Assembly (NCBI GenBank): GCA_023137195.1
Contig: JAGLPV010000044.1
Span: forward strand, 1-63,412
Length of the DNA stretch: 63,412 nt
Direction of reading: 5' to 3'
Source: Candidatus Aenigmatarchaeota archaeon
GTDB taxonomy: Archaea > EX4484-52
Every line of letters starts with the position of its first letter. Within the stretch, counting starts at the first letter, position 1. Shown here in pieces: positions 1 to 63,412 of this stretch. The position numbers and the translations under genes are program-made. The notes beneath the pieces are model-generated. The model worked only from the letters and a program-made list of their open reading frames with translations. It was not told the DNA's origin and did not search any database.

Positions 1-2
1 CT

Positions 3-284
3 ACGTTGATGCACAGCGAAGTTGCGGATATTATTAAATATGCGCTGGATAAGGAGTTCTTAAAGAGCAGAAAAATGCTGATGAGCCTGATGATTGAGAA
101 AGGAGTCAGTGGGTTTGAGATAATACGGGCGATAAACAGGCATGTCTGGAGCATTGATATTGAAGATGAGATGAAGATAAAGATAGTGAAACTTCTGGGG
201 GAATTTGAGTTTAGGATTGCTGAAGGGGGAAGCGAGGATATACAGATAGAGGCGTTTTTGGCTAATCTGGCTGATTTGAAGTAA
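3..284 (+). CDS. rfcS: Replication factor C small subunit, C-terminal part (5' truncated by window)
   Basis: C-terminal helical domain pattern GEFEFRIAEGGSEDIQIEAFLA typical of archaeal RFC-S; frame open to window start. Confidence 0.85.
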   Translation, partial: TLMHSEVADIIKYALDKEFLKSRKMLMSLMIEKGVSGFEIIRAINRHVWSIDIEDEMKIKIVKLLGEFEFRIAEGGSEDIQIEAFLANLADLK

Positions 285-344
285 TAATATTTATGTAATT
301 TTGTTCCATAAAATGAGTTTTATGGAGTTGTGCCATAGAAGAAT

Positions 345-1025
345 ATGAAATTAAATGATGATATCAAAAAGCCAATAGACATGCCAAAACTCCACAGTCC
401 GTTTAAGAGAAGAGAAATTGACGGAGAATATGTTTGCGTGCCGGAAATTGATGATGACTATAGGTGGGTTTTTACTTCTCAGGCAATAGCAATAGAGAAA
501 ATGGACGGGACAAATGTAAGCATAATTGTGGATGGAGAAAAAATAACTTCGATTTATAATAGGAAAAATTTAATAGATATGTGGAAAAAAGGGAACAAAA
601 GGTTTACAGAAGGTATTTTGGAGTCAATTGATCGCGAGGATTTTCTGCCAAATAAAGTTCAGGATGGGCAGTATTTTGGAGAGCTTTTGGGTCCGCGCAT
701 TAATGGCAATCCGTATGAATTAACTCAAAATTTATGGATTCCTTTTTCTGATATGAGTAAAAGATTAAGGTTTAAATTCTGGGATGATTTTGTCTGCGGA
801 CTTGACGGGAAGTCCGATGAAGAGATTTATGAGAAAGTAAGCGATGTTTTCAAAGGGTTGTGGAGTCTTTACAAACGGAAAAGGCGCGTTAAGGGAGATG
901 TTGATGAAAATACTGGATTTGTTGGTCTTGCGGCAGAAGGCATTGTGTTTTATAATGAAGAGACAAACCAGATGGGAAAATTGAGAAGAGATATGTTTGA
1001 CTGGTGGAAAGAGAGGAGGCATTAG
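345..1025 (+). CDS. Putative ATP-dependent RNA ligase (nucleotidyltransferase domain only; Rnl2/RLIG1-like)
   Basis: Motif I EKMDGTN, motif III GELLGPRINGNPY, motif IV AEGIVF, motif V GKLRRD. Confidence 0.7.
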   Translation: MKLNDDIKKPIDMPKLHSPFKRREIDGEYVCVPEIDDDYRWVFTSQAIAIEKMDGTNVSIIVDGEKITSIYNRKNLIDMWKKGNKRFTEGILESIDREDFLPNKVQDGQYFGELLGPRINGNPYELTQNLWIPFSDMSKRLRFKFWDDFVCGLDGKSDEEIYEKVSDVFKGLWSLYKRKRRVKGDVDENTGFVGLAAEGIVFYNEETNQMGKLRRDMFDWWKERRH

Positions 1026-1362
1026 TGATTGGTCATTTGTAGTGCATAAATTATATTGTGCGTTGTAGTGCACATATTAACCTTTAATTATGATTAAAGG
1101 TTTTGGTATAAAACTGTTAATTGTGATTAAGGGTTGTTGTTTGGGATGTATTTTTAGAGTAGGAATAATATTGTATTTTTCTGTTATTTATCATTTGTGT
1201 GTGACAAAAATAGATGGATTTGTCATTTATGAGTAGAATGGTTTGGTTGGAATGTGGCGTTTTTGGCTATATTTCTTTGGATAATAACCATACTCCACCC
1301 GGCTTATTTTCCGAAAATAAGACGACTGAAACCTTTTTAAATTCTAATGTTAATAATATTGT

Positions 1363-2655
1363 ATGAATAAAGAATATGTAATACGGCTCATACAAACATT
1401 CAATCCACAATGGACCGGCAAAAAGACAAATACTCCTGAATTTAAGAGAGAAATTCACGAGAAAATCAACAAATACCTCAATAAAAAACAAATCATTGCG
1501 CTGACAGGGATGAGACGAGTCGGAAAAACAACAGTAATGAAACAATTGATGGCAGATATGCCTCAAAAAAAATGCATTTATTTTTCTTTTGATGAAACAG
1601 ACCTACAATCCAAAGAAGTCCTGAATTTTGTCATAAATTACTTCATCAATAATTTTGACGCCAAATATTTGTTTTTTGATGAAATACACTACATTCCAGA
1701 CTGGCAGGGAATATTGAAAAGATATTATGATACATCAAATTTAAAATTCATAATTTCCGGTTCTGCTTCCCTGCATATAAGAAAAGGAAGGGAGAGCCTT
1801 GCCGGCAGAATCATGTATTTTCACCTGCCTCCTTTGGAATTCAGGGAATTCCTGGCATTGAACAAGGAGAAACTTGCATTGAAAGGAAATTTAAAACAAA
1901 TTTATGAGCAAACATTGCCGAGGAAAGAGTTCTTTGAAAAGCAGTTTAAGGAATACATCTACAAAGGTGGGTTCCCGGAAATTGCATGTGAAAATGATGA
2001 AGAATACATCAGGAATTACATTAAAGAAATGGTTGTCAGGAAAATTGTACTTGAGGACATACCTGAAATCATGGAAATAAAAAGAAAAGATGCATTGTAT
2101 GATTTATTTAAATTTGCATGCAAGGAAAGTTCAAATATCTTTGAAATAAATAATTTAGCAAATATGCTTGGCATGAATGCAGAGACAGTTTCAAACTACC
2201 TAATTTACCTGAAATTGTCTTATTTGATAAAAATCTCAGAGACCTATTCAAAGAGTATTGCAACAAGAATAAAGAAAAACAAGAAAATATATGCAACTCA
2301 TCCGTGCATTGCTTTTGCTGTTTTAAACTATGGGAAAAATATTTTGGATGTTGAGCAGTTAGTAGGACAATATGTAGAGACGCTGTTTGCTGAAAAGTTT
2401 TTCTGGAGAAGCAAGGAAAAATACGAGGTGGATGCAGTTATTGAAGGGCAGGATGATGAGTTGTTGCCTATTGAAATCAAATACAGGAATCGGATTGTCA
2501 AAAATGACCTGAAAGGTCTGTTAAAATTCTATGATAAATTCAAATGCAAAAAAGGTATTGTTGTTACTAAAGATTATTTAAAAGAAGAAACCATTGACGG
2601 CAGGAAAATTCAATATATTCCGGCATGGCTGTACTTGTTAAAAAGTAAGAAATAA
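1363..2655 (+). CDS. AAA_14 family ATP-binding protein with DUF4143 and C-terminal PD-(D/E)xK-like motif
   Basis: Walker A GMRRVGKT, Walker B FFDEIH, SGSAS, GRESLAGR, GGFPE, EVD...PIEIK. Confidence 0.9.
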   Translation: MNKEYVIRLIQTFNPQWTGKKTNTPEFKREIHEKINKYLNKKQIIALTGMRRVGKTTVMKQLMADMPQKKCIYFSFDETDLQSKEVLNFVINYFINNFDAKYLFFDEIHYIPDWQGILKRYYDTSNLKFIISGSASLHIRKGRESLAGRIMYFHLPPLEFREFLALNKEKLALKGNLKQIYEQTLPRKEFFEKQFKEYIYKGGFPEIACENDEEYIRNYIKEMVVRKIVLEDIPEIMEIKRKDALYDLFKFACKESSNIFEINNLANMLGMNAETVSNYLIYLKLSYLIKISETYSKSIATRIKKNKKIYATHPCIAFAVLNYGKNILDVEQLVGQYVETLFAEKFFWRSKEKYEVDAVIEGQDDELLPIEIKYRNRIVKNDLKGLLKFYDKFKCKKGIVVTKDYLKEETIDGRKIQYIPAWLYLLKSKK

Positions 2656-2817
2656 TATGTTGGTCCGGGCAATATACGATATAATTGGCAATTCAAAGAG
2701 AAGTAGAATTATAAATGGGTGCAGGGGTTGTGAGTTTTATAGGCATTGATTGATGAGATTCTCTATTTTTCTGAGCACAGCATTTCATCACAACATTTAT
2801 AAAAATAATTGCCCATT

Positions 2818-2910
2818 ATGCTTATGTTTCAAAACAATATTGCAAAAATAGTCTATAATTTGAAAATTGAAGCATCACTGACAAATTTATTCGTGTTATT
2901 GTTATTATAA
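2818..2910 (+). promoter_or_regulatory. Candidate leucine-rich leader peptide (uORF) upstream of leuA
   Basis: MLMFQNNIAKIVYNLKIEASLTNLFVLLLL* (second ATG at 2824), ends in four Leu codons; followed by hairpin 2911-2942 and a T-tract. Confidence 0.4.
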
Positions 2911-2992
2911 AAACGTGTATTATTTTTGATAAATACACATTTATTTTTAGTAAAAGAATGGTTTGTTTTGTAATTAAAAAAAGGAGATAAAA

Positions 2993-4510
2993 ATGGTAAA
3001 AAGAAATATTGAGATATTTGACACAACGCTAAGGGATGGCGAGCAGTCGCCAGGTGCAACGCTTACAATAGATGAGAAATTAAAGATTGCTCACCAGCTG
3101 GCAAAGTTAAATATTGATACAATGGAGGCAGGGTTTCCCATTGCATCGAGTGATGATTTTGAGGCAGTTAAATTGATTGCGCAGAATGTTGAAGGTCCGT
3201 ACATCTGTGGGCTTTGCAGGACTGTTGAGGCGGACATTCAAAGGGCATGGGATGCTGTAAAACATTCCAACAAGCCGTGCATACATACATTTATTGCGAC
3301 TTCAGATTTGCATCTTCAGTATAAACTTAAGAAGACGAGGGAAGAGGCTTTAGAGATGGCAAAGAAAGGAGTCAGGTTGGCAAAGAGCTTTACTGACAGG
3401 GTGGAGTTCTCGGCAGAGGATGCGTCGAGGACAGATAAGGAATATCTATGTGAAGTTATTCAGGCAGTAATAGATGAAGGTGCTGTTGTTGTGAATATCC
3501 CTGATACTGTTGGTTATTCCCAGACTGAAGAATTCGGCGATTTGATAGATTACATCAAGGAAAATGTGGAAAATATTGATGATGCCATCATAAGTGTCCA
3601 TTGCCATAATGATATGGGTTTGGCTGTTGCAAACTCGCTTGAGGCAGTTAGGAGAGGTGCAGGACAGGTTGAAGGGACGATAAACGGGCTGGGAGAGCGT
3701 GCGGGAAATGCAGCTCTTGAAGAAGTCATAATGAATTTCAAGACGAGACCGGATTATTTTGATTGCGATACTGGCATAAATACAACAGAAATATATCCTA
3801 CGAGTAAGATGGTAGCAGAGCATACAGGAATCAGCGTCCAGAGAAACAAGGCAATTGTCGGGGAAAACGCGTTTGCGCATGAGGCAGGAATACACCAGCA
3901 CGGGATGCTGTCGAATCCACTTTGCTATGAAATAATGAAGCCCGAAGATGTCGGTAAAAAAACACAACTGGTGTTTGGGAAGCATTCAGGAAGGCATGCT
4001 GTTGAAAATGGGTTGAAGAAACTTGATTATGAATTCAACCAGGAGCAGTTGAACAAAATAACGCAGAAAATAAAAGACCTTGCGGATAAGCAGAAGACTG
4101 TGCTGGAGGATGACATAATTGCAATAGCAGATTATGAACTGAACAAGTCATCGAAGAAACCCAAAGTTGTGCTTGAAGAGCTGGCTGTTATGACAGGGAA
4201 TAAAATTACACCGACGGCAATTGTAAAGGTCAATGTTGAAGGGAAGCAGAAGATAAGTACTGCGTATGGTATTGGTACGGTTGATGCGGCGACAAATGCG
4301 ATAAGAAATATTCTGGACTCTAATATAAAGTTGAAAGAGTATAATTTAAAGGCAATTACCGGTGGGACAAATGCGCTTGCGGATGTGTCATTGACATTGA
4401 CGGATAGTTTGGAAAAAGAGTACAAGGCAAGGGCAATAGATGAGGATATTGTTATGGCGTCGGTTAAGGCAGTAATAAACGGCATGAATAAGATGGAGAG
4501 AAAGAAGTGA
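2993..4510 (+). CDS. leuA: 2-isopropylmalate synthase
   Basis: [47 protein letters not shown]-terminal regulatory domain; AGGAG upstream. Confidence 0.92.
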
Positions 4511-4515
4511 TTAAA

Positions 4516-5475
4516 ATGGCAGAAGGATTAGATGCAGTAAAGCAGGAAAAAATATGGATGAATGGGAAACTTGTCAGATGGGATGATGCAAAGGTGCATG
4601 TGTTGGCGCATGGTCTTCATTATGGTTCAAGCGTGTTTGAAGGGATACGTTGCTATGACACGAAAAATGGCGTAGGAATATTTCGTTTAGAGGAACATAT
4701 TGACCGGCTTATGGATTCAGCAAAAATTTATTGTATGGATGATATAGGATATTCTAAAGTGGATTTGGTTGATGCGTGCAAGGAAGTAGTCAGAACAAAT
4801 AAATTGAAAAGTGCTTATGTTCGTCCTATAATATACAGAGGATATGGCGGTCTTGCTGTCATTGCAAAAGAGAGTAAAATTGAAGTGAGCATTGCGGCAT
4901 GGCCATGGGGCGCATACCTGGGAGAGGCGGCGTCTACTGGTTTGAGCGTGAAGGTAAGTTCATGGACAAAACTTGCACCAAATACTATGCCTTTTTTAGC
5001 TAAGGCAGGGGCCAATTACATGAATTCGCAACTGGCAGTTATGGAGGTTGTACGTGATGGTTATGATGAGGCAATATTGCTGGATAATGAGGGATTTGTT
5101 TCTGAGGGAAGCGGAGAGAATCTGTTTTTGGTTAAGGATGATGTGATTTACACACCGACAATTGCTTCTTCGATACTTAATGGCATTACAAGAAAGTCAG
5201 TCCTTGCGATTGCGAAAAAGTTTGGCTTGAAAATAAGGGAAGATAAGATACCAAGAGAGATGCTCTATATTGCAGATGAATTATTTTTTAGCGGGACAGC
5301 GGCAGAAATATCAGCAATAACTTTTGTTGACAAGATAAAAGTTGCAGAAGGGAAAGTTGGTCCGGTGACGAAAAAGATAAGGGATGAATTTTGTAAAGTG
5401 ATTCAGACGGGAGAGCCGAAGGAATGGTTTAGTTTTATCCACAGGAAGACACAGAACCCACAGGAACCGATTTAA
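4516..5475 (+). CDS. ilvE: Branched-chain amino acid aminotransferase (alternative GTG start 4507)
   Basis: HGLHYGSSVFEGIR, AKAGANY, SEGSGENLF, ILNGITR, GTAAEI. Confidence 0.93.
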   Translation: MAEGLDAVKQEKIWMNGKLVRWDDAKVHVLAHGLHYGSSVFEGIRCYDTKNGVGIFRLEEHIDRLMDSAKIYCMDDIGYSKVDLVDACKEVVRTNKLKSAYVRPIIYRGYGGLAVIAKESKIEVSIAAWPWGAYLGEAASTGLSVKVSSWTKLAPNTMPFLAKAGANYMNSQLAVMEVVRDGYDEAILLDNEGFVSEGSGENLFLVKDDVIYTPTIASSILNGITRKSVLAIAKKFGLKIREDKIPREMLYIADELFFSGTAAEISAITFVDKIKVAEGKVGPVTKKIRDEFCKVIQTGEPKEWFSFIHRKTQNPQEPI

Positions 5476-5502
5476 TCCACAGATTACACAGATTCCACGA
5501 GA
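5435..5502 (+). repeat. Two adjacent copies of a 9-nt-period CCACAGA-type repeat
   Basis: ttatccacaggaagacacagaacccacagga (5435-5465) and ttaatccacagattacacagattccacgaga (5472-5502); related copy at 63233-63263. Confidence 0.6.
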
Positions 5503-5698
5503 TTATTTCTTCTTGTAAGTTCCTGTGTGTTATTCAATAAAGTTGAATGTGTAAAATATCTATAGAATATAGGAGAAAATTAGTTTATTTTCTTAGTCAA
5601 CAATCCTGAATTTTCTCTGACAGGACTGTTTTTTTGTTTTTTATTGATTTTTTGCAAAAATTATTTAACCTTTTTGGCACTATATAGGGGGGTATATT

Positions 5699-6664
5699 AT
5701 GAAAGTAGGAATTATTGGTGTAGGAAATATTGGTCTGGAGCTTAGAGGAAAATTAGGGTTATTGGATTGGGATGTTGAATTTGTTTTAAAGTCAGATGGC
5801 GTTTACAAAAATGAGCAAAAAATTGATGTTCTTGAAAACTATCTTAGTTATTGCGAGAGTGTAGATGTGGTGTTTTTGGCGATTCCTACTTCGGATGACG
5901 GGAAAGTAGCTTCTGACTATATTTATAATATCGTAAACAAAAATATTCCTGTGGTTACTTGCGAGAAGGGAGCGTTGTCTAATTACTATTCGCGGTTGGA
6001 GCCATATTTGGATAAAATCGGGTATAGTGCTTCTGTAGGCGGAGGAACGAGATTATTGAACTATGCCGAGACGATGATGAGCGAGGATGTTACGAGTATG
6101 CATTTGATAGTGAACGGGACTTTGAATTATATTTTTGAACAAATGTCAAAAGATGAAAGTATAGGAGAGGCAGTTAAAAATGCACAGAGGTTAGGGTATG
6201 TGGAGCCAGGGGCTACTGATATTTTGGATATTATAAATGGAGAGGCATGTTCTGATGTGCCTATGAAAATTTCAATATTGCACAATGTTTGCGGGTTGGG
6301 GAAACCGATAAAGGCGAAGGATATAAAAGTGAAAAAAATAAGCAAAATTGAGTTAGAGCAGTTGATAGATGAAGCTCACCTCAGGAGGTATGTTGTGTCA
6401 TTTAGAAAAAATTTTTTAGAGGAAGACGGTGTTATTGGAGGGTTTGTTTATAAGGCAGGCGAGTGGAACATTTGCGCGGGTTTTAAGGATATTTCTAAAA
6501 ATAAGATATATATGCAGTTGAAATCTTCAGAGGTGAACAATGCGATATTGATTACAAAAGGAGTTTACAATGCAGATGGCATTTATAAATTGAAAGGACC
6601 TGGTGCGGGTGCGGGACCTACGACGTCTTCCATGATAAAGGATGCAATGACTTTTTTTAAATAA
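5699..6664 (+). CDS. hom: Homoserine dehydrogenase (short form, no ACT domain)
   Basis: GVGNIG Rossmann motif, VVTCEKGAL, ASVGGG, IVNGTLNYI, AQRLGYVEP, GPGAGAGPT. Confidence 0.85.
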   Translation: MKVGIIGVGNIGLELRGKLGLLDWDVEFVLKSDGVYKNEQKIDVLENYLSYCESVDVVFLAIPTSDDGKVASDYIYNIVNKNIPVVTCEKGALSNYYSRLEPYLDKIGYSASVGGGTRLLNYAETMMSEDVTSMHLIVNGTLNYIFEQMSKDESIGEAVKNAQRLGYVEPGATDILDIINGEACSDVPMKISILHNVCGLGKPIKAKDIKVKKISKIELEQLIDEAHLRRYVVSFRKNFLEEDGVIGGFVYKAGEWNICAGFKDISKNKIYMQLKSSEVNNAILITKGVYNADGIYKLKGPGAGAGPTTSSMIKDAMTFFK

Positions 6665-6684
6665 ATAATAAATTTTGATTTGAT

Positions 6685-8049
6685 ATGATTGTTGCAAAAT
6701 TCGGAGGGAGTTCGCTGGCAGATACTCAAAGGATAATTAATGCTGCTAAAATTCTCCTGGAAATAAAGGGAGAAAGTGAAGTTGTGTCTGTTGTGTCTGC
6801 TGTGGGAGATACAACGGATTTTCTTATTGATGCGGTAAAAAATGCAGGAAAAATAGATATTGAAAAAACTGTTGATGAATTGTATTCTAGTCATCATAAG
6901 ATTCTTGGGCAAATCAAGACGACGATTGATGAAGAGGATGAAAAGAAATTAAAATCATTTTGCAGTTCGGTTAAACAGAGACTGGTTTTGGTGAATCAGC
7001 AGGGTATGGCAAAACCAGAGGATATCGACTATATTGGAGGGTTTGGAGAGAAGTTCTCTGCGTTTTTTTTGTCGTGTGCAATAGAGCAATTAGGTTTTAA
7101 GTCAGTTGTTCTCCAGGGGGATGATAATCTTATATTTACGGATGATAATTTTAATAATGCAGATGTTTTCTTTGACAGGACAAATGATGCTTTGAAAAAT
7201 AAGATTGCGCCTTTGTTGAAAGAAAATATTGTTGTTTTTACCGGCTTTGTCGGGACGACTTTAGATAATAGGACAACAACACTTGGGCGGGGTAGTTCTG
7301 ATTATATTGCATCTATTATTGGTGCGGCGCTGGATTCAGAAGAGATTCGAATTTATACAGATGTGGATGGAATAATGACAGCAGACCCGAGAATAGTGAA
7401 GAGAGCAAAGACAATATCAAAAATGGATTTCAATGAGATGAGCGAACTTGCAACGTTTGGCGCTCGTGTGCTTCATCCGAAGACAATTGAACCGGCAATG
7501 AAAAAAGATATCTGCGTGAAGGTGATTAATTCATTTAATCCGTCTTCTTTTACAGAAATTTTTAGAAAAAATACTAAAGGCAATACAACTGTAAAGGCAG
7601 TATCCTCAAATAGAGATATTACGATTCTTAATATTAATTCAACAAGGATGCTTAATAGTTTTGGTTTTATGGCAAAGGCATTTAATATTTTTCTGGAGGA
7701 AGAGGTTTCTGTTGACATGGTGTCAACTTCAGAGGTAAATATTTCTTTATCTATAAATAAATGTGTTTCGGAAGAAAAAGTACAAAAAGTAGTTGATAAA
7801 TTGAGTGTCTTTTCGTGCACTACTTTAGAAAAGAATAAGGCGATTATTTGTGTTATTGGAGAAGGGCTAAAGCACAGGCATGGCGTTGCAGGGAAAGTAT
7901 TCTCAATCATGGGAAATAATAAGGTCAATGTCGAGATGATTTCGCAAGGGGCGTCTGAGATAAATATAGCATTTGTTGTGGATAATAAAGATGAGAAAAA
8001 AGCAGTTATTGCTTTGCATGATGAATTGATAAATGGTTCAGACAATTAA
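6685..8049 (+). CDS. lysC: Aspartate kinase
   Basis: VAKFGGSSL, TTLGRGSSDY, YTDVDGIMTADPR, two ACT domains (MISQGASEINI). Confidence 0.93.
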   Translation: MIVAKFGGSSLADTQRIINAAKILLEIKGESEVVSVVSAVGDTTDFLIDAVKNAGKIDIEKTVDELYSSHHKILGQIKTTIDEEDEKKLKSFCSSVKQRLVLVNQQGMAKPEDIDYIGGFGEKFSAFFLSCAIEQLGFKSVVLQGDDNLIFTDDNFNNADVFFDRTNDALKNKIAPLLKENIVVFTGFVGTTLDNRTTTLGRGSSDYIASIIGAALDSEEIRIYTDVDGIMTADPRIVKRAKTISKMDFNEMSELATFGARVLHPKTIEPAMKKDICVKVINSFNPSSFTEIFRKNTKGNTTVKAVSSNRDITILNINSTRMLNSFGFMAKAFNIFLEEEVSVDMVSTSEVNISLSINKCVSEEKVQKVVDKLSVFSCTTLEKNKAIICVIGEGLKHRHGVAGKVFSIMGNNKVNVEMISQGASEINIAFVVDNKDEKKAVIALHDELINGSDN

Positions 8050-8133
8050 AAATCATGCGGTTTGATTTTTTTTACGGAATTGTCTAAACTTCTACAAAAG
8101 AGTGGGAGTTTATACACAATGAAAAAGGCACAT

Positions 8134-10551
8134 CTAATCACTGCGCTTGATTTCCTTCTTCATTTTTTTTATTTCTTTTCTTAGTTTTTTCCATTCTTCG
8201 AAGAATCTTTTTGCTGTTTTTGGAATATGCTCTTTTTCGACATTTAGGGTTTGGCAGCATTCATTTAATATTTCTTCCTGCTGGCGTATGTATTTTAGAG
8301 CGGAATTCCCGGAAGTGAAAATTAATCTTACCACACCGTCCTGTATTTTTTTTTGATCTATTATCTTGATGAATTTTAGTATTCCTGTCCTGTCAACATG
8401 TGTTCCGCCGCATGCTTCTATGTCGATGTCGCCTGTTTTTATGATTCTTAATTTTTTCTGAGGAATTGCGCCACCCTGGTATATTCCAAAGCCGTATTTT
8501 TCTTCTGCGATGTTTCTCATTATGGTGTCTATTTTAACAGGGATGTCTTTGTCGATTATGTTGTTTGCGATGTCCTCTATTTTTTGCAGTTGTTCTTTGG
8601 TCAGCAATTTGTAATGGGTGATATCCAGTCTTGCTTTAGATTCGTCTTTATAGGCACCACACTGCCAGATGTGTTTTCCAAGTACTGTTCTTGCTGCGGC
8701 GTTGATTATGTGCGTTGCGCTGTGGTTAAGGGTGAGGTTTTTTCTCCTGTTGAAATCTGTTTTCAGGCAAACATTTTGTTTTGGCTTAAGGGTTAATTTT
8801 TTGTCTAATACATGGACAGTGACTCCGTTTATGTTTAATGCATCCACGATGTTTGCCAGTTTGTTTTTATTTTCGTCATAGAGTTCTCCATTGTCGTGTT
8901 CCTGACCACCGGAAGTTGCGTAAATACAGGTCTTATTGCAGATAAGGAAATTGTTTTTGGAGATTAATACCTGGCTTTTTGTTTCTATATTGGTCCAGTC
9001 AAGTGCATAGGTTTTGATTGTTAATGGCATGTTTTTTATTAAGTTTAGCATATCAGGGTCTTTGACCTTTGTTTTAATAGCATCATTTATTTGCGATAAC
9101 CTGCCGTAGAATCCTTCCGGGATTGCGTTGATTAGCTTGTTCTTTTCGAGTTCCCTTAGGTCTATTCCTTTTGACTGGTAGAGGATAGATAGTTCTTTTT
9201 CTTCAATAGTTCTGTCTTTGTATTTTTTTTTCAACCGTGAGATTATCTCTTTTGTTTTTGTTTTCTGGGTTTTATATTTTTCTTCCTCGTTTTTTATGAT
9301 TTCTTCAATATCATCTAAATTTTGTTTTAGGGTAGGGTATTGACTTTTGAGGTAATCTTTGTGATTTTCCATGATTGAGAGGAAATCAATGTCTAAATCG
9401 TATTTTTCGGATAAGCCCATGGCGCGTCGGTAAAGTAGTCTTAGGTTGTATCCGCCGCCTGTGTTGGAGAACAAAGCCCCGTCGGATAGTGCCATTAGAA
9501 TAGTTCTGCTGTGGTCTAGTATAGCGTAGACAGCTGATTTTTTCAGGATGGTGGATTTTAATTGAGATTCATCAATGTTTATTTTTTTGGCTATTTCTCC
9601 CCATAAATGCGGTGAATTTTCATTTTCGTCGAAGTCAAATATTCCGCTGTAGGGCATGAAAGAAGACATTACTTCTTTTTCTTCATTGGAATAAGAAAAG
9701 AGACCCTTGTTTTTTAGGTAATTGATTTGTTTTTCAAATACTACATCGTAGCTTGTATTTTTGCTGTTGCCGTACCATGCGATTCGCTCCTGTCCAAGAC
9801 CCATGTCGAGTACGTTGATGTCCAAGGGTTCGGGTTTGCCACCAGTTATGTCGTATTTCATATAGACCTGGTTTGCCAGTTCCAGTCCCCCGGAGAAAAA
9901 TTCCATTGAAGCACCCATGTTTCCGCCGCCAGCCCAGCTGTCTTCGTGGATGATTAAATCCTCTGTTTTAAAGCCGATATCTACGAACCAGTCGAAGAGA
10001 TCGCAGAAATAATCTGCCTGCCTGTAATTTTTTTCATTTTCAAAAGCGTGTTGTCCTATCATTACAAAGCCGGTGTAATGCCTTCCGGTAATGCCAACAT
10101 TGTCGATGTCTGAAAATCTCAGGCAAAATTGAGGGACAGTCAATGGGTTTGCAGGGGGTTCTATTTCCCCGTTTACGACATATGGCTGGAAATCGGCGAT
10201 GGAGGCGATTGTAAAGTCAAGGTCTTCTCTCCATCTTGCTACGGTCGGGTATGCCCGTATAGGAGTATAATTTCTTTTTTTTAAGAATCCTGAAAATTTT
10301 TTCCAGACATCCAGGTATTCTATTGGTTTTATGGTTTTTTTGTTTATGAATTCATATTTTCCACGGCATTCTGCATCGCCACAGACATCAATATCTGAGT
10401 CAAGAGCCCAGAAATATGTTTTGCATACTTTGCATTGTTTCCTGGTAAAACCCTTGTTTTTCAGGACATCAACAGGATAATATTTGGACGGGCTTTTTTG
10501 TGCTTCTGTCTTAAATTGTTTTTTTATTTGTTTTTCAGCATTAGTTGCCAT
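8134..10551 (-). CDS. alaS: Alanine--tRNA ligase (archaeal type, apparently without the C-Ala domain)
   Basis: ARWRED, TIASIADFQP, DNVGITGRH, editing motifs HSATH and CGGTH. Confidence 0.95.
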   Translation of the reverse strand: MATNAEKQIKKQFKTEAQKSPSKYYPVDVLKNKGFTRKQCKVCKTYFWALDSDIDVCGDAECRGKYEFINKKTIKPIEYLDVWKKFSGFLKKRNYTPIRAYPTVARWREDLDFTIASIADFQPYVVNGEIEPPANPLTVPQFCLRFSDIDNVGITGRHYTGFVMIGQHAFENEKNYRQADYFCDLFDWFVDIGFKTEDLIIHEDSWAGGGNMGASMEFFSGGLELANQVYMKYDITGGKPEPLDINVLDMGLGQERIAWYGNSKNTSYDVVFEKQINYLKNKGLFSYSNEEKEVMSSFMPYSGIFDFDENENSPHLWGEIAKKINIDESQLKSTILKKSAVYAILDHSRTILMALSDGALFSNTGGGYNLRLLYRRAMGLSEKYDLDIDFLSIMENHKDYLKSQYPTLKQNLDDIEEIIKNEEEKYKTQKTKTKEIISRLKKKYKDRTIEEKELSILYQSKGIDLRELEKNKLINAIPEGFYGRLSQINDAIKTKVKDPDMLNLIKNMPLTIKTYALDWTNIETKSQVLISKNNFLICNKTCIYATSGGQEHDNGELYDENKNKLANIVDALNINGVTVHVLDKKLTLKPKQNVCLKTDFNRRKNLTLNHSATHIINAAARTVLGKHIWQCGAYKDESKARLDITHYKLLTKEQLQKIEDIANNIIDKDIPVKIDTIMRNIAEEKYGFGIYQGGAIPQKKLRIIKTGDIDIEACGGTHVDRTGILKFIKIIDQKKIQDGVVRLIFTSGNSALKYIRQQEEILNECCQTLNVEKEHIPKTAKRFFEEWKKLRKEIKKMKKEIKRSD

Positions 10552-10653
10552 AAAATCATAAAATATAGGATTGAATATTTATTTAAATATTGGTATTTGC
10601 TAATTGAAGAGTTTTGTTGAATATGTTTATATATTTTATGTTCTTTAATATAT

Positions 10654-12588
10654 ATGTCTCATTTTACCGATGTAATTAAGAAAATGAAAAGGAAGAAGGA
10701 TGAAGATGAAAAGACAACGGTAGTTGGAAGAAGATCAATGTTCAATACTATTGGTTTGATGAAAAAGGCATCTGTCTTGTTGAAGGAAAAGGAAGAAAGG
10801 GAAAAACAGGAAAAAATGCCCCGTATAAATGTGTGTGGTCAGGATTCGGGTTATTTGCCTTCCGGGTACGGAGGTTCATTTGGAGGCGGAGCAAATAGAG
10901 GGGCGGCAGGCGCAACCAGAAAACCAAAATATGATAAGGCATTTTCTATAAGTATGAATGAATTAATACCTGATGAAATCAAGTATAAATCTAATATCAG
11001 AAAAAAGGAGATGAACAGGATTTTTGTTGATTTCGACAAGAAGGGCAAAGATAAGGAAACTATAAAATCTATTAATGAGAGTTATGCGTTGAAACAAAGG
11101 CATTTGGAGGATGTTTTGTCGATAAATGCATATTGTAATATAAAATTTGATGAAAGTGCGAACTGTCTTATGTACAATGTTTTTGAGCCAACATTGAGCC
11201 CGGATGACGAAAAAGAGATAGTAAAAATAAAGAAATATTTTGAGGAAATGATATCTATTCATTTTGATGGGTTAAGGACTACTACTGCGATTGAATTTGT
11301 CAAGAAAACGCTCATGTCATGCATTGAAAAATTTGGTTTGAATATATCGAAGGAAAAAATAGAATTATACAAATATTATTTATTCCGGGATTTTATCGGT
11401 CTTGAATCAGTAGAGCCCTTGCTAAATGACCCGCATATTGAAGATATAAGTTGTGATGGTATAAATATTCCTATTTTTGTTTTTCACAGGAATCCTAAAT
11501 ATGGCTCTCTCCAGACAAATATTGTTTTTAAATCAAAGAAACAGCTGGATGTTTTTGTTATGAAACTTGCCCAGAGATGCGGCAAGACAGTGTCTGTGGC
11601 AAATCCATATTTTGACGGTGCATTGAATGATGGATCAAGAATCCAGGCGACACTGGCAACAGATGTTGCAACACGTGGTTCGAATTTTACAATAAGAAAA
11701 TTTCTTAAAGATCCTATCACACCGATTTTTTTATTGAAGTATAAGACCATAGATATTTATACTCTGGCGTATTTATGGCTTTTGATAGAGTACAATACGT
11801 CTGTTCTTGTGGTGGGCGGTACAGCATCAGGCAAGACATCTTTATTGAATGCGTTATCTTTGTTTATCCGTCCCGAGCAAAAGATTATTTCCATTGAGGA
11901 TACAGCAGAGCTTCAGTTGTCTCATCCTCACTGGGTGGCGGAAGTGTCAAGGGAAGGTTTTGAGACTGTTGCAGGGCATGAAAAAAAAGTCGGCGAAGTG
12001 GCGATGATGGACCTGCTTAAGGAAGCATTAAGGCAAAGACCAGATTATATTCTTGTGGGAGAAGTAAGGGGAGAAGAAGCTACAATATTGTTTCAGGCAA
12101 TGGCGACAGGGCATAGTGGTATGGCTACAATCCACGCAGATACGATGGAGCGGCTTGTAGACAGGATTACTTCAAAACCATTGAGCATTCCTGTTGCTCT
12201 TTTAGAAACTCTGGATATGATTGTTTTTATAAAGCGGCTAAGATACAAGGATAATTTTGTAAGAAGAATAAGCAATATATATGAAATAGAGGGTTATGAT
12301 AAGCCAAACAATACAATCCTCTCGAGGAAAACGTTTGAGTGGGATGCTGTCGAGGATGTGATTAGTCCAAAGGAAGAATCTATATTACTGGGGAATATAT
12401 ATACTCAAAAAGGGATAGACAAGGAAACAATACAGAATGAGATTAAGAAGAGGGCCAGAGTGTTGGGATACATGGAAAAGAAAAACATAACCTATTATAA
12501 AGATGTAGCAAAAATAATAAATAAGTACTATATTGATTCCGATGCTTTGATAGATAAGATTAAGTCTATTGAAGAAGGGAGCGAATAG
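10654..12588 (+). CDS. Type II/IV secretion system / archaeal pilus assembly ATPase (FlaI/TadA/VirB11-like)
   Basis: IEDISCDG, GGTASGKT, SIEDTAEL, LRQRPDYILVGEVRGEEA, TGHSGMATIHA. Confidence 0.92.
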   Translation: MSHFTDVIKKMKRKKDEDEKTTVVGRRSMFNTIGLMKKASVLLKEKEEREKQEKMPRINVCGQDSGYLPSGYGGSFGGGANRGAAGATRKPKYDKAFSISMNELIPDEIKYKSNIRKKEMNRIFVDFDKKGKDKETIKSINESYALKQRHLEDVLSINAYCNIKFDESANCLMYNVFEPTLSPDDEKEIVKIKKYFEEMISIHFDGLRTTTAIEFVKKTLMSCIEKFGLNISKEKIELYKYYLFRDFIGLESVEPLLNDPHIEDISCDGINIPIFVFHRNPKYGSLQTNIVFKSKKQLDVFVMKLAQRCGKTVSVANPYFDGALNDGSRIQATLATDVATRGSNFTIRKFLKDPITPIFLLKYKTIDIYTLAYLWLLIEYNTSVLVVGGTASGKTSLLNALSLFIRPEQKIISIEDTAELQLSHPHWVAEVSREGFETVAGHEKKVGEVAMMDLLKEALRQRPDYILVGEVRGEEATILFQAMATGHSGMATIHADTMERLVDRITSKPLSIPVALLETLDMIVFIKRLRYKDNFVRRISNIYEIEGYDKPNNTILSRKTFEWDAVEDVISPKEESILLGNIYTQKGIDKETIQNEIKKRARVLGYMEKKNITYYKDVAKIINKYYIDSDALIDKIKSIEEGSE

Positions 12589-12596
12589 AACAATCC

Positions 12597-12679
12597 GCAG
12601 GGATAGCCAAGCGGTCAACGGCGGCAGGCTCAAGACCTGTTCCTGTAGAGGTTCAAGGGTCCGAATCCCTTTCCCTGCA
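12597..12679 (+). tRNA. tRNA-Leu (anticodon CAA)
   Basis: Acceptor stem GCAGGGA/TCCCTGC plus A, D-arm with GG, anticodon arm GCAGG-CTCAAGA-CCTGT, long variable arm; T-loop reads TCCGAAT. Confidence 0.92.
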
Positions 12680-12830
12680 TTAAAGGTGAGCGAACAAAGG
12701 AATTTGTCCTAAAGAACAAATTCCGCAGTGAGTCGCCTTTAACCTTGAAAAGCGCGGTAAATTATGTAAGTCCAGCGATTTTCATGGTATTTTTCTGCAT
12801 ATAATTTTTGTAAGACTGCAGAAAAATGTC
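12680..12830. repeat. Cluster of imperfect palindromes downstream of tRNA-Leu
   Basis: ttaaaggtga...tcgcctttaa enclosing ggaatttgt/acaaattcc; atttttctgca/tgcagaaaaat. Confidence 0.55.
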
Positions 12831-12882
12831 GTAAGCGTAAGAAACTGATTTTCACATAAATTCGTAAAAACGAAAAACAAAT

Positions 12883-13365
12883 TCAATAATTTTCCATTGC
12901 TTTAAGTAACATGCATTTTTCCGCAGCTTTTGTCCTTCCAAAAGGTGCAAGATTATTGCATATATTCATCTGGATTTCTGAAACAGACTCTTCATCCATA
13001 GAAAGATAGGTTTCAACAAGCCCAAATGCTTCATAATTTATCTCTAAATTATTTGACTCTTCTTCATATAAATACACGAACGGACCATATTCCTCCACGA
13101 AATTATAAATTGCATCTTTAGAGGAAGTGCATGATTCATCACATATAGAAGGATAGTTTAGTGTCAGGAGAGAACCTCCATGAGAAAACAATAAATATTT
13201 TTGCTGTTCTGTCAACTGTTCTATAAGATGCGGATTTAACGGGAGTTCTGCTGGTTTTGTCCCGGAAGAATACAGCATAGCTCCGCCAACCAGAGATAAA
13301 ATAAATAATACACCAGTAAAAATAACACCTATTTTTACAATTTTGTCTTTTTGTTTTTGTCTCAT
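12883..13365 (-). CDS. Hypothetical membrane-anchored protein
   Basis: 160 aa ORF; basic N-terminus, one hydrophobic helix, Cys pairs. Confidence 0.7.
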   Translation of the reverse strand: MRQKQKDKIVKIGVIFTGVLFILSLVGGAMLYSSGTKPAELPLNPHLIEQLTEQQKYLLFSHGGSLLTLNYPSICDESCTSSKDAIYNFVEEYGPFVYLYEEESNNLEINYEAFGLVETYLSMDEESVSEIQMNICNNLAPFGRTKAAEKCMLLKAMENY

Positions 13366-13415
13366 AGTTATTTATCTTTGTATATATTTAAATAGTTTTC
13401 TTATACATTAATTTT

Positions 13416-14210
13416 ATGGTATCATTGGATTTATCTGGGATTAATCTTCGTTTTGATGAGGAAAAAAAGAAATTGATTTTAATAGATCAGAATGTGGAGA
13501 AAGAATACGAGCCGAATTTGAGAAAATTGAAAGACATGAATGAGTTGTTTTTCGATTCTGCGATTTCACAGGATCCGGATACTATTTTGTATTATATGTT
13601 TAGAAATGTTTTCAAAAAGGAAAATGAAAAAGCGATTGCGGAGAATAAATTGAGATATGATGTTACGATAATTCCCCCTAATACAATTGGCGGCGAATAC
13701 ATCAAGACAGCAGGGCATTATCATCCTGTAGCAAAAGACGGGCTGTCTTTTCCTGAAATATACGAGGTTCTTAGTGGAGAAGGATTGTTTATGCTCCAGA
13801 AAGAAAGTAATTTTGCAGGGAATAAAAAAATTAAAGCAGTGTTTGTTCTTGGGAAAGAAGGAGATTTAATATTCATACCTCCAAATTACGGGCATATTAC
13901 AATTAATGTGTCAAAGGATACTTTGTGCATGGCGAACTGGGTATCTTCTGCATTTGAATCAGTTTATGGCAATATTAAAGAAAAGAAAGGAGGGGCATTT
14001 TATATATTAAAAAGAGACCCTATTGGTTTTAAACTGGAAAAAAACAGCAATTATGATGAATTCAGCAAGCAATCTGTTTTTGCAACACCAAAAAAGGCAG
14101 ATTTCTTTGGCTTTCCGGATAAGACTCCGATGTATGAATTCCTCAAGTCTCCTGAAAAATTGTCGTTTTTGAATGATCCTACGGTTTGTCCTGATTTAGA
14201 TTATGATTAG
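13416..14210 (+). CDS. pgiA: Cupin-type glucose-6-phosphate isomerase
   Basis: GGEYIKTAGHYH, PEIYEVLSGEG, IPPNYGHITIN cupin motifs. Confidence 0.85.
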   Translation: MVSLDLSGINLRFDEEKKKLILIDQNVEKEYEPNLRKLKDMNELFFDSAISQDPDTILYYMFRNVFKKENEKAIAENKLRYDVTIIPPNTIGGEYIKTAGHYHPVAKDGLSFPEIYEVLSGEGLFMLQKESNFAGNKKIKAVFVLGKEGDLIFIPPNYGHITINVSKDTLCMANWVSSAFESVYGNIKEKKGGAFYILKRDPIGFKLEKNSNYDEFSKQSVFATPKKADFFGFPDKTPMYEFLKSPEKLSFLNDPTVCPDLDYD

Positions 14211-14703
14211 TTTGGAGTTACTTTTTAAGATGGCGTTTAGTACACTAAAGGTATTTCAAAAATTGCCGGAAAAAACAAGAGATACCCTTGGTCAACTATA
14301 TAAGTATTGTTTTGTCGGGGGAATTGCGGCGGTGGTTGACATTGCCTTTTTTGTTTTTTTGGTGAATCAGTTTTCAATGGATTATCGGTTGGCTGTATTT
14401 TTTAGTTTTTCGTTAGGTGCTCTTACTAATTTTGTAATGTGCAATGCTTTTGTATTTGAGCGCAAGTCTTTGTCTGTTTTAAGGGCATGGGTAAGACATT
14501 ATATGTCTACTTTTGGCGGTCTTCTTGTGAATGAAGTTGTAATTATATTTCTCGTTGAGGTTATGTATTTTCAAAGTCTATTGTCGGCAAAAATAATTGC
14601 AACACTATGCGCATTTATGGTTAATTTTTTCTTTGTTAAATATTATGCATTTAATGATAAGGTTGGGTTGATGGGAAAAAATTATAACAAAACACATAAA
14701 TAA
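14203..14703 (+). CDS. GtrA family membrane protein
   Basis: KYCFVGGIAAVVD start, four hydrophobic helices, AKIIAT...NF. Confidence 0.85.
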   Translation: MISLELLFKMAFSTLKVFQKLPEKTRDTLGQLYKYCFVGGIAAVVDIAFFVFLVNQFSMDYRLAVFFSFSLGALTNFVMCNAFVFERKSLSVLRAWVRHYMSTFGGLLVNEVVIIFLVEVMYFQSLLSAKIIATLCAFMVNFFFVKYYAFNDKVGLMGKNYNKTHK

Positions 14704-14807
14704 TCATAAAAGTTTCCCCTACGCAAAATACTACTTTTAAGCTTATTTTCTGCTTATACTTTATTCACAGCAGAAAATAATACAAAGATATAATATCTGT
14801 ATTTAGA

Positions 14808-14874
14808 TAGCATTTATGTATTTTGCTAGTATATCACGCCACATTACTTGCCTTACTTTTGTGCCGTGATATAG
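14808..14874. repeat. Dispersed palindromic (REP/MITE-like) repeat, copy 1
   Basis: tagcatttatgtattttgc...tatcacgccaca...tgtgccgtgatatag; second copy 21979-22121. Confidence 0.75.
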
Positions 14875-14902
14875 TTGGAAAATAGGATTGTGGTTTTGAT
14901 TG

Positions 14903-15451
14903 CTAATTATCAAAACAATCTTTAAACTCGCAGAACAATTTGCTTAGTCTTTCCTCGTTTTTGGAAAAAGAATGATTCAGGATTTCTGTAATTTTTTCCA
15001 GTTCATTTTCATTTACGAGCAATTTATTTTTGTACTTTGCAGGGATTTCAATGACGTCTTCTCCTTTTAATTGTATGAAAATTCTTGGTTCTATTTGGAA
15101 TATTGCGCATTTTTTTAATCCCTGTTTTTTTGCAAGGACAAGCAGTTTTTGGGCACAGTCGATGTCTTTGGTGTAAATATGCAAAATGAATGGCAATTGT
15201 CTTATCCAGATGATGCCTTCATTTTCTTTTTTTAGGGCATCGTGGAGTTGGGTTTTTTCTATTTTTTCATGGTGTTTCATAATCCATGCATGTGTTTTTT
15301 TGCTTATCTTTAAGTCAGATGCATCTACTGTGATTCTTCCATAGCAGGATGAGGTGGTGTAAAAGAGGTCTGTATTGTTTATTGCATTTAGGAAAGGGAT
15401 TATTTTTTTATCTACTAATTCTTTTTCTGTGGCATAGATTAATTTGGACAT
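14903..15451 (-). CDS. taw3: tRNA(Phe) wybutosine-pathway methyltransferase Taw3/TYW3
   Basis: VDKKIIPFLNAIN...YTTSSCYGRI, PFILHI. Confidence 0.85.
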   Translation of the reverse strand: MSKLIYATEKELVDKKIIPFLNAINNTDLFYTTSSCYGRITVDASDLKISKKTHAWIMKHHEKIEKTQLHDALKKENEGIIWIRQLPFILHIYTKDIDCAQKLLVLAKKQGLKKCAIFQIEPRIFIQLKGEDVIEIPAKYKNKLLVNENELEKITEILNHSFSKNEERLSKLFCEFKDCFDN

Positions 15452-15645
15452 TGCATTCGACTTTTCTTTTTCGAATATAAGTACAATGGCATAATAGTTT
15501 TTTTATAGTTAAATCTATTATATTTGTTGTATATTCAACCATAAATAAAATTGCGAATTTCAACCATTTCAAAAGCAATTTTATGTGGGTGAATATGCTA
15601 AGAAAACACAACTGATTCGAAAAAACAGTTGTGTTTGAATACATT

Positions 15646-16890
15646 ATGCCTTACTCTAAAAACTGTCTTATCTGCAAAGGGAGCAATCCTCAAAAGTATT
15701 GCAACAGGAAATTCTGCCCGTTGATTTCAAAATCAAAGATTTATGACAATGTCAAGAAAGGCATCAAAAAAGAGTCGTTTAGCGGGAATGCTCCTGCTCC
15801 TTTTATTGGTCGTTATAATTATCCGAATATCAATGTGGGGATTTTATCGACTACTTCTGAAGATGAGGATTCATGGGAATATGATTTTCCGAGGCACTGG
15901 GCGCAAAGTGATTATGATGAAGAGAAGGTAATGGGGTTTCGGACAGGTCTTGTCAATTCAAGGGCGCAGTCGTCGGTGAAGTCGGATGAAAAAATAGTGG
16001 AGCTTGCTAGGGAGGTTGCAATGGCTCTCGTTGCTCCTGAAATGGAGATAAACCTTCAAAAAGTGCCGTCTTTTTCATTTAATCTGGATTCTTTTGCTGC
16101 ACCTACTGGTCCTGTTGCGGATATGAAGAGTGCAGAGATTACTTCTAATATAAAGACAAGTCATAAGATTGAGAGAGTTATTGACGATACTGATTTGAAG
16201 GCTAATTTGGCGATGAATGAGTTGTATGAGAAAAATTTTGATGAAAATACAATAAGCAAAATTCTTAGTGTGGGGAGTTTGGGTGTTGGGAGAAGGCGGA
16301 AGCTTGTCCCTACCCGATGGTCGATAACTGCAACAGATGATATGCTGTGTAAGAAAATAATGTCCGGGATAAAGAATAATGATTTGGTTAGTGATTATAG
16401 GATGTATTCGGGTAATTATATGGGTAATTACTATTACATAATGTTTTTGCCTTCCTGCTGGTCTTTTGAATTGTTTGAGACTTATGCTTCAAATGCGTCG
16501 TTTAATAAAACAGGTATGTCTCAATATACGACAGATTATGAAAATTATAATGGGAGGAAAGACTATGCAGCGGAGTGTACAGGAGGGTATTATGCTGTTC
16601 GGTTTCCTGTGGCAGAGAAGCTGAAGTGGTTGAAGCGGCAGGCAGGGGTGCTTATATTTCGGTTTATTACTGATGAATATACTATGCCTCTTGGGGTTTG
16701 GGTGTGTCGTGAAAGTGCAAGAAGGGCGTTGAAGAGTAAGCCGATTTCTTTTGATTCTAAAGAACAGATGCTGAATTATGCAGGGAAAGTTGCAAAGATG
16801 AAGTTTGGGTATGATGTTGGCGGGTTGGTTGGGAAGAGTAGGTTGTTGAAGGAAATGAAAACGCAGAGTCGGTTGAGTGAATGGATGTAG
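15646..16890 (+). CDS. nreA: DNA repair protein NreA (alternative GTG start 15631)
   Basis: N-terminal CxxC..C..CP, FIGRYNYP, RKLVPTRWSITATDD, GGYYA, PLGVWVCRE, C-terminal PIP box QSRLSEW. Confidence 0.9.
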   Translation: MPYSKNCLICKGSNPQKYCNRKFCPLISKSKIYDNVKKGIKKESFSGNAPAPFIGRYNYPNINVGILSTTSEDEDSWEYDFPRHWAQSDYDEEKVMGFRTGLVNSRAQSSVKSDEKIVELAREVAMALVAPEMEINLQKVPSFSFNLDSFAAPTGPVADMKSAEITSNIKTSHKIERVIDDTDLKANLAMNELYEKNFDENTISKILSVGSLGVGRRRKLVPTRWSITATDDMLCKKIMSGIKNNDLVSDYRMYSGNYMGNYYYIMFLPSCWSFELFETYASNASFNKTGMSQYTTDYENYNGRKDYAAECTGGYYAVRFPVAEKLKWLKRQAGVLIFRFITDEYTMPLGVWVCRESARRALKSKPISFDSKEQMLNYAGKVAKMKFGYDVGGLVGKSRLLKEMKTQSRLSEWM

Positions 16891-17011
16891 TTAACATTGG
16901 AATTTAACGAAGTTTGATTTTTCCTCGTGAAGCCGAAGGCGGAACAGAGCTGGAAAATCAAATTTGGGAAAAATGCGATTCGAGCATTTTTCCGTTAAAT
17001 TCCTGTTAGCC
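16889..17011 (+). mobile_element. attC-like recombination site (branched hairpin)
   Basis: Outer stem taaca(tt)ggaatttaacg / cgttaaattcctgtta, two inner arms, ends in GTTAGCC (GTTRRRY-like). Confidence 0.55.
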
Positions 17012-17231
17012 GACCCGACGACTAGATGGGGGAGAGCACAGCGGGGTCGAGCACCGTAGCCGAAGGCGAGGAGCGGAGAAGTTTTCTTACTGCCGAAAAA
17101 TTAGATAGGTGCCGTAGTTTTTACTTACTTTAACTATAAATCTCTGCGAAGCAGACTAAGTGTCCTTTAGAATCTGGACATTCGTAAAAATTAGTTAGTT
17201 TTATATATTATTCCTATTTATATTCTTTATT

Positions 17232-19205
17232 ATGGTCAATTATAAACTTTCTATTAGCATGAGTATACTAGAAAATTTAGGACTTAATTTGTATAGTAGC
17301 ATCCCAGCAGTGATTGCAGAAGCTATTGCTAATTCATATGATGCGGATGCTGAACGAGTTGATATTGATATTGACCCTAAAACTAAAACAATAACCATTA
17401 CTGATGACGGGCATGGAATGACTGAGAAAGAATGTAATGACAGATATCTTCTCGTAGGATATCATAGAAGAGATGTAGGCGAAATTGAAACTCCAAAACA
17501 TCATCGACCTGTTATGGGTAGGAAAGGAATTGGCAAGTTATCTCTTTTTTCCATAGCTAAAAATATTGAAATCCATACCATCAAATTAGATAAAGATGAA
17601 AAGAAAATTGTTGAGAAAAATGGATTTATTATGGATAGGGACACCATAATTGATGATATTAAAAAAGATGGAGTTAAAGAGAGTAATGGCTGTGATTTGA
17701 CCTCCGTAGATCCAAAAAATATTGAAATTGAGAAAGGTACTAAGCTAATTTTAACAAAGTTGCAAAAGGATATCTCCAAAACAGAATTATTTCTGAGAAA
17801 AAGATTAGCAAGAAAATTTATTATTCTTGGGAAAAAATATAAATTCAGAGTTTATATAAATGGAAAAGAAATTGCATTGAGTGATAGAGATTATTTCTCA
17901 AAAATCCAGTATTTGTGGTTTTTTGGAGATCATGGAAAAAAATGTGTGAAAGAATGCAAGAAATTAGATAATAAGAAAGAGATTTCTAGTGAAATTGTTT
18001 TAGCAGATGGTACAAAATGTGCTGTGGGGGGGTGGATTGGCACAGTTCATGAAAGGAGTAATTTAGAAGAAGGAAATAATACAATAATAATTCATTCAAG
18101 AGGAAAATCTATTCATGACAATTTACTTACAAATATTGATAATAGTGGATTTGTTACTAAATATTTAATTGGAGAAATTAAGGCGGATTTTTTAGATGAT
18201 GACAATAAGGAAGATATTACTACAAGTGATAGGCAGAAGATTCAAGAAAACAATGAAAGATTTGAAAAGATAAAGGAATTTGTTGAAGAAATTATTAAAA
18301 AGATTAGGGTTCAATGGCAATCTTGGCGTGCAGAAGATGCTACTATAAAAGCTTGTCAAATCCCAGCAATTAAAAAATGGTTTGGATCATTAAAGGGAGA
18401 TAATAAAAAATATGCTAAACAATTGTTTGGAAAAATAGATAGGTTTCCAACTGAGGATATCACTTATAAAAAAGAAATATATAAAAATTCAATCATAGCA
18501 TTTCAAACATTGGCGATAAGAGATAATTTAAGCAAATTGGATAATATAAATTCCTCCGAACATATAGAAACTTTTATTAATATATTGGGTGAAATGGATC
18601 AACTTGAATCAGCTCATTATTATGAAATAATCCGAAGTCGTATAGGAATATTGAAAAAATTTGAAAATTTGGTTGATGGTAAGGTAAAAGAAAAAGTATT
18701 GCAAAAATATATTTTTAATCATCTTTGGTTGTTAAATCAAACTTGGGAAAGAGCCAATGTTATAAGTAAGCGTATGGAAGAAACGATTATAAAAGGCATT
18801 CGGAATATAAAGTTCACAGAAAAAGAAAAATTAGCAAGGGCTGATATTCAGTATAAAACTGTTGCTGGAAAGCATGTTATTATTGAATTAAAAAAATATG
18901 ATGCTTATGTAAATTTACATGATTTACAAAAGCAAGTTAACAAATATAAAAATATTTTACTTAAAATATTGAAAGACGTATATCATATTAAAAATCCAGA
19001 AATAGAAATTATATGTCTCTTGGGGAAAAAACCAGGACCTTTAGAAATGACTGAGAAAGAAATTAAAGAACATCTTAAATTAGAAGACGCTAGATATATT
19101 ACTTATGATGAACTATTAGAAGAAGTGACTATGGTTTATGGAAGTTATATTGAAAAAAATAAGGAATTAATTGAAATTCAAAATCTTATTGGAGATCTAG
19201 TATGA
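17232..19205 (+). CDS. GHKL (HATPase_c/MORC-like) ATPase fused to a PD-(D/E)xK nuclease; HgiDII/BbrUII-like restriction endonuclease
   Basis: EAIANSYDADA, DDGHGM, GRKGIGKLS, GT; C-terminal RADI...IIELKK. Confidence 0.8.
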   Translation: MVNYKLSISMSILENLGLNLYSSIPAVIAEAIANSYDADAERVDIDIDPKTKTITITDDGHGMTEKECNDRYLLVGYHRRDVGEIETPKHHRPVMGRKGIGKLSLFSIAKNIEIHTIKLDKDEKKIVEKNGFIMDRDTIIDDIKKDGVKESNGCDLTSVDPKNIEIEKGTKLILTKLQKDISKTELFLRKRLARKFIILGKKYKFRVYINGKEIALSDRDYFSKIQYLWFFGDHGKKCVKECKKLDNKKEISSEIVLADGTKCAVGGWIGTVHERSNLEEGNNTIIIHSRGKSIHDNLLTNIDNSGFVTKYLIGEIKADFLDDDNKEDITTSDRQKIQENNERFEKIKEFVEEIIKKIRVQWQSWRAEDATIKACQIPAIKKWFGSLKGDNKKYAKQLFGKIDRFPTEDITYKKEIYKNSIIAFQTLAIRDNLSKLDNINSSEHIETFINILGEMDQLESAHYYEIIRSRIGILKKFENLVDGKVKEKVLQKYIFNHLWLLNQTWERANVISKRMEETIIKGIRNIKFTEKEKLARADIQYKTVAGKHVIIELKKYDAYVNLHDLQKQVNKYKNILLKILKDVYHIKNPEIEIICLLGKKPGPLEMTEKEIKEHLKLEDARYITYDELLEEVTMVYGSYIEKNKELIEIQNLIGDLV

Positions 19206-20146
19206 GATTTATAGACTTATTTGCGGGAATAGGTGGATTTAGGATAGCTTTAGAAAGCTTCGGACATTCTTGTGTTTTTTCTTCCGAAATTGATAAATTT
19301 GCAAGACAAACATATTCTGCAAATTTTGGTCATACCCCTCATGGAGACATCAAAAAAATAAAAGTGAATCATATCCCTAAACATGAAATACTCTGTGCTG
19401 GATTTCCTTGTCAGCCATTTAGTATTTCAGGTAAACAAAAAGGATTTAATGATATAAGGGGGACTCTTTTTTTTGATATAATTAGAATTACCAAATACCA
19501 CCAACCCAAATTGATTCTATTAGAAAATGTAAAAAATCTTGCATCCCATGATAACACTAAGACCTTAAATAAGATTATATCTAAATTAGATTATGTAGGA
19601 TATGATGTATTTCACAAAATTTTAAAATCTAGTGATTTTGGAGTTCCCCAAGCAAGAGTACGTATTTATTTTGTATGTTTTAGAAAAGATTTAAGTGTTA
19701 AAAAGTTTATATTCCCAAAATCTAAAAATAGAAATGTGTTCTTAAACTCGATAATTGATAAAACTGAGACATCTCCAGAATTTTTAATTAAAAGAGATGA
19801 TATTAAAATTTTTCCTAAAAAACTTCACACTAATATAACGGGTCTTATAAAAATTGGGGCAATAAATAAAGGTCGGCAAGGGGAAAGAATATATAGTATT
19901 GAAGGTTATGCTCCAACCCTCTCTGCAACAGGAGGAGGGCCTGCTGGAAAAACTGGAGCATACTTGATAAACAATAGAATAAGAAAGCTAACTCCCAGGG
20001 AATGTGCAAGTATACAAGGTTATCCTAAAAAATTTAAAATTCCAGTATCCAATAATCAATCATATAAACAGTTTGGAAACTCTATTTCTATTCCGGTTGT
20101 GAAAGCTATATTAAATGAAATTCAAAAAATCCCACATATTTATTAG
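19202..20146 (+). CDS. DNA (cytosine-5) methyltransferase, M.HhaI-like
   Basis: DLFAGIGG, GFPCQPFS, ENVKNL, QARVRIY, TRD QGERIYS...TLSATGGG...KTGAY, KQFGNS; ATGA overlap with upstream gene. Confidence 0.93.
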   Translation: MRFIDLFAGIGGFRIALESFGHSCVFSSEIDKFARQTYSANFGHTPHGDIKKIKVNHIPKHEILCAGFPCQPFSISGKQKGFNDIRGTLFFDIIRITKYHQPKLILLENVKNLASHDNTKTLNKIISKLDYVGYDVFHKILKSSDFGVPQARVRIYFVCFRKDLSVKKFIFPKSKNRNVFLNSIIDKTETSPEFLIKRDDIKIFPKKLHTNITGLIKIGAINKGRQGERIYSIEGYAPTLSATGGGPAGKTGAYLINNRIRKLTPRECASIQGYPKKFKIPVSNNQSYKQFGNSISIPVVKAILNEIQKIPHIY

Positions 20147-20471
20147 ATTCAAAAATTACATTTAGAAAACATATTTTGTAAAGCAGAACGTATTAAAAGT
20201 TTATAAATGAAATATTTTTTTAAGACCGCTTTTTTTTGTTTTCTCTCTCTAAAGTAAGCAAAAATTTAGGCGAATGTAATGAGCCGCTAAATTAATGTTA
20301 TGTTTAGTAGCTTTGCTATTGAAAAACCGTTTTTCTCTTTCTTGATTTAACGAAGGTGCCCATCTCGTTTGATTCTCGGTTTACTTCCATGGGCGGCAGT
20401 AAGAAAATTTTGGCTAACACCTATTGGGCGAATTGTTTGCACTAAAACATAAAAATCCAAACAAAGCAAAC

Positions 20472-20613
20472 AATCCTCCTTTCTTAATCATCTTTAGCAT
20501 AAATACATTTTCCATTTCCTGCTCTTCCAGACTTAATCTTATTTTTGAGATATTTTCTTCCAGTCTCGACAGGAGAATGAATTCAAGTGCGTTAACCCTT
20601 CTTTTTGTTTTTT
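20472..20613 (-). pseudogene. Degenerate duplicate of the atpD 3' end
   Basis: 142 nt aligning without gaps to 22131-22272 with 9 mismatches by hand count; no start codon, stop TGA changed to GGA. Confidence 0.88.
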
Positions 20614-20638
20614 ATTTGCTCATTTATTTTTAGTCTCT

Positions 20639-21706
20639 TTAAGAATATTTATTTAGAATTTTATTAAGATAAGTGATAAATTCCTTGGTGTCTAAAAAAT
20701 AATTAGGATATGCTTTTTTTAAGTCTACTGCTGTATCTGCTCCAACTAAAACAACATCATATTCTTTTTTACCATAAATTTTTTTCTCAGCATTTGCATA
20801 ATCTTTTATTGCTTTCTCTTCTTGTCGTTTCGAATATGCAGAGATTGTTAATCTTTCCAGGACAGTATCTAATTCTAATAAAAAGAAATGTAAATTTTTT
20901 TTGTTTTTTAAATCATCAAAAAGTTTGATTGATTTGGTCCAACTTTCCATTTTAGTTCTTACATTCAATTCTTTTTCTTTTTCTTTAATTAACAAATAAA
21001 GTTCTTTCTCATCATCCAGGGTATTTGGTATTGAGGGGCAACCTTCTATTTTTGCAAATGCAGAACTCATTAATTTAAAAAAAACTTTCCATTTTTCTTC
21101 CCCTTCATTTGATTTTATTGCCTGACCTGTAAAAAAACCAACTGTTTCAACTGCCGTCGCCCAGATATGTTGTAATTTTGATCTAATTTGCACTTCAATT
21201 AATAAGCCATTATATATTTTCTTTCCTTTATCGCTGTTATACTTGTAAATCAAATGTATGCTTCGGTATCCATCTTTTTTTGGATTAGAGATATAATCTT
21301 TTTCATTTACTTTTTTATGTTTCAAATCCCCTTTAATATAATGGTCGTGGTAAAGTTTTTTTGCTAATTGAACATTTGACATTACTACCCTACATCCAGC
21401 AATATCCTGCATTTGTGTAAGTTTCATCGTTGCTTTATTGTCGCCGTATTTCCTATTGAGTTTTTTTATAATTGATGGAACACGCTTAAGTCTTTGAGCA
21501 GATAATGCATTTTTATCTATTTTTTCAGAAACTCGTTTTAACCTTTTTTTAAAAATATGCATGGGATAGCTATGTGCTGCTCTCCAATTACTCAATATTT
21601 CTAAAGCACAATTTTTATTTTCTTCTGATTCTTTATTATTACGCAAAATAATTCCTGCAGAATCAGTTTTTGACTTTGAAAATTCTTTAGGATTTATTAT
21701 CTTCAT
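20639..21706 (-). CDS. RelA/SpoT synthetase-domain protein (small alarmone synthetase-like)
   Basis: QRLKRVPSIIKKL, MQDIAGCRVV, DYISNPKKDGYRSIHL, EVQIRSKLQHIWA. Confidence 0.9.
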   Translation of the reverse strand: MKIINPKEFSKSKTDSAGIILRNNKESEENKNCALEILSNWRAAHSYPMHIFKKRLKRVSEKIDKNALSAQRLKRVPSIIKKLNRKYGDNKATMKLTQMQDIAGCRVVMSNVQLAKKLYHDHYIKGDLKHKKVNEKDYISNPKKDGYRSIHLIYKYNSDKGKKIYNGLLIEVQIRSKLQHIWATAVETVGFFTGQAIKSNEGEEKWKVFFKLMSSAFAKIEGCPSIPNTLDDEKELYLLIKEKEKELNVRTKMESWTKSIKLFDDLKNKKNLHFFLLELDTVLERLTISAYSKRQEEKAIKDYANAEKKIYGKKEYDVVLVGADTAVDLKKAYPNYFLDTKEFITYLNKILNKYS

Positions 21707-21770
21707 AGCAATATAAAGAACATGTTAGTATTTAAATGTTTCCAATTGCGCAGTAACGATTTAAAATCGA

Positions 21771-21917
21771 TGTCAAGTTGCGCGGTTTGCGGAAATTGCT
21801 AAAAATGGCTAAAATGGGCTCCAGATGGCATTATTATGGTAAAAGTTAATATTGGCGATTATTCTAATGTCGAGTTGCGCGGTTTGTAGAAATAACTTGT
21901 GTCGAGTTGCGCGGTTT
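21771..21917 (+). repeat. Three 18-bp direct repeats TGTCRAGTTGCGCGGTTT
   Basis: Copies at 21771-21788, 21868-21885 and 21900-21917. Confidence 0.85.
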
Positions 21918-21978
21918 TGAAAAAAATTATTTTAAATGATAGAAGGGAGAGTTTAGTTCTATTTATAGCAAAACACAT

Positions 21979-22121
21979 TAGCATTTATGTATTTTGCCAG
22001 TATCACGCCACATACTTGCATTTTGTTCTTGTTGCACAAATGTGATGAGACAAGAACAAAATCTTAGAAGTAGTATGGATTGTAAGGAAACTTCCATGAT
22101 TACTTTTGTGCCGCGATATAG
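21979..22121. repeat. Dispersed palindromic repeat, copy 2, with extra internal hairpins
   Basis: Same ends as 14808-14874, with inserted attttgttcttgt/acaagaacaaaat hairpin. Confidence 0.75.
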
Positions 22122-22132
22122 AAAGTAAATAA

Positions 22133-22750
22133 TCATCCTTTCTTAATCATCTTCAGCCTAAATACATTTTCTCTTTCCTGCTCTTCCAGACTCAATCTTA
22201 TTTTCGAGATATTTTGTTCCAGTCTCGGCAGGAGAATGAATTCAAGTGCGTTAACCCTTCTTTTTGTTTTTTCTATCTCAATCAACAATTTCCTGAGTGT
22301 TGTTTCAATCTCAGCGGATTCTATTATTTTTTCAAGAAGGCATTCATATTGTCTTGAGGCGCTGTCCAGTCTTGCGGAACCTTCAACAAGGCTGTAGCCT
22401 CGTTCATATATGCTTTTGCATATCTCGCCCTGTTTTGTTATTTTTGGCACTTTTACACCCATGAGGTTTTTGGTCTCGATTTCAAGAGGGATTTCTTTTA
22501 GGTAAAGGGCTGCTGTTTTTATTGCAATTCCGCCGTCGTGCATTTCTGTTGTTTTCATTTTTTCCTGGGCAACTGCGTACAATTCAGACATTTGGCTCTT
22601 CTGTCCTTTGGCGTTTTCCAGGATTTTGAAAAACTCCATTATCAGACCGTCTCTTTTCTTTTTCAAGAGACTGTAGCCGTTTTTTGCCAGTTTGTATTGC
22701 TTTTTTAATTTTAGCAGTTCGCTTCTTGTTGCTTTTACATCTATTGCCAT
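22133..22750 (-). CDS. atpD: A/V-type ATP synthase subunit D
   Basis: ATRSELLKLK, LLKKKRDGL, EIEKTKRRVNALE. Confidence 0.95.
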   Translation of the reverse strand: MAIDVKATRSELLKLKKQYKLAKNGYSLLKKKRDGLIMEFFKILENAKGQKSQMSELYAVAQEKMKTTEMHDGGIAIKTAALYLKEIPLEIETKNLMGVKVPKITKQGEICKSIYERGYSLVEGSARLDSASRQYECLLEKIIESAEIETTLRKLLIEIEKTKRRVNALEFILLPRLEQNISKIRLSLEEQERENVFRLKMIKKG

Positions 22751-22756
22751 AATAAC

Positions 22757-23416
22757 TTATTTTGTAAATATGTTCTCCTTTAATTGAGTGTTTGTGATGT
22801 TTTTTATCAATTCGTGACCTGCAAGTGTTTGCCTGTCTTTTTGCCCGTTTATGTTTATTATGTATGTGGTACTGCATTGGTTTTCATCGTATGCGCCGGA
22901 TGTGTCGCATACGCATCCTACGACACAGAGGCTGTCGCTGTTGATTTGTTGGGCGTATTGTTTTGTTATTTTTTCAACAGAGTCATTTACATTGTCCTCT
23001 ACGCATTTTATGTGGTCGTTAATATCGGTGAAAGTGTTTTTTATTGTGGATAATCTCTTTTTTATCGCTTCTGTTTCATCGTCAAAGTTTCCTGTTGCGG
23101 CTTTTACTGCGCCGCAGTCGGTGTGACCCAATATTACTACGACAGGGATTTTGAGGTGTTGTATTGCGTAATCGATTACTGCATCTGAGTCCGAGGAGGT
23201 GTTTCCTATGTCTTTTCCGACAAATACATTGCCCATCATGTCTTCGAGATTTCCATAGAGTGCAAGAGGCATTCTTGAATCAGAGCAGGTTATGAGGGCA
23301 ACTTTTGGTTTTTGACCGCTTGTGTGTTGGTTTAGCAGTTCCTGTTTTTCTTTTGCTATCCTGCTGTTGTTTTCCAGCATTTGACAAAAAAAATCATAGG
23401 CTTCCTGTTTTGACAT
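22757..23416 (-). CDS. Beta-class carbonic anhydrase
   Basis: Zn ligand motifs CSDSR and HTDCGAV; Q.PK..LITC. Confidence 0.88.
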   Translation of the reverse strand: MSKQEAYDFFCQMLENNSRIAKEKQELLNQHTSGQKPKVALITCSDSRMPLALYGNLEDMMGNVFVGKDIGNTSSDSDAVIDYAIQHLKIPVVVILGHTDCGAVKAATGNFDDETEAIKKRLSTIKNTFTDINDHIKCVEDNVNDSVEKITKQYAQQINSDSLCVVGCVCDTSGAYDENQCSTTYIININGQKDRQTLAGHELIKNITNTQLKENIFTK

Positions 23417-23428
23417 ACTATATTTATT

Positions 23429-24811
23429 TTATTCCTCCTTGATTTGCTTGTAATATTTCTTTTTTGTGTCTGTTGATATTCTTGTCAGTTCATCCGAGGG
23501 AATAGTTCCCAAGAGTTCCCATGCGAGGGAAAGCGTTTGTTCTATACTCCTGTTTTCATTAAAGCCCTGCTTTACAAATCTTTCTTCAAACAGGTCTGCG
23601 AATTTAAGCAGTCTCTTGTCTTTATCACTTAGAGATTCTTCACCCACAATTGCGACCAGACCTCTTAAGTCTTTTCCTTCTGCGTAATTTGCGTAAAGCT
23701 GGTCTGAAACTGCTTTGTGATCATCTCTTGTTTTTGTTGCTCCTATACCGGAGTTCATAAGCCGTGAGAGGCTTAGAAGAACGTCGATGTTCGGGTAAAT
23801 GCCTTTCCTGTGGAGTTCCCTGTCCAGTACCACTTGTCCTTCTGTAATATAGCCCGTTAGGTCAGGGATAGGGTGGGTAATATCATCGCCGGGCATTGTT
23901 AATATCGGCATCTGGGTTACACTTCCTTTTTTGCCCTTTATCATTCCTGCTCTTTCGTAGATGGATGCAAGGTCGGTATACATGTATCCGGGGTATCCTC
24001 GTCTACCTGGTATTTCTTCTCTTGCGGCACTCATCTGTCTTAAGGATTCACAGTAATTTGTAATGTCTGTCAATATTACTAGTACGTGCATGTCTTTTTC
24101 ATAGGCAAGATATTCTGCGGCGGTCAGAGCCATTCTTGGGGTGACCAGTCTTTCTACCGCGGGGTCGTTTGCCAGGTTTAAAAATACAACTGAACGCTTT
24201 AGGGCGCCTGTGCTTTCGAATTCTTTGATAAATTTATGGGCTTCCTCGTTGGTGATTCCCATCGCGGCAAAGACTACTGCAAATTCTTCTTTCTGGTCTT
24301 TTACCTTTGCCTGTCTTGCAATCTGTAGCGCGATATCGTTGTGAGGCAGTCCGCTTGCAGAGAAGATAGGTAGTTTTTGTCCTCTTACAAGAGTATTCAT
24401 GGTATCTATTGTTGAGATTCCTGTCTGTATAAAATCAGCAGGAGATGTTCTGGAATATGGGTTTATCGGGTCTCCGTTGATGTCCATTTCTTTTTCTGCA
24501 ATTATTTCCGGTCCTTTGTCCATAGGCAGTCCCCTACCGTTAAAGATTCTTCCAAGTATATTATTGGAAAGACCGAATTTCATTGTTTCGCCTAAGAATC
24601 TTATTGATGCGGTTTTGTCGATTCCACTTGTTCCTTCAAAACTCTGGATTACAACCAAATCCTTGGAAGTGTCCAAGACCTGTCCTAGTCTTATGTCGTC
24701 TTTTCCTACTTTTATCTTTACGATTTCACCATAGCTCACCAAGTGTGTTTTTTCTACAAATAAAAGATTTCCTTTTATGTTTTTTATTGTTTTATATTCC
24801 TTGTAACTCAT
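23429..24811 (-). CDS. atpB: A/V-type ATP synthase subunit B
   Basis: [44 protein letters not shown]. Confidence 0.97.
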
Positions 24812-24820
24812 AATATCACC

Positions 24821-26566
24821 TTATATATTTTCAACCAGCTCCTTTAGTTCTGCTTCTATCTGTTTTTTTACGTTACTAAGCACTTTTTGGTAATCTTCAT
24901 CAAATTTAGCCTCGGATATCTTGTTTCTTGACTCAATCGAGACTATGTCCTTTGCCCGCACTCCCTTGTCCAGGGTTTCGTAGGCTTTGTCTGCTACCCA
25001 CAGGATTGTTTCGAGTATTGCTTTTGTCTTGTCCAGACTGCTGAATGCATCTGTTTTGTGGAAGGCATTCTGCTGTAGGAAGAATTCTCTTAAAAGACGT
25101 GCAACTTCTAATGTAACCTGCTGTTTTTCCGGTAATGCGTCACTTCCGACCAGTTGTACAAGTTCCTGGAGTTTTTCTTCTTCCTGCAATATTTTCATGG
25201 ACTCGTCGTTTAGTTTACTCCAGTCTGAGGATACATTTTTATTGTACCATGGGTCCAGTGTATTTTTATAGAGACTGTAGGATTGCAGCCAGTTTATTGA
25301 AGGGTAATGTCTCCTGCTTGAAAGCTTTGCATCCAGAGCCCAGAACACTTTTACGATACGCAGTGTGTTTTGTGTGACCGGTTCGCTGAAATCTCCTCCC
25401 GGAGGGGATACTGCGCCGATTACTGTAACACTTCCTACTTCATCATTTAGGCTGACACATCGTCCTGCTCTTTCATAAAATTCTGCGAGTTTTGAACCAA
25501 GGTAAGGAGGATATCCTTCTTCTCCCGGCATTTCTTCTAATCTTGAAGAGATTTCTCTCATTGATTCTGCCCAACGGCTGGTTGAGTCAGCCATCATAGA
25601 TACATCATATCCCATATCCCTGAAATATTCTGCTATTGTAATTCCTGTGTATACGCTTGCCTCTCTTGCCGCTACCGGCATGTTTGAGGTATTTGCAATC
25701 AAAACTGTCCTGTTCATCAATGGCTTTCCTGTTTTTGGGTCTTCGAGTTTAGGGAATTCTGTCAATACTTCTGTCATCTCATTTCCACGCTCTCCGCACC
25801 CGATGTAAACTACTATTTCTGCATCGGAGTATTTTGCCAAAGATTGTTGGGTTACTGTTTTTCCTGCTCCGAAAGGTCCAGGGATTGCTGCTGTTCCTCC
25901 TTTTGCCAAGGGAAAAAGAGCATCTAAAATTCTCATTCCTGTAATTAATGGTATTTCAGGAGGTAATTTGTCTTTTGTCGGACGAGGGTGCCTGATTGGC
26001 CATCTTTGCATCAATGTTATTTTTTCTCCGCTTTCCAGTTCACAAACAACATCTTCTACTTTGAATTTTCCTTTGTTTATTGATTTGACTGTTCCTTTTA
26101 TTTTTGGAGGAACCATTACTTTGTGGACTATTGTTTCTGTTTCCTGCACAGTTCCGATTATTGCTCCTCCTTCAACAGCATCTCCATTTTTGACTGTCGG
26201 GACAAAATCCCATTCTTTTTCTCTGTTCAGGGAGTTTACGACAGCTCCTCTTTTTATGAATTTTCCTGTCTTTTTTTCAAGTTCAGGTAGAGGTCTTTGG
26301 ATTCCGTCATAGATGGATTTCAACAAGCCCGGTCCTAATTCTACACTCAATGGGAGTCCTGTGTTTTCCACTACTTCTCCCGGCTGGATGCCGCTGGTCT
26401 CTTCATAAACCTGTATAATTGTTTTATCTTCTATTATCTGGATGACTTCACCGATAAGTTTTTCCTTACCTACTCTTACAACATCATGCATTCTTGCGCT
26501 TAAGCCCTGCGCTGTAATAACAGGTCCGCTTATCCTGTAAATCTCACCAATTTGTTTTGTTTCCAT
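24821..26566 (-). CDS. atpA: A/V-type ATP synthase subunit A (no intein; alternative start 26584)
   Basis: [33 protein letters not shown]; GAGGAG upstream of 26566. Confidence 0.97.
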
Positions 26567-26580
26567 AGTTCTCTCCTCAA

Positions 26581-26892
26581 TCATTCTTTTAATAAATCTA
26601 CTCCAATTGCTTTTTTTATCATTAATCTCAATGAATCATCCTTTTCTTCTTTTCCCGATAATACGACAAATATCGGGGAAACTGTCATCATCATCTTTTC
26701 CTTTATGTCGGCTTTTAATTCATTATAAATTTCCGCCTCAATTATTACAAGACCTATTTCTTTATTGCCCAGCAGAGTTCTTGCTGTCTTGTTTGCTTCA
26801 TCTTTCTTTGAAACATTAAATGACTCTTTAATCCCGCATAGATTAAAGCCTATTGTAAATTTCTCACTTCCCAATGTTGCTATATTGTACAT
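26581..26892 (-). CDS. atpF: A/V-type ATP synthase subunit F
   Basis: GF.L.GI and IKKAIGVDL motifs; position upstream of atpA. Confidence 0.9.
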
Positions 26893-26897
26893 ATTTC

Positions 26898-28004
26898 TTA
26901 AATCACCAAATATTGTCTTATCTCTTCATCGTTAAGATTGTATTTTTTGCCGTTTGAGATTGCCAGGATATTCTTTCGTTCAATTTCTTTTTGAACCAGG
27001 TATCCGACTACAACCTCTGCTGAAATGTTTTTTACACCGAATATTTTTCTTGCTTTTTCTAATTTCATTTTCTCCATCAGGCATTCAAGCAATTCGATGT
27101 CTTTTTTTTCTATTGTTTCCTTTAATGCATCCATGTATTCTTTTTCCCATTCTGCGTTAGCAAGAAGATCGAAGCATTCGTCAATGTCTTTGCTGTCTGC
27201 AAGTTTCACTATGAGTTCTCCGATATTAGAAAGTCTGTTGGGTATAAGCATTCCTGTTATTTTTTCTTTTTCGATGTTGTTGTTTTTTAGTTTCAGAACA
27301 TTTATTATGTTCTTGGCACCCACAATAGTATAAACATAATCTCTCAATTCTGCTCTTTTGTTGGAGATAGAGCTGAATGTTTCTGTCAGGTTGATGTAAT
27401 AATACATATCAAGCATATTTTGAATTTCAACTGTATTTTTCTCCTTGAACAGGGTCATCAATACTTTTTTTGCTTTTTTATCGATTTTTATCGATTTGAA
27501 AAAATCTGCCTCTGACGGGCGGGTGTAATAAGAATAGAAAGATTCGTATGTCATCTCGCCGAAAGGAATAAGATATTGTTTGATTTCTTCAAAATCCATA
27601 TTGTTTATTTTTCCCAGAACAAAAAATTTTACATTGTTCAAATAATAATGCTTGAACAGGGCAGATAAAATCAAGTTCAGCCCAGGATAATCTCTTGAAT
27701 ATTTTATGAATTCATTGCATTCCCGAGCGGTGTTGTATTTCATTGCCGCTTCAATGAGCATATTTTCCGGGACTGTTGCGGACAGAGCAGTTATTGCTTC
27801 TGTGTATGTTTTCTTCTTCAGGTAATCTGCAATCTCGTAAGGTCCGTCCATTTTCATCAGCCGTTCATAATCCTCTTTTTTTAACAGGCTTCCTTTCCTG
27901 TACATTATTTTGGCGTAAAAATAAGGATAGTCATTTAGAGATATTTTTTGGGTCAATGAATCGTCAAACAACATGTCTTTTGCATTTTCATTTATTAGTT
28001 TCAT
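26898..28004 (-). CDS. atpC: A/V-type ATP synthase subunit C
   Basis: YPYFYAKI...LL..EDY.RL, YL..KEIE..NI; operon position. Confidence 0.85.
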   Translation of the reverse strand: MKLINENAKDMLFDDSLTQKISLNDYPYFYAKIMYRKGSLLKKEDYERLMKMDGPYEIADYLKKKTYTEAITALSATVPENMLIEAAMKYNTARECNEFIKYSRDYPGLNLILSALFKHYYLNNVKFFVLGKINNMDFEEIKQYLIPFGEMTYESFYSYYTRPSEADFFKSIKIDKKAKKVLMTLFKEKNTVEIQNMLDMYYYINLTETFSSISNKRAELRDYVYTIVGAKNIINVLKLKNNNIEKEKITGMLIPNRLSNIGELIVKLADSKDIDECFDLLANAEWEKEYMDALKETIEKKDIELLECLMEKMKLEKARKIFGVKNISAEVVVGYLVQKEIERKNILAISNGKKYNLNDEEIRQYLVI

Positions 28005-28013
28005 AAATTGCTC

Positions 28014-28574
28014 TTATTTTATTTTCCCCATTATTGCAGACATTATTTTTTTTTCAAACATATTCGACAGGCTGTTTAAAGATAAATCCAGTATAATGGT
28101 CTTGTCTTTGTTTTGTGCGATTATCCCGAAATCCATTTCTTTGTCTTCTTCTACCCTGATATTTTTTTCTATGTTTTTTAGTGTTGATACATCTGTGGCG
28201 GAAGTATAAATGACAGAAATGTCCTTTATCTCTTTTTTTGCTATCAAAAGAAGGTTTTGAAGTATTTCTTCTCTTTTTGATCCGGTTATTGTTTTTATGT
28301 TTTCTCTTAGTTCCAGGTATACTTGTTCTAGCATTTCTTTTTTGTTTGTCAGTATTATTTTTTTTGCTTCCTGTTCATATTCGTAGAGTTTTTCTTTTTT
28401 CTTTGACAGAGCCTGCTCTTTTGCGTTTTCTTCTATTTTTTTTGCTTCATTTTTTGCGCAATCTATCATTTCCTTTGCTTTTTGCTCTGCCTGTTTTTTT
28501 GCATTTGCAATTATGTCTTTTTCTTCTTTCAGCGCATCTTCTGTTATGCCGTCTGTTAAATTATTTTCTTTCAT
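28014..28574 (-). CDS. atpE: A/V-type ATP synthase subunit E
   Basis: N-terminal coiled coil, C-terminal GII...D.TI.LD.S; operon position. Confidence 0.85.
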   Translation of the reverse strand: MKENNLTDGITEDALKEEKDIIANAKKQAEQKAKEMIDCAKNEAKKIEENAKEQALSKKKEKLYEYEQEAKKIILTNKKEMLEQVYLELRENIKTITGSKREEILQNLLLIAKKEIKDISVIYTSATDVSTLKNIEKNIRVEEDKEMDFGIIAQNKDKTIILDLSLNSLSNMFEKKIMSAIMGKIK

Positions 28575-28618
28575 TTCACATGCCTCCTTAAGCGATTACT
28601 GCTAATGATACTTATTTT

Positions 28619-28834
28619 TTAATGTGCGTTAAGTATCATTATCGAGACAATCAAACCAAATATTACTATGGTTTCCGGCAGTACAGTCATTATAAGACCT
28701 TTTCCGAAAAACTTCTCGTTTTCTGACATTGCACCTACTGCTGCAACTCCTATTTTCGCTTCTGCGTATCCTGCTGCAACTGCGCATATTCCTACGCCGA
28801 TTGCTGCTGCTATTGCTGTTATTGGTTCTACCAT
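28619..28834 (-). CDS. atpK: A/V-type ATP synthase proteolipid subunit K (c), single hairpin
   Basis: MVEPITAIAAAIG...AEAKIG...LPETIVIFGL; GGTGA upstream of ATG 28834, so the longer ORF start is unlikely. Confidence 0.92.
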   Translation of the reverse strand: MVEPITAIAAAIGVGICAVAAGYAEAKIGVAAVGAMSENEKFFGKGLIMTVLPETIVIFGLIVSIMILNAH

Positions 28835-28871
28835 TTTATTCACCTTTATTTTTAATAAATATGATTGCTTT

Positions 28872-30692
28872 TTATTTCTTTCCAAAGGGTTTGTATTTTT
28901 CTCCCCCTCCTTCATAGAATTTAGTAAAAAATTCTACGTAATGCAGTCTTAATGTATGTATGAATGGACTGAGTATGCCCAGAGCGATGTTGAATCCATG
29001 ACCTGTTAATAATAATAAGATGCCTGCCACTATGCCCATTGTGCCGGCGGACATTAGAGTAAGTGCCTGCTCATTTACCAGGATTGCAAGGTATGCTGAT
29101 GCAAGACCAACTGCCATAATACGCATGTAGGATAATATATTTCCTAATAGTCCGGGCAGTTCTATGAGACCATTTATGCTTTCTGCTTTGTAGATTAAAG
29201 CAATGCTTAGGAATGCTAAAAATCCACCTATGTATTTTTGGTTTAAAAAAATCAAAGCTAGTCCTACCTGGAGACTCATCCATGCAAGGGCACCCACCAT
29301 GTGCGTATAGTTTTTGTGTTTGTAGTGCTTTATTGCAGATAAGACATATCCTATATTTACATGAAGAATTCCTACGCCGATGCACATAAGCATCAATGTG
29401 TTTATTTCATGAATCCTGTGAAAGTAAGGGGTTAGTTTAATGATTCCGAAAATGCTTTCTGTCCCGAAAAACTCAGCGAAAATGAAACCGAATATTGCTG
29501 ATGAAAGTCCGCATGAGGACAATATTTTGGAAATATCTTCTGCTCCTTCCATCTTTTTTTTTATAATATATGCTATTGCCATTATTACAAGTCCATATCC
29601 TATATCTCCAAGCATTAGTCCGAATAAAATAGGAAATGTAAATGCCATTATTGCTGTTGGGTCTATGGAGTTTGCTTTTGGTAATTCATAGAAACCCAGA
29701 AGAAAGTCATAACTTTTGACAGATTGGTCGTGCTTTAAACAGACCGGTGCATCCTGGTCGGCTTTTTTAAATTCAATATAAATGTCTTTTAGTGTGGATA
29801 GTTTTGCTTCAAGTAATTTTATGTCTTTTTCAGGAACCCAGCCGGAAATATAGATTGTGTTTTTTGTCTGCCCGAAATACAGTCCACTTCGTTTTTTGCA
29901 GACCTGTTGATTTAAAAGTGCTCTTAGAGAAAAAATCTTGTTTTTGTTCCTTGCGAAAAAATCAAGTCCTTCCTGTTTTAGTTTTGCTCTTGTTTTTGTT
30001 AGGTTTGATTTTTCATTTGTAAAATATTGGATTATTTTATCGATATTTCCTGTGTTTGCATCACTGAATAATTGGAGAGCAGAAGATAATGTCCTTTCTT
30101 TTGCATGGTATGTTGAAAGCAGGTTTGTGATTTCTGTTTGTGATTTATGAGGGTAAACAATAATGAAATCATTTGATTTTTCTGAAGAGTAAAGGACAGT
30201 ATTTTTCATTGCCTTGACTTTTGATAAAATGGTTTTTGCATCAAGGGAAGAGGCAAAAAGGATATTGAAATTCTTAAAGTCACCGAATACATCGATATTT
30301 GAAACATTAATCTGTTTTAATTCTTCTGCCTGTTTTATTGTGTTGTCCAGGTCAATTGATTTCTCTGTTATCTTTTCAATTTCTTTTATGTTGTCGATTT
30401 GTTTTTCAATCAAAGGAAAATAGGTCTGTGCATTTACCGGAACTGTCTCATAATTTTCTTTTATCTTTGATTTTTCCATTACAAGATTGATAGCAGATGT
30501 GAGTTTTAGATATCGTGCTGTTGAGGTTTCTGCGCTGTCTAATGGAGTTGATAAATCAACAAAATCAATTTCGCGGTTGTATTTTTTAAAATGAAGCATT
30601 TTTAGAGAATAGAGCAAATCTATTATTTTTGCCTTGTTCTTCCTGTTAGTGAATATCTCAACTTTCTTCATTTCTACAGGGTACAAATTCAT
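28872..30692 (-). CDS. atpI: A/V-type ATP synthase subunit I
   Basis: FGLMLGDIGYG, LSYMRIMAVGL, HTLRLHYVEFFTKFY. Confidence 0.95.
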   Translation of the reverse strand: MNLYPVEMKKVEIFTNRKNKAKIIDLLYSLKMLHFKKYNREIDFVDLSTPLDSAETSTARYLKLTSAINLVMEKSKIKENYETVPVNAQTYFPLIEKQIDNIKEIEKITEKSIDLDNTIKQAEELKQINVSNIDVFGDFKNFNILFASSLDAKTILSKVKAMKNTVLYSSEKSNDFIIVYPHKSQTEITNLLSTYHAKERTLSSALQLFSDANTGNIDKIIQYFTNEKSNLTKTRAKLKQEGLDFFARNKNKIFSLRALLNQQVCKKRSGLYFGQTKNTIYISGWVPEKDIKLLEAKLSTLKDIYIEFKKADQDAPVCLKHDQSVKSYDFLLGFYELPKANSIDPTAIMAFTFPILFGLMLGDIGYGLVIMAIAYIIKKKMEGAEDISKILSSCGLSSAIFGFIFAEFFGTESIFGIIKLTPYFHRIHEINTLMLMCIGVGILHVNIGYVLSAIKHYKHKNYTHMVGALAWMSLQVGLALIFLNQKYIGGFLAFLSIALIYKAESINGLIELPGLLGNILSYMRIMAVGLASAYLAILVNEQALTLMSAGTMGIVAGILLLLTGHGFNIALGILSPFIHTLRLHYVEFFTKFYEGGGEKYKPFGKK

Positions 30693-30706
30693 TTTATATT
30701 ACCTTT

Positions 30707-31036
30707 TTATTTTAATTTTAGTAACTCTTCTGTAAAAATGTTTCCTATGGCATCTTTGTTTTTTAGTATCTTAGATTGGTAGGATTCTATTTCCTGTCTT
30801 GATTTTTTCAGAAGTAGTTCGCCTTCTTTTTTTGCTTCGTTTTCTGCTTCGAGAAGCATTTTTTCAGAGTTTGATTGGGCGGTTTTTAATATCTTGTTTT
30901 TTTCAGAGAAAGCTTTCTGTTCAATGTCTGATGTTGTTTTGTTGGCTTTTTTACTTGCCGAGTCGAGTATATCATCTGCTTTTTTTTCTGCTTCTCTTAT
31001 CTTCATTAAAATAGAGTCATTATTTGTTTGTTTCAT
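30707..31036 (-). CDS. atpH: A/V-type ATP synthase subunit H (G)
   Basis: LMKIREAEKKA coiled coil; first gene of the operon. Confidence 0.8.
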   Translation of the reverse strand: MKQTNNDSILMKIREAEKKADDILDSASKKANKTTSDIEQKAFSEKNKILKTAQSNSEKMLLEAENEAKKEGELLLKKSRQEIESYQSKILKNKDAIGNIFTEELLKLK

Positions 31037-31096
31037 TCTAATAATCAATCCTATTAATGCGAAATTAATAAAAAGCTATCGTACAATACAACTTAT

Positions 31097-31327
31097 ATGG
31101 CTTCAGATTCAACAAAAATGATGAAGATGTTTACATCAAAACCGTCAAAGATGCTTAATTTTAAGAATCATAATCTTAAGAAACCAAGAAAATATGGTTT
31201 GGGGAATAGTGTCTGTAGGAGATGTGGATATCAGGGAATGGGAATGATAATGAAATATGATCTTCATTATTGTAGGAGATGCTTTAGGGAAGTTGCTACT
31301 GAACTGGGGTTTAAAAGGTATTCTTGA
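31097..31327 (+). CDS. rps14: 30S ribosomal protein S14 (uS14, Zn-binding)
   Basis: CRRCG...[21 protein letters not shown]. Confidence 0.93.
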
Positions 31328-31420
31328 TTTTTTGGTTAACTACAGAACATATAAGAATGTGGTAGTTCTTTGTTTTTTTGTAGTTAGTATATTGGTGTAG
31401 ATTTATATTTAATTTTATTG

Positions 31421-34400
31421 TTACTCCCAGACATGCACTGAAAACACTGCCGGTCCAAACATCCAGGGGGTTTTGCCTATATAGTACTCGTAAGTTTCTA
31501 CGTTACCCATAGTTATGCCGTATTGTTCCAGGAAAAGTCTTAGTCTTTCTTTTGCATCTTCTGTCGCCGCCGTCTGGTTGGAGAATACTTCTCCATAGCC
31601 AACAGAGCCAGGAACCTTGAATGTATATATCATCCTGTTGTCCGGGGATGTGTTGGTGGGCGTTAAGTAATTAATTCCTGTGTTCATTTGGATTGAGAGG
31701 TTTTCCCCCTGGATAACTACGTTGGAAGGAATGTTGACTATATATGGATCTCCAAGTAAGCGGTATTCTGGTCCATAATCGCTTAAATTATATATTTTCT
31801 GCCAGCCTGAGCCGTCTGAGTTGTTTATGTAGACTCTGTCTGTCCAGTAATCTGAAGAATAGGATGTGACTCTTGCATCCAATACAGTTATGCCGGAGGG
31901 AATAGGATAGGTCTTATTTTTCTGGTTTTCTATAATCCCTCCAAATTCTTCCCTATCGACAGTGACTGTCACTTCCTTGTATTTTATTTCTTCTGCAGTT
32001 GGAGTGTGGTTGAAATAGATGTATGAGTCAGGATAGAGTGTGTTGTTTGCGCTTCCTTCAAATTCCATTAGCTGTGTGACATAACTGAGGTTAACCATGC
32101 TTTCGGCGATTTCCAAGTATATTTCTTTTAGTTCATCTGCATTACTACTCTGGTAATATTTTGGACAGTATGTTGAATTTGTTCCTTCCAGCCAGTCAAC
32201 TGCTGTGCAGTCCCAGCATGCAATTTTTCTTAATGTATTTTGACCACCTACATCTGGTCCGAAAGATACAGCGTATACCTTTATGTTGTATTCTCTTGCG
32301 TCACAAGCAGCCTGTATTGCATGATCCTGGGGGTCATATGTTGTATCTCCGTCTTGGTCATGGTCTGAGACAGGATCCATACTACAATGCGTTCCGGCTT
32401 CTCCATCAGACATAACAAGCATAGCCCTTTCTATTCTATCTGTTTCCACTTCTATTTTAGTTAATTCTATTTGAAGATCGAATTTCGCACTGTCAGAATC
32501 ATTGTTGTTTAGTTTTACAGACACAATATTTTTTCCTTCAACCAGATACGACAAGGGGATTTTAATATTTCCTTTTATTTTTACATCATCAATATAAAAT
32601 CGCTCTCCATCATCTCCGGATCTACATCCGAACCTGACAAGAAAATTGCTGATTTTGTTGTATCCGGATAAATCTATTTGTGCATGACGATATGTGTGAT
32701 CGTCATCATTGGTATCATAATATGCAACATCATGCCAACTGCCATCCCATACTCTTACATTAGCATATTCCCAGGATTCGAAATTGCTTGGACCAAGCCT
32801 CCACCAGTAAGATAATTCCGGATCGTCATATTGCGTTAAATCTACTGTAGTTTCCGCATACCCGTAAGAGTCCATGTCCCGGAACACAAGAACATCTGTT
32901 CCGTTGTAGGCAGGATAGTATCCTTGATTTGCCATTATATATACTTCCTGCCAGGTATCATCAATGAACCAGTAACCTGGTGCTGTATTGATGTCATTTC
33001 CGTCAATTTTGATTGCTCCTGTTCCATAGTAAGTTTCAAAGCCATCATAAAATGTGTTATTTTTCGGTCGGTTCCAATAAGTTGCCTTATGTTCTGCGGT
33101 CTCCTTATCAATTAGATAATTATTTATATAAATCTCTGCATTATCGTCAGAAAGAACATAAAGCAATGTTTCCTGAATATCTGATAAGTTATTAATTGTG
33201 AAATGCTTTCTGAAGTAATAGTTTCCATTACTTGATTCATGTTTAAATTCCACTAAATCAAATTGAGTGGATGTAGTTTGGTTGTGTTCGCCAATTAGTT
33301 TGATTTTAACCTTATTGTTGCCGGACAAATAATTATCCTCATTATCTGTTATATTACAATAATAATAAGACCACACTCCGGGATTTATTGTTTTATTTTC
33401 ACATAAGCCATATTCCCATTTGCTGTTTGCATAATCAAAAACAGATATGTCATAATAGGATGTTGTGTTTGTTTTTACTTTTATTTTTACGGATATGTTG
33501 TTTGGATTGTAGATTGGATCAGATGTAAACTCAATTTTTGTCATATGTTCGTCCCGGGTTCCAGTTATTGCAATATCATCAACATAAAATCTCTCATCAT
33601 CCCAACTCGATTTGCATCCGAACCGGACAATAAAATTACTGATTTTGTTGTATCCGGATAAATCTATTTGTGCATGACGATAGGTGTGGTCATCATCATC
33701 ATAATTGTAATATGCAACATCATGCCAACTGCCATCCCACACTCTTACATTAGCGTATTCTCCATAATCAAAACCATTTGGACCAAGCCTCCACCAGTAA
33801 GATAATTCCGGATTGTCATATTGCGTTAAATCTACTGTAGTTTCCGCATACCCGTAAGAGTCCATGTCCCGGAACACAAGAACATCTGTTCCGTTGTAGG
33901 CAGGATAGTATCCTTGATTTGCCATTATATATACTTCCTGCCAGGTATCATCAATGAACCAGTAACCTGGTGCTCTATTGATGTCATTCCCGTCAATTTT
34001 GATTGCTCCTGTTCCATAGTAAGTCTCAAAGCCATCATGAAAGGGACTAATGGGAGGCATACTTTTAATATCTAAGGATATACCATTTTCTGTATATGTG
34101 TTCTCTTTTGTTCCGCTGGTATTTGTACCAGTTATTATTGTGTAATTAAATATATGATTCTTGATATATGACGTGTCGTAATTATTGCCTATGTCTGTGT
34201 TTATATTGGGTGCATATGCGACATTTTCAAATCCTAATATTGCGTTGCCTGAACTCCATGTTGTGTCGTTGTAATTTAGTTCTTTCCAGTTTCTTCCATT
34301 GCCGTCGTTAGGGGGGTCGGTTAAAGGGCAATCTTTATTGTACGACCAGTTGCTTTTGTTTTCAATCAATAATGTCTTTATTTCGGTTATATTTGGTGGT

Positions 34401-35968
34401 GCCATATGTGCGGTTAATAATTCATTTGCTTTGTTTATTCCACAACAAATACATGTTAACGACGAATCATCGTATGTGTTTATTTGATTTGTAAGACTTG
34501 TTTTATCTGTAGAAAGATCGTGTGTTTGGCTTACTGACGTACTAAAAGAAACTAACCCAATTTGGTTGCTTGTTGCATTTAACATAGCATTAACAAAATC
34601 TTTATCTACACACTTTGCTATACTGAGTCTTCGTGTATCAGATAGATTAAGATTGGGATCATTACATGATCTATCTGTTCCATCTACTGTATTGTCATAT
34701 CCAATTCTCCAGTCCATACTTCCACTAACATCAGTAATCAATACAGCATCTGTAGCACCATACCCTCCTTCCTGATTAAAACTCCCTTCAATATATCCAA
34801 ACCGTATGGGAATTGTATTAGAACTTAACATATTATAATCCAGTCCTGAAGAAGACAGTAAGGTACTTAGATTTCCTTTATCAATAGAAATACTCTGTTC
34901 TCCCGTACCATTGCTTTGGAAAACAGTTGCATTTGCAATCTTCAAATAGATACTGGTGTTGGATATGTTGTTGTAATAATGCAAAAATGCTGTCATGTTG
35001 TTGAGTTGCCCCGGAACAAAAAAAGAAGAATAAATATTGAATACTCCATCTATGCCGGGAAAATTATATTTATTCTTTGGTGGAGCCGTGTTTAGTTGTG
35101 TTGTATTATAGGATACTTTAATGAATCCTCCCCCTATATAACTTCTTGTCAGATTGTTAGATAAAAAGACAATATGGATGTTGTTTTCATCGGGTTGAAT
35201 ATATGAGAGATATGTCGGATTTGTAATATTGGCTTTTAGATTTGCGCGAAGACTTGTCTGGCTTGCATTTCTAGAATAGTTGCCTGAATAATTGTTGTTT
35301 ATATATATTGTGAAATTGTCTCCTGTATTCATTTCCAGATTTATTTTCTTTACTGTGTCTACATCTAATGGCATAGTAAATGTCTTTGTAATATTTCCCT
35401 GACCAATGAACCCTCCAAAATACAGATATTTTGATGTTTCTTTGCTGATTTCCATGATTGTTGACCTTGCAGTATATCCCTTGAACGGGACATTTTCCTT
35501 GTATCCGGAGATTATCCTGGAGGCAGAGGTTATTGTTCTTGCATTGTGGTAGCCTGTGCTTGAATTATAGAGTATCGTGCCTCCTGCATCATCAATGTCT
35601 TTTACTTTAATGGTATATTTTCTGTCTGGCGGAAGAAGAGGCGAAAAAGTTTCTTTGGTTATATTTTCAATATACTCTGTCTGGTTGACAGACCATAGCA
35701 GTCCGCAAATATCAACCAACGTCTTGTTTTTGTCTTCATCTTCCAGGTGGGTTTCGTTTATCAGTGCGTCGACGAATGTATCGTTGAGGTCGCTTAATTT
35801 TGTAAGGGACAATATCTGCATTGCATCTTCTGCGTTGAAGTACATGTCTTTATAGTGGATTGTGTCATAGGAATCAAGAGTGGGCAGTTGGAAAAGAACG
35901 ACAGATCCCAGTAAAAGAAAGACGAGCGCAAGGGTTGAGTCCATTGTAAAGAAAAAACCTTTTTTCAT
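31421..35968 (-). CDS. Large secreted VWA-domain protein with class III (prepilin-like) signal; putative adhesin
   Basis: MKKG/FFFTMDS plus hydrophobic helix; MIDAS DVSGS, TCICCG, VMSDG; internal duplication. Confidence 0.8.
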   Translation of the reverse strand: MKKGFFFTMDSTLALVFLLLGSVVLFQLPTLDSYDTIHYKDMYFNAEDAMQILSLTKLSDLNDTFVDALINETHLEDEDKNKTLVDICGLLWSVNQTEYIENITKETFSPLLPPDRKYTIKVKDIDDAGGTILYNSSTGYHNARTITSASRIISGYKENVPFKGYTARSTIMEISKETSKYLYFGGFIGQGNITKTFTMPLDVDTVKKINLEMNTGDNFTIYINNNYSGNYSRNASQTSLRANLKANITNPTYLSYIQPDENNIHIVFLSNNLTRSYIGGGFIKVSYNTTQLNTAPPKNKYNFPGIDGVFNIYSSFFVPGQLNNMTAFLHYYNNISNTSIYLKIANATVFQSNGTGEQSISIDKGNLSTLLSSSGLDYNMLSSNTIPIRFGYIEGSFNQEGGYGATDAVLITDVSGSMDWRIGYDNTVDGTDRSCNDPNLNLSDTRRLSIAKCVDKDFVNAMLNATSNQIGLVSFSTSVSQTHDLSTDKTSLTNQINTYDDSSLTCICCGINKANELLTAHMAPPNITEIKTLLIENKSNWSYNKDCPLTDPPNDGNGRNWKELNYNDTTWSSGNAILGFENVAYAPNINTDIGNNYDTSYIKNHIFNYTIITGTNTSGTKENTYTENGISLDIKSMPPISPFHDGFETYYGTGAIKIDGNDINRAPGYWFIDDTWQEVYIMANQGYYPAYNGTDVLVFRDMDSYGYAETTVDLTQYDNPELSYWWRLGPNGFDYGEYANVRVWDGSWHDVAYYNYDDDDHTYRHAQIDLSGYNKISNFIVRFGCKSSWDDERFYVDDIAITGTRDEHMTKIEFTSDPIYNPNNISVKIKVKTNTTSYYDISVFDYANSKWEYGLCENKTINPGVWSYYYCNITDNEDNYLSGNNKVKIKLIGEHNQTTSTQFDLVEFKHESSNGNYYFRKHFTINNLSDIQETLLYVLSDDNAEIYINNYLIDKETAEHKATYWNRPKNNTFYDGFETYYGTGAIKIDGNDINTAPGYWFIDDTWQEVYIMANQGYYPAYNGTDVLVFRDMDSYGYAETTVDLTQYDDPELSYWWRLGPSNFESWEYANVRVWDGSWHDVAYYDTNDDDHTYRHAQIDLSGYNKISNFLVRFGCRSGDDGERFYIDDVKIKGNIKIPLSYLVEGKNIVSVKLNNNDSDSAKFDLQIELTKIEVETDRIERAMLVMSDGEAGTHCSMDPVSDHDQDGDTTYDPQDHAIQAACDAREYNIKVYAVSFGPDVGGQNTLRKIACWDCTAVDWLEGTNSTYCPKYYQSSNADELKEIYLEIAESMVNLSYVTQLMEFEGSANNTLYPDSYIYFNHTPTAEEIKYKEVTVTVDREEFGGIIENQKNKTYPIPSGITVLDARVTSYSSDYWTDRVYINNSDGSGWQKIYNLSDYGPEYRLLGDPYIVNIPSNVVIQGENLSIQMNTGINYLTPTNTSPDNRMIYTFKVPGSVGYGEVFSNQTAATEDAKERLRLFLEQYGITMGNVETYEYYIGKTPWMFGPAVFSVHVWE
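32585..34041. repeat. Intragenic direct repeat of about 470 bp
   Basis: About 32585-33052 vs 33576-34041, near-identical DNA encoding DGFETYYGTGAIKIDGNDIN...ERFYxDD. Confidence 0.9.
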
Positions 35969-36003
35969 ATAATTAATTAGGATACAAAAATATATAAATG
36001 AGT

Positions 36004-39000
36004 TTATTCCCAGACATGCACTGAAAACACTGCTGGTCCAAACATCCAGGGGGTTTTGCCTATATAGTATTCGTAGGTTTCTACGTCACCCAGGGTTATG
36101 CCGTATTGTTCCAGGAAAATTCTTAGTCTTTCTTTTGCATCTTCTGTCGCTGTTGTCTGGTTGGAGAATACTTCTCCATAACCAACAGAGCCGGGAACCT
36201 TGAATGTATATATCATCCTATTGTCCGGGGAGGCTCCTGTAGAGTTTATAGGATTGAACCCAGTATTCATCCTGATAGAAAAGTTATTTCCTGGGATAAC
36301 AAGGTTGGATGGGATGTGGACTATATATGGGTCGCCCAGTAGAGGGTATTGTAATCCATAGTCGCTTAGGTTATATGCTTTCTGCCAACCTGAGCCATCT
36401 GAATTGTTTATGTAAATACTATCTGTCCAGTAGTCGGACGAATACGAGGTGACTCTTGCATCCAGTACAGTTATGCCAGAGGGGATAGAATATGTCTTGT
36501 TTTTTGGGTCTTCTATAGACCCCCTGAATTCTTCCCTGTCGATAGTCACTGTTACTTCCTTATACTTAATTTCCTCTGTGGTTGGAGTGTAGTTGAAATA
36601 TATGTATGAATCCGGGTAAATTATTACATGGGTGTATGTTCCTGTGATATTCAATTTCTGGGTATTGTAACTTATCATTGTATTTGCGATGTCCTGATAT
36701 ATCTGCTTTAGTTCATCTGCATCATTGCTTGAACGGTATATGCCGTGTCCACAGTCTGCAATACCCCGGAGAGTTAACTCATCTACTGTACTTCCAAAAC
36801 CAACAGCATGGGATATTATCCCGTAATTTTCATAAGCATAGCATGCAAAGTCTATTGCCTGCTGTTTTGCCTGGGTATCAGGACAATTCCAGATAGGAGG
36901 ATAACAATAATTTGCCCCTCCATCACTCATGACAAGCATTGCCTTATTTCTTGAGTCATCGAAAGAGTCAAGTTTCATGTCGAATCTTGTGGAGCCAATG
37001 CTGTTGTATAATACAGTGGCCAAAATATTCGTGCCTTCTTTAAAATAAGACCTGTCGATTAGTTCAATGCGATTCCAGTATTCTGCATCATGATTTGGTC
37101 CGGGATCTGAGTCAATTAGTTGCCCGTTTAGATATATATCAGTCATATCATCTGATGTGACTTTAAGGAATCCTCTTCCTACTTTGTTCATGTCATCTAT
37201 CGTGAAATTTTTCCTGAAGTAATAATTATCTGTTCCGTTTCTTATTTCTACGAGGATATCATCGAACCTGAAATAGCCCCATTCATCTACTCTATTTGCC
37301 TGTAATTTCCCGCCAATATCAAGGTAATATACTCCTTGTCCTTCAATCCAGGGAGTTATATCCTGCGTTGTAGATGTTGGAGGAATATCAATATCCGGGT
37401 TAATTCTATAATTTATTTCAGGAGATGTATCTCCCCCGGCACTTGATTGTTCTGTTCCGAGCCAGTGGACGCCGGTAGTAGGGCTTGTCCATTGAGCTTT
37501 TATCCAGACTTCATCACTGTCTTCAAAACGGGCATTGCCGTCCCATTCGTATTTGAATGATAATCTTGCTGTACCATTAGCAGATAATATAGCATGCATG
37601 TCCGGCGTTATGTTTATCTGAATGCCATATGCTCCAGAGCAATCATTATTAGTGCATCTGTTTCGTGCAGGAGCACCAGTTCTCGTGTCAAATTCCAGCA
37701 TTTCATTTGCAACCAGGTTGTAGTCTATATTGTCGTCATAACCATAAGGTCCGACGTTGTTCTGTGGGTCATAATCCCAGCCGTCATCCCCCATATTCCA
37801 TCCGAATGTGTTTGCTGTCGAGTTGTATCCTGTCTCAAAACTTACAGGAATTGTGCTTTGGTTATCGTCCCAGAGGTTAGCATAAGTTGTATTTCCGTTG
37901 CTGCCCCCTGTTGCAATCTCTGTTGTTACCGGTATTGAACCGGTGCCGTTTCCAAAAACAGCATTTCCTGTTGACCAGTTTGTCTGGAGGGTGTAGTTGT
38001 AGTCATACCATCTGTTCCCGTAGCTGTCGTCCGGCGGTTCTGTAGTAAGGAAACTGTCATTGTAATACCATGTGCTTCCATTGTTCATAATCGTCGTTAC
38101 ATTAATTGTGGTAAGAAGCATGGCTGTTGAGTCTGCTATGCCGCAGGATATGCATGTCGCTCCCAAGACATGGTCATAACCAGTGATTTTTGTCTGCAAT
38201 GTTGCATTGTTTTGAGTAAGGTATATTGTTCGGCCATGGTCTGTTTGTGTGCCGTATGCTATGAGTCCTACTTTTTGACCTTCATTATTTAAAATCGTAT
38301 TTACGAATTCTTTATCTGCTATCTTGGCAACTGCCATACGCTCCTGGTTTCCCGGCTGGACATCGGAAGTACTCATGCTCCCGGATAAATCTGTAATCAA
38401 AACAACATCACTGCCGTCACTTAGTCCTGTCAGATTCTTTATGCCCATCCGGATTGGAATTGTTCTGGAACTCAACGAGTTATAGTTTAGTCCCGAAGAA
38501 GATAAATTTGCACTTATCTGTCCTTCAGATACATAAATAGTTTGTTCTCCTACGCTCTTGTTGGTGAAGATAGTTGCATTTGCAATTTTTAAATATACTG
38601 TGCCGTTTGTGTTGTTTGTGTCATAATGCAAAAATACTGTCATGTTGTTGAGTTGCCCCGGGACGAAAAAGGAGGAATATATGTTGAACATGCCGTCTAT
38701 ACCAGGAAAATAATATTTTTTCTGCGATTCTGCTGTATTGAGCTGGGTTGTGTTGTATGATATTTTTATGAATCCTCCGCCGATATATTTTTGGCTTAAT
38801 TCATCTGACAAAAAGACAATACTTATGTTGTTTTCATTGGGTTGAATATATGAGAGATATGTTGGATTTGTAATATTGTATTTTAGATTTGCGCGAAGAC
38901 TTGTCTGGCTCGCATTTCTAGAATAGTTGCCCGAATAATTGTTATTTATATATATTGTGAAATTGTCTCCTGCATCCATTTCCAGGTATATTTTTTTTAT

Positions 39001-39630
39001 CGTATCTATATTAGAGGGCATAGTGAATGTTTTTGTAATGTTTCCCTGTCCAATGAACCCGCCGAAATAAAGGTACTTTGACGTTTCTTTGCTGATTTCT
39101 TTGATAGTTGACCTTGCAGTATATCCTTTGAATGGGACATTTTCCTTGTATCCTGAGATTATTCTGGAGGCAGAGGTTATTGTTTTTGCATTGTAGTAGC
39201 CTGTGTTGGAAGCGTATATTGTGTTACTTTTATTGATGTCTTTTATGTTGATTGCATATTTTGTGCCTGTCTGGAGAAGAGGTGAAAAAGTTTCTTCTGT
39301 TATGTTTTCAATGTAGTCTGTCTGGTTGACAGACCATAGCAGTCCGCAAATATCGATCAAAGTCTTGTTTTTGTCTTCATCTTCCAGGTAGGTGTCGTTA
39401 ATTAGTTTGTCCACGAAGGTGTCGTTAAGGTCGCTTAATTTTGTGAGAGATAGTATCTGCATTGCATCTTCTGCGTTGAAGTACATGTCCTTGTAGTGGA
39501 TTGTGTCATAGGAGTCATGCGAGTATAGTTGAAAAAGTACAGTGGCGGCGATCAATAAAAAGGAGAGTGCAATAACAGAATCAAATGTAAAGAAGAAGCC
39601 TTTTCCTCCACAATGAGTATTATTTTTCAT
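36004..39630 (-). CDS. Large secreted VWA-domain protein, paralog of 31421-35968
   Basis: GGKG/FFFTFDS signal; DLSGS, TCISCG, VMSDG; identical C-terminus YYIGKTPWMFGPAVFSVHVWE. Confidence 0.8.
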   Translation of the reverse strand: MKNNTHCGGKGFFFTFDSVIALSFLLIAATVLFQLYSHDSYDTIHYKDMYFNAEDAMQILSLTKLSDLNDTFVDKLINDTYLEDEDKNKTLIDICGLLWSVNQTDYIENITEETFSPLLQTGTKYAINIKDINKSNTIYASNTGYYNAKTITSASRIISGYKENVPFKGYTARSTIKEISKETSKYLYFGGFIGQGNITKTFTMPSNIDTIKKIYLEMDAGDNFTIYINNNYSGNYSRNASQTSLRANLKYNITNPTYLSYIQPNENNISIVFLSDELSQKYIGGGFIKISYNTTQLNTAESQKKYYFPGIDGMFNIYSSFFVPGQLNNMTVFLHYDTNNTNGTVYLKIANATIFTNKSVGEQTIYVSEGQISANLSSSGLNYNSLSSRTIPIRMGIKNLTGLSDGSDVVLITDLSGSMSTSDVQPGNQERMAVAKIADKEFVNTILNNEGQKVGLIAYGTQTDHGRTIYLTQNNATLQTKITGYDHVLGATCISCGIADSTAMLLTTINVTTIMNNGSTWYYNDSFLTTEPPDDSYGNRWYDYNYTLQTNWSTGNAVFGNGTGSIPVTTEIATGGSNGNTTYANLWDDNQSTIPVSFETGYNSTANTFGWNMGDDGWDYDPQNNVGPYGYDDNIDYNLVANEMLEFDTRTGAPARNRCTNNDCSGAYGIQINITPDMHAILSANGTARLSFKYEWDGNARFEDSDEVWIKAQWTSPTTGVHWLGTEQSSAGGDTSPEINYRINPDIDIPPTSTTQDITPWIEGQGVYYLDIGGKLQANRVDEWGYFRFDDILVEIRNGTDNYYFRKNFTIDDMNKVGRGFLKVTSDDMTDIYLNGQLIDSDPGPNHDAEYWNRIELIDRSYFKEGTNILATVLYNSIGSTRFDMKLDSFDDSRNKAMLVMSDGGANYCYPPIWNCPDTQAKQQAIDFACYAYENYGIISHAVGFGSTVDELTLRGIADCGHGIYRSSNDADELKQIYQDIANTMISYNTQKLNITGTYTHVIIYPDSYIYFNYTPTTEEIKYKEVTVTIDREEFRGSIEDPKNKTYSIPSGITVLDARVTSYSSDYWTDSIYINNSDGSGWQKAYNLSDYGLQYPLLGDPYIVHIPSNLVIPGNNFSIRMNTGFNPINSTGASPDNRMIYTFKVPGSVGYGEVFSNQTTATEDAKERLRIFLEQYGITLGDVETYEYYIGKTPWMFGPAVFSVHVWE

Positions 39631-39710
39631 ATAGGTTTAATAGCAGATAAATATATAAATTAAAAATTATCCGGAAGCATAACCTGAAAAGTTCATCTAT
39701 AGGAACAATA

Positions 39711-40811
39711 TTATATTATTTCTATAGCATATTTTTTTTGAACCATAACCTGCATAATGCTGTCTGCTGCATTGTTTGAGGAGGGGATAATTACCACAGT
39801 ATCCCTGAACTCGCTTGGATAATCAGAGTCATTGAAAAAAGACAGATTAAGTTTTGTATCTTGAGTTATTTTTGAATTGTAAATGCTGTTTTCAAGAGAC
39901 GGCGTCATTTCTTTTGCGCCCCTGTATTGACTGTATTTTTTGTCGCAAAACAACTTATATGCTTTTAATTCTTTTTTTGAAAAGAGGGCAATAGCTATAT
40001 TTGGAAGGCTTTCCTGTATTTTTTCCCCGTTAAACGCAATCGCGCCAATTTGCTTTTCCTTTCTTTTTCCCATCAAATATGCAAACCGGTATGGTCCGCC
40101 AAGAAAAATATCTGTGCTCTTTATTGTAAAAAGATCAAGATGGGTTCCTTTTATATTTCTTTTATATTCTTTTCCTTCAGAATAGCACAACAAATCAGGT
40201 GTTTTGTTTGCGTGGAAAGCGGCTTTTTTGCTGATATCCCTCAATTCATCAACATGTTCAATATTTTCGCTAAAAATGCCTTTCTCATAAGCAACAAAGA
40301 GCTCTCCGGTAAAAAGGTTAAGTACAAGAGAATATTTAATCATGCGATTCTTTATCAATGTCAGTGAAGAAGTGCATGTCCTAAGTTCTGCTCTTTTGGC
40401 TTCTGAATCAAACAGAGCCCCCATACTTTCATATTCGGTGATGCCTTCATTTATCCTTTTTTCAAGATAAGCCGAGTTATCTATTGGATCGCTTATTATT
40501 AGCGGGCAATTGCTGTTTATTTTTCCTTCTCCTATTTTGCCTTGTTCTTCTGTAATTATAATTCCTTTTTGGTTATAAATATCCATGAACAATTTTTCAT
40601 GCCCGTAACATATTGCTTCTTCAACAACAGCATCAAAAAAGCGTGTATCTTTTTTCTCTTTTTTTATATAATGATTTCTTGCCGTTTTCTTCATTTCATC
40701 CAAGCCGGCTTTTGCTTTGTTAAGAGGAAGTTTTCTTAAAATATTATATGCAGAAGACATTACTCTGATAGAGCCATTGAGCATTTTTATGTCTTTATTA
40801 TTCAGATACAT
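39711..40811 (-). CDS. Divergent inositol-monophosphatase/FBPase (FIG) superfamily protein
   Basis: TEEQG and IISDPIDNS resemble the EE...DPIDGT metal motifs; rest divergent. Confidence 0.55.
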   Translation of the reverse strand: MYLNNKDIKMLNGSIRVMSSAYNILRKLPLNKAKAGLDEMKKTARNHYIKKEKKDTRFFDAVVEEAICYGHEKLFMDIYNQKGIIITEEQGKIGEGKINSNCPLIISDPIDNSAYLEKRINEGITEYESMGALFDSEAKRAELRTCTSSLTLIKNRMIKYSLVLNLFTGELFVAYEKGIFSENIEHVDELRDISKKAAFHANKTPDLLCYSEGKEYKRNIKGTHLDLFTIKSTDIFLGGPYRFAYLMGKRKEKQIGAIAFNGEKIQESLPNIAIALFSKKELKAYKLFCDKKYSQYRGAKEMTPSLENSIYNSKITQDTKLNLSFFNDSDYPSEFRDTVVIIPSSNNAADSIMQVMVQKKYAIEII

Positions 40812-40823
40812 CCTGATACACAA

Positions 40824-43013
40824 TTAGTCCCCGTTCTGGAACTCTCTTAATAGAGTTAACGCTTTTTCCTGGCATGTCCTGTAAGTCTCCATGGAAATCT
40901 TCTCTTTAAATTTAGGCGTCAAATTACCATTATATGCCGCTATGGTCGTTGCATACTCTGCACAGTTATTTTTGTCTTTGCCTGCGCTGTATCCTTTGAC
41001 TATAGCATCTGTTCCTGATTTTCTTATCTCTACAAATTTGTCTGTGAAATTAAAATAAGTTCCGTCACCGACGAAGAATATGTTTTTGAGATTATTAAAA
41101 TCCAGTTGCGGCAGGGCTTCTGAGAGTATCTCTCTTGCCTGCCCTATATTTATATCCCTGCTTTTCAGGCAAAGCGCTATGCTCAAAAAGAAATTGTCTG
41201 TCATGTCTCTTTTTCTTTCCCCTTCTGCCTTGGATTTTTTCAGCTCTTCCGGATCAGGATTGCTTTCATTGTAAAATCTTATATCTTTCCTTATGTCGTA
41301 TCTTTTTTCTATTTTATATTTGTCAAATATTTCTTCAAGATAATCTGAGAGCATTTTTTTGTCTTTGTATAACTTTGCCATCATTGCAGCAACTATTATT
41401 GACGCTTCGCCTGCGCTTTTTTCCCGCATAGCTATTGCAACTTGCCCCATCCTGCTTTTTATCAGTTCTTCAGGTCCTGTTATCATCCCGCCGCTTTCTT
41501 CTCCGGCAAAGAGCAGTCTTGGCTGTACCCCGAGATTGATTTGATTTGAAAATATATCTGTAATTATAACTTCCTCTTTCGGTGATTTAAGTATTTGCTT
41601 TTCTACTTTCTTCATTACATTTGCTATTTCCTTGAATCCTACAGGAACATAAATGACTTTTACATCCATCTTTTTTGCCCATTCAACCCATGATGCTGCA
41701 GAAGGCGTTGTTGTTATTATAAATCTTGGATGATTATCCCATAGGCCTTCTTTTTGGAGTCCGGATGCATGAAAGTCCAGGGTAAGTAAAAAGGACTGGT
41801 TAGGAGTATAAAAAGTAAATATTTTTTCATTACTGATTTTCAGGTAAGGAATTCCCAGCGCATTTATTTTCTTCTCTCTTTGCATGGGCTCTACCTGCCC
41901 GAGAACTATTCTGTCGCCGTCGGGGTCAACCATGATAATACTACTTCCCTGCGGTTTGTCTTTTAGGAGTTCTTCATATCCTAATGTCTGAGTAACTTCT
42001 TTTATCGTTGTATCGCACCCATAATCAAAAAACTCCTTTTTCCCGCTCAAAGGATTGTGCATGACTTTTCCAATGCCGTGGTAAAAAGGATCTTCTTCTG
42101 CATTATTCCAGAGAAAGACTTTTTCAATACCGAACTTCTCGAATATAGGGAGCATAATATTATGCATGCAGCCGCCGACACATTCGTAAATTATTTCAAA
42201 TCCGTTGTTCATCTCTTTTTTAATCAAATCCAGGTTTGCCTGTGTAGCTATTCCTTTTTTGAGGTAATCTACATACATATCTATCCCGTCAAAATCTTCC
42301 AAAATCAGCGAAGAGTCAGATGCAGACAATTCAATATCAAAGCCCTCTTTCTCTGCTTTTTCTATAATGTCCTCGATTTTTTTTACAAACTTTGCAGACA
42401 TTTCCGGCACAAACTGGCTTCCCTGACCGTCTAAATCTTTTGTCGCTGTCTTGCTGCTCATCGCATGGCTGCTCGTCACATATTCCCCGCCATCATAGTC
42501 CAGCATAAATATCAAAAATGAAGTCATCCAGATGGATGTCCGCATTTGGTTGAAAGGAATGTGCGTTTTTATTCCCTGTGCTGCCTGTATTCTTTTTATG
42601 ATGTCAATATACTCATCTGTGTTGTACCTGACTTCGCCTGAACAAATTTTGTTTATCTGCCTGTTTGTTATATGCTCTTTTAAGACCATGGCTTTTCCGA
42701 GTGTGGCCAGTGCTATGCCTAATTGATTTAGTGGGTACCTACTATCCCAGGGATAGAGAATATTTTGAGCCCCTCTTATCCCGGCGGTTGATACAAGAGC
42801 TTCTTTTTTGTAATTTTTAAACCATTCCTTTAATCTCCATTTTTTGATTTCATCTTTTGCAATATGGATTTTAAATGAGCCATGATTGTCTAAATCAAAT
42901 ATCCTGTCTTTCTTTATTTGCTCAGGAGTATGAGCGTCAATTTGCTTAAAATATTCTCTCTTAAGGGCATCTATTTCTTTGCCCTTGAAATCTTCTGATT
43001 TTGTAGCAATCAT
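40824..43013 (-). CDS. Long alpha-D-phosphohexomutase (PGM/PMM-like)
   Basis: STAGIRG, phosphoserine loop VTSSH, DPDGDR metal loop, VGFK, GEESGG, RKSGT. Confidence 0.85.
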   Translation of the reverse strand: MIATKSEDFKGKEIDALKREYFKQIDAHTPEQIKKDRIFDLDNHGSFKIHIAKDEIKKWRLKEWFKNYKKEALVSTAGIRGAQNILYPWDSRYPLNQLGIALATLGKAMVLKEHITNRQINKICSGEVRYNTDEYIDIIKRIQAAQGIKTHIPFNQMRTSIWMTSFLIFMLDYDGGEYVTSSHAMSSKTATKDLDGQGSQFVPEMSAKFVKKIEDIIEKAEKEGFDIELSASDSSLILEDFDGIDMYVDYLKKGIATQANLDLIKKEMNNGFEIIYECVGGCMHNIMLPIFEKFGIEKVFLWNNAEEDPFYHGIGKVMHNPLSGKKEFFDYGCDTTIKEVTQTLGYEELLKDKPQGSSIIMVDPDGDRIVLGQVEPMQREKKINALGIPYLKISNEKIFTFYTPNQSFLLTLDFHASGLQKEGLWDNHPRFIITTTPSAASWVEWAKKMDVKVIYVPVGFKEIANVMKKVEKQILKSPKEEVIITDIFSNQINLGVQPRLLFAGEESGGMITGPEELIKSRMGQVAIAMREKSAGEASIIVAAMMAKLYKDKKMLSDYLEEIFDKYKIEKRYDIRKDIRFYNESNPDPEELKKSKAEGERKRDMTDNFFLSIALCLKSRDINIGQAREILSEALPQLDFNNLKNIFFVGDGTYFNFTDKFVEIRKSGTDAIVKGYSAGKDKNNCAEYATTIAAYNGNLTPKFKEKISMETYRTCQEKALTLLREFQNGD

Positions 43014-43274
43014 ATTATCTTATATGTATGTTGTATTTTTAACTTTATTTGCAGCATTATGAACTTATTTCTATGTCCTGAATAAATATTTCCTTCTCAT
43101 CCAGTCCCACAAAGCAATTATCAAAATCCATATCTCTCTCTGCCATAAAATGTTATGAATAAAATCAAAATACTTTATTCTATAGAATAATGAACAAAAG
43201 CAAATGTTGTTGTAAGTCAGATAACGTTTGCAAAAAATATTATTGCACTGCCAATCAACATCGCCCTGAATTTT

Positions 43275-43871
43275 TTATTGAACTTCAATCTTTCTTACAA
43301 TCATTTCCCTGCATGGGTATGTTTTCTTCAGGTGTTTGACTGTATCTGCCTGTAGTTTTCCTGTATTTACCATGGGTAAAAATGCTTCTATTGTCTTGCT
43401 TGAAGCTGCTGTTTTTTCCAGTTCTTTTTTTATTTCAGCCCTTAGAGCGTGTTTAATTGCTGATGAAACCCGGTTTGCTGTAAGCACAATTGTTTTTACC
43501 CTTATTTTTGCATTATCAAGAGTCAAGGTTTCGATGTTGTCTATTCTTGAAAAACCTCTTCTTACTGCCATTATTATCTGATTTTTGTTGACTTCCTGTC
43601 CCATGTATTCTGTCATGCAGATATTTCCTTCAGTTATTTGGTTTAATTTTAATTTTAGGTTTATATTGTGGTCTCTTACATTTTTGGTTAGAGTACCTAA
43701 AGATATTAATAGGGTTCTTCCCAATGGGCTTTTGTTTTTCATGCAAACTGTATGCCCTATTATTTCATTACCTAAAAAAGCCGGTGGCTTTATGGGAATC
43801 CATTTTTTTTTTAGCCAGGTATCTTTAAATTTTCCATCTGTTTTTTTTTTAATCATTGCTATTGTTATCAC
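43275..43871 (-). CDS. rps3ae: 30S ribosomal protein S3Ae (eS1)
   Basis: KDTWLKKKW..IKPP.F, GRTL...L..LT, VRRG.SRID, KKTYPCR...VRKIEV. Confidence 0.85.
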   Translation of the reverse strand: MITIAMIKKKTDGKFKDTWLKKKWIPIKPPAFLGNEIIGHTVCMKNKSPLGRTLLISLGTLTKNVRDHNINLKLKLNQITEGNICMTEYMGQEVNKNQIIMAVRRGFSRIDNIETLTLDNAKIRVKTIVLTANRVSSAIKHALRAEIKKELEKTAASSKTIEAFLPMVNTGKLQADTVKHLKKTYPCREMIVRKIEVQ

Positions 43872-43963
43872 CGTTGGTCTTGTATTTTTGTATTTAACTA
43901 ATTAAGAATAATTAACTACTTTTTTAAATCTTTGTGTTATCAGCTATTAACGAGTTAAACAGG

Positions 43964-44527
43964 TTGATTAAACTGGCAAAGAAAAAAGAAGTAGCAAAGG
44001 AGACAAAAAAGACAGGAGTAAAGAAAACAAAGAAAGTAGAGCAGACAGTTTCGCATTATCAATTGGGTGGCGTAAAAGGATCCAGAGCTGTTGCTTTTGA
44101 GTCAATTGTCCGTATTTTAAGAACAACATTAGATGGATCAAAGCCGGTTAAAATGGCATTGATTGGAATAAAAGGGATTGGTTATAATTTATCTGTCGCA
44201 ATATGCAGGACAGTCGACATTGATGAAAATAAGATTTTAAAAGAGTTGTCTGAAGAAGATATTAAAAAAATAGAAGATGTTGTAGAGAATGCAGATAAGC
44301 ACATGCCTGCATGGATGTTGAACAGACAGAAAGATTATGAAACCGGAGAGACAACACATATTTTTGGTCCCCAGATGACAATAAAATTAAGAGATGATAT
44401 TTCAAGATTAAGAAAGATTAGGGCTTATCGAGGAATAAGACATGAATTAGGTCTTCCTACGAGAGGTCAGAGAACAAAGAACTCCTTTAGAAAACATAGT
44501 GTTGTTGGAGTTGCTAAGAAAAAGTAA
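43964..44527 (+). CDS. rps13: 30S ribosomal protein S13 (start uncertain)
   Basis: IKGIG, PAWMLNRQKD, YRGIRHELGLPTRGQRTK. Confidence 0.93.
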   Translation: MIKLAKKKEVAKETKKTGVKKTKKVEQTVSHYQLGGVKGSRAVAFESIVRILRTTLDGSKPVKMALIGIKGIGYNLSVAICRTVDIDENKILKELSEEDIKKIEDVVENADKHMPAWMLNRQKDYETGETTHIFGPQMTIKLRDDISRLRKIRAYRGIRHELGLPTRGQRTKNSFRKHSVVGVAKKK

Positions 44528-44539
44528 ATGAGTGATTAA

Positions 44540-45199
44540 ATGGGAGATTCAAGAAAATTAAAAAATCATTTTTCGTCTGTAAGGAGACCTTATGATGTGG
44601 CAATGCTTGAAGAAGAAAGAGAATTGAAAAAAAAATACGGCATAAGGAGAAAAAGTGAACTCAGGAGAATGGAGTATATTTGGAAAAATATAAGGCAAAG
44701 GGCAAGAAGGCTTATTGCAGAGAAAGACAAGGCAAAAACAGAGCTTCTATTTAACAAAGTTGATAGTCTGGGTCTGTGCCCGGGCGAAAAATCGCTTGAA
44801 AATATACTTGGAATGAAACTGGTAGATGTACTGGACAGGAGATTTCAGAATGTATTATGCCGATTGAATCTTGCAAATACACCTATGCAGGCAAGACAAT
44901 TTATAGTGCATAAGCATGTAAAGATTAACGGGACGATTATATTCTCTCCTAATTATATTGTGAAGAAAGAGGAAGAAAACAATATTGTTGTGGATGAAAA
45001 ACTAACAAGAGGAGATGCTACTATTGATTCGTCAGCTAAGCCCGTCGAAAAAAAAGAGGTTGCTGTAGAAGAGAAAAAAGAAGAGGCAAAAGAAAAAACC
45101 GGCGAAAAGAAAGAGGAAGTTAAAGAAGAGCAAAAGATAGAGAAAAAGGATGAATCGGCAGAGAAGGAAGGAAAAACAGTAAAAGAGGAATCAAAATGA
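44540..45199 (+). CDS. rps4: 30S ribosomal protein S4, with Lys/Glu-rich tail
   Basis: [28 protein letters not shown]. Confidence 0.92.
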
Positions 45200-45594
45200 G
45201 CGAAACAAATGATGAAAAAACAGGCATTATATATTTATTCAGTAGTGGAAATAACACTATTATTCATATTACCGACATTACGGGAGCTGAGACAATAGCC
45301 CGTTGCAGTGCAGGGTTGGTTACAGATAAAAGCAGGTTAAAAGGTTCTCCATACCCGGCTATGAAAGTTGCAAAAATTGTTGCTCAAAAAGCACTTGAAA
45401 AAGGAGTAAGAAAGATGTATCTGAAGGTTAGGGCACCAGGAGGAATAAAATCAAAAATCCCGGGAAAAGGAGCTCAACCAGCAATAAGAGCATTGATACA
45501 AGCAGGATTAAGAATCATCCGGATAGAGGATGTGACCCCTATTGATTACGACAGTATGAGAAAGAAAGGCGGTCGAAAGGGAAGGAGAGTATAA
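45196..45594 (+). CDS. rps11: 30S ribosomal protein S11
   Basis: [37 protein letters not shown]. Confidence 0.95.
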
Positions 45595-45596
45595 TT

Positions 45597-45791
45597 ATGG
45601 CAGATACAGTTCCCTCAGAAGTATTGGAAGTATTAGAGCATGCGGAGACAAAAGGAGTTACAAAAGTGAAATGCATAATACTTGAAGGAGAAAATAAAAA
45701 CAAGGTGCTTGTACGAAATGTAGTTGGTCCTATCAGGAAAAAAGACATCATAATACTTCCAAAGATTGATGTTGAATCAGGAAGGAGATAA
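45597..45791 (+). CDS. rps28e: 30S ribosomal protein S28e
   Basis: VKCIILEGENKNKVLVRNVVGPIR..DI; adjacent to L24e. Confidence 0.85.
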   Translation: MADTVPSEVLEVLEHAETKGVTKVKCIILEGENKNKVLVRNVVGPIRKKDIIILPKIDVESGRR

Positions 45792-45803
45792 AGGTGAATA
45801 GTT

Positions 45804-45995
45804 ATGAAGTGTAATTTTTGTTCAAAAGAATTCAAAAACAAGGGTCATTTGTTTGTAAAAAATGACGGGTCAAAATATTTTTATTGCAGTTCGAAGTGCA
45901 TGAGAAATGCAAAGATTAGAAATCCTCGGAAAACGAGATGGACCGGGACTGCGATTGAAGCTAAAAAGCAAAGGTTGGAGCAGATTAAGAAGTAG
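45804..45995 (+). CDS. rpl24e: 50S ribosomal protein L24e
   Basis: CNFC...FVKNDG...YCSSKC...RNPRKTRWT. Confidence 0.93.
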   Translation: MKCNFCSKEFKNKGHLFVKNDGSKYFYCSSKCMRNAKIRNPRKTRWTGTAIEAKKQRLEQIKK

Positions 45996-46051
45996 TAATT
46001 GTTAGACGAAATGCTCACTAAAAAGGGTAAAAGAATAACAGAAAACGAAAA

Positions 46052-46456
46052 ATGGTAACTAAAAACCATAAAAAGAAAAGTCCGAAACTAAAACCCATCG
46101 GTAGAGGTAAGAAGCGAGTGCGGATAATTCGAAAAGATGGAGTGGAGCAGAGCTATCAGGTCGGGGGGAAGAAACTAAAGAAAAGAACAATCTTAGGTAC
46201 GTGCCCACTTTGCAAAGAGCCAGTATATTTAAGACATAAAATTAAAAGAGATTTCTTTAGAAATATTAAAAAAATACCCCTATGGACAGAAATAGCTTAC
46301 AAGTATTATCATATCGAGTGTGGAGAATTAAAGAAAAGAGGTATACATACTCTTACAAATACTGAATCGGGTATTGAAGCTAAAGCATCTATTCCATATA
46401 TAAAAGGATTAAAGGCAAAAGTATACTCAAGGAAGAGAGGATGCTCATATAGATAA
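46052..46456 (+). CDS. Hypothetical very basic protein with possible Zn site
   Basis: 134 aa, Lys/Arg rich, CPLC...HIEC. Confidence 0.6.
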   Translation: MVTKNHKKKSPKLKPIGRGKKRVRIIRKDGVEQSYQVGGKKLKKRTILGTCPLCKEPVYLRHKIKRDFFRNIKKIPLWTEIAYKYYHIECGELKKRGIHTLTNTESGIEAKASIPYIKGLKAKVYSRKRGCSYR

Positions 46457-46482
46457 AAAGATATCTGAGGATTATACGAGTA

Positions 46483-47499
46483 TCAAACCCTACTCTTCCT
46501 AATTTTAAGAGGGTATTTTTTCATTTGTTTTAATGCTTCATCCCATGTCAAAAGAATGTCTTTTGCACCGTAATTTTGTATTACTGATTCTGAATTTATT
46601 GTTGCCATGTGGAGTGCGAAATCAAGAGGCTTGTTGTTGGCGATTGCCGCAACCAAAGTTGATGCAAATGCATCTCCTGCGCCTGTTCGTTCCAGTGCTT
46701 TTATTTGGGCATGGGGCTCAAATTCATACAATATATTTCCATCATAAGTATATGTTGTGTGTTTGCCATCTGTTATGCAGACGATATCAGGACCCATATG
46801 CCTTATTTTTTTCATTAAATCAATCATATTTTTTCTTGAGTTCTTATCGTAAAATTTCCCGGCTTTTTCCGGGTTCTCTTTAGAATCAATGCCTAAGACA
46901 AGTCCTATTGCTTCTTCTTTATTAAATATGAGCATCTTTGTGTTCTTTATTATTCTGCCCAGTTCATTGCGGTGTTCTTTTATCTGGTAAAAACTTGGGT
47001 TAAAGGCAAGGTTTATGTTGTTCTTTTTTGCAAAATCACTTAGTTTAATCTGGGTCTTGAAAGCATGACCCATCATCGAGCAGAAATAAAACCATCTTGT
47101 CTTGAGTTTGGTCAAATCTATGTCTTTGGTTGTCATTTTGTTGTTTGCTCCTTTGTAGGTCAGGATTGTTCTGTTGTGTTCTTTTGTGTCAAGAATAATA
47201 GAGTAATCATTCATGTCATCTGTTATCTTGCCTACAAATTTTATTTTTTCTTTTTTGAGCAGGTCGATGATGTCTTTTTTGAAATGGTCTCCTATGTTTC
47301 CGAGGTATGCTGTTTTTAGTCCCAGTCTTGCAAAGGATACTGCTGTGTTTGTTCCTCCTCCACCAATGAAGAACTGGAGGTTTTCTACTGTCAGTTTTGC
47401 GCCGACAGGATAGGATATTCTATTTTCCCGCTCGGCAATGTTGGTGTCCACAAATGTGTCTATTGTTGCAGAGCCCATTGTTATTATGTCGTATTTCAT
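46483..47499 (-). CDS. PfkB family carbohydrate kinase
   Basis: GGGGTNTAVSFARLG, NKEEA, ERTGAGDAF. Confidence 0.92.
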   Translation of the reverse strand: MKYDIITMGSATIDTFVDTNIAERENRISYPVGAKLTVENLQFFIGGGGTNTAVSFARLGLKTAYLGNIGDHFKKDIIDLLKKEKIKFVGKITDDMNDYSIILDTKEHNRTILTYKGANNKMTTKDIDLTKLKTRWFYFCSMMGHAFKTQIKLSDFAKKNNINLAFNPSFYQIKEHRNELGRIIKNTKMLIFNKEEAIGLVLGIDSKENPEKAGKFYDKNSRKNMIDLMKKIRHMGPDIVCITDGKHTTYTYDGNILYEFEPHAQIKALERTGAGDAFASTLVAAIANNKPLDFALHMATINSESVIQNYGAKDILLTWDEALKQMKKYPLKIRKSRV

Positions 47500-47500
47500 A

Positions 47501-48700
47501 TTATTTTTTTAATTTATTTACTTTTGGCGCATTTTTTAATGCCTCTAAGCCAGGAAGCTTCTTTTTTGATAGGTAATTGAGCATTGCTCCGCCGGACAGG
47601 CAAATATGGCTGAATCCTTTTATTTTGAATTTCAGTATTGCATCAGATGTGTGTCCGCCCCCGACAAAGGAATATGCTTTAGATGCGGCAATTGCATTTA
47701 ATATGGATAAAGTTCCTTTTTGGAAATTCTTGTCTTCAAAACTTCCAGGGGTTCCTTTCAGGAAAATTGTCTTTGCATTTTTGATTATTTTTACATAATT
47801 CTCTATTGTTTCCTGTCCGATATCGAATATTTCATATGTGCTTGGAAATTGATTTAGTTTTAGTTCGAGGCGTTTGTTGTTGTTTTTTACTGCAAAGTCT
47901 ACCGGTGTTTTCATGTTGTGTTTTTTTATCATTTGCCTTAATTTTTTGTTTGGAGTCAAACCCCTGTTTTTCAGGTATTCTGACTGCGCCCCGAAGTCAA
48001 ACCCCTGCGAGGTCAGGCAGTTCTGTCCAAATAAGCCACAGCAAAGAGTGTGGTCAACGTCGTTTCTTGAGGCAATAAGGTTCATTGGTTCTTCTGGTTT
48101 TGCTCCGCCGAAGATAAATACAGCAGGGTGCTCTATTTTGTCGAATTTTGAGAGGGCGGTTAATTCTTTGTTCAGCAATGGTCCGGCATAGGAAGGGAGT
48201 ACTTTTGGAAATTCTGCCATTGAAGTGTGCGCCCGGTGGCAGTTTGAGAATGCGTCATTTACGTATATGTCTGCTAAGGGAGCCAGAGACATTACAATCC
48301 GGTTTTGTTTGATGTCTTTTGGCGGCTTTTTTTCTTCATCAAAAAATCTTAAATTTTCCAATAGAATTGCCTGTCCTGGTTTTAATTTTATGATTGCTTC
48401 TTTTGCAATTTTTCCAATAATATCAGGAATGTATTTTATTGATGTGTGTTTGCTTATCAAATCAGCATGCTCTTTTAAATTGGTAAAGTCTTCGCCGCCT
48501 TTCCTTCCCTGGTGGGCTAGCACAACAAGCTTTGCTTTTTTTTGCTTTAGGGTTTTTATTGTCTTGATGTGCTCTAAAATTCTTTTTGAGAGTTCTACTT
48601 TGCCTTCTGAAATTGGGCTGTTTAAGTCAACCCTCAGTAGAACAACCTTGTTTTTTAAATCAATATTTTTATAGCTTGGGTGTGGAGAAGTTTTTATCAT
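47501..48700 (-). CDS. pgk: Phosphoglycerate kinase
   Basis: RVDLNSP, AHQGR, LLENLRF, NDAF...HRAH, GGAK, SGGA. Confidence 0.95.
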   Translation of the reverse strand: MIKTSPHPSYKNIDLKNKVVLLRVDLNSPISEGKVELSKRILEHIKTIKTLKQKKAKLVVLAHQGRKGGEDFTNLKEHADLISKHTSIKYIPDIIGKIAKEAIIKLKPGQAILLENLRFFDEEKKPPKDIKQNRIVMSLAPLADIYVNDAFSNCHRAHTSMAEFPKVLPSYAGPLLNKELTALSKFDKIEHPAVFIFGGAKPEEPMNLIASRNDVDHTLCCGLFGQNCLTSQGFDFGAQSEYLKNRGLTPNKKLRQMIKKHNMKTPVDFAVKNNNKRLELKLNQFPSTYEIFDIGQETIENYVKIIKNAKTIFLKGTPGSFEDKNFQKGTLSILNAIAASKAYSFVGGGHTSDAILKFKIKGFSHICLSGGAMLNYLSKKKLPGLEALKNAPKVNKLKK

Positions 48701-48731
48701 ATCATTAAATATACAATTAATGTTTATATAT

Positions 48732-49730
48732 TTATTTTATTTTTCTCTTCATTTTTAGTAGGCTTAAGAACATCAATCCCATCGATAAGAATATTGTCGG
48801 AACTTCAGGGATTGCTGTTAAGGGGAGTAGATCTTTGTTGTTTCCCACGGGAAGATTATGAGGAGTGTCTCCAAATCCATCGCCATCTGAGTCAGCACCA
48901 TTGTAGTCTGAAAAATAATTTCCTCCTATGTATAATCCGCCAACTATGTTTGGTCCTGTTGAATTTGTTGTGTTCCAGAAATTGTTGCATATATCTACGG
49001 CATTGTTTGTATTGTTCAGGCGATTGTTGTAGATGAGATTGTTGTAGGCGTTGGATGTAGTTATACCTGCCAAGTTATTTGAATTTATGGTGTTTCCCAT
49101 AATTGTATTTTTGTCGGAGTAAGATATATAGAGTCCTATTTTTTTGTTATCCTTAATTGTATTGTGATTAATAGTATTGTTATTGGAGTAATACATATAT
49201 ATCCCTTGGAATTCATTTGAATTTGCATTGTTATTTTCGATTATATTTGTATCTGCATCATGTAGGAGTATTCCGCCAAGATAGTTGTTTTCGTTTGCAA
49301 TGTTGTTTTTTATTGTGTTGTTTTCTGCTAAATGCAAGTATATGCCACCCTTCCTATTGGAGTTTGCGGTGTTGTCTGTGATAACGTTGTTATTTGCATA
49401 TTTTAGATAAATTCCATAATCCCAGTTCGTGGAAACACAGTTCTTTATTATGACATTTGTGTTTGTTGAAGAACTTCTTTTTACCTGGATTCCATAAGTA
49501 TTTTGTGTTAAAATGCCGTCAATTGTGTGTCCCCGGCAGTCAAGAACGACGTTGTTTGCTGTAATATCCAGGCATATTGTATTGCCTGAATTTATTATGT
49601 CAGCAGTCAAATAATAAGTTCCTTGGGAATTTATCGTTGTGCACGAAGAAATTGGTGTGGCTGCACTTACCATCTGCAAGAGCATAAAATTAATTATTAA
49701 AACTGTTAGGACAAATATTGTTTTTTTCAT
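48732..49730 (-). CDS. Secreted right-handed beta-helix (NosD/CASH) protein with PEV-type C-terminal sorting tail
   Basis: Signal peptide, GI.L....NN.I..N repeats, GGNYFSDY.G.D.DGDGFGD, IPEVPT plus TM plus basic tail. Confidence 0.85.
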   Translation of the reverse strand: MKKTIFVLTVLIINFMLLQMVSAATPISSCTTINSQGTYYLTADIINSGNTICLDITANNVVLDCRGHTIDGILTQNTYGIQVKRSSSTNTNVIIKNCVSTNWDYGIYLKYANNNVITDNTANSNRKGGIYLHLAENNTIKNNIANENNYLGGILLHDADTNIIENNNANSNEFQGIYMYYSNNNTINHNTIKDNKKIGLYISYSDKNTIMGNTINSNNLAGITTSNAYNNLIYNNRLNNTNNAVDICNNFWNTTNSTGPNIVGGLYIGGNYFSDYNGADSDGDGFGDTPHNLPVGNNKDLLPLTAIPEVPTIFLSMGLMFLSLLKMKRKIK

Positions 49731-50103
49731 TTTATTCACCTTATATTTTGGATATAAAACTAAAAATTCCGCACATGAATTCGCAGGATTTTATCGCAAA
49801 TATCACTAATTGTTACTATTGTATAGTGGTAACTTATATAAAGATTTCTTATTTAGTAATAAAATAAATTAGTCTTTTTTTTATTGCATACAAAGTATGC
49901 ACATGTTGTATAATATATATTTTTGTATGCATTAAAAGCAGTATGTTAGTTCTTAAATTAGGGATATATGGTTTGTGGATGTAAAATTTAGAAAAATAGC
50001 AGTTGGGAGATATTTAAGAAAAATAAGAAAAAGTTTTCACGAAGGTGTCTGACTTGTATGTAAATATAGTTTGTGCCCATAGAGGGGCGACAAACAGGAT
50101 TGT

Positions 50104-51309
50104 TTAATTAATTTTCCTTTTTATTCTTACTAGCGACAGAAACATTAGTCCCATAGACAGGAATATTGTCGGGACTTCAGGGATAGGAAGGTAATCTTGG
50201 CTATTTCCACCAGGTATATTGTATGGTATATCTCCAAAACCATCTCCGTCTGTATCCGTAAAATTATAGTCTGAATAGTAATTTCCTCCTATGTATGGTC
50301 CGCCAATTATATTTGGTCCTGTTGAATTTGTTGTGTTCCAGAAGTTATTTCCGGAATCATAGGCATTGTTTGTGTTGTTCATGTAATTGTTGTATAGTTG
50401 ATTACTGTTTGAAGAATACAAATAGATGCCGTAATTATTATTTGAGTTTGCAGTGTTGGAGGAAAGAATGTTGTTGCTCGAATACCACGAGGAGATGCCA
50501 TGGTTATTATTTGAATTTGCTGTGTTGCATGAAAGAATGGTGTTATCTGAATACCACAAGTAGATGCCGTGGTAATTATTTGAGTTTACAGCGTTGTCTG
50601 AGAGGGCATTGTTGTCAGAATGAAACAAGTAGATGCCACCATAATTATTTAATCCCTCGTAATTATTTGAGTTTGCGGTGTTATTTAGAATGTTATTGTT
50701 ATCTGAATACTCCATGCGGATACCCTGGTATTTATTTGAGTTTACTGCGTTGCCTGAAAGAATGTTGTTGCTTGAAGAATATAGATGGATGCCTTCACCG
50801 TTTAGGTTTACAGTGTTATTTATGATACTATTGTCATTGGCGGAAGAATATGCTCGTATACCATAAGCATTATTTAATACGGTGTTTGTTGAAACAGTAT
50901 TATTGTTTGAATTCATTATATGGATGCCATACATATTATGAAATGCATTGTTATTTAGAAGCAGGTTGTTGTTTGCCTTTTTTAGATAAATTCCATAATA
51001 CCAATCTGTTACAACACAGTTCTTTATAGTAATATTTGTATTGGATTGCGAATTTCGATTTATGTAAATTCCAGAGCTACTGGTCGAATCCACTCCATCA
51101 ATTATATTATTTTTACAGTCTAAAACAACATTGTCTGCTGTTATGTTTATGCATGTTGCATCAGTGGAATTGGTTATGTTCAATCTTAGATTATATACCC
51201 CGCTTGTGCTTATTGTTGTGCATGAACCGATAAGATGGATAGCATTAGCATTTTGCACAAGCAAAAGGCATGTTATCAAAACAGTTATTGTAATTGTTGT
51301 TTTTTTCAT
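50104..51309 (-). CDS. Secreted beta-helix (NosD/CASH) protein, paralog, with PEV-type tail
   Basis: Same architecture with 23-aa tandem coils; IPEVPTIFLSMGLMFLSLVRIKRKIN. Confidence 0.85.
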   Translation of the reverse strand: MKKTTITITVLITCLLLVQNANAIHLIGSCTTISTSGVYNLRLNITNSTDATCINITADNVVLDCKNNIIDGVDSTSSSGIYINRNSQSNTNITIKNCVVTDWYYGIYLKKANNNLLLNNNAFHNMYGIHIMNSNNNTVSTNTVLNNAYGIRAYSSANDNSIINNTVNLNGEGIHLYSSSNNILSGNAVNSNKYQGIRMEYSDNNNILNNTANSNNYEGLNNYGGIYLFHSDNNALSDNAVNSNNYHGIYLWYSDNTILSCNTANSNNNHGISSWYSSNNILSSNTANSNNNYGIYLYSSNSNQLYNNYMNNTNNAYDSGNNFWNTTNSTGPNIIGGPYIGGNYYSDYNFTDTDGDGFGDIPYNIPGGNSQDYLPIPEVPTIFLSMGLMFLSLVRIKRKIN

Positions 51310-51310
51310 T

Positions 51311-53653
51311 TTATTCGCCAAACTTATTTTTTATTCTGAGCATTGACAAAAACATTAGTCCTATTGACAGAAATATTGTCGGGACTTCCGGTATCACCAT
51401 CAGAGGATAATTGTCCTGGTTGTTTCCTGTTCCTGTAATGTTATATGGCGTATCTCCGAATCCATCTCCATTATTGTCTGTTCCATTATAGTCTGAAAAA
51501 TAATTTCCGCTTATGTTTTGTCCGCCTACGATATTTGGTCCAGGTTGGATTGTTCCTGTGTTCCAGAAAGTGTCCCCTCCATCTTCTGCATTAATGGTAT
51601 TGCCCGAGAAGTAGTTGTTGTAAATTAGGTTTGGATTGTCGCAACTGGGTGTAATAGAAAGACCATTATCATTGAGGGTTATTGTATTGTCATTTATATT
51701 ATTGTTGTTTGAAGACGCTTCTAATCTTAGTCCATATTCATTGTCGTATATTTCATTATATGCAATTTTATTATGACTGCTTTTGCCAAGGAATATTCCT
51801 TTTCCTGTGTTGGAATATATTTTGTTATTCAGGATATGACCGCTGTTTGCATTATAGTATTTGATGCCGTGAGTCCAGTCGCGGATTGTGCAGTTGTGAA
51901 CAAGAGTATCGTTGTTATTAGAATAGATTCCATGAGTTGTTGTAGTTGTGTCTGTTCCGTCAATGATGTGGTTTTGGCAATATAAATTCACATTGTTTGC
52001 TGTTATTTCAATGCATCTGTCCGTATTCGAGTTAAGAATATTTCCGGTTAGGTGATATGTTGCTCCTGCTTTGTTCAATACGCTACAGTCTGATATATAA
52101 TAAGTAAGTATGTTTACATTCAGAATTCTTGTCTCAGAACTGTTTGCAATACCAAGCCCATTTTCCCAGCATTCTATATTCCAGGAATAAGTTCCATCTG
52201 GTAAATTGTGAGTCATTGTCGTTGGCGTTGCATTTACGGCATTTGTGGAACTTTCAACAGTTCCGTCTATTATGAGGTTACATGTTGAATTTTCTGAAAT
52301 CTGGTTGTATACTGTAAAATTAAATGTTGTCTTGTTGCTGTTTTCTGTGTGGTTGTTTGACGGGCTGTTTAGGACAATGCTTGGCTTTAGATTGGGTGGG
52401 TTTACAGTATCTACGTAATTGACATAATCTGTTACATTGCATTCATTGAAACCAACTTTAAAGTATCCATCTCCATTCCATGTGGAGCCCCAGCTGTTCT
52501 TTATAATCCAGTAGCTTGTTGTGTCATTTCCTGTGTCGTTGTATCCTGTTAAAACAACGGCATGATTCAAATCGCCATCTTCATTGCAACGATAAATATT
52601 ATCTCCATCAAAACCATCTCCATCACCAAAATCCATTGCAATCGGAAGAGGACCATAATCTCTTGTCCAGTTTTTGAGTTCGTCGTTTGGAAAACCATAC
52701 CAGTAGACACCATAATTACCGCCGGATAAATTCCATAACCTTGTGTTCCAGTCAGAACATCTGCCATTACAATTGCTGTTTGAAGCAGTATATGGAAAAC
52801 AGGATTCATCAGAAATTCCATCCTCTTTTATATAATCAAGAGCCAAAATTTCATTTCCACCACCACAATCTCCACAATAATTACAACAGCTGGAAACAAG
52901 ATATTGCTCTGCTAAATCCGGATTTAATAGTGAATTATCCTGATTGATATTGTATTTTGCCTCTACTGCTCCATTAGCAGAAAAAGCCCAGCAACTTCCG
53001 CAACTTGCCTGATCCTTTACAGGACTCATCCAGTCTTCATTATTGTGAGTTCTCCAGTCATAATAATCGTCGTCGTTAGTGCCAATCTTAAGAGAAGAAA
53101 CGCTCAAAGAATTATCTTTGATTTCCTTTGCTTTTGTTAAATCCGGCTTGAAATTCGGTCTGCTTATTTTTTCATCTAAACTCATCATTTCTGTCATAGA
53201 GATTATGTTATATTCATCGACGAAATTGGAGGTAGTAGTTGTAAACTCTTTGTTTTTGGGAACGCATACAGCATGCTCCAGAGAATAAGAATTTCCTGTT
53301 TTTACTGTTTTGATGTCATAACCCTGCTTTGCACAATAAGAGAATTCCTGCCCGGTCTTGCCGTTGAAAAAATCCCATGCATTGAATTTTGCATTGTTTG
53401 AAACGATGCAGACTCCTTCCTGTTCTCCATCACCGTTTGTTTTTACTTCGTAATTATAACCCATCTCTGTGCAGTAAACTGCCGATGGATTGGACATTCC
53501 AAAAGATATGCCTGATGAAAATATCATTATGCAAATTACTGCCACTAACCCAAACAATAGATTTTTTAGGTGTCCTGAAGCATCACTTGAAAAAGAAAAA
53601 ACTTTTCGTGTTTTTTCTGCATTAAATCCTGTTTTTACTATTCTGTTTTCCAT
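51311..53653 (-). CDS. Secreted papain-like (C1A) cysteine peptidase with DUF333-like, Ig-like and beta-helix domains and PEV-type tail
   Basis: NPSAVYC (DUF333-like), QASCGSCWAF, NHAV, KNSWG, beta-helix, IPEVPT tail. Confidence 0.88.
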   Translation of the reverse strand: MENRIVKTGFNAEKTRKVFSFSSDASGHLKNLLFGLVAVICIMIFSSGISFGMSNPSAVYCTEMGYNYEVKTNGDGEQEGVCIVSNNAKFNAWDFFNGKTGQEFSYCAKQGYDIKTVKTGNSYSLEHAVCVPKNKEFTTTTSNFVDEYNIISMTEMMSLDEKISRPNFKPDLTKAKEIKDNSLSVSSLKIGTNDDDYYDWRTHNNEDWMSPVKDQASCGSCWAFSANGAVEAKYNINQDNSLLNPDLAEQYLVSSCCNYCGDCGGGNEILALDYIKEDGISDESCFPYTASNSNCNGRCSDWNTRLWNLSGGNYGVYWYGFPNDELKNWTRDYGPLPIAMDFGDGDGFDGDNIYRCNEDGDLNHAVVLTGYNDTGNDTTSYWIIKNSWGSTWNGDGYFKVGFNECNVTDYVNYVDTVNPPNLKPSIVLNSPSNNHTENSNKTTFNFTVYNQISENSTCNLIIDGTVESSTNAVNATPTTMTHNLPDGTYSWNIECWENGLGIANSSETRILNVNILTYYISDCSVLNKAGATYHLTGNILNSNTDRCIEITANNVNLYCQNHIIDGTDTTTTTHGIYSNNNDTLVHNCTIRDWTHGIKYYNANSGHILNNKIYSNTGKGIFLGKSSHNKIAYNEIYDNEYGLRLEASSNNNNINDNTITLNDNGLSITPSCDNPNLIYNNYFSGNTINAEDGGDTFWNTGTIQPGPNIVGGQNISGNYFSDYNGTDNNGDGFGDTPYNITGTGNNQDNYPLMVIPEVPTIFLSIGLMFLSMLRIKNKFGE

Positions 53654-53772
53654 TTTATCAATAATTTAACAATTAGTTTATTTAAGCGTAGATAAATTTA
53701 AATATCTATTCTGTGGTTAAAAGCCAGTTTATATGGTTTATAAGCTATTTTAAAAGATACATGTTTTATTCA

Positions 53773-54780
53773 TTAAAATCGTCCGTCTATAACATGTCCG
53801 CAGAATTTGCATTTTGAATTAACAATATTGTTTTCTTCTATTAGGTATCTGCTTCTTTTTATTATTGTTTTTTTGCAGTTTGGGCAAATTGTGTTTTCTC
53901 CGTCTTTCGTATCTGTGTTGCCAATATACACATATTTTAGTCCTGTATCAAGAGCTGTTTGTTTTGCTTTTATTAGGGTTTCCGGGTTGGTTGGGGGAAT
54001 ATCAGCCATTTTATAGCACGGGAAAAATGCAGAAATATGGAACGGGACTTCTGCGCCCAGTTCCTGTCTAATAAATGTTGCGATGTTTTTCATCTCTTCG
54101 GGGGAGTCGTTTTTTGTTGGGATGATAAGGGTTGTTACTTCAAGCCAGATGTTTGTTTTTGCGACCAGTTTTAATGAGTCAAGGACACCGTCTAATTTTG
54201 CCCCGACTATTTTGGAATAAAATTCCTTGTTGAATGATTTTAAGTCTATGTTGATTGCGTCTAAATAGGGTTTGATTAATTCAAGAGTTTCGGAAGAAAA
54301 ATACCCGTTGCTTACAAATATGTTTTTTATGTTGTTTTTTTTGGCAAGCTTCATGCAGTCGAGAGCGTATTCTGCAAATATTGTCGGCTCATTGTAGGTG
54401 TATGCTATTGATTGGCAATCGTGTTTTTTTGCAAGTTCTATGATTTCCTCTGGTGTTATGTCTTCCTGCGGGACATTGAAACCTTCTTTTGGTGCTTGAG
54501 AAGAAGTGTAGTTCTGGCAAAATAAGCACCTGAAATTACAGCCGATTGTTCCAAAGGACAGAACCGGAGTGCCGGGATAAAAATGAAACAGGGGCTTTTT
54601 TTCTATTGGGTCAATTCCAATGCCTGTTGTTTTCCCCCAGACAGTAGAATATAATACTCCTTTTTTGTTTAGCCTTACGCCGCAAATTCCTGTTTTGCCT
54701 TCTGGAATCATGCAGTTATGGCGACACAAATGGCATTGTATAAAACTGTTTTTTTTCTCCCACAAAATTGCTTTTTTCAT
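53773..54780 (-). CDS. amrS: AmmeMemoRadiSam system radical SAM enzyme
   Basis: CHLCRHNC, DPIEKKPLFHFYPG, GCNFRCLFCQN, YTYNEPT, C-terminal Cys pairs. Confidence 0.92.
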   Translation of the reverse strand: MKKAILWEKKNSFIQCHLCRHNCMIPEGKTGICGVRLNKKGVLYSTVWGKTTGIGIDPIEKKPLFHFYPGTPVLSFGTIGCNFRCLFCQNYTSSQAPKEGFNVPQEDITPEEIIELAKKHDCQSIAYTYNEPTIFAEYALDCMKLAKKNNIKNIFVSNGYFSSETLELIKPYLDAINIDLKSFNKEFYSKIVGAKLDGVLDSLKLVAKTNIWLEVTTLIIPTKNDSPEEMKNIATFIRQELGAEVPFHISAFFPCYKMADIPPTNPETLIKAKQTALDTGLKYVYIGNTDTKDGENTICPNCKKTIIKRSRYLIEENNIVNSKCKFCGHVIDGRF

Positions 54781-54862
54781 ACATTTATATACATTTAAGA
54801 TTTATATATTGTTAGGGAAACAGACCAATACAATTTTAAAATTCTCCTGAAATTAATATTAT

Positions 54863-55822
54863 ATGAGATTTCCTTTCTTCAAAACAAAAAAACAAATGCC
54901 TGTACCTGTATCTAAAGAAGAAATGCAAAAAGAAAAAATTAAGGATGCTCTCAAGAAACTAAGAAAAATAGAGATTAAAACAAAAAATCCCGTTGACTCT
55001 CTTTTTTGCGGTGCATATCACTCTGTCTTTAAAGGTAGAGGTATTGAATTTAGTGAAGTCCGGCAGTATTGCCCCGGCGATGATGTCAGGTCTATTGACT
55101 GGAATGTCAGCGCAAGGATGAATGATATATATATCAAGGAATTTACAGAAGAAAGAGAATTGAATGTTGTTATTCTTTTTGATGTTTCTGCAAGCAGTAA
55201 TTTTGGTTCAGGGTATGACACAAAGAGAAATATTGCTGCTGAAATTATCGCATCTGTGGTGTTTTCTGCAATAAAGAACAATGACAGGGTTGCTTTGTGT
55301 TTGGCGACAAACAAGATTGAAAAATACATAAAATTTGGAAAATCAAGAAAACACGCGATGCGGATTTTAAGGGATCTGCTTTTATTTGAGCCAAAGGAAA
55401 ATACGACGGATCTTGTTCCGGTCATAAAATCATTGTTTTCTATCTTAAAGCAAAAGAGCATAATATTTGTTGTATCTGATTTTATTGGAGATCTGGATAA
55501 ACTAAAGATGCCGATGAGAATTCTTGGGATAAAGCATGATGTTGTAGGGATTGCATTAAATGATGAGAGGGAGAGAGTTTTCGAGGATTATGGAATTGCA
55601 GTGTTTGAGGATTATGAGACAGGAGAACAGGTTACGATAAATACAAATGATGAAGTTTTTAGGGAGAATTATAAAAAAATCACAAATGAGCATTACGACA
55701 AACTGTGCGATATGTTTAAAAAAAATAAGGCAGGTTTAATATTATTAGATGCCAATAAGAGCTGGCAGACGTCGTTGATAAAGTTTTTCAAGGCAAGGGG
55801 GAAAAGTAGAAAATGGATTTAA
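54863..55822 (+). CDS. DUF58 domain protein (MoxR-associated)
   Basis: G.YHSVFKGRGIEFSEVRQY.PGDDVRSIDWNVSAR, DVSAS, SDF. Confidence 0.92.
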   Translation: MRFPFFKTKKQMPVPVSKEEMQKEKIKDALKKLRKIEIKTKNPVDSLFCGAYHSVFKGRGIEFSEVRQYCPGDDVRSIDWNVSARMNDIYIKEFTEERELNVVILFDVSASSNFGSGYDTKRNIAAEIIASVVFSAIKNNDRVALCLATNKIEKYIKFGKSRKHAMRILRDLLLFEPKENTTDLVPVIKSLFSILKQKSIIFVVSDFIGDLDKLKMPMRILGIKHDVVGIALNDERERVFEDYGIAVFEDYETGEQVTINTNDEVFRENYKKITNEHYDKLCDMFKKNKAGLILLDANKSWQTSLIKFFKARGKSRKWI

Positions 55823-56778
55823 GATTTATACATTATGCATGGCTTGTCGCGGCATTTGTAGTTTTGGTTGGAGGATATTTTCTGTTTAAGTATATTGAAA
55901 AAAACAAGAAGAAAACTGCGGTGAAATTTAGCAGTATTTTTTTCCTGAAAAAAGCAGCAGGGGAAAGTCATATAAAAAAGATGAAAAGACGGCACAATAT
56001 GATTTTTTTCATGGAAATATTTGTCGTGGTGCTTTTGCTGGTTTCTCTTGCAGATCCTCATCTGCCTTTGAAGCAGTCGAAAAAAGGGATTAATATTGTT
56101 CTTGTGATTGATACTTCAGGGAGTATGAATGCGCAGGACTATAAGCCAAATAGACTGGAGTCTGCAAAAAAGGCAGCTTCCACACTTTTAGAACATCTGA
56201 AGCCGGAGGACTATGTTGGCATTGTTACGTTTTCTTCCGGCACAAGAACTGTGTGTTACCTGACTCCACAGAAGAGCAGGGTGGAGGAAAAGATGGATTC
56301 AATAAAAACTGCTGAAGGACAGACTGCTGTTGGTGATGGTTTGGCTCTAGGGGTGGAGATGGTCTCTAGCATTCCTAACAAGAAGAGAGTGGTTGTGCTT
56401 TTGACTGATGGTGTGAGTAATACCGGGATTTTCTCCCCGGGTGATGCGGCAAAGTTGGCAAAGACAAACAAAGTACAGGTGTATACGATTGGTCTTGGCT
56501 CAGACCAGCCAGTCATACTTGGTCACGACTGGTTTGGAAGACCGCAATATGCTGAACTTGACGAGGCGACATTGTTGTCGATTGCAAAAGAGACGGGCGG
56601 GACATATTATAAATCTGTGGATGATAAAACATTGAACCAGATATATGATTCTCTTCCAAAAGAGATAGAGAGGGAAAAGGAAGATGTATCTGTCAAGAAC
56701 TGGGCAATTGGTTTGGCAATAGTTGGTTTGCTTGTTATATTATATATGAGGTATGGGAAGAAGAGGATTTTGATTTAA
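55813..56778 (+). CDS. BatA-like membrane VWA protein
   Basis: N-terminal TM helices, DTSGSM, TAVGDGL, LLTDG, DEATL..IA..TGG.Y. Confidence 0.9.
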   Translation: MDLRFIHYAWLVAAFVVLVGGYFLFKYIEKNKKKTAVKFSSIFFLKKAAGESHIKKMKRRHNMIFFMEIFVVVLLLVSLADPHLPLKQSKKGINIVLVIDTSGSMNAQDYKPNRLESAKKAASTLLEHLKPEDYVGIVTFSSGTRTVCYLTPQKSRVEEKMDSIKTAEGQTAVGDGLALGVEMVSSIPNKKRVVVLLTDGVSNTGIFSPGDAAKLAKTNKVQVYTIGLGSDQPVILGHDWFGRPQYAELDEATLLSIAKETGGTYYKSVDDKTLNQIYDSLPKEIEREKEDVSVKNWAIGLAIVGLLVILYMRYGKKRILI

Positions 56779-58056
56779 TCAAGATTCCTTCTCATCGTAA
56801 ATCTTAAACACACAAAAAGGACCGCACATTGAGCAATAATCTGCTTTTTTTAAATCCGGGTTTTTTTCGCATTCCTGCCTTCGTAATTCAAGAAATTTCT
56901 TTTTGTCGATTGCGCATTCTGACATTTCCTGCCAGTTTATTTCTTCTCTTGCATGAGCCATTTTATTGTCTCTTGAAATTGCTTGTTTGTTTCCCTTGGC
57001 AATGTCTGCGATATGGGCGGCAATTTTTGTTACAACTACTCCTTCTCTTACATCGTCAATATCGGGCAGACCTATGTGCTCTTTTGGAGTGACATAGCAG
57101 AGGAAATCTGCTCCTTTTGATGCTGCTAAAGCTCCACCTATTGCGCAGGCGATGTGGTCGTATCCTGTTGCAATATCCGTCGGGAGGGGACCGAGCACAT
57201 AGAAAGGAGAATTATTGCAGTATTTTTTTTCCAGTTCCATATTTTTTTCTATTTCGTTCAATGGAATGTGACCTGGTCCTTCAATCATTACCTGCACTCC
57301 TTTTTGTCTTGTTCTTTCTGCTAGTTCTCCCAGGATTTTGAGTTCATGAATCTGGGCTTCATCTGTTGCATCAGCAATGCATCCCGGGCGCATCCCGTCG
57401 CCTAAACTTATGGTGACATCGTATTTTTTTGCAATTTCCAGGATTTTATCATAATTCTCATACAAAAAATTTTCTTTTTGGTAGTATTTCATCCATGCTA
57501 ACAAAAAACTTCCCCCACGACTGACACATTTCATGAGTCTTTTTTTTATCAAAGGAAATATTGCTCTTGTTAGTCCGGCATGAACTGTTGCAAAATCAAC
57601 ACCGCTTTTGGCGTGCTTTTCAAAGACTTCAAGATAGGCGTCTATGTTGAGGTTTTCTACACTGCCTGCCTCTATCAGCGTCTGGTATATTGGAACAGTA
57701 CCAATAGGTACGGTACAATTTTCAATTATTCTATTTCTTATGTCCTCTACATCATTACTTGTGCTCAAATCCATCATTGTGTCTGCACCGGCTTCGACAG
57801 CTGTTTTTAGTTTTAGCAGTTCGTTGTCTAAATCAGACTTTGATTGGGATGTTCCTATATTTGCATTTACTTTTATTGTCAAATCTTTGCCGATTCCGAT
57901 TGCATTTAAGTTTTTGTGATTTATATTTGCAGGGATTACAATTTGTCCTTCTGCTATTTTGCTTCTCAGAACGTTAATATCTATGTTTTCTTCTTTTGCA
58001 ACTGTCTTCATTTCTTCTGTTGTTTTATTTTCCAGGGCATATTCTATTTGTGTCAT
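56779..58056 (-). CDS. thiC: Phosphomethylpyrimidine synthase ThiC
   Basis: KVNANIGTS, GTVPIYQ, VSRGGS, SLGDGMRPG, EGPGH, CSMCGPFC. Confidence 0.93.
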   Translation of the reverse strand: MTQIEYALENKTTEEMKTVAKEENIDINVLRSKIAEGQIVIPANINHKNLNAIGIGKDLTIKVNANIGTSQSKSDLDNELLKLKTAVEAGADTMMDLSTSNDVEDIRNRIIENCTVPIGTVPIYQTLIEAGSVENLNIDAYLEVFEKHAKSGVDFATVHAGLTRAIFPLIKKRLMKCVSRGGSFLLAWMKYYQKENFLYENYDKILEIAKKYDVTISLGDGMRPGCIADATDEAQIHELKILGELAERTRQKGVQVMIEGPGHIPLNEIEKNMELEKKYCNNSPFYVLGPLPTDIATGYDHIACAIGGALAASKGADFLCYVTPKEHIGLPDIDDVREGVVVTKIAAHIADIAKGNKQAISRDNKMAHAREEINWQEMSECAIDKKKFLELRRQECEKNPDLKKADYCSMCGPFCVFKIYDEKES

Positions 58057-58104
58057 AATATTCTTCCTTTGAATTATATGTTAGGAATCTTTTAATAAAA
58101 TAAG

Positions 58105-59484
58105 TTAATTTTTTATCTTTTTGATTAGTCCGTCAGCTGCAAGTATTCCTGTTGCAGATGCGTTGATTATGTCGCGGCTCAAACCCGCACCATCTCCTGC
58201 AACAAAAAGATTATCAATGCTTGTCTGGAGTATCTTATCGACATCAATTTTGATAGAATAGTATTTTATTTCAGGGGCGTACAATAGAGTGCTGTCTGAA
58301 TAAATTCCTGTAATTAAGTTGTTCAACTGTTTTAGAGCATCAACAATATCTGTCATGATTCTCCCAGGGAGTATCATGGATACGTCTCCTGCTGTAAATT
58401 CTTTCAATGTCGGCGATACTAAATTGTTTTGCAGGTATTCTGCTCTTGTCCTGCGTCCTTTGAGTAAATCTCCCAACCTTTGCAGTGTGACTTTTCCTCC
58501 GCCTGTGGTGGTTGCAAGTTTGGCGATGTTTTCACCGTAGTCATTTGCATTTTCTAATGGCTCGGTCAGGAGGACATTTATCAGTAAAGCGAAATTTGTA
58601 TTCTGTGATTTTTCGTATTTTTTTGAATGCCCGTTTACGCCAATATAGTTGTCATATGTTTCCTTTACAACAAAACCAGATGGATTGGTGCAGAATGTTC
58701 TTGCAAAATCACCGTATGTTTTTGTTGCGATGTGAAGTTTTGGGTCATAATTTATTGATGTTATTTTTCTCATTATGCTGTCGCTTGTTTCAACGCGTAC
58801 GCCGATATCAATATATGAATAGTGTTTTTTTACTGAATGTTCTGTTGCTATCTGGTTCATTGTTCTTTGACCACTCCTACCCAGTGCAAGGACAACAAAG
58901 TCGGCGCAAATATTTATGTCTTCCTCACCATTTGAGAGGATTACTCCTCCGACAATTTTTTTGCCTTTTTCTTCCCTGACAATTATGTCCTTTACTTTTT
59001 TTTCGAGAATGAAATCCACGCCTTTTTTAATCAGGTCTTTTTTGAATTTAAAAATTACATCGGGCAGTCTGTCTGATCCAATATGCTTCTGGATGATAGG
59101 AATGTATTTTATATCGCACTGGGCGGCTTTTGTCTGGAGTTCAATTACCTCTTTTGCATCCAGTGCTTTTTTTACAGGAGCCCCGTACTTGACAAAAACT
59201 TTGTCTACGGTATCTATCAATTCATTTGCATGATCTTCGCTGAGGCAATAGTCTGTTAAATTTCCGCCGATATAAGGAGATAAATTAAGTTTGCCATCAC
59301 TTTTGCATCCTGCTCCGCCAACGCCTTCTAAAATATCGAGTCCCTTGTTTTCTCTCTTGAAAACATCTTTTCCCTTGTCCACAACAAGAACTTTTAGCTT
59401 TGTTTTTTCTGCTAGTTCGTGTGCGCAAAATAATCCCGCGGGTCCTGCGCCTACTATAACACAGTCGTATTTTTTATCTAACAT
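58105..59484 (-). CDS. Uncharacterized FAD-dependent oxidoreductase
   Basis: VGAGPAG, GVGGAG..SDGKL, RTFCTNP, YAPEIKYY, AGDGAG. Confidence 0.88.
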   Translation of the reverse strand: MLDKKYDCVIVGAGPAGLFCAHELAEKTKLKVLVVDKGKDVFKRENKGLDILEGVGGAGCKSDGKLNLSPYIGGNLTDYCLSEDHANELIDTVDKVFVKYGAPVKKALDAKEVIELQTKAAQCDIKYIPIIQKHIGSDRLPDVIFKFKKDLIKKGVDFILEKKVKDIIVREEKGKKIVGGVILSNGEEDINICADFVVLALGRSGQRTMNQIATEHSVKKHYSYIDIGVRVETSDSIMRKITSINYDPKLHIATKTYGDFARTFCTNPSGFVVKETYDNYIGVNGHSKKYEKSQNTNFALLINVLLTEPLENANDYGENIAKLATTTGGGKVTLQRLGDLLKGRRTRAEYLQNNLVSPTLKEFTAGDVSMILPGRIMTDIVDALKQLNNLITGIYSDSTLLYAPEIKYYSIKIDVDKILQTSIDNLFVAGDGAGLSRDIINASATGILAADGLIKKIKN

Positions 59485-60728
59485 ATTATTGTTTCTTCTC
59501 TTTTTGGTCCAACCGAGATAATCTCTATTGGAACTTTTAACTGTTTTTCTATAAAATTAACATACACCTGGACCTTTTCAGGCAGTTCCTCTCTTTTTTT
59601 TATTTTGCTCAGGTCAACATCTTCAAAGCCGTCAAATTCCTGATATATTGGTTCTGCATGTTTTAGTTCTTCTAAATTATCAGGGAAAATATCTGTGGTT
59701 TTGTTGTTTATTTTGTAGTGAGTGCATATTTTTATTTTCTTTAAGCCTGAGAGGACATCGAGTTTTGTGAGTACGAGAGAGTCTGCAGAATTGAGTAAGA
59801 CTGCCCTTCTCATTAGAGGTAGGTCAAACCACCCGCATCTTCTTGGTCTTCCTGTTGTTGTGCCGTATTCTACGCCGACCTTCAAGAAATGTTCCCCGTC
59901 ATTATCAAATAATTCTGTCGGGAAATAACCTTCGCCGACTCTGGTTACGTATGCTTTTGTGATTCCTGTTATCTTCATATCTTTTGGGAAAAAACCGCAT
60001 CCACAGCAAAGGGCTCCGCTTAATGTGTTTGAGGAAGTGACAAATGGATATGTCCCATGGTCAACATCTAAGAAACATCCCTGGGCTCCTTCAAAAAGTA
60101 TTTCTTTGTTTTCTTTTATCTTTTCGTCTAAATATACTCCTGTATCGCAGACATATTTTTCCAGGAACTTTCCATATCCGGAATACTCCCTGAAAATATT
60201 TTCTGCATATTCTTCAATATCATCGTATTTGATTAATTTTGCTTTTGAAGATAAATTTTCTTTTATTTTTTTCATCAATGTCTTTTCATCAATAAGATCA
60301 TACATCCTTATTGCATTGCTCCTGTTGACTTTATCAGAAAAGCATGGTCCGATTCCTCTCTTTGTTGTGCCTATCTTTTTTTGCCTTTCCTCTTCCTGCA
60401 ATCCATCCAGTTCTATGTGATAAGGCATGATTACATTCGCCCTTCCGCTGATGCGCAGGCGGACTTGATCAAACATTTTTATTTCATCTATAAGAATTTT
60501 TGGGTTTAGGACACAGCCGTTTGCTATGATTAAATCCTTGCCGTAAACTGAGCCGGAAGGAATCAAATGAAGTTTGTATTTTTTTGAATTGGCTACAATC
60601 GTGTGACCTGCATTATCTCCGCCATTGTATCTTATAACAACATCTGCATCGTTGGAAAAAAAATCAACTATCTTGCCTTTTCCTTCATCCCCGAACTGCA
60701 TTCCTACGATAGTTCTGATATTATTCAT
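59478..60728 (-). CDS. purA: Adenylosuccinate synthetase
   Basis: GDEGKGK, GGDNAGHT, IGTTKRGIGP, EGAQG, GTTTGRPRRCGW. Confidence 0.97.
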   Translation of the reverse strand: MNNIRTIVGMQFGDEGKGKIVDFFSNDADVVIRYNGGDNAGHTIVANSKKYKLHLIPSGSVYGKDLIIANGCVLNPKILIDEIKMFDQVRLRISGRANVIMPYHIELDGLQEEERQKKIGTTKRGIGPCFSDKVNRSNAIRMYDLIDEKTLMKKIKENLSSKAKLIKYDDIEEYAENIFREYSGYGKFLEKYVCDTGVYLDEKIKENKEILFEGAQGCFLDVDHGTYPFVTSSNTLSGALCCGCGFFPKDMKITGITKAYVTRVGEGYFPTELFDNDGEHFLKVGVEYGTTTGRPRRCGWFDLPLMRRAVLLNSADSLVLTKLDVLSGLKKIKICTHYKINNKTTDIFPDNLEELKHAEPIYQEFDGFEDVDLSKIKKREELPEKVQVYVNFIEKQLKVPIEIISVGPKREETIIC

Positions 60729-60769
60729 AACCGTTCTATTAAATAGGAGCAGTAATTATATAAATATAT

Positions 60770-61663
60770 CTATACCTGTGCCGGAGCTATTCCTCTCTCA
60801 ATCAAGATAAAACCGCCTGCAGACATAGGGAGGACAAGGATTATTATAATCAACTGCATTGTTATTATCATCTCGTTATCCATTCCACCAATGACGCTGA
60901 ATATTACGGATAGAACAATGATGAAGATAGAACCTACAATTACTGCAGTAAGGTATAGTTCTGTCAGAAGCATTATTTGACCTTCGTATTTTGTCAGTCT
61001 TATCTTATAGGAATTCATTGCTTCGGCAGTTGCTTCTTCCAGGAATTGTTTTAAATTTCCGCCGGAATCTATAGTTGATTTCATTCCCCATAGGATATTT
61101 CGGAATGTTTTTGATGGAGTGCGCTCTGCTGCATGAACAAGAGCATCATTAAAATTAATGTCCATCAATTCAACTTCTTCTACTATTTTTTTTGCCTCGA
61201 TAGAGACTTCTCCATACTCATCAAATTTGGCTATTGTTTTGAATAGGGAAACAGAAGGGTTTTGAGACCCTGCCATTATGGACAGGTATGACAGTGCGAA
61301 GGGAAGGACATCTTCTATTTTCTTGTTTCTTTCACCCCTCATCATATTAGGAATGTATAAAAGGCTGAATGAGATAAGGAATGAACTGAATAATGCCCCG
61401 AATACGCTCAAGAACAATGCGAAAAAAATATCCTGGGTGACAAGGTAAATAAAAATGCTCAAAAAAGGCGTTCCAATAACAAAGCAGACTATCCCTGCTG
61501 TTACAACAAGGCATAGGAATTCTGCCAATGTCATACCTATATTGGAAATCTGGATATCCTCTTTTAGCTTTTTAAATTCTTTTTTCTCTGAGACATAATC
61601 TTCTATGTATTTGCCAAAAAGACTATATGCGAAAGTAATTATCTGTTCCTTGAAATCTGCCAT
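60770..61663 (-). CDS. Type II secretion system F / TadC-like pilus membrane protein
   Basis: IEDVLPFALSY, EYGEVS.E, A.RTPS..F, SGGNL; TM helices. Confidence 0.88.
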   Translation of the reverse strand: MADFKEQIITFAYSLFGKYIEDYVSEKKEFKKLKEDIQISNIGMTLAEFLCLVVTAGIVCFVIGTPFLSIFIYLVTQDIFFALFLSVFGALFSSFLISFSLLYIPNMMRGERNKKIEDVLPFALSYLSIMAGSQNPSVSLFKTIAKFDEYGEVSIEAKKIVEEVELMDINFNDALVHAAERTPSKTFRNILWGMKSTIDSGGNLKQFLEEATAEAMNSYKIRLTKYEGQIMLLTELYLTAVIVGSIFIIVLSVIFSVIGGMDNEMIITMQLIIIILVLPMSAGGFILIERGIAPAQV

Positions 61664-61666
61664 ATT

Positions 61667-62827
61667 TTAAGCATAATAGTTCAATTGTTTTTTATTGTCC
61701 TGTTTTTTTACCTTTATTACCGCACTGTCCATGTCAGATTTGTTTAATTCAAACCTGTCGTCTCTTATGGCTGAATATCCGGCTTCTATTACAATAGAAT
61801 TTAGTTCAGCACCGCTTAAGTGCTTTGTTTTAGCTGCCAAATCATCTAAAGATACATTGCTATGAAGTTTTGTTTTTTTTGTATGTATTTTCAGTACATG
61901 CAGTCTTTCTTTTTTATTTGGGGGGTTGATTTTAATGAGTCTGTCCAGTCTTCCCGGGCGGATTACTGCTTTGTCCAGTATATCAATCCTGTTTGTTGCT
62001 CCTATTATTTTGACATCTCCCAGTGGTTTGAAGCCGTCTATTTCTGCAAGCATCTGCATGAATGTCCTTTGAACCTCTCGTTCGCCACTCGTTCCCAGTT
62101 CAATTCTCTTTGAGGCTATCGAGTCTATTTCATCAATAAATATTATGCACGGTGATTTATCTCTTGCCATCTGGAATATGGATTTTACGAATTTTGTTCC
62201 TTCGCCGATATATTTCTGGACTAGTTCAGAGCCGACAATCTCTACAAAATTTGCGTTTGTCTCAGATGCTACTGCCTTTGCGAGCAAAGTCTTCCCGCAA
62301 CCGGGCGGACCATAAAGTAAAACTCCCTTTGGGGGGGTTATCCCTATTTTCCTGAATAATTCCGGCTTTAGTAACGGGAGTTCAATCACTTCTTTTAATT
62401 CTCTCTTTTCTTCTTCCAGACCACCGATTTGGTCCCATGAGACATTCGGCTTTTCGAAAATAATGAATCGCTCTACGTCAAAATGCTTTGCCTTTCCTCT
62501 TTTGCCGATTACAGTCAATGATTTTTGCTCGATAAAAACTTCATCGTCTCTTTTTATTTTACCAGTCATCTCATCTGAAATATTTACAAAGAATTTTCCT
62601 GTGTTCAGCATAATGATTGCCTTGTCGTGGTCTATAACGTCAACGACCTTTGCGATTAAGTGGGGCATTATCTTGTATTTTTCTATCTCGTTCTGCGCTT
62701 CGAATAAATTTCTTTTTAACAGCCGGTTTTCTTCAGCTAAAATCTTAATTTTGTATTCTTCTGCCAATTGTTCCTGATTAATTGATTCCTGTCCGGAGTA
62801 TTCAATGTGCTCTGTTTCTGTTTCCAT
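61667..62827 (-). CDS. pan: Proteasome-activating nucleotidase
   Basis: Coiled coil plus OB domain, IGGLEE, GPPGCGKT, IDEID, ATNR, RPGRLDR, C-terminal HbYX motif YYA. Confidence 0.95.
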   Translation of the reverse strand: METETEHIEYSGQESINQEQLAEEYKIKILAEENRLLKRNLFEAQNEIEKYKIMPHLIAKVVDVIDHDKAIIMLNTGKFFVNISDEMTGKIKRDDEVFIEQKSLTVIGKRGKAKHFDVERFIIFEKPNVSWDQIGGLEEEKRELKEVIELPLLKPELFRKIGITPPKGVLLYGPPGCGKTLLAKAVASETNANFVEIVGSELVQKYIGEGTKFVKSIFQMARDKSPCIIFIDEIDSIASKRIELGTSGEREVQRTFMQMLAEIDGFKPLGDVKIIGATNRIDILDKAVIRPGRLDRLIKINPPNKKERLHVLKIHTKKTKLHSNVSLDDLAAKTKHLSGAELNSIVIEAGYSAIRDDRFELNKSDMDSAVIKVKKQDNKKQLNYYA

Positions 62828-62828
62828 A

Positions 62829-63146
62829 TTAGTTGCTCTTTAATTTAGATAATAATAAATCTATTCTTGTGGATTCACCTGATGTGTCAAGTATGATTAA
62901 ATCTCCTTTTTCAAAAGGAATGCGGTGCAATATCTTCTTTTTTGCTTCTTTTACCAATTCAGGACTTGTCTTTATGAGTAGCAGGTATTCTGTTTGTTTT
63001 TCAATAGAACCTATGCTTTGTTTTAGGTATGTTTTTGTTTCTATCACGTCGATATACAAAGCGAGTTTTTTATTTAACAGGAATTCTGCGAGTTTGTCTG
63101 CTTCTTCCTCGTCGTTTGTTTTTGCTAAGATTAGTTTGCAATTCAT
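62829..63146 (-). CDS. cutA: Divalent-cation tolerance protein CutA (divergent)
   Basis: EEEA.KLA..LL.KKLA, E...E..LLIKT, PFE. Confidence 0.7.
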   Translation of the reverse strand: MNCKLILAKTNDEEEADKLAEFLLNKKLALYIDVIETKTYLKQSIGSIEKQTEYLLLIKTSPELVKEAKKKILHRIPFEKGDLIILDTSGESTRIDLLLSKLKSN

Positions 63147-63232
63147 ATTATTAGTTTACTTATATTTATTATTATAAATTTAATTATATAATACTTTGGT
63201 GTCTTTGTGTTTATTATTGTTAGTTTATAGTT

Positions 63233-63263
63233 TTAATCCACAGAACTCACGGAATCCACGGGA
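63233..63263 (+). repeat. Third copy of the 9-nt-period CCACAGA-type repeat
   Basis: ttaatccacagaactcacggaatccacggga resembles 5472-5502. Confidence 0.55.
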
Positions 63264-63412
63264 AATTTTTTTATTGTATAGAAATTATGTAATTGGCGTA
63301 TAATGATTTCTATGCATTAAAAGTAGTGATCGGAGTAAGACTCTTTTATTGTGTATGAACTTATATCTTATGCGGGAGTTTAGATACTTTAACTTGAGAA
63401 TTCCCCACAGCT

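Follow-up and report, generated by a model that had tools for sequence, protein, structure and literature searches.

Integron recombination is thought to depend on an extra domain of the integrase IntI, which reads the extrahelical bases of the attC site, and elements that exploit Xer recombinases (those of the IMEX and CTX phage type) integrate as folded single strands. The one close account for archaea is that of Ghaly et al. 2022 (PMC9668308), in which attC clusters are reported from MAGs of nine phyla, mostly without IntI, the attCs of some phyla, the Aenigmatarchaeota included, are said to be of restricted diversity, and IntI1 is found to recombine 8 of 9 archaeal attCs; no published description of Xer-type cassette arrays in DPANN archaea was found.

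In the present study, we have analysed a window of 63,412 nt (the whole stretch of DNA examined, contig JAGLPV010000044.1 of the Candidatus Aenigmatarchaeota archaeon assembly GCA_023137195.1), from an uncultured member of the DPANN archaea, in which positions 16895-20417 probably constitute a single gene cassette of the integron type with a type II restriction-modification (R-M) system as its cargo. The anatomy of this cassette is integron-like down to the predicted cut, and the genomes show Xer-like enzymes only.

The left flank is formed by the resident gene nreA (15631-16890, + strand; Pfam Nre_N 1e-73, Nre_C 2.5e-29), whose TAG stop codon (16888-16890) lies 4 nt ahead of the putative left junction. 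Homology of nreA with the same-genus genomes G003 and G001 stops at the stop codon, and a family site after the gene is present neither in G003, whose contig ends 175 nt later, nor in G001; the search for nreA relatives returned only the G003 record and two distant genomes. Starting at this stop codon is a Y-shaped, attC-like site of 125 nt (16887-17011, + strand), which is assigned by its fold, by a covariance model and by covariation to a family that we call R1. Its outer stem TAACA/TGTTA carries a 2-nt TT bulge (16897-16898), and inward of it follow an arm of 10-11 bp and two hairpins on a three-way junction; the 5′ box ends in TTAA|C, with the predicted cut at 16894|16895, and the 3′ box is GTTAGCC (17005-17011). 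An earlier note, made from the sequence alone, had described the branched palindrome, its bulged stem and its GTTAGCC end, together with the exact complement GGCTAAC downstream of the methyltransferase gene (20412-20418), and all of these were found in place; each heptamer occurs once in the window. The palindrome has an RNA folding energy of −49.6 kcal/mol against −26.6 ± 3.1 for shuffled sequences (z −7.4, 0 of 200 as good), and its complementary strand folded as DNA gives −24.3 (z −4.7). The R1 covariance model, built from relatives, scores the + strand at 88.7 bits and the − strand at 9.2 bits.

Behind the 3′ box lies a G+C-rich tail (17012-17081, + strand), seen from its fold to contain small hairpins with G-N-A loops and forming a side branch in the circle-junction fold described below; related tails were found after other family members. 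It is followed by the near half of an outer stem (17079-17095, + strand), pairing with 20394-20410 as a 17-nt, 94% inverted match, and by a conserved leader upstream of the restriction gene (17110-17160, + strand), with a TATA-like run at 17129-17141 and a GAA-loop hairpin at 17144-17154. The segment 17004-17170 is 85% identical in G040:C156, where it stands ahead of a different R-M system, and the leader is also matched in L026-L028; a promoter role for it is plausible.

A plain BLAST search with the palindrome returned only the palindrome itself in its own genome, falsely hinting at a unique element, and a covariance model was needed because family members had been missed in this way. With the R1 model, 16 matches (E ≤ 0.01) were obtained in the same genome, and 31 of the 42 genomes of the order contained matches (a phylum-wide search gave the same 42 genomes); similar sites elsewhere, which the earlier note had suggested looking for, are thus abundant both in this genome and in its relatives. 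Copies within one genome diverge widely in sequence, and the fold is kept by compensatory changes. Over 60 distinct copies, 89.6% of the alignment cells are paired as compared with 70.8% in shuffles, with 311 double-change cells, when the alignment is fitted to the model (83% versus 74% when it is unfitted), and slid-alignment controls reach 33-53%. Covariation backs three helices of the site; RNAalifold, applied to a MAFFT alignment, picked up no more than the base of a single hairpin. The number of G.T plus T.G pairs (132) against A.C plus C.A pairs (27) indicates that the + strand of the window is the one that folds, and the three cross-locus comparisons described below place the crossover at TAA|C of that strand; the polarity assumed in the earlier note is thus not supported.

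The family sites often begin at or just past a stop codon, and often stand in co-oriented arrays at a spacing of 0.5-2 kb with one short ORF between sites. Of 37 inter-site intervals (ORFs taken as longest-frame calls), 26 contain ORFs that run antisense to the folding strand, 8 contain sense ORFs and 3 a mixture, the R-M genes of the 16895-20417 cassette having the minority orientation. The box consensus from the 60 distinct copies is RYATAAC on the 5′ side and GTTA-D-R-Y on the 3′ side; the boxes of the present cassette, GGCTAA+C and GTTAGCC, each agree with the attC consensus at 6 of 7 positions and are perfect complements of each other.

The great stability of the RNA fold, the many G.U-compatible pairs on one strand and the start of the element at the nreA stop codon would also suit a structured RNA, namely a 3′ UTR, a terminator or a processing signal transcribed with nreA and other upstream genes. 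We regard this as very improbable, since Rfam contains no family for the region (neither at the gathering score nor at E up to 10), the neighbouring ORFs lie on the opposite strand in those 26 of 37 array intervals, and many of the hairpins have G-N-A three-base loops closed by C-G, which are exceptionally stable in DNA, not in RNA; a structured RNA would, moreover, leave the end-complementarity rule described below without explanation.

Compared with integron attC sites and cassettes, the R1 sites and the units between them are alike in their inverse core boxes (near RYYYAAC/GTTRRRY), broadly in the imperfect palindrome that folds on one strand with an unpaired spacer or bulge (in R1 a 2-nt bulge between the R and L stems, differing as described below), in the AA|C crossover predicted on the folding strand, in the co-oriented arrays of one-gene cassettes with ORFs mostly on the other strand, in the cassette ends that would rebuild the site in a circle (for R1 no circle has been observed), and in a cargo of R-M, toxin-antitoxin-like and secreted-protein genes. 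They are unlike in structure, too. In R1 the variable part takes the form of a conserved three-way junction whose junction bases are fixed; the site runs on into a tail branch and into an outer stem of 13-19 bp, which the two cassette ends form; and the R1 bulge sits in the folding strand's 5′ arm, the extrahelical bases of a canonical attC lying in the opposite arm. This position of the R1 bulge counts against the cassette reading, as does the fact that only one folded site is present here, its partner at 20418 being non-folding.

For 38 pairs of neighbouring sites, the 4 nt past GTTA of one site were compared with the 4 nt ahead of TAAC of the next; complementarity was found at 123 of the 152 positions, and 24 of the 38 pairs were perfect. 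The same comparison with each site's own box gave 74 of 152, and random boxes gave 66.8 ± 5.9 over 2000 draws, none of which exceeded 86. These values bear directly on the possibility that the palindrome is a selfish repeat (REP/REPIN or MITE), which would insert by itself at the ends of genes and accumulate in variable regions, and that the R-M pair was acquired independently of it, as could happen through homologous recombination in the conserved flanks. Such an origin would fit the frequent location of the sites at or just past stop codons, the presence of other small repeats in the genome (such as the MITE at 21979-22124) and the finding that the Y-domains are separable from both flanks; it is nevertheless unlikely, as the 3′ box matches the 5′ box of the neighbour and not its own, the diverse copies with compensatory changes do not resemble a recent burst, and the junctions inspected showed no target duplications. 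REP/BIME/REPIN elements with their RAYT proteins do share with R1 a palindromic form and an extragenic location at the ends of genes, with many copies in a genome, often in clusters; unlike them, the R1 copies are diverse, have boxes that match between neighbours and single genes between sites, and are associated with Xer-type tyrosine recombinases.

In addition to the end rule, we have also checked where the homology between loci breaks. All three informative cross-locus comparisons break at TAAC, within 1-2 nt: in G029, the left flanks of C16 and C10 share 99% identity over the 212 nt that lead to TAAC and are unrelated beyond it; G036 and G025 share the site and about 700 nt downstream at 91.6% identity, with unrelated left flanks; and C56 of the present genome matches G001:C66 at 88% over 520 nt from a TTAGAGA just past the cut. 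Several observations speak against the cassette reading. Six of the 16 homologies that start near the 3′ box begin 1-3 nt before the G of the box, and in these six (the window versus G040 is one of them) only the tail is shared and the Y-domains are unrelated, so that the 3′ box also acts as a module boundary. Six alignments span the 5′ cut by at least 40 nt on each side. For the cassette shared by C56 and G001:C66, the downstream site is not common to both, and the homology in G001 begins 16 nt past the cut.

From the box rule, the junction cases and the circle fold, the whole cassette would comprise 3523 nt (16895-20417), with junctions at 16894|16895 and 20417|20418, and is read on the − strand, which corresponds to the 'top' strand of an integron; the R-M genes are antisense to that strand. 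The large palindrome would be the cassette's own site, because the + strand folds and the crossover falls at the TAA|C of the 5′ box. The junction that the earlier note had placed at G^TTAGCC does not hold for the copy at 17005, but read on the − strand it does hold for the copy at 20418-20412. Its central proposal, that the R-M module is bounded by integron-type cassette ends with the GTTAGCC/GGCTAAC complementarity as the end signature, is borne out.

The far end of the cassette (20394-20417, + strand) contains 20394-20410, which supplies the second arm of the outer stem, and the hexamer GGCTAA (20412-20417). GGCTAA together with C16895 gives a rebuilt 5′ box, the complement of GTTAGCC at 17005-17011, and 24 consecutive far-end positions pair with 17079-17095 and 17006-17012 in the circle-junction fold. 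This fold gains a further 17-nt stem and reaches −53.1 kcal/mol, compared with −38.5 for the integrated state and −38.8 ± 2.0 (best −46.4) for 300 random joins. An assignment of 20394-20420 as a partial inverted copy of the element was considered and dropped, the end rule and the circle fold pointing to the cassette's own far end. Neither a circle junction nor an empty site was bridged by any contig among the assembled contigs of four public cold-seep runs from one study. In run X4, position 16892 is joined to 21755 (depth 3.1, side 34), a signal too weak for use, and in run X2 a 577-nt contig whose match to the window is confined to 16891-17290, and which has 179 letters outside the window, is a hint and not evidence.

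To the right of the far end, positions 20418-20476 (+ strand) are a resident site, either attI-like or decayed, with a 9-bp hairpin (20432-20440/20466-20474). Its fold is no better than that of shuffled sequences (z 0.46) and the R1 model gives no match, and thus the second hairpin of the earlier note is present, with its arms 1-2 bases off the implied position, and is not a folded attC. This site is conserved at 81% in G003:C7 (7174-7257), with a different cassette behind it, for which GTTAAGTC at 6622 and GACTTAAC at 7156 form the matching pair. The right arm of the hairpin had been said to run into an atpD duplicate, and it does overlap an orphan copy of the atpD 3′ end (20463-20613, − strand; 151 nt), which has lost the stop codon and is 93% identical to 22122-22272. 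A MITE is found at 21979-22124 in the same window.

An IntI-type recombinase encoded elsewhere, as postulated in the earlier note, was not found, since none of the 42 genomes (10 of them at least 90% complete) passes the IntI model TIGR02249. Every match to this model covers only about 1-180 and 237-315, the IntI-specific stretch of about 181-236 never being matched, and the two recombinases of the present genome score 216 and 187 bits (cut-off 265). These two are its only tyrosine-recombinase places, both on other contigs; the 63-kb window contains no recombinase, as had been remarked of the vicinity of the cassette, and this too counts against the cassette reading. The model NF040815 (recomb_XerA_Arch, cut-off 220) is passed by G001:C82 (266.2 bits) and by the two recombinases of the present genome, on C1 (257.9) and C45 (224.7). 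Candidate enzymes for the R1 sites would thus be XerA-like recombinases without the IntI insert, which likens them to the archaeal XerA of Xer/dif systems; unlike Xer/dif, the R1 genomes have several recombinase paralogues, and unlike the single dif at the replication terminus, R1 sites are multi-copy and bound gene cassettes.

Genes for such recombinases also adjoin several of the arrays. A hand count puts a family site no more than 3 kb from at least 9 of about 65 recombinase places, and in G001:C50, G041:C78 and G008:C40 the site is located about 200 nt upstream of the recombinase gene on the same strand. In the relatives, the arrays are bordered at their end by a Xer-like gene that is divergent to the ORFs of the cassettes, an arrangement absent from the present window, and in G001:C82 and G041:C78 a simple TAAC...GTTA hairpin overlaps the start of the Xer-like gene. 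Against the cassette reading, recombinases encoded within 3 kb of a site group together in the recombinase tree no more than expected by chance (5 changes, with 301 of 500 shuffles as low); one recombinase clade is common to different families, G001 and G041 being sisters with branches of 0.05 and 0.17.

Canonical integron cassettes (CALIN or solo-cassette), served by a true IntI in unassembled parts of the genome or in other organisms, would agree with boxes that match RYYYAAC/GTTRRRY at 6 of 7 positions, with a genome only 84.8% complete, and with the mostly IntI-less archaeal attC clusters and the 8 of 9 archaeal attCs recombined by IntI1 in Ghaly et al. 2022 (PMC9668308). This origin is improbable in view of the 42 genomes that all fail the IntI model, the IntI-specific stretch missing from every match, and the Xer-like genes that hold the place expected for intI, at the array end and divergent from the cassette ORFs.

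Under the cassette reading preferred here, the Y-shaped palindrome beside nreA would serve as the recombination site of the cassette. In the circular form, the far end (20394-20417) would be joined to C16895, which would create a 7-bp R box (GGCTAAC/GTTAGCC) and complete the 17-bp outer stem around the Y fold. The + strand would then fold as single-stranded DNA, a tyrosine recombinase would cut the folded strand at 5′-TAA|C, and exchange would take place with the resident site 20418-20476, beside the old remnant of the atpD 3′ end. An accessory XerA-like recombinase of the array-adjoining kind is the probable enzyme, and the candidate in this genome is encoded at C1:6616-7434. The use of a folded single strand as Xer substrate by IMEX/CTX-type elements is a precedent for this scheme, in which the single-strand mechanism, the acting enzyme and the present mobility of the cassette are proposed from sequence comparison.

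It is possible, and we put it forward tentatively, that gene capture in DPANN archaea is integron-like and uses plain Xer-type recombinases on branched sites split between the cassette ends, the IntI domain being dispensable. On this Xer-type reading, the system could either be ancestral to integrons or have arisen independently of them, and defence genes could be stocked in reduced genomes, dispersed at gene ends without a single platform; we hold each of these extensions, taken together with that reading, with the same reserve. If the Xer-like enzymes do act on these sites, the origin of integrons from Xer becomes testable with natural intermediates, and surveys that require IntI have missed a widespread DPANN gene-exchange system. 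Such exchange would also account for the gain and shuffling of defence systems in a symbiont-type archaeon of 1.4 Mb, in whose genome other cassettes bounded by family sites carry a ProA/Hhe-like helicase and a Dam-type R-M system.

The cargo of the present cassette is a real type II R-M system, as the earlier note had proposed. The first gene (17232-19205, + strand) encodes a restriction enzyme of the BbrUII/HgiDII family (657 aa; NF050001, 674.6 bits, cut-off 550) with a GHKL ATPase domain (PF13589) at its N-terminus, and the second (19202-20146, + strand), overlapping the first by 4 nt, encodes a Dcm-type C5 cytosine DNA methyltransferase (314 aa; PF00145 4.9e-99, TIGR00675 313 bits); PADLOC reports the pair (17232-20146) as REase_II plus MTase_II. 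The G+C content of the module (0.24-0.36) is below that of nreA (0.37-0.47). Two further observations weigh against the cassette reading. No second copy of the cassette was found in genome and metagenome contigs, in which the closest counterparts of the restriction enzyme reach 37-48% identity and stand without an adjoining family site, and GTCGAC is only slightly rarer than expected, with 71 occurrences observed versus 91. A PDC-S33 candidate gene is located directly past the R-M cassette.

The resident gene nreA (15631-16890, + strand) is followed by a branched palindrome of 125 nt (16887-17011), a G+C-rich stretch with a conserved leader (17012-17160), a 657-aa restriction enzyme of the BbrUII/HgiDII family (17232-19205; NF050001, 674.6 bits, cut-off 550) and a Dcm methylase (19202-20146). 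Further downstream come GGCTAAC (20412-20418), a small hairpin, and an orphan atpD remnant copied from the gene's 3′ end (151 nt, 20463-20613). The G+C content of the R-M module is 24-36%, against 37-47% in nreA, and the palindrome folds far above shuffled sequences (z -7.4 when treated as RNA, and -4.7 when the opposite strand is treated as DNA). All sequence details listed in the earlier note were found in the window.

BLAST found no second copy of the palindrome in its own genome; pieces of 16890-17170 match DNA in other families of the same order, and in the same-genus genome G001 (contig C82) four copies stand about 520 nt apart, adjoining a tyrosine recombinase. We aligned 17 copies and built the covariance model R1 from them. 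Read from its 5′ side, the element opens with a box that ends in TAAC, then has a bulge of 1-3 nt and an arm of 10 nt. Two variable hairpins follow on a three-way junction whose junction bases are fixed, and the return arm leads to a 3′ box starting with GTTA. R1 sites number 16 in the own genome at E ≤ 0.01 and are present in 31 of the 42 genomes of the order (29 at E ≤ 1e-4, the threshold of a phylum-wide search that covered the same 42 genomes). In an alignment of 60 distinct copies fitted to the R1 model, 89.6% of the cells pair versus 70.8% in shuffles, with both-sided changes in 311 cells and 33-53% pairing in slid controls; in an alignment not fitted to the model, the values are 83% and 74%.

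Across the family, G.T-type pairs outnumber A.C-type pairs by 132 to 27, and the window site scores 88.7 bits on the + strand and 9.2 bits on the - strand; the + strand is therefore the folding strand. A functional RNA fits the element poorly, and Rfam has no family matching the window region. With the longest frames taken as ORFs (no gene caller), those between neighbouring sites lie opposite to the folding strand in 26 of 37 intervals, on the same strand in 8 and on both in 3. Many family hairpins are capped by G-N-A loops with a C-G closing pair, which are unusually stable in DNA.

In an integron, the cut parts the end of a site from its remainder, and therefore the nucleotides needed to complete a cassette's own site are found at the far end of that cassette. 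To check this end rule, the 4 nt after the GTTA of one site were compared with the 4 nt before the TAAC of the next in 38 neighbouring co-oriented pairs, drawn from 97 distinct sites (108 hits) after leaving out pairs whose flanks are cut or whose sites lie over 5 kb from each other. Complementarity to the 5′ box of the next site was found at 123 of 152 positions (24 pairs perfect), versus 74 of 152 for the site's own 5′ box and 66.8 ± 5.9 for random 5′ boxes (maximum 86 in 2000 draws). Such end complementarity is predicted by cassettes, not by self-contained repeats.

The end rule alone is compatible with the branched palindrome, or Y-domain, travelling with either of its neighbours; three cross-locus comparisons tell left from right. 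Two contigs of G029 are 99% identical across 212 nt as far as TAAC and diverge completely beyond it. Between G036 and G025, the Y-domain, the tail (the G+C-rich hairpin stretch after the 3′ box, 17012-17081 in the window) and about 700 nt downstream are common at 91.6%, with homology beginning at TAAC and unrelated left flanks. A 142-aa lipoprotein cassette is common to own contig C56 (35701-36218) and G001 contig C66, 88% across 520 nt, and its homology begins in the own genome at TTAGAGA, immediately past the cut. As judged from these homologies, all three comparisons place the predicted junction in the folding strand's 5′ box, the counterpart of the cut between AA and C on the integron bottom strand. 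Some results fit less neatly: six homologies span the tail only, their start lying 1-3 nt ahead of the 3′ box G, six alignments cross the 5′ cut, and the lipoprotein cassettes have differing downstream sites, with homology in G001 beginning 16 nt past the cut. Tail and outer stem may each be a separate module.

By the end rule and the junction comparisons, the R-M cassette is predicted to run from C16895 to A20417 (3523 nt). Its own site is the large palindrome, with the left junction between 16894 and 16895, 4 bases past the nreA stop. In the circle form, GTTAGCC (17005-17011) finds its perfect complement in GGCTAA joined to C, 20394-20410 pairs with 17079-17095, and the tail turns into a side branch. 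This joint folds at -53.1 kcal/mol versus -38.5 for the integrated state, while joining that stretch to random 38-mers (300 of them) gave -38.8 ± 2.0 (best -46.4). Taken together, the end rule, the junctions and the circle fold therefore indicate that the exact GTTAGCC/GGCTAAC complement, to which the earlier note had drawn attention, marks the two cassette ends. The note's reading of an integron-type cassette holds in kind, but not in polarity, since the + strand folds and would be cut between TAA and C of the 5′ box, nor in assigning the cassette the site at 20418-20476, which shows neither a fold beyond that of shuffles nor an R1 match.

The R-M genes are sense to the folding strand, which is the less frequent arrangement but one shown by other large or defence-type cassettes too, and are preceded by a leader with a TATA-like run; in G040, an 85% identical leader stands before a different R-M system. 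The cassette may still be able to move; contigs of four public cold-seep runs of one study contained no empty site or circle. Summed contig depth in these runs reaches 2-3 times that of adjacent bins across site and tail (16869-17135) and across the RelA/SpoT gene (20607-21674) in one of them, and the ends of variant contigs lie near 16891. Elsewhere in that cold-seep study, related strains may have the site in other surroundings.

On the atpD side, 20418-20476 is conserved in same-genus G003 (81% over 82 nt), where it likewise comes after an atpD 3′ remnant and is followed by a different cassette, carrying a small lipoprotein gene, an R1 site (25.4 bits) and a matching pair of its own, GTTAAGTC (6622) and GACTTAAC (7156), both of which occur only once in 9 kb. 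An attachment site would be expected to look like this, with one resident site next to different cargo in two genomes; it may be attI-like or a decayed attC. Beyond it, a RelA/SpoT-domain gene (20639-21706, - strand; full-length match, E 2.5e-116, to PDC-S33, a candidate defence family in PADLOC) lies between two direct repeats of the 3′ end of atpD, 151 nt long and 93% identical (20463-20613 and 22122-22272). Three 19-25-nt direct repeats (21770-21925) and a MITE-like repeat of about 146 nt (21979-22124) separate it from the true atpD (22133-22750, - strand), directly after whose stop the latter lies. The MITE-like repeat recurs at 14808-14874, in at least 7 near-full copies in the own genome (83-98% identity, plus many short two-end forms), and in at least 15 matches in G003, often at contig ends. 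G003 has an amidohydrolase gene in place of the RelA/SpoT-domain gene, before a shorter atpD remnant; one idea is that genes enter here when a circle with the atpD end on it inserts by a single crossover. Within the A-type ATPase operon, atpD and atpB are separated by a gene for a beta-class carbonic anhydrase (22757-23416).

The IntI-type recombinase proposed earlier was not recovered: none of the 42 genomes passes the IntI model, every match to which lacks profile positions ~181-236, the IntI-specific stretch, and the recombinases pass the archaeal XerA model. By hand count, an R1 site lies within 3 kb of at least 9 of about 65 recombinase places. In three cases site and recombinase are on one strand, the site some 200 nt upstream, with the recombinase at the array end and divergent from the cassette ORFs, as is intI in integrons. 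A tree of 17 recombinases splits with 99/99 support into one clade that includes the site-poor genomes and own contig C45, and another of 11 sequences that includes own contig C1, 5 of 6 site-adjacent genes, and near-identical sequences from G001 and G041, which belong to different families; site adjacency does not cluster beyond chance on this tree. The recombinases of G001 contig C82 and G041 contig C78 are sisters (branches 0.05 and 0.17, support 100/100) with a common conserved hairpin, looped at a TATA-like sequence, immediately ahead of the start codon, a similarity which suggests that the recombinase moved together with its site. We infer that a Xer-type enzyme performs the recombination.

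Own contig C1 (1-7434) is a candidate platform, starting with the end of an hsdM-like gene, followed by R1 sites at 530 and 862, a gene for an anti-phage helicase of 1602 aa that is ProA/Hhe-like (its 1122.8 bits fall short of the cut-off, 1500), a decayed site, a simple TAAC...GTTA hairpin, and a XerA-like recombinase of the 11-sequence clade.

Archaeal integrons have been reported in 75 MAGs, mostly as attC clusters without IntI, with Aenigmatarchaeota among the phyla whose attCs are of restricted diversity and R-M functions making up 8.3% among the cassettes whose function was predicted (Ghaly et al. 2022, PMC9668308); its supplements may already list sites of the present family. We found no published description of a conserved three-way junction in such sites, of a tail and outer stem formed by two cassette ends, or of Xer-type genes where intI would sit.

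In own contig C45 (33681-40652), a 6.8-kb unit lies between two co-oriented family sites and contains CcrM-like and Dam-family methylase genes and two genes (310 and 1199 aa) without a family match. GATC and GGCC are both strongly rarer than expected in the own genome (1107 observed versus 4181 expected, and 211 versus 1779, respectively).
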